57,849 nt of DNA from positions 1 to 57,849 of the forward strand of contig JBBSBF010000004.1 in the NCBI GenBank assembly GCA_038251535.1. Direction: 5' to 3'. Positions 1-57,849 of this stretch are shown here, in pieces (position 1 is the first letter of the stretch; the number at the start of each line of letters is the position of its first letter). The notes beneath the pieces were generated by a model. It was given only the letters and a program-made list of their open reading frames with translations. It made no database searches and was not told the DNA's origin. Position numbers and translations under genes: made by a program. The stretch is from Minisyncoccia bacterium. GTDB lineage: Bacteria; Patescibacteriota; Minisyncoccia; Phycocordibacterales; UBA9973.

Positions 1-188
1 CAGTACAAGAAGTATTAAAGATAACACCTGATACGTCTCTAAAAGTAACGGTGGCAAAATGGTATACACCAAACGGTGTTTCTATTTCAGAGAGTGGTCT
101 CACTCCAAGCATCAAAATTCCTGGTGGCGATAACGCAGATGGTAAAGATGATCAGTTGGAAAGCGCAGTAAAGTTGTTTCTCAAATAA
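1..188 (+). CDS. C-terminal end of S41 family carboxyl-terminal processing protease (partial, runs off the window start)
   Basis: Frame 3 reads VQEVLKITPDTSLKVTVAKWYTPNGVSISESGLTP...DDQLESAVKLFLK*; the LKxTxAKWYTPxG motif is typical of CtpA/S41. Confidence 0.85.
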   Translation, partial: VQEVLKITPDTSLKVTVAKWYTPNGVSISESGLTPSIKIPGGDNADGKDDQLESAVKLFLK

Positions 189-191
189 ACT

Positions 192-638
192 ATGAAAGTA
201 TTGTTATTACAATCAGTAAAAAATGTTGGGCTAAAAAACGAAGTTGTTGAAGTTGCGCCTGGCTATGCAGCTCACGCATTGTTTCCGAAAAAACTCGCAA
301 TCCCTGCAACTGATGAAGCAGTACAAAAGGTAGAACGTACCAAAAAAAATAAAGCAGCACAAAAACAGATTCACCAAACACTGCTACACAGTGCCATCGC
401 CCAGTTGACTGCTGCGACCGTGATGATGCCAGTGAAAGCAAACGAACAAGGAAACCTCTTTTCCAAACTTTCTTCTACGGACATCACACATTTCTTGCAA
501 GAAAAATACCGTTTGGATATCGATCCTGCCTGTATCCATATGCCAGGAGATTCTATCAAGAAACTCGGAGCGCATACGATCACCGTAATAGATGGAGATT
601 TTCAAGATACGTTTAGTATCGTGTTGGTAGCAGCGTAG
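192..638 (+). CDS. rplI: 50S ribosomal protein L9
   Basis: MKVLLLQSVKNVG...EVAPGYA N-domain and IKKLG C-domain; 148 aa. Confidence 0.95.
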   Translation: MKVLLLQSVKNVGLKNEVVEVAPGYAAHALFPKKLAIPATDEAVQKVERTKKNKAAQKQIHQTLLHSAIAQLTAATVMMPVKANEQGNLFSKLSSTDITHFLQEKYRLDIDPACIHMPGDSIKKLGAHTITVIDGDFQDTFSIVLVAA

Positions 639-642
639 CTGC

Positions 643-927
643 TTATCCGCGATCGGTAGTGATGTTTGCTACTTTGCGAAGTGTTTTGGTACCATCAAAG
701 TTTTGCTTGCGCTTTTGCGCAAATGAGACAAAACCTTCTTTGAGTGCAAACAATGTGTGGTCTTTGCCAATACCGACAGATGTTCCTGCGAGTATTTTAG
801 TACCTCGTTGGCGAACGATAATAGCGCCTGCTGTCGCAAACTGACCATCGTAGAGCTTGGTACCGAGATATTGAGGATTGGAATCAGTAAGGTTTTTTGC
901 TGCCCCCTGAGCTTTCTTATGTGCCAT
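643..927 (-). CDS. rpmA: 50S ribosomal protein L27
   Basis: MAHKKAQG...IIVRQRGTK...GKDHTLFAL. Confidence 0.97.
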
Positions 928-1003
928 AGACGTACATAATAACTGAAGGCATAGACAATGTCAATCCAATAGGGAACAAGCTATATATAGGTTATAATAG
1001 ATT

Positions 1004-1369
1004 ATGGGTGCGTTTTTCTCCCGAAATTATAGGATATTTTTCCTCGTACTACTTGCGAGTATTGCCGGATTGTCTTTTTATGTTGGAATGTTGGAAGGGA
1101 AACAATCAAAAGGGGATAGCGTGATACTTGCTTGTAGCGACAATGTCTTGTCATCTCTCCAGATTCCAACTTCGACTAGAAACGACGTTGCTCCTATTGC
1201 CACAACTTCGACAGTACAACAAAAGGGAACGTACGCTGGTTCAAAAAATGGCACCAAGTACTACACCCCCGACTGTGCCGGATTAAAAAAAATAAAGCCA
1301 GAAAACATCATCTGGTTTCAAAGTGTCGAGGATGCTACGCTGCAAGGATATAGCGCCGCAAACTGTTAA
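1004..1369 (+). CDS. Membrane-anchored protein with C-terminal Ada metal-binding-like domain
   Basis: N-terminal TM helix; C-terminal YAGSKNGTKYYTPDC...IKPENIIWFQSVEDATLQGY matches the Ada Zn-binding-like pattern. Confidence 0.65.
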   Translation: MGAFFSRNYRIFFLVLLASIAGLSFYVGMLEGKQSKGDSVILACSDNVLSSLQIPTSTRNDVAPIATTSTVQQKGTYAGSKNGTKYYTPDCAGLKKIKPENIIWFQSVEDATLQGYSAANC

Positions 1370-1389
1370 TATGTTCACTTACTATCTCT

Positions 1390-2364
1390 ATGTATAAATT
1401 TTTAAGCAACATCTTCATAGGGCTCACCATTTCAATGTTGATATTTGTGCTCGTTTTTCCGACTAAGGCGAACAATGTTGCAGAGAATTTCTTTTCAAAT
1501 CTGAAAAGGTCGACCGCTGCACCCGAGCTCCTTCCAGGCCAAACGAGTGACAACTCCAAATCTTTACTCTCACCATCAAGTACACTGCGAACTATCAAGC
1601 CGTTTCGCGCTATAGAGCCAGGCGGATCCACTATCGATACCACCGATAGTACTTCACTGGGCAACAACAATAAAAGCGCCACACTTTCTACAAACAACAT
1701 TATCGATGCAACAAATCAAGAACGCATAAAGGTAGGACTGCCTCCGCTCAAAATAAACCAACAACTCATCACCTCTGCTGGCTACAAAACAGCGGATATG
1801 ATTCAAAAGCAATACTTTGAACATACATCACCATCAGGAATCACTGTCTCAGATCTCGCTCAAAAGGCAGGGTATAGCTATATCATCATGGGAGAAAACC
1901 TTGCACTTGGAGACTTCATCGATGGCAATGATGTCGTGGCTGCATGGATGAACAGTCCAGGTCATCGAGCAAATATTTTGAATACTCACTATACAGAGAT
2001 CGGTGTCTCTGCAGCTAAAGCAAACTATCAGGGTAGAGAAGTGTGGTTTGCTGTACAGCACTTTGGAACACCGCGAAGTGTCTGTCCGTACATCGATCAA
2101 AATCTCAAAACTGCAATCGATACAATCAACGACAACCTCAAACAACGTCAAGCACAAATCGCAAATGAAAAAGCGTTACTAGAAACACCAAACCATTCAC
2201 AAAGCGATGAATATAAAAATGCAGTTAATGAATTCAACAAATTGGTTTCCGAATACAACACGGCGCTGGTCATCTCGCAGGACAAGATCAAAGAATACAA
2301 CATACAAGTATCAGCCTTCAATCAGTGCCTTTTGCAGTACCAAACAGTGGCAGAGAAGGGGTAA
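1390..2364 (+). CDS. CAP (SCP/Tpx-1) domain protein with C-terminal coiled coil
   Basis: TNQER...YFEH...GENLA...WMNSPGHRANIL...VQHFG motifs; N-terminal TM/signal. Confidence 0.9.
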   Translation: MYKFLSNIFIGLTISMLIFVLVFPTKANNVAENFFSNLKRSTAAPELLPGQTSDNSKSLLSPSSTLRTIKPFRAIEPGGSTIDTTDSTSLGNNNKSATLSTNNIIDATNQERIKVGLPPLKINQQLITSAGYKTADMIQKQYFEHTSPSGITVSDLAQKAGYSYIIMGENLALGDFIDGNDVVAAWMNSPGHRANILNTHYTEIGVSAAKANYQGREVWFAVQHFGTPRSVCPYIDQNLKTAIDTINDNLKQRQAQIANEKALLETPNHSQSDEYKNAVNEFNKLVSEYNTALVISQDKIKEYNIQVSAFNQCLLQYQTVAEKG

Positions 2365-2477
2365 TCCCAACATAGTAACAACGTCGCACAATATATCTTT
2401 TACGACACTATATAGGGAGAATGCCAGCTAAAGCTTTAAGTCACTCCCCTTAAGTATTCTTTAAATAGAACTGTGGT

Positions 2478-2520
2478 AAAAATAAAAGGCCCCACCTAGG
2501 AATAGGTGCAGCCTTATTTT
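2478..2520 (-). terminator. Intrinsic terminator-like hairpin (possibly bidirectional)
   Basis: Imperfect stem GGC..CACCTA/TAGGTG..GCC flanked by A- and T-runs. Confidence 0.5.
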
Positions 2521-2631
2521 CCAATATCCTAATGAAAAAAACTATCTCATTCCACTTATTCTATATCAAAAGCAACCTTTTTACAATCCTTAAGATTTAT
2601 TACTATAAATTACACAAATTAATTAAAAAAT

Positions 2632-2665
2632 AAAAAACAGCACCTGTGGACACAGGCACTGCTTT
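2632..2665 (-). terminator. Intrinsic terminator-like hairpin
   Basis: Minus strand GCAGTGCCTGTGTCCACAGGTGCTG followed by a T-run. Confidence 0.55.
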
Positions 2666-2735
2666 CCTTAACGACTCAGAGACTGAGTTATATTAAGGGA
2701 CCCCAAAAAATAATATTATTTATACTCTAGCACAA

Positions 2736-3011
2736 CTAATCTTCTACACAAGTCCCACCCACATCTCCAAATGGCAAATGTGAGCCCGCAGTTGGTGCAC
2801 AATGAAATCCTACGGCACAGATGGCCGCAGTGCTCATGTTGCCTCCACAGTGTTCTCCAAGTCCTACCGTTGATTTTGTATCGGTAGATTGAGTTGTTTC
2901 TTCTGGAGTTGGCTCCACAACACTAGGTTGATGACCCCATAGTAACCATCCCACAACAAGTCCGATCACAAGAAAAGTAATGTTTTTTATGTATCCAGTA
3001 TTATGTTGCAT
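2736..3011 (-). CDS. Small membrane-anchored protein with 4-Cys extracellular motif
   Basis: TM helix, T/P/E linker, then GEHCGG...C..G..C...GGTC; TTGACT-17-TACGAT promoter immediately upstream. Confidence 0.75.
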   Translation of the reverse strand: MQHNTGYIKNITFLVIGLVVGWLLWGHQPSVVEPTPEETTQSTDTKSTVGLGEHCGGNMSTAAICAVGFHCAPTAGSHLPFGDVGGTCVED

Positions 3012-3059
3012 ACAACAATCGTACCGCTCGCCGTTTTTGAAGTCAACTATTTTTATATT

Positions 3060-3092
3060 AAAAAAACGAGCATCCCCAAAAGGTGCTCGTTT
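3060..3092 (-). terminator. Intrinsic terminator
   Basis: AAACGAGCA/TGCTCGTTT stem with a T-run on the minus strand. Confidence 0.6.
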
Positions 3093-3231
3093 ACACTCGA
3101 ATTCTTTACACCTTTTTAATTTTAAAGCACGTTACATTTCCTCATTTCCTTACGGTTTTTACCCATGAGATTTTAGTGAAAAAATAACTTTGATTTTAAA
3201 TATAGCACGAGGATGCTCGCAGCTCAAGTTT

Positions 3232-4185
3232 TTATTGAAACACCTTTGCGAGGATAGTTTTGATATCTGAGATCGGGATTGCAAAGGCGATGCTGTTTGC
3301 GCCTTCCGTTACTGCAACGTTAACTCCGATTGCCGCACCATCGAGGTTGAGTAATGGACCACCAGAATTTCCAGGATTGATCGCAGTATCTGTTTGGATA
3401 ATTCCCTTCAATGTTTCAACATTGCCAGTACCATCCCTTGCCTGGATCGTACGATCAAGCCCTGAGATAATACCGACCGATACTGAGTTGCTGTACTCCC
3501 CTAGTGCGTTCCCTATTGCAGCTACCGTTTGACCAAGTTTGATCGTTGATGAGTCTCCGAGTGCAATCGTTGGATACCCCGAGCCGTCGATGCGAAGAAC
3601 GGCAATGTCTTTCTCTGGATCGCGATAGATGACGGTTGCAACCTTTTTTCCACCGGAGGCAAGTAGGATCGTGTATTCGGCACCTGGGGTGTCGACGACG
3701 TGTTTGTTCGTAATGATATAACCATCAGATCGGATGAAAAATCCTGTTCCTGCACCGATTTGTTTCTTTTGAGTTCCGACTTGTTCGTATTTTGGAACGC
3801 GGATCGAGACGCCATTAAAGTTGGGGTCGTTTCCAAATGGATTTACATACTGCACTTTCAACAACGGTACATCTTTTGAAATAACGATCGAAACTACCGC
3901 AGGAGCTGTCTTGGCAACTGTCGACGTGAGCAAATCATCTTGTGACTGTGCGATCACGTTTGCGCGATTTGATAACTCCTTGATCTGTTGAGCAGCTTCG
4001 CTCGTGACTACGCCCGATTGTTCGAGAGCTGTTCGCATTTGCTCAAGCTGTGTCTCGAGTGTGTTGATTCGAGTGACGGTCTCATGGCGTTCTTTGCGAT
4101 AGATGTAGACACCGTAGCCGACTCCACCGATGGCGAGGAGACACAGTACCATAGCTAACTTTAGTTTATCCGATGCGGAATACAT
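3232..4185 (-). CDS. HtrA/DegP-like trypsin serine protease, no PDZ domain
   Basis: GTGF, TNKHVV, DIAVL and TDTAINPGNSGGPL catalytic motifs; N-terminal TM and coiled coil. Confidence 0.92.
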   Translation of the reverse strand: MYSASDKLKLAMVLCLLAIGGVGYGVYIYRKERHETVTRINTLETQLEQMRTALEQSGVVTSEAAQQIKELSNRANVIAQSQDDLLTSTVAKTAPAVVSIVISKDVPLLKVQYVNPFGNDPNFNGVSIRVPKYEQVGTQKKQIGAGTGFFIRSDGYIITNKHVVDTPGAEYTILLASGGKKVATVIYRDPEKDIAVLRIDGSGYPTIALGDSSTIKLGQTVAAIGNALGEYSNSVSVGIISGLDRTIQARDGTGNVETLKGIIQTDTAINPGNSGGPLLNLDGAAIGVNVAVTEGANSIAFAIPISDIKTILAKVFQ

Positions 4186-4239
4186 TACTTCATTATACGG
4201 AAGCTCGTTTTACACAGTCAAGCGGTGCACTTCATCTTT

Positions 4240-4602
4240 TTATCGGCAAGGCCAACCAGTAGTCGCACTGTAGGTAGTATATGCAGTACATCCTTCTGGA
4301 TAGTAGTTTGTTGTTGGGTACGAAGTAGTGTACTGGTAGGTAGTTTGAGGGTAATCTTGGTATACGGTGATTGGGTGGCCGTATGATTTTTGGATTTCAA
4401 CCGTTGGAAATGATGGAGTGTTGGTATATACGATGTTTGGGTTGTTGTATCCAATAGGCACCGTACTAGCCGTCAAAAAGTTACTGTTGTAGCTATATCT
4501 ACCCGCTGCGATTGGACGCGCGAGCAAAATGATGATTACGATACCAATGATAATCATGAGGGTAATAAGTCCTCTATTTGATTGCTGTGTTGTGTCTGCC
4601 AT
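4240..4602 (-). CDS. Hypothetical membrane-anchored Tyr/Thr/Pro-rich protein
   Basis: Likely start MADTTQQ at 4602; TM helix, Y/T/P-rich tail ending YPEGC...YSATTGWPC. Confidence 0.65.
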   Translation of the reverse strand: MADTTQQSNRGLITLMIIIGIVIIILLARPIAAGRYSYNSNFLTASTVPIGYNNPNIVYTNTPSFPTVEIQKSYGHPITVYQDYPQTTYQYTTSYPTTNYYPEGCTAYTTYSATTGWPCR

Positions 4603-4715
4603 ATGTATAGGAATTATTGTTACTAATACATCAATACAACAGTACTTTGAGCATTTTGTACATATTGACAAAATTGTATTTAGTTTTATTAAAAAGTTGT
4701 GTTTTTTGTAAAAAA

Positions 4716-5225
4716 TTAGAGGTTTCTGCTATCGTATGCCCATTGAAGTAATGCCTGGCGTTGTTTTTTTCGACAAAATACATCCCCTTTCCTACAGTGA
4801 AGCGCGATTTGTGCAACGTGCCGACGCATCATACGCCAGCGTTTGATCTGTCGAGCGTCCTCTTTTGAAATCCTTCTACCGAGATAGTACCGACAGTACC
4901 ACTGAAACCACCCTCGGGGATCATCGACATACAGCCATCCACTTTTTTGCCATACGGACAACGGTTGACTTGCGATGACTGAAAAGTAGTTGCGCGCCGG
5001 GTCACTTTTTTTCGGTGATAGGAGCGATTGCTTAAACCATGACTTTGGAAATTCTTGTTGGCAGTCCGTCATGTATTTTCCGCCAAATACTCCGAGGTGA
5101 AGCATTTCCTTTGGTGTCAGTTCTGGGGTAAATGACGGATCAAAATTTTTGCCAGTAGGTTCGGAGAGGACGTACGAGTAGCCTTGTTGCATCTGGTCAT
5201 TGACCATAATCTTTTTTTCGATCAT
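4716..5225 (-). CDS. Conserved hypothetical protein (DPRGWFQWYCRYY family)
   Basis: Motif-rich: FTPELTPKEML.LGVFGGKY, DPRGWFQWYCRYYLGRR, QIKRW, RQALLQWAY. Confidence 0.8.
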   Translation of the reverse strand: MIEKKIMVNDQMQQGYSYVLSEPTGKNFDPSFTPELTPKEMLHLGVFGGKYMTDCQQEFPKSWFKQSLLSPKKSDPARNYFSVIASQPLSVWQKSGWLYVDDPRGWFQWYCRYYLGRRISKEDARQIKRWRMMRRHVAQIALHCRKGDVFCRKKQRQALLQWAYDSRNL

Positions 5226-5228
5226 GTG

Positions 5229-6110
5229 TTAGTTACTGATGAAAGCAAAACTCTGTGTCATTGATTCGAGTTCGGCGGTGATTGCCTTTGTATCGAACTC
5301 GCGAATGTGTTGATCTGGAGAGTAGTTGCCAATGTTTGTTGAGTGGATCGTATACTCGATCGCATAACATTGATCACTCTGAAGTGTACGGTAGCTTGTC
5401 GTATCATAGTAATTCCCTGCCCCTGCATCGGTAAGTGTTATCTTTTGATACACCACATCGTGTATCGTTGTTGTTCCTTTTGCACGCTCACCGTTTGTAG
5501 GAGTTAAACAGTTTTTTACCTCCTCAGGATCGCTACTCGTACCAACGGTAAAGATAGCTTCACTAAAGTTAGTATTCGGTTGTTGTGATTGAGGAATCCT
5601 GACTTTTGCAAGCGATAATCCCAAAGTCTGTGTATTGGTTCGCCAGTCCATCGCATAGCTCGCATCTCCCCCAGTTACAGAAAGATTGTTTGGATGTTCA
5701 AAACTGAACATTTGTGACCCGTCCGTAAATTTAGTAATGCTTGTATGTACTGAAACTTCAGTGCCGACGATACAGTTGCTATAGACAGTGGTGCCGTCCT
5801 TTTGGAGGAAGCCATAGTTCCCTTTTGTAATAAAAGTCACGTTATCTGATTCGTATCGTACTCCTGATGCTGATCTCGACTGTGGAAGCGTGAAAACGCT
5901 TTTATCAGGGAGTGTGAGTGTTGCTTGGGTGTCACTGTACACAACAGCTATAGCGCCTTCAGTACAGTAGTACGTGAGGCTTTTTTGAGTTGATACAGGT
6001 GTCGTGTCTATTGGAGTAGAAACGGATTCCTTCTTGACTAGTTTATTGATAAAAATCCCCAGAATCATCAATACGATGACGATACTAAAAAATTTTGTCG
6101 TTGATTTCAT
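5229..6110 (-). CDS. MliC/PliC lysozyme-inhibitor domain protein with extra C-terminal domain
   Basis: YYC...LPQSRSASGVRY...FITKG...C is the MliC signature; N-terminal TM. Confidence 0.8.
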   Translation of the reverse strand: MKSTTKFFSIVIVLMILGIFINKLVKKESVSTPIDTTPVSTQKSLTYYCTEGAIAVVYSDTQATLTLPDKSVFTLPQSRSASGVRYESDNVTFITKGNYGFLQKDGTTVYSNCIVGTEVSVHTSITKFTDGSQMFSFEHPNNLSVTGGDASYAMDWRTNTQTLGLSLAKVRIPQSQQPNTNFSEAIFTVGTSSDPEEVKNCLTPTNGERAKGTTTIHDVVYQKITLTDAGAGNYYDTTSYRTLQSDQCYAIEYTIHSTNIGNYSPDQHIREFDTKAITAELESMTQSFAFISN

Positions 6111-6229
6111 ATCTATCAGTGTACCACGTACAGTCTCATTCGTTTTTGTACCTCAGTGTTTTTTGGATACAATACAGTAATAACTTTCAATAGCTCTGTA
6201 TTTTACGAATATACCTGTATGCTATAGGT

Positions 6230-7153
6230 ATGAGGAAAACTAATCCGTACAAAAAATACGTACTCTTTTTTGTCGTGCTTCTCGGAGTAGGTTTGGGTGT
6301 GTATATGTGGAACCAACCAAAAAAGTTTGTTGATACAAAACATTTTTCAGAAGAAAAACCACCAACAACACCTGTATTGATACCCGATACGCCGAAGCCA
6401 CCAGCTGCCTCGTATAGATCTATCACTATTCAAACACTTAAACCTGGCGCCGAAATCGCCAAAGAAGTTGGGTTAGAAAATCTACCCCTTGTTTTGGCGT
6501 TCAATCGCCTCGATGTGAGACATATTCAAACCGGTGTCATATTGACTATCCCCAAAACCCTAGATGATTGGAGTGCACTTTCACCATTTCCAACTGAACT
6601 TGCAGTTGCTGAAGCCATACCCAAATTGATGTTGATATCTCAGCGAGTACAGGCGTTTGCAATCTATGAAAATGGGAAACAAATACGATGGGGTCCCGTA
6701 AGTAGCGGCAAAAAAGATACCCCGACGCCGAGTAAACTGTATTCGACCAACTGGAAAGGCAAACTAGTCACGAGCAGCCTTGAAGGAGCATATCTGTTGC
6801 CGTGGGCGTTTAACCTTGATAGCACCGAAGGCATATCGATGCACCAATTTGACCTTCCAGGATATCCGGCTAGTCATGCGTGTGTGCGAATGCTCGAAGC
6901 GGATGCAGAATGGATATATAACTGGGCAGATCAATGGATCCTTTCTCCCGACGGAAACACAGAGATAGCTTCCGGTACACCAGTGATTATCTTTGGGCAA
7001 TATGCATTTGGCAAAACTGCTCCGTGGAAAAAGCTCCCCACTGATGCAACCGCCTCCACCGTTACGACTGATGAATTAACAGAAGTAATTACTCCGGAAC
7101 TTCAGACAATTAAGGCGAAGCAAGATGAACGCGCTACAATTATTCATTCATAA
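6230..7153 (+). CDS. L,D-transpeptidase (YkuD family)
   Basis: GPVSSG..TPTP and MHQFDLPGYPASHACVRM catalytic His/Cys motif. Confidence 0.92.
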   Translation: MRKTNPYKKYVLFFVVLLGVGLGVYMWNQPKKFVDTKHFSEEKPPTTPVLIPDTPKPPAASYRSITIQTLKPGAEIAKEVGLENLPLVLAFNRLDVRHIQTGVILTIPKTLDDWSALSPFPTELAVAEAIPKLMLISQRVQAFAIYENGKQIRWGPVSSGKKDTPTPSKLYSTNWKGKLVTSSLEGAYLLPWAFNLDSTEGISMHQFDLPGYPASHACVRMLEADAEWIYNWADQWILSPDGNTEIASGTPVIIFGQYAFGKTAPWKKLPTDATASTVTTDELTEVITPELQTIKAKQDERATIIHS

Positions 7154-7209
7154 AGAATTTTAATTTCCTATTGTTCGCTTTCTTGCAACCTATGACGATA
7201 CTGAAACTT

Positions 7210-8457
7210 CTAAGAAACCTCCCCTAAATACGGCAATGGCAGGCCTGCGATATAGGAAGCTGTGGAGGCGAGGTGTGCTGCTTTTGTGCGTCTCTGGACT
7301 GTGGAGGGCATTGTACTGAGTGTTCCGATACTGAAATGCCCGTGTCGCTTGCGGATACTGTCGACTGCCTGCATCAGGCGTGCATCACTCATGGATTCTT
7401 GTAATCCAAAGAGATCAGTTTGAATCATCCCTTTGGGATGGAGGTTGCATACCGTCACACCAGTAGATCGGTATTTGACACTTTTGTTCCATATTTTTTC
7501 TACTTGTGCGGCGACTGCATTGACGATTGCGAGTGGATTATCGGTATAGTACGGGATAGTGATGTCGAAGCTATAGTACTGATAATCGTGTGACTTCAAG
7601 TACATCGATACGGTATTGGTCATGAGGTTGTGGGTACGCATACGTGTAAATGCTATATCAAGATTTTGGAGGAGTTCGCCGATGACAAATGATTGCTCCG
7701 TCGAGTGTGCAAACGATTTGGTAGATTGCAGAGATTTGGGAAGCGCGGTGTGGGGCGATACACTCATGATGCTTCTCCCATTGAGCTCGTGCCAGAGCTG
7801 TTGGATGGGAAGTGCAAATGCATTGGTTACTGCGGCTTCTGTCCACTGTGCAAATTCATACGCAGAGCGCACACGGAAACTTTGAAATCGCTTTGAGAGT
7901 TGGCGTCCGATCCCCCACACGCTTTCGATGGTTGTGTTTTGCAGAAGGGCTTCTTCGTCGTCTGGCATGATGACAGTGCAGCCATCAGGTTTTTGGTATT
8001 TGGACGCGATCTTGGCCAATACTTTGGTACGCGCAATACCGAACGAATACGTGATCCCGATGGATTGTTGTACTCGGGTCTTGAGTTGCTCTAGCCAAGT
8101 GGTGATTGCTTGTTTGTCGAGCGTTATCGGAAAACGTACGAGTGCAAAGCATTCGTCGATGCTATATCGTTCTACCACGTCAGCTGATGCAGTAAGTATA
8201 GAAAAAAGTTTCTCGGCGTATTGCTCATACAATTCAAAATGGGATGACAAAATCACGACTTGTGGATACTCACTCCTGATCTTAAACATAGGCATACCTC
8301 GAGTGATGCCGAGCGCCTTCGCTTCCGACGTCATCGCGCATGCAATACCTCGATCTTCTCCGACAACCACTGGCTTGCCTTTAAGGTGTGGTGATCGAGC
8401 AATTTCACAATACGCAAAAAAACCGTCTCCGTCGATGTGCAAAACCCATTCATGCAT
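7210..8457 (-). CDS. Y-family DNA polymerase (DinB/UmuC-like)
   Basis: LHIDGDGFFA, YSIDECF, KVLAKIAS..KPDG, VWGIG; C-terminal QTDLF clamp-binding-like motif. Start taken at MHEW (8457), overlapping the upstream stop. Confidence 0.93.
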   Translation of the reverse strand: MHEWVLHIDGDGFFAYCEIARSPHLKGKPVVVGEDRGIACAMTSEAKALGITRGMPMFKIRSEYPQVVILSSHFELYEQYAEKLFSILTASADVVERYSIDECFALVRFPITLDKQAITTWLEQLKTRVQQSIGITYSFGIARTKVLAKIASKYQKPDGCTVIMPDDEEALLQNTTIESVWGIGRQLSKRFQSFRVRSAYEFAQWTEAAVTNAFALPIQQLWHELNGRSIMSVSPHTALPKSLQSTKSFAHSTEQSFVIGELLQNLDIAFTRMRTHNLMTNTVSMYLKSHDYQYYSFDITIPYYTDNPLAIVNAVAAQVEKIWNKSVKYRSTGVTVCNLHPKGMIQTDLFGLQESMSDARLMQAVDSIRKRHGHFSIGTLSTMPSTVQRRTKAAHLASTASYIAGLPLPYLGEVS

Positions 8458-8794
8458 ACTTGCGCACAACTCCTCTGACGATTCCTTTAATAGTGTGGGC
8501 TTTGCCCGTGGTAGCCTTGCATTGCAATCTCCACACTCCATCAATTTCTACAATCAGAAGCATTCCTTGGCGAGCTTCAGTAGCAAGTTCAATAACAACG
8601 AGATCCCCATCCAAAATCCCCGCTTCTTTCATCGCGTCTCCCTGTACCTTCATCATAAATGAAGCGTCTTTGTTTCGGATTAGGTAACTATCGAGCGATA
8701 TAGTGTCGATTAAGTTTTCTTCGGCAGGGGTTGCAAATCCAGCTGACACACGTCCAAGTACCCTCAGTTGATGAGGAAGATATATCATAGGCAA
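8450..8794 (-). CDS. UmuD-like S24 protein, catalytic residues lost
   Basis: GRVSAGF cleavage site kept; GDAM replaces GDSM; VWRLQ replaces FTxK. Confidence 0.8.
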   Translation of the reverse strand: MPMIYLPHQLRVLGRVSAGFATPAEENLIDTISLDSYLIRNKDASFMMKVQGDAMKEAGILDGDLVVIELATEARQGMLLIVEIDGVWRLQCKATTGKAHTIKGIVRGVVRKYA

Positions 8795-8797
8795 TAA

Positions 8798-9361
8798 TTA
8801 ATACTTACGGATTACTCCTGTAATAACAGCTACAATAATCAAACTCTGTTTTGGATGCATCGGTTTGAAAAGTTTGTTTGCAGGTTCGAGCCAAGATTTA
8901 CCACCAGCTTGTTTAAAATACTTCATCGTAAACTCTCCATCTATCTGTGCGATGACGATGTCACCATTTTTTGCGGTGTTTGTTCGTTCAGCGATGACCA
9001 TGTCCCCATCTGCAATGTGGGCATCGATCATTGAGTTTCCGTCAACTTCAAGCATGAATGTTTGATCCTTTTTCTTGATTAGGTAGTCCGCAATGTTGAG
9101 TGAGTCACTAATCTCTTCGACAGTAGCTGGGAAACCAGCTTTTACCGAACCAAGCAAGGGCGTGCTATCAAAGAGGGCGCTCGGTATCAGTTTTCCGAGC
9201 TTGTCTTTGGTGACGATGCCGGCTGCTATCATTTTTGTGACGATTTTCGCTACTGCATTTTTTGATTTGAAATCAAACAGCACCATCATTTCAGCATATG
9301 TCGGCATACGCTTTCGGGACTGGTAGAAGGATAGGAGTTTTTGTTTATAGTCGGTATTCAT
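8798..9361 (-). CDS. lexA: LexA family repressor
   Basis: N-terminal wHTH (RMPTYAEM...FKSKNAV), VKAGFP cleavage site, GNSM Ser and EFTMK Lys. Confidence 0.9.
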   Translation of the reverse strand: MNTDYKQKLLSFYQSRKRMPTYAEMMVLFDFKSKNAVAKIVTKMIAAGIVTKDKLGKLIPSALFDSTPLLGSVKAGFPATVEEISDSLNIADYLIKKKDQTFMLEVDGNSMIDAHIADGDMVIAERTNTAKNGDIVIAQIDGEFTMKYFKQAGGKSWLEPANKLFKPMHPKQSLIIVAVITGVIRKY

Positions 9362-9370
9362 CGGTATATA

Positions 9371-9577
9371 TTATAGCAAGTGAATTCGACGTGCCAACTT
9401 CAAAAATACTGAAAAATAAGTACTATGACGACGCGTGAGTATCTTTGTATTCCGGATGTGGTATCGAGGAAAAAAAGCTGGATATGTTATGTCATGCTGC
9501 TTCATGATATGTTCTAGACGCAAAAGTTCATTTTGAACGAGTGCCTTGAATTGATAGTTTTGGGGATAGGTATTCAT
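9371..9577 (-). CDS. Small hypothetical protein in lexA operon
   Basis: 68-aa ORF packed 2 nt from the upstream ORF and 9 nt from lexA. Confidence 0.5.
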   Translation of the reverse strand: MNTYPQNYQFKALVQNELLRLEHIMKQHDITYPAFFPRYHIRNTKILTRRHSTYFSVFLKLARRIHLL

Positions 9578-9579
9578 GG

Positions 9580-9786
9580 TTATAACTTAAAAGAATGTAC
9601 TAGAAATAAAGGGAACAATCGACTCATAAATCCCCTCTGTACTACGCGGTGGAGACTCTGACGGAGGAGCAAATGTTTGCGCTGTTCAGTACGATAGTCT
9701 TGCCCATGCAATATCTTGTAGTCGATACGCTGGTTGAGCTTTCGAAGTTGGTGGTGAATATTTTTGCTGTATTGATGTCGTGTCAT
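9580..9786 (-). CDS. Small basic hypothetical protein, first gene of lexA operon
   Basis: Start MTRHQY at 9786, downstream of the boxed promoter; helical basic sequence. Confidence 0.6.
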   Translation of the reverse strand: MTRHQYSKNIHHQLRKLNQRIDYKILHGQDYRTEQRKHLLLRQSLHRVVQRGFMSRLFPLFLVHSFKL

Positions 9787-9829
9787 ATATTGCGGGGCAA
9801 GGTTAGTTGATAATTGCGACCGTATATAT

Positions 9830-9859
9830 AGTATAAGTGAACGAACGTTCACCAGTCAA
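9830..9859 (-). promoter_or_regulatory. Sigma70-type promoter with putative LexA (SOS) box in the spacer
   Basis: TTGACT (9854-9859), 18 nt, TATACT (9830-9835); palindrome GTGAAC-GAAC-GTTCAC at 9837-9852 fits GAAC-N4-GTTC. Confidence 0.8.
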
Positions 9860-9868
9860 GAAACGCGG

Positions 9869-9877
9869 TGTGGATAA
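9869..9877 (-). promoter_or_regulatory. Perfect DnaA-box consensus TTATCCACA
   Basis: TGTGGATAA on + strand, 9 nt upstream of the -35 of the lexA operon; single site. Confidence 0.4.
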
Positions 9878-9937
9878 CTACACACACTACTAAAAAGTGT
9901 TCATTTATATAGAAAAATACTATACTTAGATAACATT

Positions 9938-10789
9938 ATGAAGACTCTTGTTAAAGATACGTTCATCCATTGGAACAAACACAAAGCTTCACGTATGGGC
10001 GCCGCTCTCTCGTACTACGCAGTGTTTTCTTTTATACCGCTCCTCGTGTTGCTGATGACTATTTCGAGCGCACTGTTTACGACGCACACGATCCAACAAG
10101 GTATTGCCGGGCAATTGACCGAAACTGTCGGACCGGGGGCATCGCAGTACATCACAAACATCCTTCAAAACAATCATTTTCGCAGCAATACCGATCTCTC
10201 TTCGATACTAAGTATCCTCGTTCTCATTGTCGGTGCGCTCGGTATGTTTACTGAACTTACGAGTGATCTCAATGAGCTGTGGGAAGTCACCGATGCAGAG
10301 TCTAAACAACACACCTCAGTGTATAAAAAAATCCTCGCATTTCTACACTCCAGGACAATACCATTGTTACTAATCCCCTTGCTCGCAGTACTCATGGTTA
10401 CTTCTATTGGAGTGACAATCTTTATTGCATTGATCAAAGACAGTGTTGTGTTTCCGTTGACGTTGGTAGCATCGTTGATTCAGGTCGCAATCCCACTTGT
10501 TTTGACTACGGTGTTGTTTATGCTCGTGTATAAAATACTACCAAAACGAAATGTTCCGTGGAAAATACTTTTGACTGGAGGACTGGTCACCGCAACGTTG
10601 TTTATTATCGGAAATATATTGATCGGGTTGTATATAAAAATGATCGGTCAGTCTAGTACTTTTGGCGGCGCTTCTTCGTGGGTTGGGCTCTTGGTGTGGA
10701 TGTACTACTCTGCGCAAGTATTTTTTTTGGGCGCATCGTTTACTTTTGTGTTTGCAAAGTCAAAAGGATTTATTCCTTCTCGTGACTAA
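9938..10789 (+). CDS. YihY/virulence factor BrkB family membrane protein
   Basis: GAALSYYAVFS..PLL and LLVWMYYSAQVFFLGA motifs; multi-TM. Confidence 0.92.
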   Translation: MKTLVKDTFIHWNKHKASRMGAALSYYAVFSFIPLLVLLMTISSALFTTHTIQQGIAGQLTETVGPGASQYITNILQNNHFRSNTDLSSILSILVLIVGALGMFTELTSDLNELWEVTDAESKQHTSVYKKILAFLHSRTIPLLLIPLLAVLMVTSIGVTIFIALIKDSVVFPLTLVASLIQVAIPLVLTTVLFMLVYKILPKRNVPWKILLTGGLVTATLFIIGNILIGLYIKMIGQSSTFGGASSWVGLLVWMYYSAQVFFLGASFTFVFAKSKGFIPSRD

Positions 10790-11909
10790 TCGCAATACGG
10801 AGTGCTTCAGTTGCAATCATTTTTCCAGCGTCTGGAGTGTAAAATTTTCGTGCATGTTCTGACATAGCATCGTAGCGATCCTTGTTTTGTAGTATTGATT
10901 TGATCTCGTCGAGAAGTATCGATGGAGTGAGATTTGATTCCTCAATGACAACACATGCGCCTGTTCGTGCATAATGATATGCATTTTTGCGCTGATGGTC
11001 GTCGTGGTATACCTTTGGTGAACCGGGGATAATGATAGATGGCTTGCCCCAGGCTGCTATCTCAAACAACGACGAACCTGCGCGAGATACGATGATGTCT
11101 ACTGCTCCTCCAAAGACTTTTGTTTGGACGTTGTTTAAATATGGAAACGCTTTGTATCGGCTGCGTTTAGTATTGTCGCCGAGTGATATCCTGACTTCAG
11201 TTACCACATCCTCATAGTCAGCAATACCTGTCTGGTGTATTACCTGATAATCCTCGATAAGCTCTGGAACGATACTCACTACTGCGTCATTTATCTTTCT
11301 CGCACCGAGTGACCCACCCCATACTCCGATCGTTGGAAGATCTGCATCGGGTAGTTCAAAGAACTCCTTTGCGCCATCTGGGATTGATCGTGAGAGGTTT
11401 TTGCGTACTGGCTGACCAGTAATAGAGATCTTTCGAGCATCAAAATAACTTGCTGCTTCTGGATACGACAGTGCTACTTTTTGCGCAAATTTACCAGCCC
11501 ATTTGTTCACTCGCCCTGGGGCCGTATCTGACTCGTGAATGATGACTGGTATACGCAACAGCCACGCAGCGACCAACACCGGGAAGCTTACGTATCCACC
11601 TTTGCTAATGACGACATCTGGATATAGTCGAAATACCTTAAACAGCGCATCGACAATCCCGATCATAGTTTTGAAGGCGTCAGTAATGTTTTTGAGTGAA
11701 AAATACACTCGCAACTTCCCTGCCGTTATGGGAATGAAGGTTATAAACTGTTCCTCTAGGAGCTCTTTATCATATGGAGTCACCGCCATATAGTAGAGTG
11801 ACATGTTGATGATGCGCTCTTCGTCGGCGATCTTGTTGAGCTCTTCAGCTATGGCCATAAGTGGGTAAAAGTGTCCTCCTGTTCCGCCTCCTGTTAGTAG
11901 TATTTTCAT
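10770..11909 (-). CDS. murG: Undecaprenyl-PP-MurNAc-pentapeptide GlcNAc transferase
   Basis: GGGTGGHFYP, KGGYVS.P, HESD, GGSLGA, SRAG motifs. Confidence 0.96.
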   Translation of the reverse strand: MKILLTGGGTGGHFYPLMAIAEELNKIADEERIINMSLYYMAVTPYDKELLEEQFITFIPITAGKLRVYFSLKNITDAFKTMIGIVDALFKVFRLYPDVVISKGGYVSFPVLVAAWLLRIPVIIHESDTAPGRVNKWAGKFAQKVALSYPEAASYFDARKISITGQPVRKNLSRSIPDGAKEFFELPDADLPTIGVWGGSLGARKINDAVVSIVPELIEDYQVIHQTGIADYEDVVTEVRISLGDNTKRSRYKAFPYLNNVQTKVFGGAVDIIVSRAGSSLFEIAAWGKPSIIIPGSPKVYHDDHQRKNAYHYARTGACVVIEESNLTPSILLDEIKSILQNKDRYDAMSEHARKFYTPDAGKMIATEALRIAISHEKE

Positions 11910-11920
11910 ATGTGTATGTA

Positions 11921-13045
11921 TTATACCTTCTTTTGATGTCGAGATACATTCAAAATTATCCCCATAGCGGCTAGGGCAATAAATAACGATGTTCCACCGT
12001 GGCTAATAAAGACGAGCGGTACTCCCGTCAATGGAAATAACCCTACCAGAGAAGCAATATTGAGAAATGACTGCCCAATGACGAGCGTCATAATCCCCAC
12101 TACTAAAAACTGCGAAAAGTTATCGGGCGCTAACAGGGCGATCTTGTACCCGCGTATTGCCAAAAAGATATACAGGATGATCAATATCATCGTGCCAAAA
12201 AACCCAAACTCTTCGCCAATAACTGCAAAGACTGAGTCTCCTTGTGGCTCAGGCAGATAGTTAAATTTCTGTACGCTTTGTCCCAAACCTCTTCCAAACA
12301 CACCTCCTGAACCGATGGCTATCAGAGATTGCTGGAGTTGATACGATGAACCTCGTGGATCACTCGATGGGTTGAGGTATGTCTTGATACGATCCATGAC
12401 ATATGGTCGAGCAAATGCAAGTCCGATAGTTCCGATGATGCCAACTGCGATAAAAATACTAATTTTTTTCCAGCTGACACCTGAGACAAACAACATACCT
12501 GACGCAGCAGCGACGATAAGGATGAGACTTTTTGTATCGGGTTGCTTGAGCAAGATTGCGGCAACAATACCGAGTAAAACCAAGAGCGGGATAATTTTAA
12601 ATTTCATTTCATGATTTTTCTGCTGAGACCAGGCAAGCCATGTTGCAAAGTAGATGACAAACCCTAATTTCAACAACTCCGCAGGTTGAAACGACACGGG
12701 ACCGATAGAGATCCATCGTTGTGCTCCTCCGTGTGCAAATCCAAGCCCTGGGATAAATACGGCAATAGTGAGGATCAGTGTACCGAGAAATATATAAAAA
12801 GCATTTTTTTTCCAAAACAAATACGGGATCTTCATCGTTATCCATAACGCTGCAAATCCTCCGACGAGTCCGAGCACAATCTGGTTAAATAACACTGCAT
12901 AAAACTTACTCTCGCTTTTTGCAAGTATCCCAAGCGACGCAGACACAAACGAAAAAAGCCCGATGATGGTAATGATAACTACTATTCCGAGAAAATATCG
13001 GTCAAATGGTTTCTGAGGTGTTTTTTTGGATATAACTTTTTTCAT
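11921..13045 (-). CDS. ftsW: SEDS peptidoglycan polymerase FtsW
   Basis: GAQRWI, FQPAELLK, QPD, EEFG, PLTGVPL.FIS.GGTS; lies between mraY and murG. Confidence 0.92.
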   Translation of the reverse strand: MKKVISKKTPQKPFDRYFLGIVVIITIIGLFSFVSASLGILAKSESKFYAVLFNQIVLGLVGGFAALWITMKIPYLFWKKNAFYIFLGTLILTIAVFIPGLGFAHGGAQRWISIGPVSFQPAELLKLGFVIYFATWLAWSQQKNHEMKFKIIPLLVLLGIVAAILLKQPDTKSLILIVAAASGMLFVSGVSWKKISIFIAVGIIGTIGLAFARPYVMDRIKTYLNPSSDPRGSSYQLQQSLIAIGSGGVFGRGLGQSVQKFNYLPEPQGDSVFAVIGEEFGFFGTMILIILYIFLAIRGYKIALLAPDNFSQFLVVGIMTLVIGQSFLNIASLVGLFPLTGVPLVFISHGGTSLFIALAAMGIILNVSRHQKKV

Positions 13046-14109
13046 TATTTACTAATAAATACGATTACTACTCCGATCAATGCAGTCACAATACTGACGA
13101 TCCAGTATCGCATCACTACCTTTTCGCGTGTCCATCCGAGTGCATGAAAATGATGATGCAGAGGCGCTATCTTAAAGACTCGCCGTTTGCCAAAATATTT
13201 GTAACTAGCGATCTGTATCAAACTCGACGCAGTCGTCGCAACGAGCGGAAGAGCGATCAGTGGAAGTATGAGTACCGTATCGGTCAAAAAGGCAATAACG
13301 GTGAGCACTACCATTAGTCCCAAAATACCAGTTTCACCCATATAAAATCGCGCTGGCGGGATATTGAACCACAAAAACGCAAGGATACTTCCCGTGATCA
13401 CTCCACAAAACGCTGCAATGTCTATCTGGTTTTGTCCAAAGCCAATGATCGCATACGCAGCAAAAATGATTGCGAGTACGCCACCTGCCAGTCCATCCAT
13501 CCCATCGATTGTCGATGTTGAAAACACCGCAACCATTACTACGGTGAAAAAAGGTATGAACAAAACTCCGAGGTGTAGGTAGTGTATCGAGAACGGAATT
13601 GCTATTGCGGATATACCCAACTTGAAATAAAACCAGTACCCGATGGCAAGCCCGATGGCTACGACACCTGCTATCTTTGTATACCGATATATAATCGCAT
13701 CATTTGCGTACGCGCCCTTTCCTCTGATCTGTGTCAGGTCATCGAGCAACCCAATACCCGAACCGATGAGAAGTGCAACAAGTGGCACGAGTGTCTGACT
13801 ACGACTATAAAAGTCGAGTTTAGCACTGATATCTGAAGGAACAATTTTTGAAATAAGCCATATCAGAGATATGGAAATAATAACTGAAAGCCATATGATG
13901 ATACCGCCAACGCGAGGAGTAGACAGTTCGGCAGTAGCGTTGTGGATTTTCTTGAAGTCAGTGTTGGTGATGTCGGCGTGTTCTGATCGAGTAGTTTTTT
14001 TCCACATCTTTTTGCGGTACATATACGCCGTCAATCGCGGTGTAAGCCCGATCCCGATCAAAAAGGATAGCGTGGTTGGTAGGAAAATTTTGATAACGTT
14101 GATAATCAT
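13045..14109 (-). CDS. mraY: Phospho-N-acetylmuramoyl-pentapeptide transferase
   Basis: TPRVGG, GLLDD, DGMDGLAGG, FNIPPARFYMG, APLHHHF. Confidence 0.95.
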   Translation of the reverse strand: MIINVIKIFLPTTLSFLIGIGLTPRLTAYMYRKKMWKKTTRSEHADITNTDFKKIHNATAELSTPRVGGIIIWLSVIISISLIWLISKIVPSDISAKLDFYSRSQTLVPLVALLIGSGIGLLDDLTQIRGKGAYANDAIIYRYTKIAGVVAIGLAIGYWFYFKLGISAIAIPFSIHYLHLGVLFIPFFTVVMVAVFSTSTIDGMDGLAGGVLAIIFAAYAIIGFGQNQIDIAAFCGVITGSILAFLWFNIPPARFYMGETGILGLMVVLTVIAFLTDTVLILPLIALPLVATTASSLIQIASYKYFGKRRVFKIAPLHHHFHALGWTREKVVMRYWIVSIVTALIGVVIVFISK

Positions 14110-14636
14110 GATGCAGTAGTGCCCAAAAGTCCTTGGAGTGTTTTTTTTGTTTCTTCGTATTGCGGTAGTTGCTCGATACTCGTTATCCCAAAATGTTGCA
14201 ACAGCGCGATGGTTGGTAGGTAGATTTGACTACGTCCTGCGCCTGTTTGCTCGATCAGTCCCCTCATGAGTAGTGACCGTAAACTATACGAAACGTTCAC
14301 TCCTCTGATAAATTCTATCTGGGATCTTGTCGACTGTGAGAGATATGCGATGACGGCGAGTGTTTCGGCGCTCGCCTTTGAGAGCTCTTTGGAGAGGTCG
14401 TCTTTGCGGATAGCTTCAATGAGCGGGCTATATGCAGGCTTTGTGACGAGACTTACTACTTCGTTTAGTACGACAAGTTCGATGCCGTGTCCTTCAAATT
14501 TTTCTTGCAAATGTTGGACTGCCTGCGCGATGTCTTCTATCGACACCTCCAATCGTGAGGCCAGCCGCGCATAAGTCTCTGCTTCAGCAGTTGCAAAGAG
14601 TATCGCTTCGATTGATTGAGGGAGTGTTTCTTTCAT
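14106..14636 (-). CDS. scpB: SMC-Scp complex subunit ScpB
   Basis: IEAILF, LSKASAETLAVIAY, IEFIRGVN. Confidence 0.93.
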   Translation of the reverse strand: MKETLPQSIEAILFATAEAETYARLASRLEVSIEDIAQAVQHLQEKFEGHGIELVVLNEVVSLVTKPAYSPLIEAIRKDDLSKELSKASAETLAVIAYLSQSTRSQIEFIRGVNVSYSLRSLLMRGLIEQTGAGRSQIYLPTIALLQHFGITSIEQLPQYEETKKTLQGLLGTTAS

Positions 14637-14645
14637 ACATGGACA

Positions 14646-15383
14646 TTAGGCACGTTCGAGGTGTATCTCATCAAACTGATTGGACTGTTGCGCCGCAATC
14701 AGACCCCTCCTAACCAACTCTAGCATACCAAGAAATGACACGATGGTATAGACTTTTTGGCTTTTGGTATCGGCATCAGGCGCGTTGACTCTAATATCAC
14801 TGAAATTGCACGAAATGATTTTCTCAATCCGCTCTTGGAGTGTCGTGAGGACTTCCGTGATCGAAATAGTTGCCGTTACTCGCGCTTCTAGCTTTGACGG
14901 TGCTGCTGGAGGAATGCGCGCGACGATGTCGAATATCAGTTGTGGCAATTTCTCAAGACTGAGCACGGGGTCTGGAGCAAACACAACGCTTGCCATACGC
15001 GGCGCACTTTCAAACGATATGTGCTTGCCGTACTGTCTGGAGAGCTCTGTTGATACATCTGAGATAACTTTGTACAACGCGAGGCGGCGTTCTAGGTCGG
15101 TGATAGATTCATGTTCTTCACTCGTGAGCTCGAGCGTTGGGAGGAGCGAGCGCGCCTTAATCAGTATCAGCGTTGCCGCAATGGCGAGAAAGTTACTGAC
15201 CTGATCTGGATGCATGCCCTTTGATTGGATGTACGAGATAAAGTCGTCGGTGACCGATGCAAGTGAGACGTCGTTTACAAAAAGTTTGCGTTTTTCGATC
15301 AACTCTAATAACACCTCAATCGGTCCTTCAAAACTCTCGTGTTTGATCTGAAATTGATTTTCGACAACTGCTTCAGTTTCCAT
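14646..15383 (-). CDS. scpA: Segregation/condensation protein A
   Basis: FEGPIEVLLELIEK, AATLILIKARSLLP, SFLGMLEL. Confidence 0.94.
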   Translation of the reverse strand: METEAVVENQFQIKHESFEGPIEVLLELIEKRKLFVNDVSLASVTDDFISYIQSKGMHPDQVSNFLAIAATLILIKARSLLPTLELTSEEHESITDLERRLALYKVISDVSTELSRQYGKHISFESAPRMASVVFAPDPVLSLEKLPQLIFDIVARIPPAAPSKLEARVTATISITEVLTTLQERIEKIISCNFSDIRVNAPDADTKSQKVYTIVSFLGMLELVRRGLIAAQQSNQFDEIHLERA

Positions 15384-15531
15384 AAGTTTCTATAGTATAC
15401 CGTATAAAAAGAGTTGCGGCCGTTAAAGTTGACTTATAAGTATATTAATGTATAATAAAATCATCCTAGATATAAACTATATAAGCGTTCAATTCTAGGA
15501 AGTGGCGCTTTGTACATTTAAATTTAATAAA

Positions 15532-15807
15532 ATGGAAGATTTTCAAGCAGCATTTCAGTTAGTACTAAACGGAGAATTTTTGAGTCGTGTATTTGTAGCT
15601 TTTCATTCGATAAGACATGAGAACGTCAATACACAAGGTTACGCTGAAGAAGCAGAGAAAATTAATAAATTTAAGGTAATGAAAGCAGCTTTGAGAGCTG
15701 GCATAGAAAAAGGAGAGATAATATGTATGAACGACATTGCAATAGATAATGCATGCGAGACCTTAAAAAAACGATTGAAAGTAGTGGCAAGGCTGGCTTT
15801 GAAATAA
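15532..15807 (+). CDS. Hypothetical protein (AT-rich insert)
   Basis: ORF with its own TTGACT...TATAAT promoter (about 15429-15456) and terminator; start MEDFQ is a best guess. Confidence 0.6.
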   Translation: MEDFQAAFQLVLNGEFLSRVFVAFHSIRHENVNTQGYAEEAEKINKFKVMKAALRAGIEKGEIICMNDIAIDNACETLKKRLKVVARLALK

Positions 15808-15811
15808 AAGT

Positions 15812-15849
15812 ATAGCTCGGGATATATAATTCCGAGCTATTTTTATTTT
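15812..15849 (+). terminator. Intrinsic terminator
   Basis: ATAGCTCGG/CCGAGCTAT stem followed by a T-run. Confidence 0.75.
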
Positions 15850-15894
15850 ATATTTCATGTACCCAATTTAAGCGATAGCAGAGAAAGAGAATCT

Positions 15895-17322
15895 TTATTT
15901 CTTCTCTATTTTTTTCAACACAATACTGAGCTCATCAAGCTGCTTCTGCGAGATTTCTGACGGTGACTGCATCATCGGATCCCTACCTTCACCAGTCTTG
16001 GGAAATACCATTACTTCGCGGATGTTTGGTTCGTCCAACAGGAGCATCATGAGTCGATCAAATCCCCACGCGATCCCTCCATGTGGAGGAGTCCCCGTCT
16101 TGAACGCATGGATCATGTGCCCAAAGTTTTGCTCTATCGTTTCTCCATCATGACCCAGTATTTCAAATACTTTCATCAGTGCATCGTACGTATGGTTACG
16201 GATCGATCCTCCCCCGATCTCGTAGCCATTGAGCACGATGTCGTACTGCGTCGTGAGGATACTTTCGAGGTCTTTTTTATCCATCAGATTACTCATATGT
16301 TCTTCGATCGGACGAGAAAATGGATTGTGCGTAAATGTCCATTCACCTTGTGCTTGCGGGTTGTCGCTCTTGTCGGTGCGTTCAAAAAATGGGAAGTCTA
16401 CTATCCAACAAAATGCGAGTACGTTGGGATCGGTTTTGTCTTCACGGATGTCGGGTCGATCGTTCCCATATGTTGCCATCGCATCTTTGTATGAGATACG
16501 AGGAAATGGGATTGCTTGGATGCTCTTTTCTGGGAATAGTTTCGTTACGACATTTATCAGTATTTTTTCATTCAACGCCATGACTTCGTCGCGGTTGACG
16601 AAAGACACCTCCATATCAAGCTGTGTGAATTCTGGCTGTCTGTCTCCTCTGCCGTCTTCGTCGCGCATGCATTTGGCAAACTGAAAGTACCGCTCCACCC
16701 CCGCTGCCATGAGAAGTTGTTTGTATTGCTGAGGTGACTGGGGGAGCGCATAAAAGGTACCTGGATAGATTCGTGATGGCACCACATAGTCTCGTGCGCC
16801 TTCCGGAGTACTCTTGGTGAGGATAGGTGTTTCTACTTCGATAAATCGTTCTTCCTGGAGGGCGTTGCGCACGTATTGCACAACTTGGGCACGCTTGCGC
16901 ATGTTTCGCTGCATACGCTCACTGCGCAAGTCGAGGTATCGATATTTGAGACGTGTTTCTTCCCCGACTTCTTTGGTGTCAGTGTTTATCTCAAATGGCA
17001 ATGGTTCGGCAGAGTTTAAAACTTTGATTGCAGTTATCTCAAGTTCGATATCTCCATTTTGTTTGTCTGCCTGGACATTGCGTTCTGGGCGTTTGTTTAC
17101 GATACCAACAATCTCTACCACTGATTCTGGACGCGCTTCTTTGACCACCTCTGCAAATTCAGTCACTCGTAGAGGCAGCAGCACTCCCTGAATCTTGCCG
17201 GTCATATCCCTGAAATCAAAAAACACCATCTTGCCCTGGTCCCTCCGGACATCGATCCATCCCTTGATCGTGATGGTCTCCCCCACCTTTGCGCTCGCAT
17301 CTCCAATATATGTTCGTTCCAT
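15895..17322 (-). CDS. aspS: Aspartate--tRNA ligase (short form lacking GAD insertion)
   Basis: OB fold, RLKYRYLDLR, PEGARDY, LPQSPQ.YKQLLM, RQPEFTQLD, PPHGG. Confidence 0.96.
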   Translation of the reverse strand: MERTYIGDASAKVGETITIKGWIDVRRDQGKMVFFDFRDMTGKIQGVLLPLRVTEFAEVVKEARPESVVEIVGIVNKRPERNVQADKQNGDIELEITAIKVLNSAEPLPFEINTDTKEVGEETRLKYRYLDLRSERMQRNMRKRAQVVQYVRNALQEERFIEVETPILTKSTPEGARDYVVPSRIYPGTFYALPQSPQQYKQLLMAAGVERYFQFAKCMRDEDGRGDRQPEFTQLDMEVSFVNRDEVMALNEKILINVVTKLFPEKSIQAIPFPRISYKDAMATYGNDRPDIREDKTDPNVLAFCWIVDFPFFERTDKSDNPQAQGEWTFTHNPFSRPIEEHMSNLMDKKDLESILTTQYDIVLNGYEIGGGSIRNHTYDALMKVFEILGHDGETIEQNFGHMIHAFKTGTPPHGGIAWGFDRLMMLLLDEPNIREVMVFPKTGEGRDPMMQSPSEISQKQLDELSIVLKKIEKK

Positions 17323-17353
17323 AGTCTCTGCATTCTACCCGAAACCCGGCAAT

Positions 17354-17384
17354 AAAAAAAGCCCGAGGAATGCTCAGGACTTTT
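17354..17384 (-). terminator. Intrinsic terminator
   Basis: Imperfect hairpin with a T-run downstream of the 17400-17972 ORF. Confidence 0.55.
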
Positions 17385-17399
17385 CAGTATAGTACTTGT

Positions 17400-17972
17400 T
17401 TATGCACTAACAATAATAAAAGGTCGTTGCACACCCGCACTAAATGTTTCTGCTGCTTCGAGTGCAATATTTAATCGCTTTTCAGGATCTTCACAATCTT
17501 TAGTTGCATACAGAGCGCCAAGAGCAAGATCTTCTCCACAGCCGGTTGCACAGAAATTTTCTGCATGAACTGATACTTGATAGTCACTTTGTATTTTAAA
17601 GATTTCTCCTTTCACAGCCACAATAAATGTTCCACCCGATATTCTTTCTTCTTTTTTGTGCTCATACCCCCCTTCTCGCAAACATTTTTGTAAAGCAGGA
17701 ATAAACTTTCTAACCATATACCCGAATAGATCTTTTTCATCTTTCTTTTTATCTATTATTGGAAGTATTAATACATGTTGTATCAATTGCCCCATACGGT
17801 AACTCGAAGTGAATCCGAAGAGCCAAGGATTTTCGTCAGGATCATCTTTCAAAAAGACTTTGGGATCTTTACGAATTGATATTTTCAAACTATCGTTTGT
17901 AGCAGCAGAGTCTCCGCCAATATAAACTTTATTGCCTTGTTTCAAGGCGACGATGCAAGTTGTCGTATCCAT
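17400..17972 (-). CDS. Proteasome-beta/HslV-like Ntn hydrolase
   Basis: TTTCIVA...IGGDSA, conserved Lys in DPKVF, ATGCGEDLALGAL, ALEAA...SAGV..PF. Confidence 0.75.
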   Translation of the reverse strand: MDTTTCIVALKQGNKVYIGGDSAATNDSLKISIRKDPKVFLKDDPDENPWLFGFTSSYRMGQLIQHVLILPIIDKKKDEKDLFGYMVRKFIPALQKCLREGGYEHKKEERISGGTFIVAVKGEIFKIQSDYQVSVHAENFCATGCGEDLALGALYATKDCEDPEKRLNIALEAAETFSAGVQRPFIIVSA

Positions 17973-18021
17973 AAATTTTTAAGTTTTTTCATATTATACA
18001 CAAAGTTAATAAAAAGTCAAA

Positions 18022-18050
18022 TAAAAAAAGCCCGGTATTCCGGGACTTTA
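18022..18050 (-). terminator. Intrinsic terminator
   Basis: CCCGG-TATT-CCGGG hairpin with a T-run on the minus strand. Confidence 0.65.
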
Positions 18051-18053
18051 TGT

Positions 18054-18269
18054 TTATTTACTATTCCATGCATCAGCTGCTCCCGTAAGTTCGGGTTCAG
18101 TATCTCCAGTATGGGGATACATTATTTCAGAAATATCTGAAACTTTATCTCCTTTTTTATTTTGAAGATATTTTGATTCGAGCTGACTGATAACCTCTTT
18201 CTGTTCATTCTTGGTCAATAGATTAAAGTTATTGAGTATTGTACTGTTTAAAAAACTTTTTGCATCCAT
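18054..18269 (-). CDS. Small hypothetical protein
   Basis: 71-aa ORF 24 nt downstream of the 376-aa ORF, followed by a terminator. Confidence 0.65.
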   Translation of the reverse strand: MDAKSFLNSTILNNFNLLTKNEQKEVISQLESKYLQNKKGDKVSDISEIMYPHTGDTEPELTGAADAWNSK

Positions 18270-18293
18270 AAAATTTATTTATTTGTTATTTAA

Positions 18294-19424
18294 TTAAGGA
18301 ACTGATTGTGATAATAGTCTGTGTTTCATTTTTGTAACGACATGATCTCTTAGTTCAACGTCGTCAGCAATTTTCGCCCTGATATGCATAAGATACTGCA
18401 ATATCTGGTCAGGTAAGTCACTGCAAAAATCTTGACAGAAATCAAAAGAGTGTATGATTGTTTCGCCATATTCTTGCATAATAGGCATATTTATTTCAAG
18501 AAATTTTTTTAATTTCTCTTTCATCATCTTTTCACCAGTCGCAATTTCATAGGCGTCAAATGCTATCTGATCAAATTTTTTGTCTAAATCACGTTGGTAT
18601 ATGCGTAACTTAGTACGTTCACATTCAAGTAAATAGATAACTTTATATTTTCTTATATAAAGATTCATATTTGGACAAAAATGTTCCTGCATCCTATTCC
18701 AATCAATAGAGTCCAATACAGTCGTATCAACAAAATTCCGTATAGTGTTCACTAGGTGATCATTCTCGTCTACGAGTTCATAATTGTCAGAATTTTGCAA
18801 AAATCCTAAATTTCCGAAGATGGCATTGATAATACCACTCGAAAATTCATGAAATACAAAAAACTTTGAAAATAGATTGTCTTTTAGATGAGTCTCATAC
18901 CAATAAAACTCTCCGTGATTTCTAAATTTTCCATGCAATCTAAACAAATGATCTTCTTGTGGGTCACAGTAATACATAACGTCTGAAAGACAAACAATAA
19001 TAACAGCGTGGCTTGGTCGTATTGCAAGCATAATTTTATACCCATGTCTCTTTAAAAATATTCCTAAAGCTATAGCACGTCCAAGACAATTGAGGCCCCT
19101 GATTTTTTTCCCCATGAAATCTATTTGTGGATAGAGGCACAGTTTTGGGGTAAAGCCAGCTGGTGAATGAAAATTCTGTGGGTGTAATAGTCTATGATAT
19201 GCAACAATTAGGGATTCATCGTTTTTATAGTCCTCTCTCTTTAAACTTAGGAATGGAGAATTTTTATTATCCCATCCATTACTTTCAGTTATGAGTTTTT
19301 GGACAGCCTGCCGGAAATCATTTTGAACTTCAGTAGAAAGCGTATCAACTGTTTTTAGACAATCACCTGATCGCTTTGTTAAGAAGACGAAGCTGTTCAG
19401 AACAGCAAGTAATTTATTTTGCAT
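18294..19424 (-). CDS. Hypothetical protein with transglutaminase/papain-like Cys-His-Asp core
   Basis: GLNCLGRA...PSHAVIIV...YYCDP spacing typical of transglutaminase-like triads. Confidence 0.65.
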   Translation of the reverse strand: MQNKLLAVLNSFVFLTKRSGDCLKTVDTLSTEVQNDFRQAVQKLITESNGWDNKNSPFLSLKREDYKNDESLIVAYHRLLHPQNFHSPAGFTPKLCLYPQIDFMGKKIRGLNCLGRAIALGIFLKRHGYKIMLAIRPSHAVIIVCLSDVMYYCDPQEDHLFRLHGKFRNHGEFYWYETHLKDNLFSKFFVFHEFSSGIINAIFGNLGFLQNSDNYELVDENDHLVNTIRNFVDTTVLDSIDWNRMQEHFCPNMNLYIRKYKVIYLLECERTKLRIYQRDLDKKFDQIAFDAYEIATGEKMMKEKLKKFLEINMPIMQEYGETIIHSFDFCQDFCSDLPDQILQYLMHIRAKIADDVELRDHVVTKMKHRLLSQSVP

Positions 19425-19611
19425 TGTCCTAATTTAGTTTTAAATGAAAAAATCTAGTTAAATTATTTATTCAACAATACTATATATTATTCAATAAGTC
19501 AACCTACCCGTATCCCCCAGTAACTTAATACCAAGATGAAACTTACCTTCTGTAAGTACCGCTTCTCTCCATGGATCAGGGTTTTTAAAATTGAAATCTA
19601 AATTTTCTATA

Positions 19612-21429
19612 TTATTTGTTCTCTAAATATCTACTCGCCTGCATTGAATAAAGCTCCGCATAACGACCATTTTCTGTCATAAGTTCTTTGTGACTTCCCA
19701 ATTCTTTGAGTTCGCCGTGTTCGATGACGGCTATTTTGTCCGCATTTTTGACGGTACTGAAGCGATGTGAGATAAGCACGACCGTTTTGTCTTCCATTTT
19801 GGTCTCAAGCACTTCAAATATTTTTTCTTCGGCAACGGCATCAATCGCACTCGTTGGCTCATCAAGGACCGATATCAATGCATCACGATAAAATATACGT
19901 GCCACTGCCATGCGTTGAAATTGCCCCTTGGATAGCTCCACCCCATCTTGAAATCCTTTCCAGAGTAATTGATTATATTTTTTTGGTAATTCTTCGATGA
20001 AATCTGCTGCTCCAGAGAGCTCTGCTGATTCTTTCACTTTTTTATGATCGATAGACTTGTTAGGTTTAGAAATGGCAATCGCTTGCGTTACGGTTAAATT
20101 GTAATTTGTAAAATCTTGAAAAAGAATTCCCAAATACTCTCGCCAGACAGCAAGGTTAATATCTTTTAAATCGTATCCATCAATTTCTATTTTTCCTTTA
20201 GTGGGATCATACACTCGTGATAACAACTTGATTAGAGTTGTCTTCCCCGCACCATTCAATCCTACAATAGCTACTTTTTCACCACTTTCAATAGTGAGTG
20301 AAATGTTTTTAAGAACCAAATTTTTTGTCTCTGGGTATTTAAATGATACATTTTTAAACTCAATTTTTGGAGGCATTTTCCATTTTGGTGTCTTTGCACT
20401 AGCTGCCGATATAATCGTCGGCTTAATATCAAATATGTCAAACCAGTACTTTACATACCGTGCTTGTTCAGTTAGGCGAGCGTAATTAATAAAAAATGCT
20501 TGCGTTGTATTTAAAAATGATTGATACGAAGTAAACGCGAGAAAGAGTGCGCCAATTAGCAAATTTCCCTGTAGGGTCTCATACGTTACCAATCCAATCA
20601 CACAAAAAAGGCATACCGTTTGGAATATATTTGCAGCAATGGTTACTAATGATTCTTTTTTTGATACAGAAATTACCTTTTTATCATACGTTGTCGTTAC
20701 ATTAACGATATCCTTCTTAAAAAATGAGGTAATATTAAACAATAAAACTTCAACAATTTTTTTAGGATCGCGAAAATAAGTCATTCTATCTTGCTCTATT
20801 CTTGACTCATCCGTATGTACCCAGGTCAAATTGAAAAGTTGTTTACCATATTTTTGTTCGATAAAATAATACGGGAGTGCACCAATAAGTGCAAATACTA
20901 CGAAATAGGGGTTGATGTGATACAAGACAATACCTCCCGTTATAAATCCAGCGACACCACTTATTATTCTCGTAAACCAGTAGATTACATTGTTTAGTGA
21001 CCCCAATCCCCATTTGCTTGCACGGTCACGCTTTTGTTGGAATTCTGCGCTTTCAAAAGTACCTACATCGAGTTTTGAATAAATATCGACCAGATGCAAA
21101 TTTAATTTTGTGCCAAGTTTTGTTCGCAAGACAGAGTCGTACAAGGAACTCAAGTTTGACAAAATAGCTGGAACAAGGAATGAAATCCCCAAAAATATAG
21201 AATCTCGTATCAACGTCTGGGTAACACCAAGACTATTTTCTTTCATTCGTATTATCTCATTTATTATCGAGGAAAATGAAACCAACTGTGCGTACACAAA
21301 TACCGCTCCGAGAATATTAACCGTTGTTAACAAAAGAAGAAGTGTTCTTTCTCTTTTCCACGCAAAAGCAAGCGTTCTTCCAATTACGCGAAATAACACA
21401 CTATAGGATTCTTTTTCTGTTTTTTCCAT
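19612..21429 (-). CDS. ABC exporter, fused permease/ATPase
   Basis: TM domain, GLNGAGKTT, LSKGQFQR, VLDEPTS, ISHR. Confidence 0.95.
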   Translation of the reverse strand: MEKTEKESYSVLFRVIGRTLAFAWKRERTLLLLLTTVNILGAVFVYAQLVSFSSIINEIIRMKENSLGVTQTLIRDSIFLGISFLVPAILSNLSSLYDSVLRTKLGTKLNLHLVDIYSKLDVGTFESAEFQQKRDRASKWGLGSLNNVIYWFTRIISGVAGFITGGIVLYHINPYFVVFALIGALPYYFIEQKYGKQLFNLTWVHTDESRIEQDRMTYFRDPKKIVEVLLFNITSFFKKDIVNVTTTYDKKVISVSKKESLVTIAANIFQTVCLFCVIGLVTYETLQGNLLIGALFLAFTSYQSFLNTTQAFFINYARLTEQARYVKYWFDIFDIKPTIISAASAKTPKWKMPPKIEFKNVSFKYPETKNLVLKNISLTIESGEKVAIVGLNGAGKTTLIKLLSRVYDPTKGKIEIDGYDLKDINLAVWREYLGILFQDFTNYNLTVTQAIAISKPNKSIDHKKVKESAELSGAADFIEELPKKYNQLLWKGFQDGVELSKGQFQRMAVARIFYRDALISVLDEPTSAIDAVAEEKIFEVLETKMEDKTVVLISHRFSTVKNADKIAVIEHGELKELGSHKELMTENGRYAELYSMQASRYLENK

Positions 21430-21431
21430 AC

Positions 21432-22418
21432 TTACTCCGTCAACCCCACTACCTGATACACCTGTCCCAATTTCTTCATCGCGATCTCATTTGCTTTCAT
21501 AGCGCCATCGAGGAGGATGCTACGGACGAGTTCGGGATCGTCTTCGTACTTTTTACGACGCTCACGCATGGGAGTGACGAACGTAATGATGTCTGTAATG
21601 AGCATTTTCTTGGCATCGCCATAGCCGAGCCCTTTTGTATATTGTGCTTTGAGTTCCTGAGATGCATTGAAAAGTTTGTGGATCTGATACAGGATCATGT
21701 CGTCAGGATTTTTTTCTTCGTCTTTGTCTCGCGAATCAGTTGCGATAGACATGACTGCCTTGGTGATTTCATCATCCGTTCCAAAGAGTGGGATCGTGTT
21801 GTTGTAGGACTTGGACATCTTTTGTCCATCAGTGCCTGGTACTGTCGCAACATTTTCCAAAATCTTCTCCTGTGGTAATTTGAAGAGTTCGACGTATTGG
21901 TTGTTAAACTTTCCTGCGATATCGCGCGCGTACTCGACGTGTTGTTTCTGATCTTTGCCGACTGGCACAATGTCAGTATCGTAGAGCAATATATCTGCCG
22001 CCATGAGGACTGGGTAATCAAACGTTCCCATACTCACCTCACTTTTCTTCGCTTCTGCGTCTTTGAATGCATGTGCACGTTCGAGGTATGCCGTAGTCAC
22101 CAGTGCATTCAATACGACCGTGAGGTTGGTGTGTGCTGGTATATCGCTTTGTCTAAAGAGTGTAACTTTGGCTGGATCAAGTCCCGCGCCGAGGTAATCA
22201 AGCACGAGGTTGTTTGTATCGACGAGTAGCGTCTCTCTATCTGGAAGTGCGTTCAGTGCGTGCAGATTTGCAATCATCACAAAGGTATCATAATCGTCTT
22301 GGAGATCGACAAACTGTTTGAGCGCGCCAAAGTAGTTGCCGATATGGATGCGACCGGTTGGCTTGATGCCTGACAAAAGACGTTGCCTTGGGGATATCTC
22401 TGTAGATAACATGGTCAT
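21432..22418 (-). CDS. trpS: Tryptophan--tRNA ligase
   Basis: SGIKPTG.IHIGNY, YPVLMAADIL, VPVGKDQ, KMSKS. Confidence 0.97.
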   Translation of the reverse strand: MTMLSTEISPRQRLLSGIKPTGRIHIGNYFGALKQFVDLQDDYDTFVMIANLHALNALPDRETLLVDTNNLVLDYLGAGLDPAKVTLFRQSDIPAHTNLTVVLNALVTTAYLERAHAFKDAEAKKSEVSMGTFDYPVLMAADILLYDTDIVPVGKDQKQHVEYARDIAGKFNNQYVELFKLPQEKILENVATVPGTDGQKMSKSYNNTIPLFGTDDEITKAVMSIATDSRDKDEEKNPDDMILYQIHKLFNASQELKAQYTKGLGYGDAKKMLITDIITFVTPMRERRKKYEDDPELVRSILLDGAMKANEIAMKKLGQVYQVVGLTE

Positions 22419-22486
22419 ATAGTACCAAAATAGTGGATTATTTAAAGGTGCGTAGCCCTAGCGAGAAATGCTACAATCTATACATT

Positions 22487-23872
22487 ATGCCGACTCCAAA
22501 GACTACCCTCTCACATCTTCGTATTCCACCACACTCACTCGAAAGTGAGCAAGCAGTACTCGGTGCGCTCATGCTCCGGCCTACGGCTATTCACGAAGTA
22601 GTCGATCTCCTAGTGCCTGAGATGTTTTATGCAAAAAAGCACGCACTCATATTTCGCACCATCCTCGAGCTTTCCCTCAAAAACGAACCGATCGATGTTC
22701 TCTCGCTCGCCAACGCATTGAAAGAAAAGAAACAACTTCCTGAGATCGGAGGGAACGTCTACCTCAACGAACTGATGTCAAACGTCCCTTCTACGATCAA
22801 CATCCGTCACTATGGCGACATCGTGTACAAAAAGTTTATTCTTCGTTCTCTCATCGATGCGTCTGAGTCCATCGCCACTCTTTCGTACGAAGAAAACGAC
22901 ATGGCTGTTGAAAATATTCTCGACACTGCAGAAAAAAGCATCTTTCGTGTGTCATCGAGTATGAATGTCAAAAACGCATTTGTCTCTATCAAACAGTCCC
23001 TCATGGAAACAGTCGAACAGATCGAACACCTGCGCGATCACAAGGACGAGATTCGTGGCGTTCCTACGGGCTTTTCCGATCTCGACAACCTCCTTGCCGG
23101 GCTTCAAAAGAGCGACCTTATCATTTTGGCAGCGCGTCCGAGTATGGGAAAGACGACGTTCGCGCTCGATATCGCCAGAAATGTCGCGCTCTCGGGTACC
23201 CCCGTCGGTATATTCTCGCTCGAAATGTCTGCACAGCAGCTCGTACAGCGCATGCTCTCCGCAGAGAGTCGTGTTGATGCATGGAGTATCCGTACAGGGC
23301 ATGGTTTGTCCAACACACACTTTACGACGCTCCAAGAAGCTGCTTCAAGACTTCAAAAAGCTCCGATCTATATTGATGACCAGGCAGGCAACTCCATCGT
23401 CAAAATGCGTTCAGTTGCCCGACGACTCAAAAGCGAGCACGGTCTGGGACTTATCGTTGTGGACTATCTCCAGCTTATGACAACTTCCAAAAACTATGAC
23501 TCAATGGTCAATCAAATCACGGAAGTATCTCACTCGCTCAAACAGCTCGCTCGTGAACTCGATGTGCCCGTACTCGCCCTCTCTCAACTCTCTCGAGCAG
23601 TCGAAAGTCGTGGCGGCAAACCACGTCTATCGGACCTTCGAGATTCAGGATCCATCGAGCAAGACGCCGATCTCGTCATGTTCCTCCACCGCGACGACCG
23701 CTACAAAGACGAGAAGGACAACATCACTGACATCTTGATTGAAAAACATCGAAATGGTGCGGTCGGATCAATCCAACTCCTCTTTGATGGCAAAACTACA
23801 TCTTTTCTCGCCATGGATTCTGCACATGCAGCTACTATCGTTCCAAAAGTAACGACGTTTGATGATTTCTGA
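22487..23872 (+). CDS. dnaB: Replicative DNA helicase
   Basis: PPHS.ESEQAVLG, AARPSMGKT, VDYLQL, LSQLSR, DLRDSGSIEQDAD; start MPTPK. Confidence 0.97.
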   Translation: MPTPKTTLSHLRIPPHSLESEQAVLGALMLRPTAIHEVVDLLVPEMFYAKKHALIFRTILELSLKNEPIDVLSLANALKEKKQLPEIGGNVYLNELMSNVPSTINIRHYGDIVYKKFILRSLIDASESIATLSYEENDMAVENILDTAEKSIFRVSSSMNVKNAFVSIKQSLMETVEQIEHLRDHKDEIRGVPTGFSDLDNLLAGLQKSDLIILAARPSMGKTTFALDIARNVALSGTPVGIFSLEMSAQQLVQRMLSAESRVDAWSIRTGHGLSNTHFTTLQEAASRLQKAPIYIDDQAGNSIVKMRSVARRLKSEHGLGLIVVDYLQLMTTSKNYDSMVNQITEVSHSLKQLARELDVPVLALSQLSRAVESRGGKPRLSDLRDSGSIEQDADLVMFLHRDDRYKDEKDNITDILIEKHRNGAVGSIQLLFDGKTTSFLAMDSAHAATIVPKVTTFDDF

Positions 23873-23874
23873 GT

Positions 23875-23940
23875 TAGTAAGTAGTAATTAGATAGTAGTT
23901 AGTTACGCATTACTAACTACTTCCTACTATCTACTACCTT
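23875..23940. repeat. Inverted array of degenerate heptamer repeats
   Basis: TAGTAAG TAGTAAT TAGATAG TAGTTAG, 10-nt spacer, CTAACTA CTTCCTA CTATCTA CTACCTT. Confidence 0.7.
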
Positions 23941-23973
23941 AGTTAATATTCTGTATAATGGACAGTATTTACA

Positions 23974-24567
23974 ATGGATAAAAATCTTCAACAATTATCA
24001 GAGCTATTTCTTAAGTTCCCTGGGATTGGTCAACGCCAGGCAACGCGGTTTGCGTACTTTGTACTGACACAATCAGAAGGGTACGTGAAGACTCTTGCTG
24101 ATACACTCGTTTCAGTACGTAAACAAGCACATACCTGTAGTCGGTGTTTTCGGGTGTACGAAGGAGTGCCTGGTATGTGTGCAGTTTGTAAAGATGACCA
24201 CCGGGATCGATCGGTGCTTCTCGTCGTAGAGAAAAGTCATGACGTCGATTCATTTAATAAAACAACCTATAACGGACTTTTTTTTGTGCTCGGTGGACTG
24301 ATCCCCATCGTGCAAAAAAACATGATTGCTACAACAAATCTTGCACAGCTCATCAAACGCATCGAAGAAGAGAGTCAGAAACAGTACGAAGTCATCCTCG
24401 CCTTTCCACTCACCCCAAACGGAGAACATACTGATGCCGTCATCCGCGAAAACCTCGCACTCTTCCCTATCGACATATCGAGTCTCGGTCGCGGACTCTC
24501 AAGTGGCGCCGAACTCGAGTACGCCGATGCGGCGAGCTTGAATGCGTCGCTTAAAAAAAGGGAATAA
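23974..24567 (+). CDS. recR: Recombination mediator RecR
   Basis: FPGIG.RQA.R, C4 zinc finger, VVE Toprim, LEYAD. Confidence 0.95.
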   Translation: MDKNLQQLSELFLKFPGIGQRQATRFAYFVLTQSEGYVKTLADTLVSVRKQAHTCSRCFRVYEGVPGMCAVCKDDHRDRSVLLVVEKSHDVDSFNKTTYNGLFFVLGGLIPIVQKNMIATTNLAQLIKRIEEESQKQYEVILAFPLTPNGEHTDAVIRENLALFPIDISSLGRGLSSGAELEYADAASLNASLKKRE

Positions 24568-24592
24568 AAAACAGCTAACAATATGTTAGCTG
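24567..24592. terminator. Terminator hairpin between convergent genes
   Basis: CAGCTAACA-ATA-TGTTAGCTG. Confidence 0.65.
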
Positions 24593-24599
24593 CGTAAAA

Positions 24600-26333
24600 T
24601 TAACTGGCAAACTGGTGTCGAACTAATTCTGAATATGTTCCATCTTGTTGCATAAGCACTTCATGTGAACCGTCCTGTGTGATCTTACCATCGCTTAAGA
24701 CAATGATACGATTACAATGCCTAACAGTGGCTAAACGATGTGCAATGATGATTACAGTCCTACCTTCAAGATGATTTTGTAAAATGTCCTGAATATAAGT
24801 TTCTGTAATAGCATCAAGAGAACTTGTTGCTTCATCCAGGATAATGATCTTTGCATTAATGAGTAAAGCTCGCGCAATTGCAATACGTTGTCGTTGTCCT
24901 CCGGAAAGTTTTATTCCCCGTTCTCCAACGACTGTTTCATATCCTTTCGCAAAACTCTTAATTTCATCATGAATTTTAGCTTTTTGGGCTACCTTCATAA
25001 CTTCTTCAATAGTAACGTTCTCTTTTCCATAAGCAATATTTTGAAATACTGTTCGATGAAGTAATGATACATCCTGAGGAACAATTGCAATCTGTCTGCG
25101 TAATGCATCATGTGCCATATCTGCAATGTTGGTACCACCGATTTCAATAATGCCATTATTAGGATCACGAAGCTTCATAAGCATAGCAATCAAAGTCGAT
25201 TTTCCAGCTCCTGTACTTCCCACAACACCAACATGTTGTCCATGCTTAATACATAGGTCTAAACCATTAAATACATTTTTACCGATCGAATAACTAAAAG
25301 TAAGATTTTTAATCACAACAGAACCATCTGCTATCTCACTATCCTCTGAAAGATCGTTCATACTCACTTCTGGAGTCTTCTCAAAAACTTCTACCATTTC
25401 GTAGGCATCGGTATTGTACTTTGTAAATCGCACAAAAGTCCTACCAACTTCCCACATAGTGTCCGAAATAATCTTCATATAAAGATATACAAGTGCAACA
25501 TCAGCTGCATTCATCTTACCTTTACTCCATAGAGTGATAGCGATACCTAAACTTCCTAATTCGAGTAGTCCTGTAAAGAATCCTTGAACAGCGTTTTGGA
25601 AGTTGCTATATATCCATGATTTTTTCTGGGCTTTTGCATAGAGTTCATTTTGTTCTTTGAAATGAGCGATCTCTTTTTTTCGCTGACCAAAGATAAGTAC
25701 TGTTATTGCATTACTTATAATATCTGCAGTAACTGCTGTAAGATCTGAACTTAGTTGAGCTTCTTTAGAATCAACGGGTATCCTTATCTTTGCCATTTTC
25801 ATACTAATGAAAACATATACAATGGCCCATACCAATACTAAGGCTCCCAAGATTGGAGACTTTAAAAAAAGCACAACACAAATACCTACCACTTGTACAG
25901 CGGAAAACAAAAATGTATACGCAATACTATCAAACATTCCTTCAAAACTTTTTATAAAGCGATTCATCCGAGCAATAACTGCTCCAGAATGAGTATTCGC
26001 AAAAAAATAATGGGGTTGTGTAATCACAGTTTCGAGTGATTTTTGGTTTAGTGAAAAAATGGATTTGTTTTCAAACACACTCAAACACCAATCGCCTAAA
26101 CGAAAGAATACTTGTGAGAGAATAATAGCACCTGCTAACAACCAAAATTCAGTGAAGGTATTATTATTTTTTTGAGTCATAAGTGCTAACAGCGAAGCCA
26201 CAAACATAGGAGTTAGTACACTCCGGATAAATGTAGCAAGTGAATACGAGGAAACAGTCCCCAGTGCCCAGCGTTGATGAACTCTCGTGTGTTTCCGATA
26301 TATCGAATACACTTTTCGAAAATTTTTTACCAT
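24600..26333 (-). CDS. ABC exporter, fused permease/ATPase
   Basis: GSTGAGKST, GERGIKLSGGQRQR, ILDEATSSLD, IAHRL. Confidence 0.95.
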   Translation of the reverse strand: MVKNFRKVYSIYRKHTRVHQRWALGTVSSYSLATFIRSVLTPMFVASLLALMTQKNNNTFTEFWLLAGAIILSQVFFRLGDWCLSVFENKSIFSLNQKSLETVITQPHYFFANTHSGAVIARMNRFIKSFEGMFDSIAYTFLFSAVQVVGICVVLFLKSPILGALVLVWAIVYVFISMKMAKIRIPVDSKEAQLSSDLTAVTADIISNAITVLIFGQRKKEIAHFKEQNELYAKAQKKSWIYSNFQNAVQGFFTGLLELGSLGIAITLWSKGKMNAADVALVYLYMKIISDTMWEVGRTFVRFTKYNTDAYEMVEVFEKTPEVSMNDLSEDSEIADGSVVIKNLTFSYSIGKNVFNGLDLCIKHGQHVGVVGSTGAGKSTLIAMLMKLRDPNNGIIEIGGTNIADMAHDALRRQIAIVPQDVSLLHRTVFQNIAYGKENVTIEEVMKVAQKAKIHDEIKSFAKGYETVVGERGIKLSGGQRQRIAIARALLINAKIIILDEATSSLDAITETYIQDILQNHLEGRTVIIIAHRLATVRHCNRIIVLSDGKITQDGSHEVLMQQDGTYSELVRHQFAS

Positions 26334-26415
26334 ATTAAATCGATTTATTTGTAAATAACTATTTTTAGCATTATAACATATTATTAAAATAATTCAATAT
26401 TTTCAATTTTTAATT

Positions 26416-26441
26416 TAAAAATCCCCTATCTGGGGATTTTT
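26416..26441. terminator. Intrinsic terminator of rplU
   Basis: AAAAATCCCC-TATCT-GGGGATTTTT. Confidence 0.75.
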
Positions 26442-26847
26442 ATGCAATCGCGATTATCTTCACTTTCAAATACGGCTGGCGGTGACCGTTCTTTTTGAAG
26501 TAGCGACTCTTTTGTTTGTACCGAATAACCGTCACCTTTGGTGCTCTGCCTGCAACCATTACTTCCCCTGAAACGACTGCTCCAGTGATATACGGAGTAC
26601 CGATCGTTGTATCAGTGCCATTATCAACAAGGAGAACTTTGTCAAAAGTAACTGCATCACCCTTGACTTGTTCTGTAGGAAATTTCTCGATTGTGATCGT
26701 ATCTCCTACTGAAACCTGGTATTGTTTGCCACCGGTCATTACTACTGCAAATTCAGCAATTGCGGGAGCTTTTGTCACTGCTTTTTTCACTGGAGCTGTT
26801 TTTTGCTCGATTGAAGGGGTATTTTTTTGTGCTGTTGCAACTGCCAT
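26440..26847 (-). CDS. rplU: 50S ribosomal protein L21 with N-terminal extension
   Basis: FAVVMTGGKQYQV...IGTPY...GHRQPY. Confidence 0.96.
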   Translation of the reverse strand: MAVATAQKNTPSIEQKTAPVKKAVTKAPAIAEFAVVMTGGKQYQVSVGDTITIEKFPTEQVKGDAVTFDKVLLVDNGTDTTIGTPYITGAVVSGEVMVAGRAPKVTVIRYKQKSRYFKKNGHRQPYLKVKIIAIA

Positions 26848-26959
26848 ATAATAGAAGGGTATTATACTTATTTGTTCTATGTTTGCAAGTCCTTGTATAG
26901 CCCCCCCGTTTGCCCGAGTATTCTTCTACCTATGCACGAAGGATGGTACACTGGGATAT

Positions 26960-27877
26960 ATGATTTCCCGATATAGTGCCCATGGATTGACATGGATAGA
27001 TCTTGAAAAACCCACCGAAGCAGAAACGCGGCTAATAACCGAAGAGTTCAATATCCCTTCCCTCGTGGGTCAAGAAATACTCGATAGTACGCTCCGCTCA
27101 AAAGTTGACCTATACCCAAACTTTCTCTACCTTATACTCCACTTCCCACTCCTTAACACCATCAACACAAATGGTACAGAGCAAGAAGTAGATTTCATCA
27201 TCGGTAAACAATTTCTCATCACCGTTCGCTATGAACTCGTCGAGCCGGTAAGTATCTTTGCAAAGCTATTTGAGTCCAACAGTCTCACTGATCACTCAGC
27301 TACTCCTGTTCACGGAGGGTTCATTTTTATGCAAATGATCAAAGCATTTTATAAACACTCTCTCCAAGAACTTGAAGAAATGGCAACCATCCTCAAACAG
27401 ATTGAAAACAATATCTTTAGTACTCAAGAAAAATCAGTCGTTCGAGATATTTCGTATGTCTCTCGCAAACTGCTCGACTTCAAACAGTCGATACGCTTTC
27501 ACGGAGAAGTGCTTCATTCATATGAGACATCAAGTAAACGCCTCTTTGGAGAAACATACAGCTATTATGCTGAGGTCATCATGAGTGAGTATCGGAAAGT
27601 AAGCACCATGCTCGAGAGCAACCGAGATATGCTCGCCGAACTACAACGCACCAATAACTCCATCCTCTCGAGTAAGTCAAATGAAATAATGAAAAAGTTC
27701 ACGATCATGACCTTTGTGATGTTGCCGCTGACGTTGATCACTGGCATATTTGGGATGAATACCCTAGCCGACGTCATTTTTATTAGATCTCGTGGCGATT
27801 TTTTCTTTGTGATTATATTGATGTTTGTTTTGGGTATCGTGATGTATTTATTCTTTAAGGTTCGTCGCTTACTCTAA
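26960..27877 (+). CDS. corA: CorA family divalent cation transporter
   Basis: WIDLEKP, C-terminal two TMs with GIFGMN; start MISRY. Confidence 0.9.
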   Translation: MISRYSAHGLTWIDLEKPTEAETRLITEEFNIPSLVGQEILDSTLRSKVDLYPNFLYLILHFPLLNTINTNGTEQEVDFIIGKQFLITVRYELVEPVSIFAKLFESNSLTDHSATPVHGGFIFMQMIKAFYKHSLQELEEMATILKQIENNIFSTQEKSVVRDISYVSRKLLDFKQSIRFHGEVLHSYETSSKRLFGETYSYYAEVIMSEYRKVSTMLESNRDMLAELQRTNNSILSSKSNEIMKKFTIMTFVMLPLTLITGIFGMNTLADVIFIRSRGDFFFVIILMFVLGIVMYLFFKVRRLL

Positions 27878-27880
27878 TCT

Positions 27881-29269
27881 ATGTCACTACATCTATACAA
27901 TACAAAATCTCGATCGGTTGAAGAATTTACACCGCTTCATAACAACACTGTGACGATGTACGCCTGTGGTCCCACTGTCTATGATTTCACCCATATCGGA
28001 CATATACGCAAATACATCAACGACGACATATTGAAAAGAACGCTTTTGATGCTCGGTTACGATGTTACCCATGTTATGAACATTACCGATGTTGGTCACC
28101 TTACCGGAGACACCGACGAAAGTGGCGAAGATAAGCTGGAAAAAGGAGCGAAACGTGAAAACCGCTCAGTATGGGAAATCGCAAGCTTTTATAGTGACTA
28201 TTTTCATCAAACGATGCGCGCAGTCAATGTGCTCCCCCCAACACACGAACCAAAGGCAACTGACCATGTACCGACCATGGTTGCCCTCATCGAGAAACTT
28301 TTGGAAAATGGCTTTGCGTATGAGACACCACATGCTATTTATTTTGACACAACAAAAGATCCCTCATACGGAATGCTTTCAGGTCAAAAACTTTCTGAAA
28401 AAGAAGTTGCGGTGCGTGATGACGTCGTCATAGATCCGGATAAGCGACATCCAGCGGACTTTTCGCTTTGGTTCAAACGAGTTGGGAAATTTGCCGATCA
28501 TGTCATGTACTGGGACTCTCCTAAAGGTATACAGGGGGATGGGTTCCCTGGATGGCACATCGAGTGCTCTGCAATGAGCATGGAATATCTCGGAGAGACT
28601 ATGGACATCCATACGGGAGGTATCGATCACATACCCGTTCATCACGAAAACGAGATCGCGCAGAGCGAATGCGCTACCGGAAAAGAATTTGCTCGCTTCT
28701 GGGTTCATTATGAATTCTTGACCGTGAACGGTGTAAAAATGTCTAAAAGTTTGCAAAATTTTTATACACTCGACGATATCGCCGTGCGTCAGATTGACCC
28801 TCTCGCAATGCGAATGCTCGTGATGCAAACGCACTATCGCAAGTCGATCAACTTCACCTGGGAGAGTCTCAAGTCTGCAAATCTTCTCGTCAAAAAGCTG
28901 CAACGATTTGCATCGCACCAGAGTACTGTTGGTACAGCGGTATCCTCGTATATCACGTCATTTACGGATGCGCTCTGTGAAGATCTCAACACTGCCCGAG
29001 CACTGGCCGTACTGTGGGAGCTATATAACGATACCGATATATCTGATAGAGACAAATGGACAACAATGCTCGCATTTGATGAAGTGCTTGGATTTGATCT
29101 AAAAGCAGTAACGTCGTTTATTATTTCTCCTGAAGCGACCGCACTATTGGAAGAACGTTCGATCGCCCGCAAAAACAAAGATTTTGCAACCTCTGATCGA
29201 TTGCGAGTATCACTCGAAGGATTGGGTTACGAAGTCCTCGACACCGCCGAAGGTACTACGCTATATTGA
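27881..29269 (+). CDS. cysS: Cysteine--tRNA ligase
   Basis: [37 protein letters not shown]. Confidence 0.97.
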
Positions 29270-30166
29270 TACCTCCTTGGTACCGATTGCAGGCAACAAT
29301 ACGGTGAACGCTGAACCTTTGTTTATCCCAGCTGATTCAACGAGAACAGTGCCCTTGTGCGCAAGAACAATTTGTTTGGCGAGATAGAGACCCAATCCAG
29401 AACCTCCAGTATTTACTTTCGCACCTTCTCCACGACTAAACTTTTCAAACAGTTTAGATTTTGTTTCAGTAGATATGCCAATACCGTTGTCGATGACACG
29501 AAAAACAACAGCCGTCCCTTCCCGAACGAGAGAAATTTCAACCTTGCCACCCTTTTGAGTGTACTTTATGCTGTTGTCAGTCAAGTTCAAAAATACCTGC
29601 TTTATCTTGGTTGCATCTGCCTGCACCATAAAATTATCATACGGAGATACATTTTTTGTAAACGATATACCTTTTGTTTGTGCAGGAATTTGCATTTCAT
29701 CAAACAGTCCTGAAACGATAGTCGATAGGTCAGTTGCTTGGAATTCATATTTCATACCTCCCTGCTCAATTTTTGAAACGTTCAATAGATCCTCGACGAT
29801 ATTGATCAACCCTTGGGCCGAGTTGTAGATGCGCTTGACTGATTCGTCGACTTTGTTATCAAGTGTGCCATATGACCCTTCGAGTAACATCGATGAGTAC
29901 CCTTTGATTGCCGTGAGTGGGCTTCTGAGCTGGTGAGATGCGAGGGACAAAAACTCGGTCTTTAGTTGATCCAGACTTTTCAGTTTGTCATTAGCAATTT
30001 CGAGGTTAAGGTTGGTCTCTTCAAGACGCAGCCTGAGTTCCGACAATTTTTTGTTTAGTTTTACCACCTCCAAATTTTGTTTGTAGAGTTCTTCTGTCGC
30101 TTTTTGAAATTCTTCAACAGGAACTTCGTTTAGATTATTTGGTTTGCTCTTTTTCGTAAAAAACAT
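29261..30166 (-). CDS. Soluble histidine kinase (coiled coil + HisKA + HATPase), no TM sensor
   Basis: ASHQLRSPL H-box, NLTDNSIKY N-box, DNGIG, GSGLGL. Confidence 0.93.
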   Translation of the reverse strand: MFFTKKSKPNNLNEVPVEEFQKATEELYKQNLEVVKLNKKLSELRLRLEETNLNLEIANDKLKSLDQLKTEFLSLASHQLRSPLTAIKGYSSMLLEGSYGTLDNKVDESVKRIYNSAQGLINIVEDLLNVSKIEQGGMKYEFQATDLSTIVSGLFDEMQIPAQTKGISFTKNVSPYDNFMVQADATKIKQVFLNLTDNSIKYTQKGGKVEISLVREGTAVVFRVIDNGIGISTETKSKLFEKFSRGEGAKVNTGGSGLGLYLAKQIVLAHKGTVLVESAGINKGSAFTVLLPAIGTKEVSI

Positions 30167-30167
30167 A

Positions 30168-30473
30168 TCACACGAGACTCGATGGGACCTGATCAGCAGG
30201 TAGATTCTTCACCAAATCTTTCGCAGCTTCTTTGCAAACTTCATGCGAGGCTCTTCCAAATAAACGTTCATACTGGGCAACCAGTTGATTGATGGTTGTT
30301 TTTGGATCGCCGCTAAAAGAGACAATTCCTTGTTTACTATCAGTAATATTTAACCCGCTTACCTTACCTGCTTCCACCCATGCGACTGGCCCAATAATAA
30401 ATGCTTGTTCTCTGATTATTTGCAGGGAAATTTGATTGAAGATATTTGGAGTATTTTTTGTGATGTTATCCAT
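30168..30473 (-). CDS. Small helical protein between sensor and kinase
   Basis: 101 aa, IIREQAFIIGPVA...LVAQYERLFG; 1 nt from the kinase start and 5 nt from the sensor stop. Confidence 0.75.
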   Translation of the reverse strand: MDNITKNTPNIFNQISLQIIREQAFIIGPVAWVEAGKVSGLNITDSKQGIVSFSGDPKTTINQLVAQYERLFGRASHEVCKEAAKDLVKNLPADQVPSSLV

Positions 30474-30478
30474 AAAGG

Positions 30479-31342
30479 TTATTTTTCAACATCATTGCTT
30501 GGTAATATAAAATCCGCCGCTCCCATACTTATGGTAAACATCATGGTTAAGTATAGGAAATCAGATATATGGCCATTAAAATACGTACCATTAGTCGTGG
30601 TGAATAAGAAAATAAAATCCGCAATATAGTTGAGCAAAAATCCAAATAGTAAAATTATAATTGTTTTTTTATACCGACCACCCAAGTAATTGTATGAGAG
30701 AATATACACAAGCAGAGCAGAGAGAAGGATAACAATATCCCCTATTGGATAGAATAGATTTAAAATAAACTGTGGTATCGAAACGCCGACTTCAATTATC
30801 CCACCCTTTGCCAACACAAAAAGTAAATAGTATGACAATACAATACTAGCGAGTGCAGCGAGTGCAGCGACTATTTTTCGATTTACATTCTTAAGACCAT
30901 ATTTTGTCCCTGCAGCTACTGATAGCTTTATCATACTATATGTCCACAGAGGCCATATAGTTATATAAAATAGGTCAGCCAAAGAAGGGAATGGGACTTC
31001 GACCTTCGAAAAAAATAAGTAGTAGTTCCAGACGATCATTCCTCCCGCCCATCCCAGAAGTCCAAGCCCTAAAAAATTGAGCGCCTTTCCAATTGCACTA
31101 CCCCACCCACCCCATTGTTTAGCTTTGTAGAAGCACAATAGACAACCAAGGATTGGTAAAAGAGTCATTCCAATAAGAAAAGGGGTAAGGACAAGATGAT
31201 AGAGTGGTCCTTCATAAGAACCTAGATTTTTAGTATAGATAATAAACACAAACCAGAGAACAGCAGAAATAGTATATATTCCTACTATTAATTTTTTTAA
31301 CATATTGATTTTATGTTGCTCCTTATCCATTTTTTTTAGCAC
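30479..31342 (-). CDS. Stand-alone multi-TM membrane sensor-like protein
   Basis: About 7-8 TMs; PFPSLADLFY, LFYPIGD and IADF motifs resemble membrane domains usually fused to GGDEF/kinase domains. True start may be MDKEQ at 31330. Confidence 0.7.
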   Translation of the reverse strand: MLKKMDKEQHKINMLKKLIVGIYTISAVLWFVFIIYTKNLGSYEGPLYHLVLTPFLIGMTLLPILGCLLCFYKAKQWGGWGSAIGKALNFLGLGLLGWAGGMIVWNYYLFFSKVEVPFPSLADLFYITIWPLWTYSMIKLSVAAGTKYGLKNVNRKIVAALAALASIVLSYYLLFVLAKGGIIEVGVSIPQFILNLFYPIGDIVILLSALLVYILSYNYLGGRYKKTIIILLFGFLLNYIADFIFLFTTTNGTYFNGHISDFLYLTMMFTISMGAADFILPSNDVEK

Positions 31343-32090
31343 TTAAAACGAGTAAACTTTTAATACCGTCTTTTTCCCATTGGGGGGACGGTATAATTTT
31401 AACATCAATAGTTTCTTTTGGGAAACCGTGTTTTCCCAAAATTGTATAAAAATCTGCCTCATTTACGTTGGCACTTGGAAAGGTACGTTTTCCAACTTTA
31501 TATGATTTTGTGTCCCTTAGGGCAGAAATGATAAGCCACCCCCCTGGTTCAACTAAACCACAGAGGTTTTTCATAGCGGTTTTCCATTTCAATTTTGAAT
31601 GCGTAATAGAATCGATACAATAAAAAGAAGTGACTAGAGGAAATTGGGCTTTCGTTATACCTATTGGAAGAGTATCAAAAATATTGCAAGTTAGTAACTT
31701 TTTTATTTTATTTTTAAATGATTCAATTCTTTCATTAAAATCCTTGTCTGTCTTTAGACCTTCAATATTAAGGATATGACGTATCTGATCGTCCCAATTG
31801 TGGATAGTACTTCCTTCAGCAATCCATTTTTTGATTTCCTGCAAGTTTGCTGATACATAATCTGCCAGATACACATCTTCTACATATGGAACAAAAGGAA
31901 TTGCTCGATGAATAGTCGGACCGCAGCCTATATCAATCACACTTTTGAACATCCTATTTTGTTTTTTAAGAAACCTAGTAATAAATCTAAAAAGATGGAC
32001 TTCATCCGAAGGTAACCGTTCTAATAGATAATAGTGTTCTAGATAGTCAACTGGTTTCCATTTTTCAAATACATTAACCATACGATGCAA
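31323..32090 (-). CDS. NNMT/PNMT/TEMT family SAM-dependent N-methyltransferase
   Basis: DYLEHYY, IDIGCGPTIH, LADY...NLQEIKKW, NWD, LVEPGGWL, YKVG..TF. Confidence 0.88.
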   Translation of the reverse strand: MHRMVNVFEKWKPVDYLEHYYLLERLPSDEVHLFRFITRFLKKQNRMFKSVIDIGCGPTIHRAIPFVPYVEDVYLADYVSANLQEIKKWIAEGSTIHNWDDQIRHILNIEGLKTDKDFNERIESFKNKIKKLLTCNIFDTLPIGITKAQFPLVTSFYCIDSITHSKLKWKTAMKNLCGLVEPGGWLIISALRDTKSYKVGKRTFPSANVNEADFYTILGKHGFPKETIDVKIIPSPQWEKDGIKSLLVLSAKKNG

Positions 32091-32091
32091 T

Positions 32092-32775
32092 TTACTTCTT
32101 CACAATCGGCGCAACAATAGTATTGTGTTTCCAATATAGGCAATCTTTTGGAGGTTTTACCTTGCAGACTTTGAAGGAAATATTTTTAAAACCGGCTTTT
32201 TTAAGCTCAGCTATATGTTTCTTTGAAAGCTTTATCGCTTCATCAGAAAAATAAGTAAAAATACCGTCGTCCTTCAACAATCTGGACGCCTCTTTAAAGA
32301 AAGGAAAAAATTGAAAAAATTCAACTTCTTTATCTAATGGACAAGAATCGAACAGAATTCCATCGAACGATTTGTTCGGAATTTTTTTTGTGGTATTTTC
32401 CCAAAAACCCTCCAATATTATGAATTTCTTAGATTTGATTTGTTTTAAAAATTTTTTCTTTGCATTGTCAATCATCATAGGATGACACTCTGCGACGGTA
32501 TGATTTTTTATTTTTTTTGAATCTTCTATAAAACCAGCCGAGATACCCATTCCAAATCCAACCTCAAGTATATTTCCACCTTGTGAAGTCGCAATTTTTG
32601 CCAACTCTTTCATATAAGTGGTTTCCCAAGACTGCATAATTTGATTAACGATCTCTTTCTTTCCCTTTTTAACCACCATCACTAGTTCTTGTTTATTTAA
32701 AGTTGGAATTGTTTCCAAATACTTTTCTTTTGTTTTTTTTGTGTATAAACCTGGTTTTTGCATAAAAGGGATCAA
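32092..32775 (-). CDS. Guanidinoacetate N-methyltransferase (GAMT/RMT2)-like methyltransferase
   Basis: IMQSWETTYM..LA...SQGGNILEVGFGMGISA, EC, GFWE, FDGILFDS.PL, RLLK..G.FTY parallel GAMT motifs. Confidence 0.88.
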   Translation of the reverse strand: MIPFMQKPGLYTKKTKEKYLETIPTLNKQELVMVVKKGKKEIVNQIMQSWETTYMKELAKIATSQGGNILEVGFGMGISAGFIEDSKKIKNHTVAECHPMMIDNAKKKFLKQIKSKKFIILEGFWENTTKKIPNKSFDGILFDSCPLDKEVEFFQFFPFFKEASRLLKDDGIFTYFSDEAIKLSKKHIAELKKAGFKNISFKVCKVKPPKDCLYWKHNTIVAPIVKK

Positions 32776-32840
32776 TCTGAACTTTTTTAATATTTATATG
32801 CTATTATAGTAGCGTAAGTTACTAAAAAAAACTAATATTT

Positions 32841-33182
32841 GTGAATACCTATTTTGTACTGTTTGTAGTGGTAAGCCTAAGTGCTGTAACAGTCTTAGGA
32901 GATTACCTGATAAAGCTTTCTGGAAGTACTTCCAATAAATATATCGACTGGAAGTTATTTGTGATTGGACTTTGTACATATCTTATCACTTCTATAGGTT
33001 GGTTTTTTATTATGAAGCATATGAAACTATCAACCATAGGTGTAGTCTACGGTATAGCGACCGCTCTGTTTTTAGTAACAATCGGTGTTTTAAAGTTTAA
33101 AGAGACATTAAATGTATATGAAATTACGGGTATTTGTTTGGGCGTAATCGCACTAATCCTTTTGAGTAGATTTGCTGGATAA
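32841..33182 (+). CDS. SMR/DMT-family small 4-TM transporter
   Basis: 113 aa, four hydrophobic helices, LSTIG.VY and GVL.FKE.L motifs. Confidence 0.82.
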   Translation: MNTYFVLFVVVSLSAVTVLGDYLIKLSGSTSNKYIDWKLFVIGLCTYLITSIGWFFIMKHMKLSTIGVVYGIATALFLVTIGVLKFKETLNVYEITGICLGVIALILLSRFAG

Positions 33183-33191
33183 TATTATTCT

Positions 33192-33383
33192 CTAAGTTTC
33201 AAAAGCGTAAATAGTTGTGTCTCGTGAGATGCTTTGTTGAAAAAAAATTAAATAGATACTTGAAAATATAACCAGCGCTCCGATCGGATGACCTATTTTT
33301 TTGTTTTTTTCAACCAGATAACTGTCGGCTATATTTACCAACGACCATAAAATAACAGAAATCGAGCTGTACAGTACCCACAT
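33192..33383 (-). pseudogene. Truncated EamA/DMT transporter fragment
   Basis: MWVLYS...LWSLVNIADSYLV is an EamA-like N-terminus but the ORF ends after 63 aa. Confidence 0.55.
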
Positions 33384-33449
33384 ACAGTTATTATATCATA
33401 ACTATTTACATAGTGCCTGTTATGTGTAATAGTAAGGAAAATATCAACT

Positions 33450-33914
33450 ATGTACATATACGCTATATATATAATGCCTGAGTGGATTCGAATATTCGAA
33501 GCTATAATTGCTTGTATTTGTTATTTATTAATTTGCTGGATTATAATAGAATATAAAAATCAATCAGAAAAATCTATTATCAAAAATTCAAAAAAAATTA
33601 GTTTTATTTCAATTAAAAAAACACTTGATAAGTTACCAAAAATTCCCGTATTACATAAACAAGTAACACAGCGAAATTTTGGTCAAGAACTTTTGACTCT
33701 TTTGTCCAATACAAATATCAGCGCTCTTCCTCGACATCAACAAATCGTCGAAGTTAAGGTGATAATTAAAGCTTATTTAGCTTCAATAGATGATAAGGAC
33801 AAATATTTTTCAAATGTGATAGATTTGACTGAAATTGTTGTCCAAATGGATCATTTCTATAAATTTAATTATAACGGACAACTTAAAAAATGGAGTTACG
33901 AAATAAGAATTTAA
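33450..33914 (+). CDS. Hypothetical single-TM protein (AT-rich)
   Basis: ORF with N-terminal TM and a terminator-like hairpin after the stop; start uncertain. Confidence 0.6.
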   Translation: MYIYAIYIMPEWIRIFEAIIACICYLLICWIIIEYKNQSEKSIIKNSKKISFISIKKTLDKLPKIPVLHKQVTQRNFGQELLTLLSNTNISALPRHQQIVEVKVIIKAYLASIDDKDKYFSNVIDLTEIVVQMDHFYKFNYNGQLKKWSYEIRI

Positions 33915-33938
33915 ACTTTCACACCAGTGGAGGTTTTT

Positions 33939-35414
33939 TTATTCCCTTGGTTTCAATAGGGGGAATAGTTGTGTCTCACGGATTGGTTTGTCTACCATGA
34001 ACGCAAAGAGTCGTTCGCCAAATCCAAATCCACACGTCGGCGGCATGCCGTGTTCGAGCATTTCGACAAACTCCCATTCAGGCATCATCGCCTCATCATC
34101 TCCTCGTTCGATCAACTGTTGTTGTAGTTCAAAACGATTTCGCTGTTCGACTGGGTCGTTGAGCTCCGAAAATCCATTTCCTACTTCACTACCTGCAAGG
34201 AGTACTTGAAACCGCTCGGTAAGTCGAGGATCGTCATCACATGATTTCGCAAGCGGTGAGACAAGCTTTGGAATGCGGACAAGAAACGCTGGTCCTGAGA
34301 TAGTTTTGCGACAGTACTTCCATAGTGTGTCAGTGAGGCGCTCTTTGTTTGTTCCATCATATTTCACACCAAGTTCATCTAGTTTTGCAGTCATCGCTTC
34401 AGCAGTTGCGTCAAGGACATTGATGCCAGTTTGTTTTTGGATCTCTTCAACATAGTCGATCGTATCCCATTTTTTTGAGAGATCGATGATGTGGCCTCGA
34501 GTAGTAAAGACACCCGTGCCAAACACTTCTTGTGCAATAGTTCTATAGAGTCGTTCGACGAGCTTCATACCATCGTGATAGTTGGCGTACGCCCAATAAA
34601 ACTCCATGTTGGTAAACTCTTGAAGGTGGTCAGGGCTCGATCCTTCGTTTCTATACACGCGGCCGATCTCAAATGTCTTGGGAAATCCTGCTGCCATCAG
34701 TCGCTTTTGCCATAACTCCCCTACTGAAATACGTAGAAAGACATCGAGCGCAAAATCTTTATGCATTGTCTTGAATGGATTGGCCTCTGCACCTCCGGTC
34801 GTTACTTCGAGTGTGGGTGTTTCGACTTCCATAAATCCGCTCTCTTTGAGGAAGTTGCGGGTGACTTCCCAAAACTTTGCTTTCTTTTCAAACATCTCTC
34901 TTAATTCAGGATTGGTGAGGATATCGAGATATCGTTTGCGATACCGTTCGTCATCGTCAGTGAGGCCGTGCCATTTTTCAGGAAGCGGTAATAGAGATTT
35001 GGTAAGCATGTTCCAAGCAGACACAAAGAGTGCTTGTTCACCACGCTTCGTTGTGTACGCAATCCCTGTCGCTTCGACAAAGTCTCCAATATCAGTCGTC
35101 TCGTTCCAGAGAGCATAAGCATCGGCGTCCATTTCATCGCTTTTCAAAAACAGCTGCATCGTGCTGTCAGACCCGTTGGCACCACTTCCATCAAATATGT
35201 CTGCAAACGCAAGTCCGCCTTGTCCGCGTTTACTCATGATCCGCCCTGCGAGCGTGATCGAGTCTTTGCCTGTCTCATAGAGTGTAAATCTGTCTTTAAA
35301 GACTTCGATCGTGTCAGTGCGCTTTGTCTCTGCGGGATAAGGGTTGATACCTTTCTCTTCCAACAGAGCTTTCTTTTTCAGCCGTTCGTCGCGGAGTTCT
35401 GTAATGGATGCCAT
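33939..35414 (-). CDS. lysS: Lysine--tRNA ligase (class II)
   Basis: LPLPEKWHGL, RYRKRYLD, GGAEANPF, YRNEG, GMPPT.G.G.G. Confidence 0.97.
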   Translation of the reverse strand: MASITELRDERLKKKALLEEKGINPYPAETKRTDTIEVFKDRFTLYETGKDSITLAGRIMSKRGQGGLAFADIFDGSGANGSDSTMQLFLKSDEMDADAYALWNETTDIGDFVEATGIAYTTKRGEQALFVSAWNMLTKSLLPLPEKWHGLTDDDERYRKRYLDILTNPELREMFEKKAKFWEVTRNFLKESGFMEVETPTLEVTTGGAEANPFKTMHKDFALDVFLRISVGELWQKRLMAAGFPKTFEIGRVYRNEGSSPDHLQEFTNMEFYWAYANYHDGMKLVERLYRTIAQEVFGTGVFTTRGHIIDLSKKWDTIDYVEEIQKQTGINVLDATAEAMTAKLDELGVKYDGTNKERLTDTLWKYCRKTISGPAFLVRIPKLVSPLAKSCDDDPRLTERFQVLLAGSEVGNGFSELNDPVEQRNRFELQQQLIERGDDEAMMPEWEFVEMLEHGMPPTCGFGFGERLFAFMVDKPIRETQLFPLLKPRE

Positions 35415-35502
35415 AATAGTTTAGTATACCTAATTTGTCTGACTTTTACAGTAGGTTGACTCAATATGTAACCAGTGTCACAATCCTAAAAAAGCTCCCA
35501 AT

Positions 35503-35838
35503 ATGAAAAAAATATTCCTGTTTACAATGATACTGTTTCTTGTATCATGCCTTGGTAACCGTATGTTTGTGGTGCGACATGATATCCTCGCATTTCGTTT
35601 ACCGCTCAAAAATCTCGATACAGATTTTTATTGGATATTGCCGGACACCTCAAAGATGCGTGTTTTTGAAAGCAATATAAAAATAGATCGCACTGATTCA
35701 ACATTGAGATTTCAGCAATTCACGCTCCAGCCAAAAGCGGTCGGGAAAATACATCTTTGGTTCTACCACATTCGTCTCATGCATCCGGGTTTTATGATCG
35801 TTGATACGTGGGATCAAAAATTTATTGTACGAGAATAA
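35503..35838 (+). CDS. Hypothetical lipoprotein
   Basis: MKK + hydrophobic stretch + LVSC lipobox; own promoter and terminator (AAAACTACC-TCAT-GGTAGTTTT). Confidence 0.6.
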   Translation: MKKIFLFTMILFLVSCLGNRMFVVRHDILAFRLPLKNLDTDFYWILPDTSKMRVFESNIKIDRTDSTLRFQQFTLQPKAVGKIHLWFYHIRLMHPGFMIVDTWDQKFIVRE

Positions 35839-35872
35839 CTGCAATCAAAACTACCTCATGGTAGTTTTTTAT

Positions 35873-36946
35873 TTATATCCCTTCCTTCTTCAATTCCTCA
35901 ATCACTTCTTTTGCTTTCTTTGAGAGTTTGTCTGGAAGGGTGATGTTAAGCTTGATGATGAAGTTACCACGCTTGGCACCACTTGTTGGGACTCCATGAT
36001 TTTTGAGTGTAATCGTATCTCCAACTCGCGTCCCCGCAGGAATCGTGATCGGGATTGAACCATCGAGTGTTTCTATCGCATACTGCGCACCGAGGAGCGC
36101 ATCAGTGAGCTTGATCGGAAGCGCAGTGACGAGGTCGTAGTTGGATCGAGCGATGGTCTTGTGTGGGGTCACAGAGACGTGTACGTACAGATCTCCCGAT
36201 GTGCCGCCTTGCATCGCCTCCCCCATACCGCCAAGTCGGAGTGTTTCGCCATTTTGAATACCTGAGGGAATGGTGAGTTTGATGGTGCGACTTTCATTAA
36301 CGACACCTTTGCCGTGACATGTTGCACAAGGGTCTTTGGGGATCTGACCAGTGCCGTGACATTTGTCACAGACTTGATTGGTCGCGATTGACCCAAGGAT
36401 TGTGCGCTGGATGTTACGGACTTGTCCCTTGCCATTACAAGTAGTACACGTCTCAAGAGTAGTACCTGGTTTCGCACCATTGCCTTTGCATGTTGTGCAT
36501 GTTGAAGGTTTCTTGATGTGAATCTCACGTTCGATACCAAATATCGCATCTTTAAAATCTATGGTGATATTGGTCTGGAGATCGTTACCACGTTTTTGTC
36601 TCTGGCGACGTCCACCAAATATGTCTCCAAACATATCCCCGAGGTCAAATTCAAATCCACCTTGACCCTGAGAAAACCCAGAAAAATCAAATCCACCGAA
36701 ATCCTGAGCACCGCCACCGTATCCCCCACTCATTTGTGGTCCAGCTTGTCCAAACTGATCGTACTGTGATCGCTTTTGATCATCAGAAAGTACCTGATAG
36801 GCTTCATTTACTTCCTTAAACTTTGCCTCGTCCCCAGTAGATTTGTCAGGATGGTATTTATGCGCCATCTTGTGGAAGGCTTTTTTGATATCTTCTTTTG
36901 AAGCGCTCTTTTGAACGCCCAATGTCTCGTAATAGTCTTTTGCCAT
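35873..36946 (-). CDS. dnaJ: Chaperone DnaJ
   Basis: J domain HPD, G/F region, four CxxCxGxG repeats. Confidence 0.97.
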
Positions 36947-36979
36947 GTAAAGATTTTAACATACTTGTCCCCATAAAGA

Positions 36980-37004
36980 AATATAGACCTCGAAGGTCTA
37001 TATT
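36980..37004. repeat. REP-like palindrome (left)
   Basis: AATATAGACCT-CGA-AGGTCTATATT, perfect 11-bp stem. Confidence 0.85.
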
Positions 37005-37650
37005 ATTCTAAGCAAATTTTACTAAGGTCTTTTTGGTGTTTTTTTCGCTCAAGGATATCCATGAGTGTTGATTCAATAAAATTATTGTACTTTGCAATAG
37101 TAGAAAACTGATCCAATATTATCGCCTTTTCACACAGAGGGTTACTCGTTGTATTTGTGATGTATTCACCAACACTAGAAAAAGAAACTTTGTCAAACCA
37201 TGAAGGATTGAGACCACGGTGCGCTCGGTCATTGACCGATACGTATGCATGTACGTGCAACAGTTGTTCATTTGTCTCGATGAGGACTCTTTTATATTTG
37301 CCTTGAAATAATGCACCTGATCGAGAATATTTTTCGTTAAAATACTTTGTATATCCCGCACAAAGTCGTTGCATATAAAGAGATCCCCCTTTTTCGGTAA
37401 GTGGCCTAAGTATTAAGTGAAAATGATTTTTGTTCAAACAATAAGAAACAATGCTGACAATTGGGTGTCTGGCTAGATTAGACTCTTTACGTTTTTTGAG
37501 AGAAGCCATATATATACCTCCGACTGGCACTGTAGTATTGAACTCTCGCATACTCATGAGGAATCTCCGCAAATCCTGCTCATCTTCGAAAATACTTCTT
37601 TTGTCGACACCTCGGTTATAAATATGAAAATACTCACCTTCTGCTATCAT
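37003..37650 (-). CDS. REP-associated tyrosine transposase (IS200/IS605 TnpA superfamily)
   Basis: YFHIYNRG..K..IF, YCL..NHFHL (HUH), YFN.KY.RSG.LFQG.Y; start MIAEG assumed (alternative 37674). Confidence 0.9.
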   Translation of the reverse strand: MIAEGEYFHIYNRGVDKRSIFEDEQDLRRFLMSMREFNTTVPVGGIYMASLKKRKESNLARHPIVSIVSYCLNKNHFHLILRPLTEKGGSLYMQRLCAGYTKYFNEKYSRSGALFQGKYKRVLIETNEQLLHVHAYVSVNDRAHRGLNPSWFDKVSFSSVGEYITNTTSNPLCEKAIILDQFSTIAKYNNFIESTLMDILERKKHQKDLSKICLE

Positions 37651-37672
37651 TTCACTAGTATACATCCATCTC

Positions 37673-37711
37673 ATATAAAAATATAGACCTTCGAGGTCTA
37701 TATTTTTATAT
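37673..37711. repeat. REP-like palindrome (right)
   Basis: ATATAAAAATATAGACCT-TCG-AGGTCTATATTTTTATAT, perfect 18-bp stem. Confidence 0.85.
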
Positions 37712-37712
37712 A

Positions 37713-37790
37713 TTACCTGTGTCTTAGAGAGACGGTCTTGCCTTCTTTTTTGCGCTTCTTTTTAGCGGCGATTTTGCGTTTCTTGTTCAT
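37713..37790 (-). CDS. 25-aa highly basic peptide (not in ORF track)
   Basis: MNKKRKIAAKKKRKKEGKTVSLRHR*; extended -10 TGCTATAGT about 11 nt upstream of the ATG. Confidence 0.55.
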   Translation of the reverse strand: MNKKRKIAAKKKRKKEGKTVSLRHR

Positions 37791-37869
37791 AAGTGAGAAT
37801 ACTATAGCATATGTTGGAAATAAAAAAAGCTCCGAAAAAATTCAGAGCTTTAAATGAGGTGTTGGAATT

Positions 37870-38211
37870 TTAATATGAGATTGTTTTCATAAATCCTACA
37901 AACTTTTCATCATCAAGTAAAATTTGAACATTATTTTTTTGCAGTTCATTACTTAGAAAATAAAATTCATTTTTTGTTGCGATAAAAACATTGAAGACTC
38001 CAGGATTATTATGCCAGACTTTAACAACGGCATTATCAAGTGACAAAGGGTACGAGTAGTATTTTTTAGCTTCTTCGTCTGGTATAATTTCAAACTTTGA
38101 ATCTTGATAGATCTTTAAAACAGACCTTGTCGGTGCATTTTTCATTTTTTGTGCACTCACAGTTATTATTGAAATTAAAAGACTGCAGATTAATAAGATT
38201 AATTTATTCAT
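37870..38211 (-). CDS. Hypothetical secreted protein (AT-rich)
   Basis: MNKLILLICSLLISIITVSAQ signal peptide; own promoter and terminator. Confidence 0.65.
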   Translation of the reverse strand: MNKLILLICSLLISIITVSAQKMKNAPTRSVLKIYQDSKFEIIPDEEAKKYYSYPLSLDNAVVKVWHNNPGVFNVFIATKNEFYFLSNELQKNNVQILLDDEKFVGFMKTISY

Positions 38212-38285
38212 ATTTTTATTTTTAATTGAAAAGATCAGATTTATTCCTATATAATAACACATATTATACGGTAAGTCAATACATC

Positions 38286-38311
38286 AAAAAGCCCTATTTC
38301 TAGGGCTTTTT
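38286..38311 (-). terminator. Intrinsic terminator of dnaK
   Basis: AAAAAGCCCTA-TTTC-TAGGGCTTTTT. Confidence 0.8.
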
Positions 38312-38335
38312 GAGAGATTTTTATTGGGATTTGTC

Positions 38336-40264
38336 TTATTCCTTAGGAGCTTCTGGTTCACCTGATTGCTCTGAACTTGTCGAATGAGTTGTATCAGTCG
38401 CTTCTGCATCTTTTGGAATCTCTTCGCTTTGTGGTTCTGCAGTAGTCGAAGTACTTTTGGCCATGTGTTCCCCTATCTTTTGAAGCTCGGTCGAGAGCGC
38501 GTGTATCGCTGTTTCAATAGCTCCCTTGTCTGTGCCGTCTTTTGCAGTCTTGAGTTCTGCAACTTTTGCCGTAACCGCACTCTTGATTTCTTCAGGGATT
38601 TTGTCCGCGTATTCGGTGAGGGACTTTTCGGCAGTGAATATATTCATTTCCGCTGAGTTTTTGACATCTACCAAGCCCTTCTTTTCTTCATCGTCCTTTG
38701 CATGGATCTCTGCGTCCTTTTTCATCTTTTCGATGTCGTCAGGAGTAAGTCCGCTTGATGATTCGATACGGATCGACTGCTCTTTGCCGGACGCCTTGTC
38801 CTTGGCCTTCACTGCGAGGATACCGTTTGAGTCGACATCAAAGGTAACTTCTACCTGTGGCATTCCGCGTGGTGCTGGTGGGATGCCGTCGAGGATAAAG
38901 CGTCCAAGGGATTTGTTGTCAGACGCCATTGGACGCTCTCCTTGAGTAATGTGGATCTCTACTGATGTTTGGTTGTCAGCAGCAGTCGAGAATATTTGAG
39001 ATTTGGATGAAGGGATCGTCGTGTTGCGTTCAACAAGTTTAGTTGCGACACCCCCCATAGTCTCGATACCAAGTGATAGCGGAATCACATCGAGTAAGAG
39101 CACATCGCGTACATCTCCTTGGAGCACTCCACCTTGCACTGCTGCACCAAGAGCGACGACTTCGTCAGGGTTGATAGAACGATTTGGTTCTTTGCCAAAA
39201 AGCTTTTTTACTTCCTCAACAATACGCGGCATACGAGTCTGTCCGCCGACGAGGATAACTTCGTTGATTTCAGAAATCTTGAACGGACTTGCCTCTACTG
39301 CACGTTTGGTGATCTCGATAGATCGAGTGATGAATTCATCTGCGATGCTTTCGAGTTGTGCACGAGTCATCTTGAGCAGCAAGTGTTGAGGCCCTGCATC
39401 AGTACTCGTGATGAACGGAATATTGATTTCTGTTTCAAGGGTAGTTGAGAGCTCGATCTTTGCTTTTTCGGCTGCTTCGTCGAGACGCTGACGAGCAAGT
39501 GGGTCCTTGAGTACGTCGACTCCTGACTGTTTTTTGAATTCCTCTGCGATCCAGTTCATGATCTTGAGATCGATGTCACGTCCTCCGAGGAGCGAGTCGC
39601 CGTCAGTTGATTTGACTTCAATGGACTGCTGGTCGTCTACATCAGACACCTCGAGGATCGATATATCAAAGGTTCCACCTCCGTAGTCATAGACTGCAAT
39701 CTTTTCGTTTTTCTTGCTGTTAAATCCATATGCAAGCGCTGCAGCAGTCGGTTCGTTGATGATGCGCTTCACATCGAGTCCTGCGATCGCACCGGCATCT
39801 TTGGTCGCCTTTCGTTGTGCATCGTTAAAGTACGCAGGGACGGTAATGATAGCCTCGGTAACTTTTTCACCAAGCTTTGCCTCAACGTCTGCCTTGATCT
39901 TTTGCAAAATCATAGCTGAGATTTCTTCCGGTCGATAGTCCTTATCGCCAAGTTTTACGAGCACGCCACCATCAGTGCCGTTTGAGACCTTGAATGCTGA
40001 GCTCTTGATGACCTTGTCCAGACCTTCATCACTTGCTTTGTGACCCATAAATCGCTTAATACCATAGATCGTGTTTTCAGGGTTAGTCACTGACTGTCGC
40101 TTGGCTAGTAGTCCGACGAGCCGGTCCCCATTTTTGCCCACTGCGACGATAGACGGAGTCGTGCGTGCTCCTTCGATGTTTTCGATGATTTTTGGCTGTC
40201 CACCTTCGATGATGGCGACAGCTGAGTTTGTAGTTCCGAGGTCGATTCCTATGATTTTTGCCAT
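38336..40264 (-). CDS. dnaK: Chaperone DnaK
   Basis: [39 protein letters not shown]. Confidence 0.98.
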
Positions 40265-40352
40265 ATGTTAATTATTGTTTAAATACTTTAATAATAAAAT
40301 TTATAAGGGTAAGTTCAGAAATACAGAATGATTGATATGCAGAATTACTTGC

Positions 40353-40370
40353 ATTTCGCGATCACGAAAT
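40353..40370. promoter_or_regulatory. Near-perfect palindrome in the divergent dnaK/regulator promoter region
   Basis: ATTTCGCGATCACGAAAT, 16/18 self-complementary. Confidence 0.45.
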
Positions 40371-40407
40371 ACTTGTATAAAATATAGTATAGTGATATCG
40401 TTTTTAT

Positions 40408-40959
40408 ATGTCAAGAAAAATTGCAGAAAAAATTGGAGATAAAGTAGACTATTCCAAAAAAATCATCAAATTGCTCGCCGACAAGCCTGCAGTATCGATT
40501 GAACGGATTATGGAGTCTATGTCCTCACCCCACTCCGCAAAGGCTACAAGGGGCGCAGCACGCTCTCTCAAAGGATTGCATGACTCAGGACTCATCGAAC
40601 GACATCATTCGGGCCAGCAGGCCTATGCGCGCCTCACCAGCGACGGTCGCAAAAAAGCTCTTTCTATCAAACTCGACGCCAAAGACACCCTCGTTGACCC
40701 CACTTGGGATGGTAAATGGCGCATCATACTCCTTGACCTACCCGAAGAACGAAAAGCTGAACGTGAAGGGCTCAGATATTTATTAAAAAAGGCTGGGTTT
40801 GTGTGTCTCAAAAATTCGGTTTGGATATCGATGCATCCGTTCGAGCACTTCTTTGCAAGTATAAAAAAAGACCTCGGCTTGACGACCGAGATCATGATAT
40901 TTGTTACCACTACGTTGGATAAAAATACTGAAGAAGAGTTTTTGAAGTTGGCGAAATAA
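40408..40959 (+). CDS. PaaX-like transcriptional regulator (wHTH + Cas2-like domain)
   Basis: RLT..G, WDGKWRIILLDLPE..K..R..LR..LK..GF..L.NSVW. Confidence 0.85.
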   Translation: MSRKIAEKIGDKVDYSKKIIKLLADKPAVSIERIMESMSSPHSAKATRGAARSLKGLHDSGLIERHHSGQQAYARLTSDGRKKALSIKLDAKDTLVDPTWDGKWRIILLDLPEERKAEREGLRYLLKKAGFVCLKNSVWISMHPFEHFFASIKKDLGLTTEIMIFVTTTLDKNTEEEFLKLAK

Positions 40960-40980
40960 ATAAGCTAGAATTAACAGGTT

Positions 40981-41376
40981 CTAAAAATAAACTTTTGCAG
41001 GATAAATATTATACAAATAAAAGAAAATTTCCTGATGCATATAACTGTTACCATACCTCAATCTTATATTATCATCACCGTACTTCTTAATAATTAAATA
41101 TATATTTGGCCTACTAAATGGTTTTAACGAATTGATACTCTCTGTTCTTTTCCAATCAGGAAAAGCCTGACTGTCTCCGGGTGGAATCTCTGTGATATGT
41201 TCAGTTCCTCCTATCATAATAAAACCTAGAGCAATATAGGTAAGTTTAGTACTATACTGAGCACCACCTTTCCCTGCCCCCCAACCTGTTTTATCAGCAT
41301 TTAGCGTGATAGAAATAGGTAAAAATATTACAATAATTAAGAGAGTGAAAAGGATAATTTTCTTCTTTTTGTTCAT
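40981..41376 (-). CDS. Hypothetical membrane/secreted protein
   Basis: N-terminal basic + hydrophobic segment; 5 nt downstream of grpE. Confidence 0.55.
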   Translation of the reverse strand: MNKKKKIILFTLLIIVIFLPISITLNADKTGWGAGKGGAQYSTKLTYIALGFIMIGGTEHITEIPPGDSQAFPDWKRTESINSLKPFSRPNIYLIIKKYGDDNIRLRYGNSYMHQEIFFYLYNIYPAKVYF

Positions 41377-41381
41377 ATATT

Positions 41382-41984
41382 TTATATTTTTGTTTTAAAA
41401 ACTATCACCCTCGCTGGACGCAATATTGAATCGCCCAATTTATACCCTTGCTGCAAGACGTTTGCGGTTGTGTGATCGAGGTTTGAATCAGCAGTCTCTG
41501 CCTCAGAGACTGCTTCGTGAAGCATCGGATCAAAGGTATCTCCTACTTTGCCAAAAGCCTCCAAATCATGTTCCCCGAGAGCTGTCATAAGCTGGCTGTA
41601 GATATACTCGACGCCAGTGCGCCAGTTGGTATCAACTTTCTCCCACGCTTCTTTATTGGACATCGCCATCGAAAATGAATCAACGACTGGAAGCAGGTCT
41701 TCGACGAAACGCTGTGCAAAGTGGTCTCGGAATCGTTTCTTGTCTTCATCAGTCGTCTTTTGGAGATTGGCATAATCAGCCCGAGCTCGCTGCCAACCAT
41801 CCAGATATTCAGTCTTTTCTTTTTCCACAGCCTTGATTTTTTCTTGAAGTTTTTTGAGTTTTGCTGTACTTCCTCCTTCAAAACCTTCTTCATCTACTGG
41901 CTCCACCTCTCCATCAAACACGACATCCTCAGTATGTATTTCATCATCGACATCGTGAACAAAGTTGTTTTCATCATCTTTCAT
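41382..41984 (-). CDS. grpE: Nucleotide exchange factor GrpE
   Basis: QRARADYAN, LLPVVD, FDP.LHEAV, QQGY...LRPARV. Confidence 0.96.
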   Translation of the reverse strand: MKDDENNFVHDVDDEIHTEDVVFDGEVEPVDEEGFEGGSTAKLKKLQEKIKAVEKEKTEYLDGWQRARADYANLQKTTDEDKKRFRDHFAQRFVEDLLPVVDSFSMAMSNKEAWEKVDTNWRTGVEYIYSQLMTALGEHDLEAFGKVGDTFDPMLHEAVSEAETADSNLDHTTANVLQQGYKLGDSILRPARVIVFKTKI

Positions 41985-42092
41985 ATCCGTGCATTATACC
42001 CGCCCGTTTACATTTTTCAAGGTAAGCATTCAGGCAAGCAGAAAATTTGACAATAAAAAAGCCCTCATGGAAATACATGACGGCTCTTCAGT

Positions 42093-42587
42093 TTATACAA
42101 GTATGTATGAGTCAAACTCGTATATAAAATCAGGATGGCGTTCCCTAAGGTACAGATTACATTCACCATTATTATTTCTCCGCAACTCCAATTGATATCG
42201 AGTCTCATCATTGCTGCCTGCAAGTAGTATAAAGATACTCTCCTCTATATCAAGTACACTTTGTTGTGCAAAGTAGAGTGCGTAATCTAACGATTCCCAA
42301 ACCTTAAAAAGTTTTAATTGCTTTTGTTTTGCTTCACACTCCAGTAAATCTTGATAGGTTATCGGTCTATCCTTTAAGATAAATTGGTGCAAATAAGCAG
42401 TCGTTGCTTTTCTACCCTGCGCCTTAATATGTCCCAAAATGCTTCTGATTTTTGAATCAAAATATCCAAATTGATAATCAATAAGATCACAATAGTTGTA
42501 ACAGTCGAATGTACTTTGTAATTCCTTTGCCGTGCAACTGATTCCTGTATTTTTTATATTCGGTGAAGGAACATTTTTTTGTGTCAT
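42093..42587 (-). CDS. Hypothetical protein (AT-rich insert)
   Basis: 164-aa ORF with TTGACA-17-TAATTT upstream and a hairpin/T-run downstream. Confidence 0.6.
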   Translation of the reverse strand: MTQKNVPSPNIKNTGISCTAKELQSTFDCYNYCDLIDYQFGYFDSKIRSILGHIKAQGRKATTAYLHQFILKDRPITYQDLLECEAKQKQLKLFKVWESLDYALYFAQQSVLDIEESIFILLAGSNDETRYQLELRRNNNGECNLYLRERHPDFIYEFDSYILV

Positions 42588-42639
42588 AAGTTGTGGTTTT
42601 CCAATAAATTACTTGATATTTAGACTCCTGTCAATAATA

Positions 42640-42666
42640 CAAAAACTCCCTTTCGGGAGCGTTTGA
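42640..42666 (-). terminator. Terminator of rpsI
   Basis: CTCCC-TTTC-GGGAG stem with a T-run on the minus strand. Confidence 0.65.
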
Positions 42667-42669
42667 ATG

Positions 42670-43074
42670 TTATCGTTTTGACCACTGCGGTGCCTTGCGA
42701 GCTTTTTTGAGACCGAATTTGCGTCTTTCTTTGGAACGTGGATCACGCTTGAGAAATCCTGCTGCCTTGAGTTTAGTCTTGTCTCCCTCATCTTCTACGA
42801 CGAGTCCTCGAGCGATACCGTGTCGCACTGCTTCTGCTTGACCGTGAATACCTCCACCCATTACGCGTACCGTTACTGCATACTCAGTGCCCTTTTCAGT
42901 GTTTGCAAAAGGATCAGTAACGATCTTCTGGAGTTCTGCAGTAGGAAAATATGTCGCAAGCTCTTGATCGTTGATTAGATAACTTGCCTTTGTCGCAGGA
43001 GTAATGCGTACTCGCGCAGTTGCAGTTTTGCGTCGTCCGATGGTTTCTATGTATCTTTTCTTTGTCTTATCCAT
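42670..43074 (-). CDS. rpsI: 30S ribosomal protein S9
   Basis: GRRKTATARV, GGG..GQA.A, RDPR.KERRK.G, QWSKR. Confidence 0.97.
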   Translation of the reverse strand: MDKTKKRYIETIGRRKTATARVRITPATKASYLINDQELATYFPTAELQKIVTDPFANTEKGTEYAVTVRVMGGGIHGQAEAVRHGIARGLVVEDEGDKTKLKAAGFLKRDPRSKERRKFGLKKARKAPQWSKR

Positions 43075-43085
43075 AATTAAAATGA

Positions 43086-43430
43086 TTATTCGGTAATCGT
43101 GAGGTGCTTCATCATCTCTCGTTTGAGCTTGTTGTCTGGAAGCATTCCCTTCACTGCGATTGCAATGATTTCACCATGACCTTTTCGCCCTATCAGGTTT
43201 GACATTGTTTCAAGCTTGAGCCCACCTGGGTACCCTGAGTAGCTCTTGTATGTTTTTTCCAAAAGTTTTGCCGCACTCGTTTTGATCTTTGAAGCATTGG
43301 TTATCGTAACCGTGTTTGTAGAGATAGTATTGCGAGAAAAAGAAGTTTCGTTTTTGCCCATGAGAATACTCGCTACTTCTGTAGCAATACGTCCCACTGA
43401 TTTATTTGTTGCATCGATTGTGTAGTTCAT
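43086..43430 (-). CDS. rplM: 50S ribosomal protein L13 (short)
   Basis: IDA....GRIA, SGYPGGLK, AVKGMLP; start MNYTID. Confidence 0.95.
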   Translation of the reverse strand: MNYTIDATNKSVGRIATEVASILMGKNETSFSRNTISTNTVTITNASKIKTSAAKLLEKTYKSYSGYPGGLKLETMSNLIGRKGHGEIIAIAVKGMLPDNKLKREMMKHLTITE

Positions 43431-43437
43431 AAAAAAT

Positions 43438-43791
43438 TTAAAGCAGTTCAATCACCGCCATTGGTGAGCCATCGCTCTTGCGAGAAACTAACTTCGTAAT
43501 GCGAGTATACCCACCTGGACGCTCACTGTATTTTGGAGCGATATCATCGATCAGTTTACTCACGACGAACTCGTTGTTGTACAACCCTGCAAGCAAGTTA
43601 CGTCGGTGTGCCAACGTAGGAGTTTTTGCCTTGGTAATCATTTTTTCAACAGTTGGTCGGATCTCCTTTGCCTTTGCTTCCGTCGTCAAAATACGGCCAT
43701 GGGTAATCAACGAAGTAGCCAAGCCCTTCACCAGTGCAGTACGGGCATTTTTTTCTCGACCAAATTTTCTCACATTGTTATGATGGCGCAT
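43438..43791 (-). CDS. rplQ: 50S ribosomal protein L17
   Basis: MRH, TTEAKAKE, RPGGYTRI. Confidence 0.97.
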   Translation of the reverse strand: MRHHNNVRKFGREKNARTALVKGLATSLITHGRILTTEAKAKEIRPTVEKMITKAKTPTLAHRRNLLAGLYNNEFVVSKLIDDIAPKYSERPGGYTRITKLVSRKSDGSPMAVIELL

Positions 43792-43810
43792 GATAGTCTG
43801 TTATACCCTA

Positions 43811-44815
43811 TTATTCCTTTAAAGACAAGTCAAATGCTGCCAAAGCCTCTTTGATTTCAGTAATGCCTTTTTCTCCAATACCGTCAATCTCCAAAAGATC
43901 GTTCACGTGCTTTCGCGCAATGCCGCCGATGGTACGAATATTTGCAGCAGAGAGTGCGTTGAGTGTTCGTGTAGAGAGCCCGATTGAATCAATACGATTT
44001 TTCAATACGTCAGTAACATCGATATCATTTTCATCGTCTTCTTTTGATTGACCAGTAGCCTCTTCTACCATTGCCGGCATCTTTTTGACGGTTATCCGAG
44101 ATTGAACCTCTTTGACGATTTCTTCAGAACTAACCTCTATCATCGCTGCCAACTGTTCAATCATGGTATGTACTGACTGCTCAAGTGCAGCTCTCGGAGT
44201 GATACTTCCATCTGTTTCGATTGTCATACGGAGGCGGTTGAAGTTTGTTTTATCTCCAACACGCATTTCCTCAACATCGTAACTCACGCGACGAATAGGA
44301 GAAAAAATAGCATCCAAGAAAATGGTACCGATGTCTGCCTTTTGCTTGTGGTGCTGTTCGCGAGGAACAAACCCAAGACCACGTTCGATGGTAAGCTCTA
44401 GTGAAAAGCTGGTCTTTGTGGTTATTTCACAAATATATTGATTTGGATTGACGACTGAGGCTGCACCTTTTGCTTGTATGTCAGCTGCAGTGACTATTTT
44501 TGGACCCTTTACATTGAGCGTAACTTTTTGCGGTTCGTCAGTGGTTAGAGAAAATCTAACATTTTTAAGGTTGAGCAAGATAGTGATAACGTCTTCTTTG
44601 ATACCATCGATCGTTGAAAACTCATGGCTGACTCCCTCTATTTTAACTGCAGTAATAGCGTTTCCAGGGAGCGAAGAAAGGATGATGCGTCGCAAACTAT
44701 TGCCCAGTGTGTACCCATATCCTGGAACCAAACCTTCGATTTCAAATATTCCTTTGTGCCCCTCTTCAAGGGTTGCTTTTGGTTTTGATGGGAGAATGAT
44801 GTGTTGTTCGCTCAT
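43811..44815 (-). CDS. rpoA: RNA polymerase alpha subunit
   Basis: GYGYTLGNSLRRIILSSLPG, HEFS, DAIFSP, LSTRT.N.L. Confidence 0.97.
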   Translation of the reverse strand: MSEQHIILPSKPKATLEEGHKGIFEIEGLVPGYGYTLGNSLRRIILSSLPGNAITAVKIEGVSHEFSTIDGIKEDVITILLNLKNVRFSLTTDEPQKVTLNVKGPKIVTAADIQAKGAASVVNPNQYICEITTKTSFSLELTIERGLGFVPREQHHKQKADIGTIFLDAIFSPIRRVSYDVEEMRVGDKTNFNRLRMTIETDGSITPRAALEQSVHTMIEQLAAMIEVSSEEIVKEVQSRITVKKMPAMVEEATGQSKEDDENDIDVTDVLKNRIDSIGLSTRTLNALSAANIRTIGGIARKHVNDLLEIDGIGEKGITEIKEALAAFDLSLKE

Positions 44816-44876
44816 ATAAAAATATACTGTACCATTAATTTGTAAAACTTCCTAACCTGTGTTCTAACGTCGCCGG

Positions 44877-45482
44877 CTATCGACTGTAGAACTCAAGCAC
44901 CGTGTCTAACTGCAAGAACTGTTCGTCATTTTTTGGTTTCCCGGCTATCTCTGCCTGGAGAGATTCTGGGGTAAACTTTAGCCACTGTGGCCAAGTATAT
45001 GTCTTCATTTTAGGACCCATATCTTGGAAAATAACACTCTTGCGTGATCCTTCACGCACCGCAATCACATCTCCAACTCGAACTTCGAGTGAAGGGATCG
45101 TGACCTTGGTACCGTTGACGGTAAAGTGACCGTGAGAAACTAGTTGTCGAGCGAAACGTCGAGTAGGAGCAAATCCCAATCGATATACAACGTTGTCGAG
45201 ACGTGTTTCAAGTAGTTCGTACAGTTTGTCAGTTACCGTCATCCCTTTGACATGTGTCGCCTTTTCTACATAGGTACCAAGCTGACGCTCTGAAACTCCG
45301 TAAGAAAATCTCACTTTTTGCTTTTCGATCAACTGTCGTCCATAGTCAGAGAGCTGCTTTGGACGCTTGCCAGTACTACGAGTTTTTTTAGTTTCTGATT
45401 GTGTGTACTTTTGTGTTTGACACTTTTCAAACACTCCTGAACCCAACCGTCGACACATTTTGTATTTTGCTCCAATTTTCAT
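44877..45482 (-). CDS. rpsD: 30S ribosomal protein S4
   Basis: SDYG.QL.EKQK, LETRLDNVVYRLG, ARQLVSHGH, EFYSR. Confidence 0.97.
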   Translation of the reverse strand: MKIGAKYKMCRRLGSGVFEKCQTQKYTQSETKKTRSTGKRPKQLSDYGRQLIEKQKVRFSYGVSERQLGTYVEKATHVKGMTVTDKLYELLETRLDNVVYRLGFAPTRRFARQLVSHGHFTVNGTKVTIPSLEVRVGDVIAVREGSRKSVIFQDMGPKMKTYTWPQWLKFTPESLQAEIAGKPKNDEQFLQLDTVLEFYSR

Positions 45483-45488
45483 ATATGT

Positions 45489-45923
45489 TTATACTCTTCG
45501 TGGCTTTTTAGCCTTTGGTCCATTATGCGGTACTGGTGTACGGTCTTTTATCGACAAAAGTTCGATACCGCTACTAATAAATGCTCTCACTAACGGCTCT
45601 CTCCCCGAACCAACTCCTTTGATAACGACAGTGACCTCTTTAATGCCGGCAACAGTAGCTTTTTCAGAAAGCATTTCTCCTACTTTTGATGCAGCAAACG
45701 GTGTTCCCTTTTTTGCGCCTTTAAAGCCGAGAGATCCACTTGAAGACCAAAAAAGTACGTTGCCTTTTAGGTCACTTACCACCGCCTTGGTGTTGTTGAA
45801 CGTAGCTTCGATCGATAGCTTTGCAGAGGTTACCTTTTTCTTTGTAGTACGCGCAACTGCACGACCTCGCTTTTCTGCGTCGATCAACTGTCCTTCTTGA
45901 GTTGCAATTCGTTTTTTTCCCAT
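45489..45923 (-). CDS. rpsK: 30S ribosomal protein S11
   Basis: TFNNT, GFKG.KKGTPFAA, TPVPHNG. Confidence 0.97.
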   Translation of the reverse strand: MGKKRIATQEGQLIDAEKRGRAVARTTKKKVTSAKLSIEATFNNTKAVVSDLKGNVLFWSSSGSLGFKGAKKGTPFAASKVGEMLSEKATVAGIKEVTVVIKGVGSGREPLVRAFISSGIELLSIKDRTPVPHNGPKAKKPRRV

Positions 45924-45929
45924 AAATTA

Positions 45930-46310
45930 TTATGTCTTACTCTCCTTACGACGACCACTACCCATCGTGTTTCTGATATTACCTCGCACGGTACGAGAGT
46001 TCGTCTTTGTGCGCTGTCCATTGACTGGCAAACGACGCATATGTCGCAGGCCACGATAACTTTTAATGTCTTTGAGACGCTTTACATTTGATGCAATCTC
46101 TCGCTTGAGGTTTCCCTCTATAACTCGCTCTTCGATCAACTTTCTAATATCGTTTTCTTGATCAATAGAAATATCTGTTGGTTTGGTAGCAGTATCTACG
46201 CCGACAGTGTTGAGGATACGAGTTGCTGTAGTTCTCCCAATACCAAAAAGTGTGGTGAGTCCAACATCAAGTCTTTTTTCATTGGGGATAGTAATTCCTA
46301 AAATACGCAT
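45930..46310 (-). CDS. rpsM: 30S ribosomal protein S13
   Basis: YRGLRH...LPV.GQRTKTN.RT. Confidence 0.97.
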   Translation of the reverse strand: MRILGITIPNEKRLDVGLTTLFGIGRTTATRILNTVGVDTATKPTDISIDQENDIRKLIEERVIEGNLKREIASNVKRLKDIKSYRGLRHMRRLPVNGQRTKTNSRTVRGNIRNTMGSGRRKESKT

Positions 46311-46315
46311 ATTAA

Positions 46316-46426
46316 TTATTGTTTTTGTTTGTGTTTTGGGTTATCGCAAATAACGTGCAAGTGTCGGTTGCGTTTTACGATTTTGCATTTAGCGCACATT
46401 TTTTTGACCGTTGATCTGATTTTCAT
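46316..46426 (-). CDS. rpmJ: 50S ribosomal protein L36 (not in ORF track)
   Basis: [36 protein letters not shown]; lies between infA and rpsM. Confidence 0.96.
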
Positions 46427-46476
46427 ATTGATATGATTTGCGTACCCTCGTTTGTAGCGGGGAGAGTATACACCAG

Positions 46477-46686
46477 TTATGTTCTCCTGACAATACGTCC
46501 CTTACCCCCGTAGGGGTCGAGCACTACCTCTACCGTATCTCCAATAAGAACTTTGATCCGATGGAGTCGCATTTTGCCAGCAAGATACGCAACAATTACT
46601 TCACCATTTTCAAGTGTTACTCGAAACATCGTGTTAGGAAGTGCTTCTGATACCGTCGCTTTAACTGACTCTGCTGTTGTTGCCAT
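46477..46686 (-). CDS. infA: Translation initiation factor IF-1
   Basis: EALPN.MFRV.L, GKMR...I.V..GD.V. Confidence 0.96.
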
Positions 46687-46741
46687 GTGATACGAATAGT
46701 AATACTACTATAGCTTTATTGTGCGGTCAACCATTTTCCCC

Positions 46742-48001
46742 CTATTGTATGTCGATTTTGATGCGAGAAGGACTTTGCGGGAAAAATGGTGCCCAAAATG
46801 GGTAAAAATGGTACTCAGCACTACTAATCTCAGGGATCTCTGAAAAAATTGATTCAAAGCCTTTTTTAGACTTTCCGACTAAGGATTGCCTGATTGTTTC
46901 GATTGGAGCCTTGGTGATGATGGTTCCCGTACCTGAAATTTTAACGAGTATCGTATCGGGAGTATTTTTAGGATCGCTCGGGAGTTGACTAACGGGTATA
47001 ACGGTCAAATCATTGATCGTAGGGATACTTACTCGCGCATACGTATGATCACTTAGTACTCGATTTGCAATTGCGCTTTCGAGCATTTCTCGTGAGATCA
47101 GATAGGTAACCATCGTACCCTTTATACTTGCGGGAAACTTAACGCTGGCACCTTTTAGGGTGATCGAGTCACTACTAATCGTTGCTGCCTGAAGATCAGG
47201 AAAGGCAAGCAACGTATCAGGGATCTGTGCTCGTGTTTCTCGCTTCAATCGCTCTAACAACTGCGCCTGAAGTGTCGCTATGACATCTGCCTGATCAGCT
47301 GTTGAGACACTGTGCGCTACGCCGTCTTCTCCACCAGTCACCTGCCCTGCGGATTGGGCATAAAATTGCTTTGCCTTAGTTCCCGTCCATCCTGATACGA
47401 CAAAACTAGTACCACTCGTGTTGTAGGTCGGTCCAATACTAGTAGCAACGATCGCAGTTGCGGTCGAAGTGCCAGCCGTTTTGACCTTGTTTTGAATCGT
47501 ATATCCTGGTACTACTGCATTCTCCAAAGTGGTGTATGTTTTACCATCCGCAGCAGTAAGTTTTGTTTTTGCTTTAACTGTTTGAGCCTTGGTACTGTAT
47601 TCGTTAAAAAACACGACCTTCCCTTTTGCATAGCTCGTACTTGGCTCTACCTGAGAACCATACACCTGTCGTGAGACTTCGGCTGGCACAATCATTGTTT
47701 GAAACGATAGTCTACCCGTAGTACCCGCAGTTTCTTGATCCAGCTCGAACTCTGCTCCATCGAGAGTGAATGGTATCTGTCGCTGTGTGACTACCACGGT
47801 TGCTCTCACCACTTTCATCCCCGCTATATATAAAAAAGCCAAAAAGAGTGGTACAAGACTGATGATAATGATTTTTTTGAAAACAAACGTTGGTTTTCGA
47901 GGACTTTTTTGACGGTGAATAACAACTGGCTCTATCTCAATTTCTCGGAGTGGTGTACCTTTTTCCCTATCTTCTTTGCGGATTACATCATAGAGCTTCA
48001 T
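46742..48001 (-). CDS. Single-TM protein with baseplate-J-like beta domain
   Basis: TM then AKGKVVFFN...T.L...G..Y...VVPG...A...G..YN...TGG pattern. Confidence 0.6.
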   Translation of the reverse strand: MKLYDVIRKEDREKGTPLREIEIEPVVIHRQKSPRKPTFVFKKIIIISLVPLFLAFLYIAGMKVVRATVVVTQRQIPFTLDGAEFELDQETAGTTGRLSFQTMIVPAEVSRQVYGSQVEPSTSYAKGKVVFFNEYSTKAQTVKAKTKLTAADGKTYTTLENAVVPGYTIQNKVKTAGTSTATAIVATSIGPTYNTSGTSFVVSGWTGTKAKQFYAQSAGQVTGGEDGVAHSVSTADQADVIATLQAQLLERLKRETRAQIPDTLLAFPDLQAATISSDSITLKGASVKFPASIKGTMVTYLISREMLESAIANRVLSDHTYARVSIPTINDLTVIPVSQLPSDPKNTPDTILVKISGTGTIITKAPIETIRQSLVGKSKKGFESIFSEIPEISSAEYHFYPFWAPFFPQSPSRIKIDIQ

Positions 48002-48015
48002 ATACCCGCATTATA

Positions 48016-49179
48016 TTATAAAAACTCCTTTACAAAAAGCGCTGTAATTCCTACCCCAACGTCGATCGCAGAAACGTCGTTCGTATCCATAGCTGTACCG
48101 AGATATGTCTCGTCAAAAAAACGAATCACGGTCGCTTGCGGCGAGCAGCGATGGGCGATCATCGGGTCGCTTTCCACGATATTTTTCAATATCGTTTCAA
48201 AACGTTTATCGATACAGATAATGATTGTCGGGGGTAAGCAAAATCCATATTCGTTATTATCCAAGAGTTGTTGTAAGGCGATTTGCCACCGGTTTGTAAA
48301 AATAGTAATTGCTTTTTCGATCTCTGTGCTTTCTCCTGGAGAAAGTTTACCGAGACGATACGACTCAAACAGTGCAATTGCCTCAGTTGCTTGAGATTTG
48401 CCGTTTAAGACGAGCGTTCGATAGAGACTGTACGATCCCGATGGAAATGAACGCTGATACAATATCGTACGATGTTTGAGTATGGCAATATCGGTTACTT
48501 CTTCGCTCATGTGCATGAGTACGCAGTCATTTTCAATTACTCCCGTGTTTTGTGCAACAATGCCCATGGTCAAAAGCCGTGTCGAAAATTGTATCCGACG
48601 AGTACCATACGTGCGCTTGAACGTGTCGGAAAAAAGCGCGAGCACGTTTTTTGGTGCAATCGTTACCACTAACGCGAGCTCTACCGTAGTGGCTTTTTTG
48701 CCAATAGGAGTGTTAGTGCTATATCCATTGAGTTTTGTCTCAGAGAGTTGTTTTTCGATAACTACTGATTCTTTGCCATACACTCCATAGGAAGTATTTT
48801 CTTCTGAAAGCAACCCCATGATCTCTTGGTCGACAAGGGAGTCTAGTAACTTTTTGGTACACGTAAAGGGCGTATCTTTTTGATAATGAATAGTCTTTAC
48901 TTTTGTGCTGTACCACGGCGAATCAAGCACAACTTGAATCAAAAAAGGATGGTGAACATCTGCCTTCCCTACGCGAACAATGACATCTTCTAAATAATGA
49001 ACCGTGTTTTCAACAAACCGATCCATTTTGATGTCTTCTTGGAGTGGGGCTGCCGTGCGAACGCTCGCAAGTACGGTCATTTTTTTTGCACTTTCGTGCG
49101 GCAGGAGTATATGCGCCCCGCCAACCGAACCCGAGCTGATGTCGTACACCGCAAATACTCCTGTATGAGGTCGTGCCAT
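48016..49179 (-). CDS. Divergent FtsA/PilM-like actin-fold protein
   Basis: VYDISSGSVGG phosphate-1-like motif, LNGY, degenerate phosphate-2 (HMSEEVTDI). Confidence 0.6.
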   Translation of the reverse strand: MARPHTGVFAVYDISSGSVGGAHILLPHESAKKMTVLASVRTAAPLQEDIKMDRFVENTVHYLEDVIVRVGKADVHHPFLIQVVLDSPWYSTKVKTIHYQKDTPFTCTKKLLDSLVDQEIMGLLSEENTSYGVYGKESVVIEKQLSETKLNGYSTNTPIGKKATTVELALVVTIAPKNVLALFSDTFKRTYGTRRIQFSTRLLTMGIVAQNTGVIENDCVLMHMSEEVTDIAILKHRTILYQRSFPSGSYSLYRTLVLNGKSQATEAIALFESYRLGKLSPGESTEIEKAITIFTNRWQIALQQLLDNNEYGFCLPPTIIICIDKRFETILKNIVESDPMIAHRCSPQATVIRFFDETYLGTAMDTNDVSAIDVGVGITALFVKEFL

Positions 49180-49215
49180 AACATAAGTATACCAAGGAAA
49201 TATCCAAAATGTACA

Positions 49216-50967
49216 TTAGAGCAGTGTCGCTTTGATACGACGAACACCTGCCGACGATGCTTCTTCTTTTTGAATTTTAAATATTCCAAGCTTTCCGGTA
49301 TGCGTCACGTGCGGACCACCACAAAACTCCTGGGAAAATACCTCATCTTGTTCATCATGAATCATATACACCGATACGATATCTGGATACGTCGTGCCAA
49401 ACTCCATTTCTGCCCCCAGTTTCTCTGCTTCCTCTTTTGGCATGTCCTTTTTAGTGACCGTTAGGTCTTGTTTGATTTTTTGATTTACCAAATCTTCTAC
49501 CTTTTGTTTTTCTTCGTGGGTAAGTTTACGGTCGAAGTTGAAATCAATGCGCAAGCGTTCGTCGGTGATATTGGATCCTTTTTGATGAATATCAGGACTC
49601 ACGACTTCTTGGAGCGCCTTGAGGAGCAAGTGATGCGCAGTATGCAGCTTCGTCGTTATATCAGAAGTATTTGCAAGCCCACCTTTAAACTTATGTTCGC
49701 TGCCTGAGCGCGAGAGATCTTGGTGCGCTTTCATTTCTTGATCAAACTTTGCCCGATCAATCGTAATTCCTTTTTCTTTAGCTAATTCTTCAGTTATCTC
49801 TATTGGAAATCCGTACGTTGTCGCGAGAATAAATGGATCAGTTCCTTTTTCAAATTCTTTTAGACCTGCATCGAGCGTTTTTGTAAATTTATTTTCTTCT
49901 GTATTAATTATCACTTCAATTTCGAGTTTCATAACTTCGGGATATTGTTCTTTGTACATTTCACCAAAAAGTACCGATGACGTTCCAAGAAAATGTTCCG
50001 GCAGCCCCAACTTTTTTGCCTGCATAACCGCACGACGGATAAGTCGACGCAAAATATAACCCTGATCTTTATTCCCTGGTACAATCCCATCTGAAATAAG
50101 AAACAAAGCAGTTCGCGTATGATCTGCGATAATACGGGCAGCGCGTTCATCATACCTTTCTGCAGTATCTTTTATTTTAGCCATCACCGGAGCAAAGAGA
50201 TCGGTCTCATACGCATTTTGTTTTGAATTAATTGCAGCAACAAGACGTTCAAATCCTGAACCAGTATCTACATTTTTTTGTGCAAGTTTTCCAACAACTA
50301 TGCCCTCTTTTTTTACATATTCCATAAAAACATTGTTCCATATTTCTACAACCTCCTGCCTCTCATCTGCTTTCAAATACTCTTCTTTTGTCATATCTCC
50401 TAGTCCTCTTTCAGTTACATCATAAAATATTTCTGTATCTGGACCGCATGGACCATTATCTCCAGCATCCCACCAGTTTGGCTCTTTTTTACCATTCCAT
50501 CCCAAGAAATAAATTCTATGTTCAGGAATATATTTTTTCCAGATCTCAAACGACTCTTCATCGCGAGGTGCATCTGCATTGCCTCCAAACACCGTCACAT
50601 AGAGTCTAAGAGGATCAAGACCAAATCCTTCTTCTTTTGAAGTTAGTAGTTCATAGCTCCATTTTATGGATTCTTCTTTAAAATAGTCTCCTAATGACCA
50701 GTTTCCGAGCATTTCAAAAAATGTATTATGGGTATTGTCCCCTATTTCATCTATATCTCCTGTGCGAACACATTTCTGACATGACACAAGCCGTTTACCG
50801 AGTCGGTGTGGCTCACCGAGAAGGTATGGCACTAGAGGTTGCATGCCTGCAGTAGTAAAAAGTACTGATGGATCATTATTTGGTACCAAACTTGCACTGG
50901 GCAAAATCGCATGTCCGCGTTTAGCGAAAAAGTCCAAGAATCGTTGTCTTATTTCTGATGAAGTCAT
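49216..50967 (-). CDS. alaS: Alanine--tRNA ligase (short form, no C-Ala domain)
   Basis: LFTTAGMQ, HNTFFEMLGNWS, GPCGP, HTAHHLL, CGGPHV, GVRRI. Confidence 0.96.
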   Translation of the reverse strand: MTSSEIRQRFLDFFAKRGHAILPSASLVPNNDPSVLFTTAGMQPLVPYLLGEPHRLGKRLVSCQKCVRTGDIDEIGDNTHNTFFEMLGNWSLGDYFKEESIKWSYELLTSKEEGFGLDPLRLYVTVFGGNADAPRDEESFEIWKKYIPEHRIYFLGWNGKKEPNWWDAGDNGPCGPDTEIFYDVTERGLGDMTKEEYLKADERQEVVEIWNNVFMEYVKKEGIVVGKLAQKNVDTGSGFERLVAAINSKQNAYETDLFAPVMAKIKDTAERYDERAARIIADHTRTALFLISDGIVPGNKDQGYILRRLIRRAVMQAKKLGLPEHFLGTSSVLFGEMYKEQYPEVMKLEIEVIINTEENKFTKTLDAGLKEFEKGTDPFILATTYGFPIEITEELAKEKGITIDRAKFDQEMKAHQDLSRSGSEHKFKGGLANTSDITTKLHTAHHLLLKALQEVVSPDIHQKGSNITDERLRIDFNFDRKLTHEEKQKVEDLVNQKIKQDLTVTKKDMPKEEAEKLGAEMEFGTTYPDIVSVYMIHDEQDEVFSQEFCGGPHVTHTGKLGIFKIQKEEASSAGVRRIKATLL

Positions 50968-50969
50968 AC

Positions 50970-52799
50970 TTATTTTTTGTACTGCGTCTTAAGCCATTTG
51001 GCATATGTATCCGTCATAGCTTTGTACCCTTTCTTACTATCTGCAATCTTTTTTTTGCCATGAACAAGCTCGATCGTTGCGTTGATTTCGTCTCCTTTCA
51101 AAGGTTTTTGCCTGACTGTTTTTTGGCGCTCAATTCTCTCTTTTGCTTTCTTTTGCACTTGCGATAACGACATAGTGATATTTCTTAGATAAGCATTTGA
51201 GGAAAGTTTTTTACCTGTTGCAATCTTTACTACTTCAGGAAATGGTTTGATTGAACCAAACTTCCAGACTTTTTGCATTTCTTTACCGATATGTGGATTG
51301 TCTACGATATATCCATATTTCTCGAAAAAATATTCTCGCCACTGTGAAAGTGCGAGTGTTGCCAATCCATATCCTTGATATGAACAAGAACTTTCCCACG
51401 AATAAATATGTGGTACATCGAGCGGATACGTCGACTCAACACTTCGATCAAAGTACTTTTTATAATTCTTTTTGGCAATTGCGACCACCATCTCTTTGGT
51501 AAGATTTTTGGATTCATAAATTTCACGTTCAAAGTTACACACCATCATAATACCCATAAGATCCAGAGGGCGCAGTGGATGTAATGCCTTTAATTGCCGC
51601 ATATAGAGATCAAATGGATACTGTTCACCTTCAGCATTTTTTGCATAGAGGGTGCGCCACTCAATACTCGAATTCACTGTATCAAGAAACATGCTCTGCG
51701 TTTCATCCCAAGCAGTCGATGCTGGTGGGTATTCTACATTCATACAGACATCTCTATTGTCAGTATTGAGCAAATGCGCTGCATGTCCCCCTTCATGAAA
51801 AAGGGTGTGCAGACCACTAGCAGCTTGTCCGGGAATTCCAGGAACAAGTGTGCAAGTAAATTGTGCAGTCGCAGGTTTCCGAAGAACTCCATCATAGTGG
51901 ACTGGGTCTGGCCAATGACAAAAACCGTTGTTGTATTTGCCTTCTCTATCAAGCAAATCGAGCACTATAGTACCTCCACGAAAACTAATACCGAGACGAG
52001 AAAACGTCTCTATCCATGTCGGTATTGCTAGTTCAAATGGAAAGTATGGGTCTGCCTCTTTTACAAATGAGCCCGACATCATATAGCCAAAGTTCCATGG
52101 CTTTCGAAGACCAGATTTTTCCTTTTCTAAATCACGAATATTTTTAAATCCATATTTAGTCTTTTCGTAAATTGTATCCCAGAGTGAAAAAAGTTCTTTT
52201 TTTGTCATTCGTTCTTCAAGTGCCAATTTGTAAGCATAAAAATCTTCATACCCAAGTGCTTTTGCGTACTTATTTTTCTTCTGTACAAGATCAACATATT
52301 CATCAACACACAGTACTGAAAGAGATTCAGTTGCATCAAAGCATGCCTTACGGATCTTTTCATCATCGTGAGTATTACGAAGGCTGCGCATACCATTTCG
52401 AGACAATGGCACAAACTTATTTGTATAGGGATCGATGTACCCTTCTTTTTTAGTAGATTGTTTTGTTTCTATCTTTGTTTGAAGTTCAGTGATTTCTTTA
52501 CGAAGCGAAATGAGTTCTGGTGGAGTTTGGTAACGGCTAAAAAAATCTTTCCAGTATGATAGTCGTGTTTTCGTAGTACCTTTTGCAGATATCAGAAACT
52601 GCTCAACAGCAGCTGAAAGTGTCGTGTTAGTACGAAAATCTTCACGAGCAACCTCCGCTTTATCTTTTTTGTCAGCAAGAGATTTGTCACCCATATACAC
52701 TTTCCAAAATAAGTACTCGAAATCTTTATGAACGTTAAGATATTCATTATTGAGATAGTCCAATAATTGCTTAGCAGATTTCCACGTTTTTGCTTTCAT
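50970..52799 (-). CDS. M3 family metallo-oligopeptidase
   Basis: R.GKY.NGF, TLFHEGGHAAH (HExxH), downstream ETQSMF. Confidence 0.85.
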   Translation of the reverse strand: MKAKTWKSAKQLLDYLNNEYLNVHKDFEYLFWKVYMGDKSLADKKDKAEVAREDFRTNTTLSAAVEQFLISAKGTTKTRLSYWKDFFSRYQTPPELISLRKEITELQTKIETKQSTKKEGYIDPYTNKFVPLSRNGMRSLRNTHDDEKIRKACFDATESLSVLCVDEYVDLVQKKNKYAKALGYEDFYAYKLALEERMTKKELFSLWDTIYEKTKYGFKNIRDLEKEKSGLRKPWNFGYMMSGSFVKEADPYFPFELAIPTWIETFSRLGISFRGGTIVLDLLDREGKYNNGFCHWPDPVHYDGVLRKPATAQFTCTLVPGIPGQAASGLHTLFHEGGHAAHLLNTDNRDVCMNVEYPPASTAWDETQSMFLDTVNSSIEWRTLYAKNAEGEQYPFDLYMRQLKALHPLRPLDLMGIMMVCNFEREIYESKNLTKEMVVAIAKKNYKKYFDRSVESTYPLDVPHIYSWESSCSYQGYGLATLALSQWREYFFEKYGYIVDNPHIGKEMQKVWKFGSIKPFPEVVKIATGKKLSSNAYLRNITMSLSQVQKKAKERIERQKTVRQKPLKGDEINATIELVHGKKKIADSKKGYKAMTDTYAKWLKTQYKK

Positions 52800-52822
52800 A
52801 TCCCGCATCATACCAAATATTC

Positions 52823-52847
52823 AAAAAAGCCCGAAATGGGCTTTTTG
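52823..52847. terminator. Intrinsic terminator
   Basis: AAAAAGCCC-GAAAT-GGGCTTTTT. Confidence 0.75.
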
Positions 52848-52876
52848 GCTACGTATTCAAATTTGTATGCAAAACT

Positions 52877-53344
52877 TTAGAGTGGGGAGTTTTCTTCATC
52901 CTTCCCGAGGTGCATTTTGCGAACTTGTTTTTCGATCAACCACAGCACCACAAAGGTAAAAAGGGAGAGTACTGTTGCGATGATTGCCAGTCGATAGAGG
53001 CCAAAACCAGACGCCATCCCGATCCCTGCTGCAACCCACATACCACTTGCAGTGGTGATACCACTGACCCGTTGTCCGTTGTTAAATATCGCTCCGACTC
53101 CGAGAAATCCTGCGGCGGCGATGATCTGTGCTGCGATATGATAGTCGTACCCTATCGAAGACGGGATTTGTTCAGTGATCATTTTTGAAATGATAATGAA
53201 GAGTGCGGAGCCCATCGAGATCAGTGTGTACGTGCGCATCCCCGCAGTCTTGTGAGCAATAAATCGCTCGAGTCCGAGTACCATACCGAGCACCATCGCG
53301 AGTAGTAATGTTGTCACGACAGAATCACCAAATATATGTTGCAT
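52877..53344 (-). CDS. MgtC/SapB family protein
   Basis: LGLER....AGMRT, GFLG.G.I, GITTA..W..A.IG. Confidence 0.93.
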   Translation of the reverse strand: MQHIFGDSVVTTLLLAMVLGMVLGLERFIAHKTAGMRTYTLISMGSALFIIISKMITEQIPSSIGYDYHIAAQIIAAAGFLGVGAIFNNGQRVSGITTASGMWVAAGIGMASGFGLYRLAIIATVLSLFTFVVLWLIEKQVRKMHLGKDEENSPL

Positions 53345-53362
53345 AAAACCAGTATACGAGTA

Positions 53363-54424
53363 TTAGGATACTTTATCAATGATTCCCCCACCGATCACCG
53401 TGTTTCCATCGTAGAGAACGAGGGATTGTCCCACTGCGATCACGCCATTATCATCAAGTGCTATTGTGAGGTCTTTCCTCACAACTGACGAAATGTGTTC
53501 CCCGTGGTAGCGGATCTGTGCTGTATATTTCTGACCAACACTTGGTTCAACGAGCCAGTTCACCTCACTCAACGTGATGATTTGTGGCAGTGTTTGAGAC
53601 ATGCGTGTTGGCTCGTGTGAGACGATGAGATGGTTTTTCTGTATGTCTTTGCCTACCACATAGTACGGCGTCCGCTCAGTTGAAAGTTCGGAGATCGTAA
53701 ATCCATGCCGTTCTCCAAGAGTATAAAAAACAACTCCATCGTGTCTACCGATCACTACACCTTTTTCAGTCACTACATCTCCAGGTTTTTCTTTGATGTA
53801 GTGTGAGAGAAATTCACGCATGTCGACTGCTCCGAGGAAACAGATACCCTGACTATCTTTTTTAGTCGCAGTAAACAGACCGGCATTTTCTGCAATAGTC
53901 CGTACTTCAGATTTTTTCAAGTGCCCGATAGGAAATTGAATATGCGACAACTCATCGTTTCGAATCATCCATAAAAAATACGTTTGATCTTTAACCTGAT
54001 CTGCTGCCTGCTGTAGTGTTTGACCATCTGTCTGCACATAATGCCCCGTCGCGATAGCGTCAGCACCTAGGGATTTGGCATACTCCCACATAACACCAAA
54101 TTTGATTACTCGGTTACAGAGCACGTCGGGGTTTGGGGTACGCCCGGCACGGTATTCTAGAATCATATAATCAGCAACTCCATCTTTGTATGCTTGCTCT
54201 GCGTCGAGGAAGTAAAAAGGGATATCAAGCGCTGCACAAACTCGCATCGCATCTCGTTTCTCTTCTACCCATGTACACGAAAGCCACTCTGGAGACCATG
54301 TTGTGACAAATACGCCATGCACATCATAGCCTTGTTTTTTCAAGAGATATGCAGCGACTGACGAGTCCACTCCGCCTGATATGCCGACAAAAATTTTCTG
54401 CTTTATATTAGTCTTCTTTTGCAC
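53363..54424 (-). CDS. mnmA: tRNA 2-thiouridylase
   Basis: SGGVDSS, TPNPD..CN..IKF, ATGHY, KDQTYFL, DSQGICF. Confidence 0.97.
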   Translation of the reverse strand: MQKKTNIKQKIFVGISGGVDSSVAAYLLKKQGYDVHGVFVTTWSPEWLSCTWVEEKRDAMRVCAALDIPFYFLDAEQAYKDGVADYMILEYRAGRTPNPDVLCNRVIKFGVMWEYAKSLGADAIATGHYVQTDGQTLQQAADQVKDQTYFLWMIRNDELSHIQFPIGHLKKSEVRTIAENAGLFTATKKDSQGICFLGAVDMREFLSHYIKEKPGDVVTEKGVVIGRHDGVVFYTLGERHGFTISELSTERTPYYVVGKDIQKNHLIVSHEPTRMSQTLPQIITLSEVNWLVEPSVGQKYTAQIRYHGEHISSVVRKDLTIALDDNGVIAVGQSLVLYDGNTVIGGGIIDKVS

Positions 54425-54444
54425 AAAATGATACTACCATATAA

Positions 54445-54475
54445 TAAAAAAAGCCTTCCATAATGAAAGGCTTTT
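54445..54475. terminator. Intrinsic terminator
   Basis: AAAAGCCTT...AAGGCTTTT. Confidence 0.7.
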
Positions 54476-54491
54476 AAAAAAGTACAACATA

Positions 54492-56345
54492 CTAACTATC
54501 TACAGAAGGCTTAAATGCTCTACCCCGAATACTTCCAGTATGTTTTGCCATAAGCTCAGTACATTTTTTATTGTATTCTTGAGCAGTATCCAAATCGATA
54601 TTGGTAAAAAACCGATACCAAGACTCTTCAACTTCCATTGGCACGAACAAATGATTCTTGTATGCAACGAAATAGGTTTGCCATTCCTGTGACGTAATGA
54701 ACTTTCCGGCTAAGCTAGCGAGGTACACTGCATGCGGGTAGCTCTCAAAGAGCTTGCTTGCAGGAGATCCGAAGTTTAGCCAGTAAATATCCGTTTCGCA
54801 AATATCCAATTGCTTGCCTAAGGTTTGTATTGTCCATTCCAGAAATTCGATACTTCGTTCGCATGATTCTTTTGTTTCTCCTGGTGAACCGAAGATTAGA
54901 GAATAATGTAAATGGGCACCGCTTTCTTTGATACGTTTTACTGCCTCATGGTTTTCGTTTACCCTAGAGCCTGGCGTGATAGAAGATTTCACAATCCCTT
55001 TTTTCAATGAATTATCATCTCCTGAATCCATGCCCACATTAACGAGCAGTCGATCATTTACTACCGAAAGCCATTTTTCAATTTGTTGTGGCATTTTAGT
55101 AATCCCTTGTGCTCTTCCATAAATAGTCATTGCGTTGAACTTGATATTCTCTTGTTGTAACGCATTAATAACTGGAGACATTTCAAATACTGAGTCAGTT
55201 ACATTGAACACCATATCGATGCCGAATTTTTTATAAACTTCAACATTCTCAATAAGATACTCACGGCTTGGTATTCTAATATCCGCAACTCCTGCAATAG
55301 TACAGTAACTACATACATCTGCTCCTTGTGTTCTGGTACACCCTTGTGCAAACAACGACATAGCATTTTTTACCGTTTCAGGATTGGCGTGTTTATGCCC
55401 AAACTGCGAACGATAATTGCTCCATACCTCGTCCCAATAGGATTGCGGGTATAGATCGAGCTTTGGCACGATGAATACATCGTGCGGGTCAAACTTTCCC
55501 ATACTGTTTTGTTGTTTACGCTCATTCATTTCAGAAACCAGAAAATCGTGCTCATTTGAACGCTGGATCACACCTGGTCTTGTTTCAATACCAAAAATAA
55601 TCAATTGGTCCAAAGACACAGAACTGATCTGTCTGAAAAATGAACGAACGGCGACAACACTGTTTGTTGTGAATACTGCGTCAATGGGTTTATCAGCTAT
55701 TGAAAGCAGCTGATTCACTCTGAATATTGCGGAATCATTTCCGGCAATACAGTATCTTGCTCCAAGCACTTTTGCTCTGCGAGCAAGTTCAACACCTCGT
55801 TCGATACCAGTAACAACAAGACTAAATCCTACAATGTCGCCTGGTTGAATAAGAGCCGAAAGGTTTACATGACCTTGCACGAGTTCATCCCATAGTACAA
55901 CTTCATAATTTTCTTCATGCGCGGCTGTACCAACGAACAATAATCCAAGATGCGGCCAGACACGGTACTGACGATCGCTTTCTTTTGTCTTGTTGAGAAT
56001 CGTTTCCTCAACATTGATTAAAACAAAACGGCGTCGCTGGTCTTTCTTCATGAAGCCAATAGGAAACATACTTGCAACGAATGAACGTTTATCGTCCGTA
56101 AAAAGTTCCTGCCGAAAAGAAAAGTTCATCTTTTTCTCTGCCGGAATCTTGATAGGCGTAAGTACCTTTTTTCGCTCACTTAATGAAAGCGTAGTCATCC
56201 AATTATCCCAGGGCGTGGTATAAGAATAGGCCTGACCCTTACTATCGTAAGCAAGAAGACTCTCATCCCATCCATATACAGGAACAGTCATAACATCCAC
56301 TTTTATAAGGCTTAGTGCCAAAAGCGAAATGAGTAAGTATTTCAT
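54492..56345 (-). CDS. B12-binding-domain radical SAM enzyme with N-terminal extension
   Basis: PHLGLL, DIVGFS B12-like domain; QGCTRTQGADVCSYC cluster motif; VTDS, GMDSG, IFGSPGET; SD AAGGAGGT before MKYLL (56345). Confidence 0.82.
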   Translation of the reverse strand: MKYLLISLLALSLIKVDVMTVPVYGWDESLLAYDSKGQAYSYTTPWDNWMTTLSLSERKKVLTPIKIPAEKKMNFSFRQELFTDDKRSFVASMFPIGFMKKDQRRRFVLINVEETILNKTKESDRQYRVWPHLGLLFVGTAAHEENYEVVLWDELVQGHVNLSALIQPGDIVGFSLVVTGIERGVELARRAKVLGARYCIAGNDSAIFRVNQLLSIADKPIDAVFTTNSVVAVRSFFRQISSVSLDQLIIFGIETRPGVIQRSNEHDFLVSEMNERKQQNSMGKFDPHDVFIVPKLDLYPQSYWDEVWSNYRSQFGHKHANPETVKNAMSLFAQGCTRTQGADVCSYCTIAGVADIRIPSREYLIENVEVYKKFGIDMVFNVTDSVFEMSPVINALQQENIKFNAMTIYGRAQGITKMPQQIEKWLSVVNDRLLVNVGMDSGDDNSLKKGIVKSSITPGSRVNENHEAVKRIKESGAHLHYSLIFGSPGETKESCERSIEFLEWTIQTLGKQLDICETDIYWLNFGSPASKLFESYPHAVYLASLAGKFITSQEWQTYFVAYKNHLFVPMEVEESWYRFFTNIDLDTAQEYNKKCTELMAKHTGSIRGRAFKPSVDS

Positions 56346-56429
56346 TTTTACCTCCTTTTTATTGTGAAAGATTTTAATTACAATACAATTTATTAAATCA
56401 TACGTCAATCCAACCCTATATACAGATCT

Positions 56430-56972
56430 CTATTTCAAATTCATCAACTTCTTGAACACTTCGTACGTCGCATATGCATCAGCAAATGCACTGTGTGCTC
56501 GCTTATTTTCAATTCCAAACTTTTCAGAGAGTGCTCGTAGCGACAGTTTGCTCACATCATCGTTTGTCCGCAACATACCAAATGCAAGCGCAATGGTGTC
56601 GAGTTTGTGAAAGTGAAGTTTGTCTTCAACTCCATAGCGCTTTAAGTTGGTTTCGATAAATCCATAATCAAACGTCAGGTTATGTGCAACAAATATCGCA
56701 CCCGATGTTATCCGTGCAAACTGCTTCATAGCTTCCGCTATATCAACGGCAAAAACCCAGTCAGCCGCATCATACCCATTGACTCGAAGCGCGACTGCAT
56801 CTGCATTTTCAATATGTTGAGGGCTGATCTTTATATCCAATGTATCAGTGACCGTCAGTACGTCATCTTTCAACTTTGCTACTACTACCCCGAGCTCTAT
56901 GATCTCATGATCATCTCGATCGAGTCCGGTCGTTTCTATATCAACAAAGGCAAGTGGTTGCTGGAGTATCAT
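56430..56972 (-). CDS. DEDDh 3'-5' exonuclease (DnaQ-like)
   Basis: VDIETTGL, AHN..FD, HSA..DA. Confidence 0.92.
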   Translation of the reverse strand: MILQQPLAFVDIETTGLDRDDHEIIELGVVVAKLKDDVLTVTDTLDIKISPQHIENADAVALRVNGYDAADWVFAVDIAEAMKQFARITSGAIFVAHNLTFDYGFIETNLKRYGVEDKLHFHKLDTIALAFGMLRTNDDVSKLSLRALSEKFGIENKRAHSAFADAYATYEVFKKLMNLK

Positions 56973-57009
56973 GGGTTAGTTGTATGTTAAAAGTAACATG
57001 TTGTAAAGA

Positions 57010-57849
57010 TTAGCGTAAGTACTTTTTGATGTTCTGTTGATGTTCAGTATATGTTTTCGCATAGTGTATCTGTCCCGCACTGTCATGGAGATAAAATAAA
57101 TACGGAGAATCCTGTGGATTGATCGCAGCCTCGATCGAGGCAACGCCTGGGTTGCCGATAGGGGTTGGTGGGAGGCCTTTGTGGATATAGGTGTTGTACG
57201 GAGAGTTGAGTGCAAGATCTGCTTTAGTCAGGTCTTTGCTTTCTTTGCCTATGCTATAGAGAAATGGTGCATCTACCTGGAGCGCGAGCCCCGTGTCGAT
57301 TCTCTTCCACAAGATACCTGCGATGACTGCTCGATCATCATCGCCGTGCGCTTCTTTTTCAACGATAGATGCCATGATGATCAGCTCTTGTTTTGTTCGT
57401 GATGAACTTGCAATCGCAGTTTGCAGTGGAGCTATTTTTTGTTCAAAATTTTTCTTCAAGGTAACGACAATAACGTCAGGTGTTACGGAGGGGAAAAATC
57501 CATACGTATCTGGAAACAGATACCCTTCATCGGCTTTGGCAATCGTCAAAAACAACGTACTGTCAAATCCTTCAAATGTTTGCGCGAGTCGAGCCGCCAT
57601 CTGTTTGTTGGTAAATCCTTCGGGAAAGGTAACTTTTTTTCTATCTATCCCAAACTGCTTTCCCGATATCCGAAGTGCAATCCCGACGAGCGATACTGGT
57701 TTTTCAAAATAATACTCCCCCTGGCTAATCTTCTTTTCACTTCCGAGTGCAATCATAGCAATTTCAAACAGTCGTTCTGAACCAATGAGATGATCTCGTT
57801 TTAGTTCACTTGAAATAGAAAACAGTGTCTGTCCTGACTCTATGGTGAG
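57010..57849 (-). CDS. mltG: Endolytic transglycosylase MltG (partial, 5' end outside window)
   Basis: EGYLFPDTY, MASIVEKE, LQVDA, SPYNTY..GLPP.PI.NPG; frame stays open to 57849. Confidence 0.95.
   Translation of the reverse strand, partial: LTIESGQTLFSISSELKRDHLIGSERLFEIAMIALGSEKKISQGEYYFEKPVSLVGIALRISGKQFGIDRKKVTFPEGFTNKQMAARLAQTFEGFDSTLFLTIAKADEGYLFPDTYGFFPSVTPDVIVVTLKKNFEQKIAPLQTAIASSSRTKQELIIMASIVEKEAHGDDDRAVIAGILWKRIDTGLALQVDAPFLYSIGKESKDLTKADLALNSPYNTYIHKGLPPTPIGNPGVASIEAAINPQDSPYLFYLHDSAGQIHYAKTYTEHQQNIKKYLR

Follow-up and report, generated by a model that had tools for sequence, protein, structure and literature searches.

The locus lies between cysS and lysS in a window of 57,849 nt, the whole stretch of DNA analysed, from a Minisyncoccia bacterium. 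It includes the following features:

29261-30166, minus strand: soluble histidine kinase (HK), 301 aa, with an N-terminal coiled coil, HisKA and HATPase_c
30168-30473, minus strand: S101, 101 aa, a cytoplasmic domain of ~95 residues belonging to no named family
30479-31342, minus strand: TM, a receptor-like membrane protein, 287 aa, with 8 predicted TM helices and no named family
31323-32090, minus strand: MTB, a SAM-dependent N-methyltransferase of the NNMT/PNMT/TEMT family (PF01234), 255 aa
32092-32775, minus strand: MTA, a GAMT-like class I SAM methyltransferase matching solved GAMT chains, 227 aa
32776-32840, no strand: divergent intergenic gap of 65 nt between MTA and the 4-TM gene
32841-33182, plus strand: 4-TM small transporter-like protein (DMT/SMR-like), 113 aa, with an Asp conserved in TM1
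33185-33237, minus strand: decayed duplicate of the lysS end (direct repeat D2)
33192-33383, minus strand: remnant of an EamA gene (N-terminus), recognised by likeness to a gene of the congener G014
33450-33914, plus strand: ORF of 154 aa within the island, very AT-rich

The layout given in the initial annotation agrees with the ORF list. From MTA to HK five minus-strand genes are closely packed: MTA and MTB are 1 nt apart, MTB overlaps TM by 20 nt, and gaps of 5 nt and 1 nt separate TM from S101 and S101 from HK. The plus-strand 4-TM gene diverges from MTA across 65 nt (77 nt if MTA begins where the database entry P0021, of 223 aa, has it). A search of this gap against Rfam gave no family, and promoter-like sites within it are not commoner than in shuffled sequences. 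The block was also described as AT-rich, and the GC content of its genes is indeed below that of cysS (0.454), lysS (0.469) and the window (0.415). The AT-rich part begins within the sensor genes rather than at the kinase, as follows from the values for HK (0.409), S101 (0.405), TM (0.356), MTB (0.337), MTA (0.322) and the 4-TM gene (0.342). The ORF at 33450-33914 has a GC content of 0.262, no match in Pfam and NCBIfam searches and no homologue in any of the fetched loci.

The proposal that a histidine-kinase sensor is split over several genes is borne out by single-chain fusions found in other proteins. TM and S101 form one chain in P0001, P0003, P0004, P0006, P0012 and P0018, while S101 is joined to a coiled coil and HisKA/HATPase in P0015, P0016 and P0020. 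All parts occur together in P0233 (796 aa), in which TM (8-263) is followed by S101 (266-359, hhalign probability 99.4), GAF, HisKA and HATPase. In the fusions S101 lies C-terminal to TM and N-terminal to the kinases, and the N-terminal motif of HK runs straight on from S101 in P0015, P0016 and P0233. TM, S101 and the kinase are almost certainly the input, linker and transmitter of a single split sensor kinase. As annotated, the kinase is soluble, with HisKA and HATPase_c domains (Pfam 5.1e-17 and 1e-26) and no TM segment, and its H78 and N/G-box residues are invariant across 22 homologues. The S101 family comprises 73 sequences with 16 invariant columns. Pfam and NCBIfam searches with S101 gave no match, and a fold search with its AF2 model (pLDDT 91.2; four helices and a hairpin) gave no convincing structural match. 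The AF2 model of TM (pLDDT 93.3) has 8 helices, with an N-in/C-in topology according to the positive-inside count, and residues 40-287 resemble 7TM bundles, although the scores (Z 9-11.9) do not settle the matter. All 72 members of the TM family are without a Pfam match, save scattered single hits. Elsewhere, the TM domain is fused to kinase, NB-ARC/STAND NTPase and TrmB/MarR wHTH outputs; since these three output types are unrelated, it behaves as a sensor input domain.

Both methyltransferases were correctly assigned. The similarity of MTA to solved GAMT chains spans the whole catalytic domain (E 8.7e-30), and the two share an acid pair, E51 and D143 of MTA, which aligns to GAMT E45 and D134 and does not vary in any of the 45 family members. 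The role of GAMT Asp134 is as given in PMC12471008. The 13-residue loop that follows the TY-ending strand of GAMT is missing from MTA, in which S177-D178-E179, likewise invariant in 45/45, follows. MTA differs further in its context, which is bacterial and next to decarboxylases and a sensor; it co-occurs with PLP decarboxylases in L021, L142 and L143. MTB is a clear member of PF01234 (Pfam NNMT_PNMT_TEMT, 143.8 bits against a cut-off of 25, E 7.2e-42) and matches solved NNMT chains (E 1.8e-23), although its identity to the solved NNMT, PNMT and INMT enzymes is low. Its Y16 aligns with NNMT Y20, whereas NNMT D197, a residue with a role in that enzyme, aligns with Ala190, invariant in the 7 cassette homologues. 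The best NCBIfam match of MTB is GntF (78.9 bits against a cut-off of 60), yet no gnt cluster surrounds the gene. The GntF substrate named in PMC10673588 is an arginine-derived cyclic guanidine. An MTB homologue was found in none of the 60 relatives searched.

The divergent gene had been called an SMR exporter. A 4-TM protein of the drug/metabolite-transporter kind stands, but the SMR label holds only at superfamily level: the 113-aa protein has no match to the Pfam SMR family and scores below the cut-offs of Pfam EamA (24.8 bits against 28.2; E 2.9e-5) and NCBIfam EbrB (17.3 bits against 160; E 0.0057). A PDB sequence search gave no match at E up to 10. A G-D motif containing the conserved Asp was spotted by eye in TM1. 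A homologue (5e-28) lies co-directionally before MTA-MTB-TM in L023/L097/L098, and related 4-TM genes stand ahead of MTB or SET in L092, L049 and L149 and flank MTB in L147 and L154.

A neighbourhood search of the kind proposed in the initial annotation ties both methyltransferases and the small transporter to the sensor across genomes; sensor homologues do occur beside these enzymes, and wherever the contig extends far enough, close homologues of MTA and MTB adjoin this sensor. The order TM-S101-kinase is conserved over 80 Patescibacteria loci containing 73 S101 genes, with TM directly upstream in 65 (five of the eight exceptions lie at a contig start) and the kinase directly downstream in 60. 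Among the 64 loci with at least two upstream ORFs, the gene just upstream of the sensor, almost always one for an amine or SAM enzyme, encodes LPG_synthase_C (31), PLP ornithine/arginine decarboxylase (11), SET (5), carbamoyltransferase (4), an NNMT-like enzyme (3), a TRM5-like methyltransferase (3), AdoMet decarboxylase (2), a GAMT-like enzyme (1) or another protein (4), counts that describe rather than test, since the classes were defined on the same loci, and that include related genomes which are not independent (near-duplicate loci L023/L097/L098, L099/L100 and L043/L044). A transporter-like gene lies at most 4 genes away in 50 of these 64 cassettes. MetK, AdoMet decarboxylase and pyruvoyl arginine decarboxylase also fill enzyme slots; pairs of EamA/PLP decarboxylase and of tm198/pyruvoyl arginine decarboxylase occur in sister cassettes.

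In metagenome loci with MTB at at least 44% identity, TM is directly downstream in 7/7, corresponding to about 5 independent cassettes. Close MTA homologues in 400 phylum genomes number three, all next to TM-S101. Nine phylum genomes have PF01234 above the cut-off: three beside TM, one beside an SMR-like gene plus kinase, two by a response regulator, one by an SMR-like gene and two by none of these. Some MTB-TM pairs are without nearby S101 and kinase (L095) or without the kinase (L097). Because the adjacency of enzyme and sensor recurs in other lineages, it is far beyond chance. The cassette consists of three slots, namely a small transporter, a variable amine/SAM enzyme and a three-gene split sensor kinase, and is recurrent in Patescibacteria.

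The slots do not evolve alike. On the same 54 loci the enzyme-class label changes 8 times on the TM tree, compared with 22 times for S101 and 21 times for the kinase; all three trees come from quick LG+G4 searches, and the count for S101 may be inflated by its short alignment. The TM tree follows enzyme class and the other two do not; consequently, receptor, enzyme and transporter swap as a unit. Between L092 (NNMT type) and L093 (decarboxylase type), for example, the kinases are 92%, S101 100% and TM only 43% identical. The TM of this genome falls in the receptor clade associated with NNMT-like methyltransferases, sister to the TM of L023/L097 (support 99), and comparison with G014 gives identities of 70% for the kinase, 49% for S101, 33% for TM and 60-84% for the flanking genes. 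The pattern is that of a receptor gene that evolves and is transferred together with the enzyme and transporter genes, while S101 and the kinase keep to the host lineage, and enzymes, transporter and receptor very likely form one functional unit. The GAMT-like enzyme is paired with different receptor clades and is therefore an add-on, not the receptor's own partner.

The insertion site retains traces of such an exchange. The direct repeat D2 (53 nt) is 75% identical to 33939-33991; its translation ends in ETQLFTLLKLRE followed by a stop, and the true lysS end is ETQLFPLLKPRE followed by a stop. D2 is a decayed copy of the last lysS codons and stop, and marks the border of the acquired block as a scar. 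The EamA remnant, left from a 10-TM transporter gene, runs into this lysS-like repeat; over 46 residues it shares 70% identity with the beginning of the EamA gene (310 aa) that stands intact at that site in G014. The region from lysS to the sensor is variable in G014 too. Judged from these gene comparisons, a unit of receptor, NNMT-like, GAMT-like and 4-TM genes replaced a unit of EamA, LPG-synthase-C and receptor genes at the conserved lysS-cysS site, and the remnant and the lysS 3'-end duplicate were left by that swap.

No described system with this layout was known to the first annotator. The exact layout is indeed undescribed, but a methyltransferase synthase with a sensor kinase is known from Ralstonia. 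In the phc system, the SAM-dependent methyltransferase PhcB is co-encoded with the kinase PhcS, reported in PMC8578825 and PMC11960443 to sense its product. The likeness is one of arrangement: the PhcB product is a fatty-acid methyl ester and PhcS a single-chain kinase, whereas the cassette enzymes belong to N-methyltransferase families and the sensor comprises three genes, its 8-TM input and its linker being domains without a name, with a small transporter alongside. In CqsA/CqsS and LuxM/LuxN, the synthase gene adjoins a kinase with a multi-helix membrane ligand site, and synthase and receptor co-vary, as enzyme and membrane receptor do here. However, CqsS and LuxN are single hybrid proteins served by other enzyme families and chemistry, while the cassette receptor has a gene of its own that can be swapped. 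Modules of the cadC-cadBA type, in which an inducible amino-acid decarboxylase and antiporter are joined by a membrane sensor, resemble the sister cassettes that hold transporter, decarboxylase and membrane sensor together; the cassette of this genome differs in its methyltransferases and in having a two-component kinase instead of a ToxR-like one-component regulator. As a multi-helix input without a large outside domain and with several output types, TM is like HisKA_7TM, MASE3, MASE4 and 7TMR, which are also its nearest named protein-atlas clusters (0.78-0.79, a lead only), and it is distinct from HisKA_7TM because the relative P0204 carries both. The pairing of enzyme, transporter and sensor across many ultra-small Patescibacteria points to an undescribed chemical sensing system, a recurrent variant of synthase/receptor-kinase systems.

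The preferred reading as a whole, from the methylation and transport of an amine to its sensing by the split receptor kinase, is given an even chance. Both enzymes would add N-methyl groups to a cationic guanidino-amine, for which agmatine or a related compound derived from arginine or polyamines is the most plausible candidate, with MTA acting on the guanidino group and MTB, as an NNMT/GntF-like enzyme, on an amine; the case for a guanidino- or polyamine-type substrate is evenly balanced. No ornithine/arginine decarboxylase, pyruvoyl arginine decarboxylase, AdoMet decarboxylase or MetK was found in the genome itself (95% complete). Since decarboxylase genes were not found, the amine would be taken from outside the cell, and with MetK also missing both amine and SAM would need import, so that uptake and modification fits as well as making and export. 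The 4-TM protein would carry the amine compound across the membrane, and the outward pocket of the receptor, with its conserved Asp and aromatic residues, would bind it. Sensing of the product rather than the precursor is suggested only tentatively.

The initial annotation favoured a strict order in which an N-methylated signal is made, exported by the 4-TM protein and read at its external level by the co-encoded receptor; such an order would suit quorum sensing or epibiont-to-host signalling. A receptor clade that tracks enzyme class is expected of synthase/receptor pairs, PhcB/PhcS is a known analogue in which the synthase is a methyltransferase, a transporter slot is kept across the cassettes and the acidic pocket faces outward. 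This order is nevertheless possible rather than probable, given the missing precursor-making genes and MetK, the superfamily-level SMR likeness (weak EamA/EbrB scores, no PDB match) and the finding that no response or transcription regulator is linked to the sensor in this genome. The lack of amine-making routes argues for the opposite flow, in which the receptor detects a host-derived amine, the 4-TM protein imports it and the methyltransferases detoxify, trap or convert it, which might serve charge or pH homeostasis in parallel to the inducible decarboxylase/antiporter modules of sister cassettes, where the EamA/PLP decarboxylase and tm198/pyruvoyl arginine decarboxylase pairs resemble cadBA/adiAC logic. 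Such import appears rather unlikely, as methylation brings no evident energetic or pH gain and product sensing fits the receptor-clade evidence equally well. TM could also be a transporter or the enzymes' membrane partner, its activity being monitored by S101 and the kinase as in a trigger-transporter model. MTB-TM pairs without nearby S101 or kinase (L095) would suit this role, the conserved membrane Asp could serve cation or proton transport, and there are transporters among 7TM folds. The fusions of the TM domain to kinase, STAND NTPase and wHTH regulators, like those of sensor inputs, and the separate transporter-like gene already present in 50/64 cassettes make it improbable.

SET, TRM5/PrmA-like and GAMT/Rmt2-like enzymes are possible protein methyltransferases, GAMT relatives include a protein arginine methyltransferase, and the LPG_synthase_C of MprF acts on lipids. 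The methyltransferases might accordingly modify signalling proteins or the envelope, by adaptation-type or charge change, instead of a diffusible small molecule, in keeping with the SET-domain and TRM5/PrmA-like genes in the same slot and with the SET+GAMT-like fusion protein P0126. This is very improbable: the same slots also harbour PLP, pyruvoyl arginine and AdoMet decarboxylases and MetK, all of which act on small molecules, as the NNMT/PNMT family is known to do, and the conserved transporter slot would be left unexplained. A block foreign to the genus (MTB in 0/60 relatives), with low GC, clear scars and a lysS-sensor region that varies in G014, could finally be AT-rich cargo that landed by chance near an unrelated sensor. 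The adjacency recurs in distantly related lineages whichever way the search is run, the receptor arrived with the enzymes (TM 33% against kinase 70% identical to the congener) and receptor clades match enzyme classes; these findings disfavour this reading, which retains the slightest likelihood.

In the preferred reading, the signal would go from the receptor via S101 to the kinase, which would phosphorylate an unlinked single-domain receiver. Receivers linked to the sensor in other loci are without an output domain, and direct control of transcription is probably not the output. Four conserved Asp residues lie on the outer half of the TM protein, among them the near-invariant D123, D242 and D261. 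The fourth Asp of the pocket, at position 195, is D in 70 of the 72 members and N in the receptor of this genome, which deviates at two near-invariant positions, carrying F118 for Y and N195 for D.

The ORF listing recovers the five minus-strand genes that the initial annotation had described, with spacings of +1, -20, +5 and +1 nt from MTA to the kinase, as well as the divergent 113-aa gene next to them. The block and its flanks are as follows.

27881-29269, plus strand: cysS, one flank of the block
29261-30166, minus strand: kinase, a soluble HisKA/HATPase_c protein
30168-30473, minus strand: S101, the 101-aa linker
30479-31342, minus strand: TM, the 8-TM receptor-like protein
31323-32090, minus strand: MTB, the NNMT/PNMT-like methyltransferase
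32092-32775, minus strand: MTA, the GAMT-like methyltransferase
32841-33182, plus strand: the 113-aa 4-TM gene, transporter-like, 65 nt from MTA
33939-35414, minus strand: lysS, the other flank of the block

The block is also AT-richer than its surroundings, as had been noticed by eye: GC is 0.454 in cysS and 0.469 in lysS, compared with 0.262-0.409 within the block. The GC content drops in steps, from the kinase (0.409) and S101 (0.405) through TM (0.356) and MTB (0.337) to MTA (0.322), with 0.342 in the 4-TM gene and 0.262 in the ORF at 33450-33914. This last ORF (plus strand, 154 aa, 26% GC) has a hydrophobic N-terminus, no family match in Pfam or NCBIfam and no homologue among the fetched loci. 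Scanning of 28800-34200 yielded 19 promoter-like and 6 terminator-like sites, where shuffled sequence gives 18.3 +/- 5.4 and 3.6 +/- 1.8. An Rfam search of 29000-34200 (E up to 1) returned four sub-threshold chance matches only, and no guanidine or other riboswitch was found there ahead of the 4-TM gene.

The kinase comprises HisKA and HATPase_c domains preceded by an N-terminal coiled coil, and has no TM segment. Its residues H78, N194, N198, D226, G228, G230, G257 and G259, which cover the phospho-accepting histidine and the N and G boxes, do not vary in 22 sequences. Neither TM nor S101 has a match in Pfam or NCBIfam. Among longer proteins the S101 profile has 20 matches, ten of which were read: six consist of TM followed by S101 in one chain, three begin with S101 and continue into the coiled-coil motif of the window kinase and then HisKA and HATPase, and one looks chimeric. 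The database protein P0233 joins TM, S101 (hhalign probability 99.4), GAF, HisKA and HATPase. Since TM+S101, S101+kinase and TM+S101+GAF+kinase all exist as single chains, TM, S101 and the kinase appear to be one sensor kinase in pieces, and the split histidine-kinase sensor proposed initially is thereby borne out.

Of 1.84 billion representatives, 5,998 match the TM profile (E up to 0.001). Domains were scanned in 35 of the 150 matches listed, chosen for extra length. An NB-ARC/STAND NTPase precedes TM in nine of them (P0194, P0228, P0235, P0245, P0249, P0255, P0259, P0285 and P0143) and a TrmB/MarR-type wHTH in two (P0142 and P0286); one also carries HisKA_7TM, one has a MazG-like domain after TM, and none of the 35 is an enzyme-TM fusion. 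The same domain serves three unrelated output types, which argues for a sensor input and disfavors the alternative that TM is a transporter. Judged from these architectures, TM would be a widespread membrane sensor domain without a name.

AF2 models reach a pLDDT of 93.3 for TM, with 8 helices, and 91.2 for S101. Complex prediction for TM and kinase with S101 as the partner gave 0.66, a value that was kept when the kinase was replaced and fell to 0.00 when the partner was replaced, a pattern that counts neither for nor against binding. Lysine and arginine counts in the loops of 72 TM members place both termini and the even-numbered loops on the inner side; from this topology, the near-invariant D123, D195, D242 and D261 and several aromatic residues would lie in the outer half of TM. 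The window protein has F at position 118, where 71 of the 72 members have Y, and N at position 195, where 70 of the 72 have D; these substitutions could reflect altered ligand specificity or relaxed constraint. Comparison of TM residues 40-287 with 7TM bundles gives VIA Z scores of 9.2-11.9 (rmsd 3.4-5.8 over 156-224 residues), all below the value of about 13 under which the tool advises caution with helical bundles, and Foldseek E values are 0.053 or worse. For S101, the best Foldseek E is 0.64 and no fold was assigned; the best VIA match is RbcX (Z 6.1, rmsd 5.4 over 76 residues), and the N-terminal part of H-NOX also appears (Z 5.0, 4.6). A search of the protein atlas gave high scores only to clusters without names. 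When all 72 TM members were run against Pfam (E up to 0.1), the matches were to 8 families with one member each, which is noise.

The association of these methyltransferases with the sensor was to be checked by a neighborhood search, and the adjacency does recur in Patescibacteria, whether the search starts from S101, MTB or MTA. MTB was not found in any of 60 relatives (36 of them congeners), two of which, the congener G014 and G048, have S101 and TM together. One genome per species was then scanned with the S101 family, which yielded 86 relatives, and 80 of these were kept. In the 80 loci, a simple ORF caller and phmmer gave 73 S101 genes, 65 with TM directly upstream and 60 with a kinase directly downstream; five of the eight without an upstream TM stand at a contig start. 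Besides TM, S101, kinase and MTB, the neighbor clusters present in at least three loci were scanned by one representative each (30 of 31, all except cluster 31). The genes found immediately upstream of TM are listed below; because the enzyme classes were defined from the same 64 loci, the counts are descriptive and not a test.

Table. Gene just upstream of TM in the 64 loci having TM and at least two upstream ORFs.
LPG_synthase_C: 31/64
PLP Orn/Arg/DAP decarboxylase: 11/64
SET: 5/64
Carbamoyltransferase: 4/64
NNMT-like: 3/64
TRM5-like methyltransferase: 3/64
AdoMet decarboxylase: 2/64
GAMT-like: 1/64
Other gene: 4/64

In 50 of the 64 loci, one of the four nearest genes is transporter-like and encodes EamA, an unnamed membrane protein of 198 aa or a 4-TM protein with a length near 115 aa. 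The second of these types (cluster tm198; L057:2628-3224 and 13 further loci) is a membrane protein of about 198 aa that occupies the transporter slot ahead of a pyruvoyl arginine decarboxylase or SET gene, and no Pfam model matches it with E up to 0.01.

In metagenomes, 38 loci with MTB were found. In all seven whose MTB reaches 44% identity or more, TM is the next gene downstream, followed by S101 and the kinase where the contig goes on. The seven amount to about five independent cassettes, since L097 and L098 repeat the one in L023, and L099 is nearly the same as L100. L101, with an MTB of 34% identity, adjoins TM-S101, and L102 (35%) adjoins a kinase; in the other 29 loci, which hold distant homologues or are short contigs, no sensor parts were found. 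L023 and L097 contain the window's whole set, co-directional and with overlapping stops and starts, in the order 4-TM, MTA, MTB, TM and S101, with identities to the window of 67% for MTA, 45% for MTB, 53% for TM and 61% for S101.

Of 400 genomes sampled evenly across the phylum, 40 have S101 and 5 have MTA (E up to 1e-10). Three of these MTA homologues are close (50-72% identity), and all three adjoin TM-S101, two coming after a PLP decarboxylase and one after an AdoMet decarboxylase, while the sensor is not adjacent to the two distant ones. PF01234, the Pfam family of MTB, was present in 10 genomes of the sample, 9 of them over the cut-off. The gene stands beside TM in three of these nine, beside a 4-TM gene and kinase in one, beside a response regulator in two (both of one genus) and right after a 4-TM gene in one; in the remaining two, the 1.5-kb flanks hold no TM, 4-TM gene, kinase or regulator.

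The enzyme gene is not only adjacent to TM but varies with it, as in synthase/receptor pairs, and this is seen in gene adjacency, in trees and in direct pairs. A TM tree was computed with 81 rows; besides the window, it includes eight rows from metagenome loci and those TM ORFs of the 80 loci that are longer than about 250 aa. In this tree, the LPG_synthase_C type forms one group of 32 (SH-aLRT 98), the decarboxylase type a group of 15 (100) and the NNMT type a main group of 12 (100); the upstream-enzyme labels, all taken together, require 15 changes compared with 45.4 in shuffles. Relatives share labels, and the trees were consequently compared on the same 54 loci having all three genes. The labels change 8 times on the TM tree (the minimum possible is 6), 22 times on the S101 tree and 21 times on the kinase tree (last 235 residues), for which the shuffled mean is 24.3. 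These trees come from quick LG+G4 searches with SH-aLRT as their only support measure, and S101 is short; the contrast between TM and S101/kinase is therefore approximate in size.

Pairs of loci with near-identical kinases give the contrast independently of trees. L092, with a 4-TM gene and MTB, and L093, with EamA and a PLP decarboxylase, share 92% identity in the kinase, 100% in S101 and 43% in TM. A VanW gene follows the sensor in both of these loci, and their input units differ. The window and its congener G014, which carries EamA and LPG_synthase_C, share 70% in the kinase, 49% in S101 and 33% in TM, with flanking housekeeping genes at 60-84%. These comparisons indicate that receptor, enzyme and transporter probably move as one unit. 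Two features in the window bear on such an exchange.

33192-33383: ORF, EamA remnant, corresponding to the first ~46 residues of the EamA that is intact there in G014, 70% identical
33185-33237: decayed copy of the lysS end, a 53-nt direct repeat 75% identical to 33939-33991, stop codon included

The EamA remnant runs into the decayed copy of the lysS 3' end, which sits between the 4-TM gene and the remnant, at the edge of the acquired block. In the simplest reading, most of EamA, LPG_synthase_C and the resident TM would have given way to a donor segment that brought in a lysS end, the 4-TM gene, MTA, MTB, TM and S101, the last in part or in full. The segment's low GC content is consistent with a source like the lineage of L023 and L097, whose loci have 31-32% GC. 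The congener seems to carry a second lysS-end copy as well, bounding a different island. In its locus L013 (G014:C45), antisense ORFs at ~1476-1724 and ~6532-6786 have a long near-identical peptide in common and the first overlaps the lysS 3' end, as read by eye; the island holds genes for an AAA ATPase, a nucleotidyltransferase-like protein and a class I methyltransferase.

The family assignment of both methyltransferases was upheld. MTA matches solved GAMT chains at E 8.7e-30 (query 46-227 on chain 4-198), the next unrelated chain being at 0.0022. GAMT Glu45 and the catalytic Asp134, which hold the guanidino group of the substrate, align with MTA E51 and D143, and both acids are invariant in 45/45 family members (the window, 40 of the 120 database matches listed and four loci). 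In the HMMER alignment, a comparison of sequences alone, a 13-residue GAMT insert is missing from MTA and is followed by an invariant S177-D178-E179; the missing loop (Leu170/Thr171) is presumably the site that binds the carboxylate of the substrate. In PMC12471008, Asp134 of GAMT is given as the proton acceptor. PLP decarboxylases of the Orn/Arg family accompany MTA in L021, L142 and L143. All MTA relatives listed carry the precomputed Pfam accession PF27704.1, a match that local Pfam did not give for MTA. A 389-aa database protein, P0126, is a fusion of a SET domain (31-114) with a GAMT-like methyltransferase (236-340), and ties together two enzyme classes of the cassette slot.

MTB exceeds the cut-off of Pfam NNMT_PNMT_TEMT (PF01234) with 143.8 bits against 25, over profile positions 12-261 of 261, and its matches to solved chains of NNMT, INMT and PNMT have E values between 1e-18 and 2e-23. 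Tyr20 and Asp197 of NNMT are presumably nicotinamide-site residues; the former aligns with MTB Y16 and the latter with A190, which is invariant in 7 cassette homologues. The alanine in place of Asp197 argues against MTB being a nicotinamide N-methyltransferase proper. MTB also scores 78.9 bits (cut-off 60) against the NCBIfam equivalog GntF (NF041360), and its neighbors are the sensor kinase, the GAMT-like gene and the 4-TM gene. PMC10673588 presents GntF as a predicted N-methyltransferase of an arginine-derived cyclic guanidine. The acid pair shared by MTA and GAMT, the GntF match and the arginine decarboxylases in sister cassettes together point to a guanidino-amine, and the chances that the substrate is such a compound, for example agmatine, may be put at about even.

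The origin of this amine bears on the direction of transport. In the organism's own genome, G000 (697 kb, 35 contigs, 95% complete), no Orn/Arg decarboxylase, pyruvoyl arginine decarboxylase or AdoMet decarboxylase was found, nor was the S-adenosylmethionine synthetase MetK (PF02773), although SAM-dependent enzymes are encoded. Consequently, the amine, and perhaps SAM too, would be imported, which makes the 4-TM protein compatible with import as well as with the export proposed initially. MetK lies at most two genes upstream of the EamA gene in three sister cassettes (L035, L046 and L075). The designation of the 4-TM gene as SMR-type is retained in part: the size of 113 aa, the four TM helices (counted from the sequence only) and the acidic residue in TM1 stand, and a match to SMR family models does not. 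Pfam SMR is not matched at E up to 0.01, the score against EbrB is 17.3 bits (cut-off 160), and the likeness to EamA is weak (24.8 bits, below the cut-off of 28.2). With E up to 10, no PDB sequence matches. Read by eye, the first hydrophobic stretch contains a G-D motif in the window protein, in L023 and in five members of smr119.

No response regulator is linked to the cassette in the window. Receivers flank it in 7 of the 80 loci and in L141 and L143; the two that were scanned (143 and 159 aa) consist of a receiver domain only, and the others in the cluster are mostly 123-159 aa. Such receiver-only partners argue against direct control of transcription. G000 encodes three receivers and three HisKA-type kinases, two pairs of which are adjacent, leaving the window kinase and a 137-aa receiver. 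The latter, the only G000 receiver without an adjacent kinase, lies between PilB/GspE-like (467 aa) and PilT-like (352 aa) ATPases (L134, G000:C25, 396-3294). The congener G014 has the same pattern of three and three; the same type of orphan receiver occurs in G006 and G016, both of which are without the sensor. In BLAST it is 27-36% identical to cassette-linked receivers, as is another receiver. The 137-aa receiver is thus a weak candidate for the cognate regulator.

The nearest described logic is that of a signal synthase encoded together with its receptor kinase. Pairs of the CqsA/CqsS kind belong here, as do the Ralstonia methyltransferase PhcB and the sensor kinase PhcS that is reported to sense its product (PMC8578825, PMC11960443). 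Modules that combine a decarboxylase and an antiporter with a membrane sensor are a further example. The earlier statement that no system with this layout has been described consequently applies to the layout, which was not found in print, and not to the logic of a co-encoded synthase and receptor kinase. A literature search that covered papers without their supplements returned none on GAMT-like or NNMT-like genes, polyamine genes or this sensor in Patescibacteria/CPR, and a text search of a preprint on CPR methyltransferases (10.64898/2026.07.13.738296) for topic terms gave no match. The new elements are the nameless 8-TM input domain and S101 linker with their three-gene split, the pairing of the sensor with amine enzymes and small transporters, and the exchange of complete input units on a transmitter that stays resident.

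The ultra-small Patescibacteria live attached to other cells or alongside them, and to our knowledge almost nothing has been established about what they sense. The present result offers a large membrane sensor domain and a linker domain, both without names, and a rule: a receptor gene forms a package with an enzyme and a transporter that serve a single type of amine, and this package passes between species, with the kinase remaining in place. If products or substrates of the linked enzymes are what the receptors read, each cassette names its own candidate ligand and de-orphaning becomes feasible; amines (agmatine, polyamines and their methylated forms) would then also be indicated as a currency between Patescibacteria and their hosts. 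GAMT and NNMT/PNMT are best known from animals, and bacterial relatives in a defined context are a guide to substrate discovery. A joint reading, which we hold to be improbable as a whole, would be that Patescibacteria keep private chemical channels. Each cassette would comprise an enzyme making a cationic amine (decarboxylated, aminoacylated or N-methylated), a small exporter and, matched to the product, an 8-TM receptor, all mounted on an interchangeable S101-kinase transmitter, with input units traded between species. The signal in the window would then be an N-methylated guanidino-amine such as methylagmatine, acting from cell to cell or from epibiont to host and possibly steering type IV pili via a single-domain receiver.

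Some loci hold more than one copy of the sensor genes. L025 contains two TM genes, and G138:C2:185278-193310 has five S101 matches in 8 kb, at four places, one gene perhaps being split in two, which suggests several sensor cassettes side by side on this contig.
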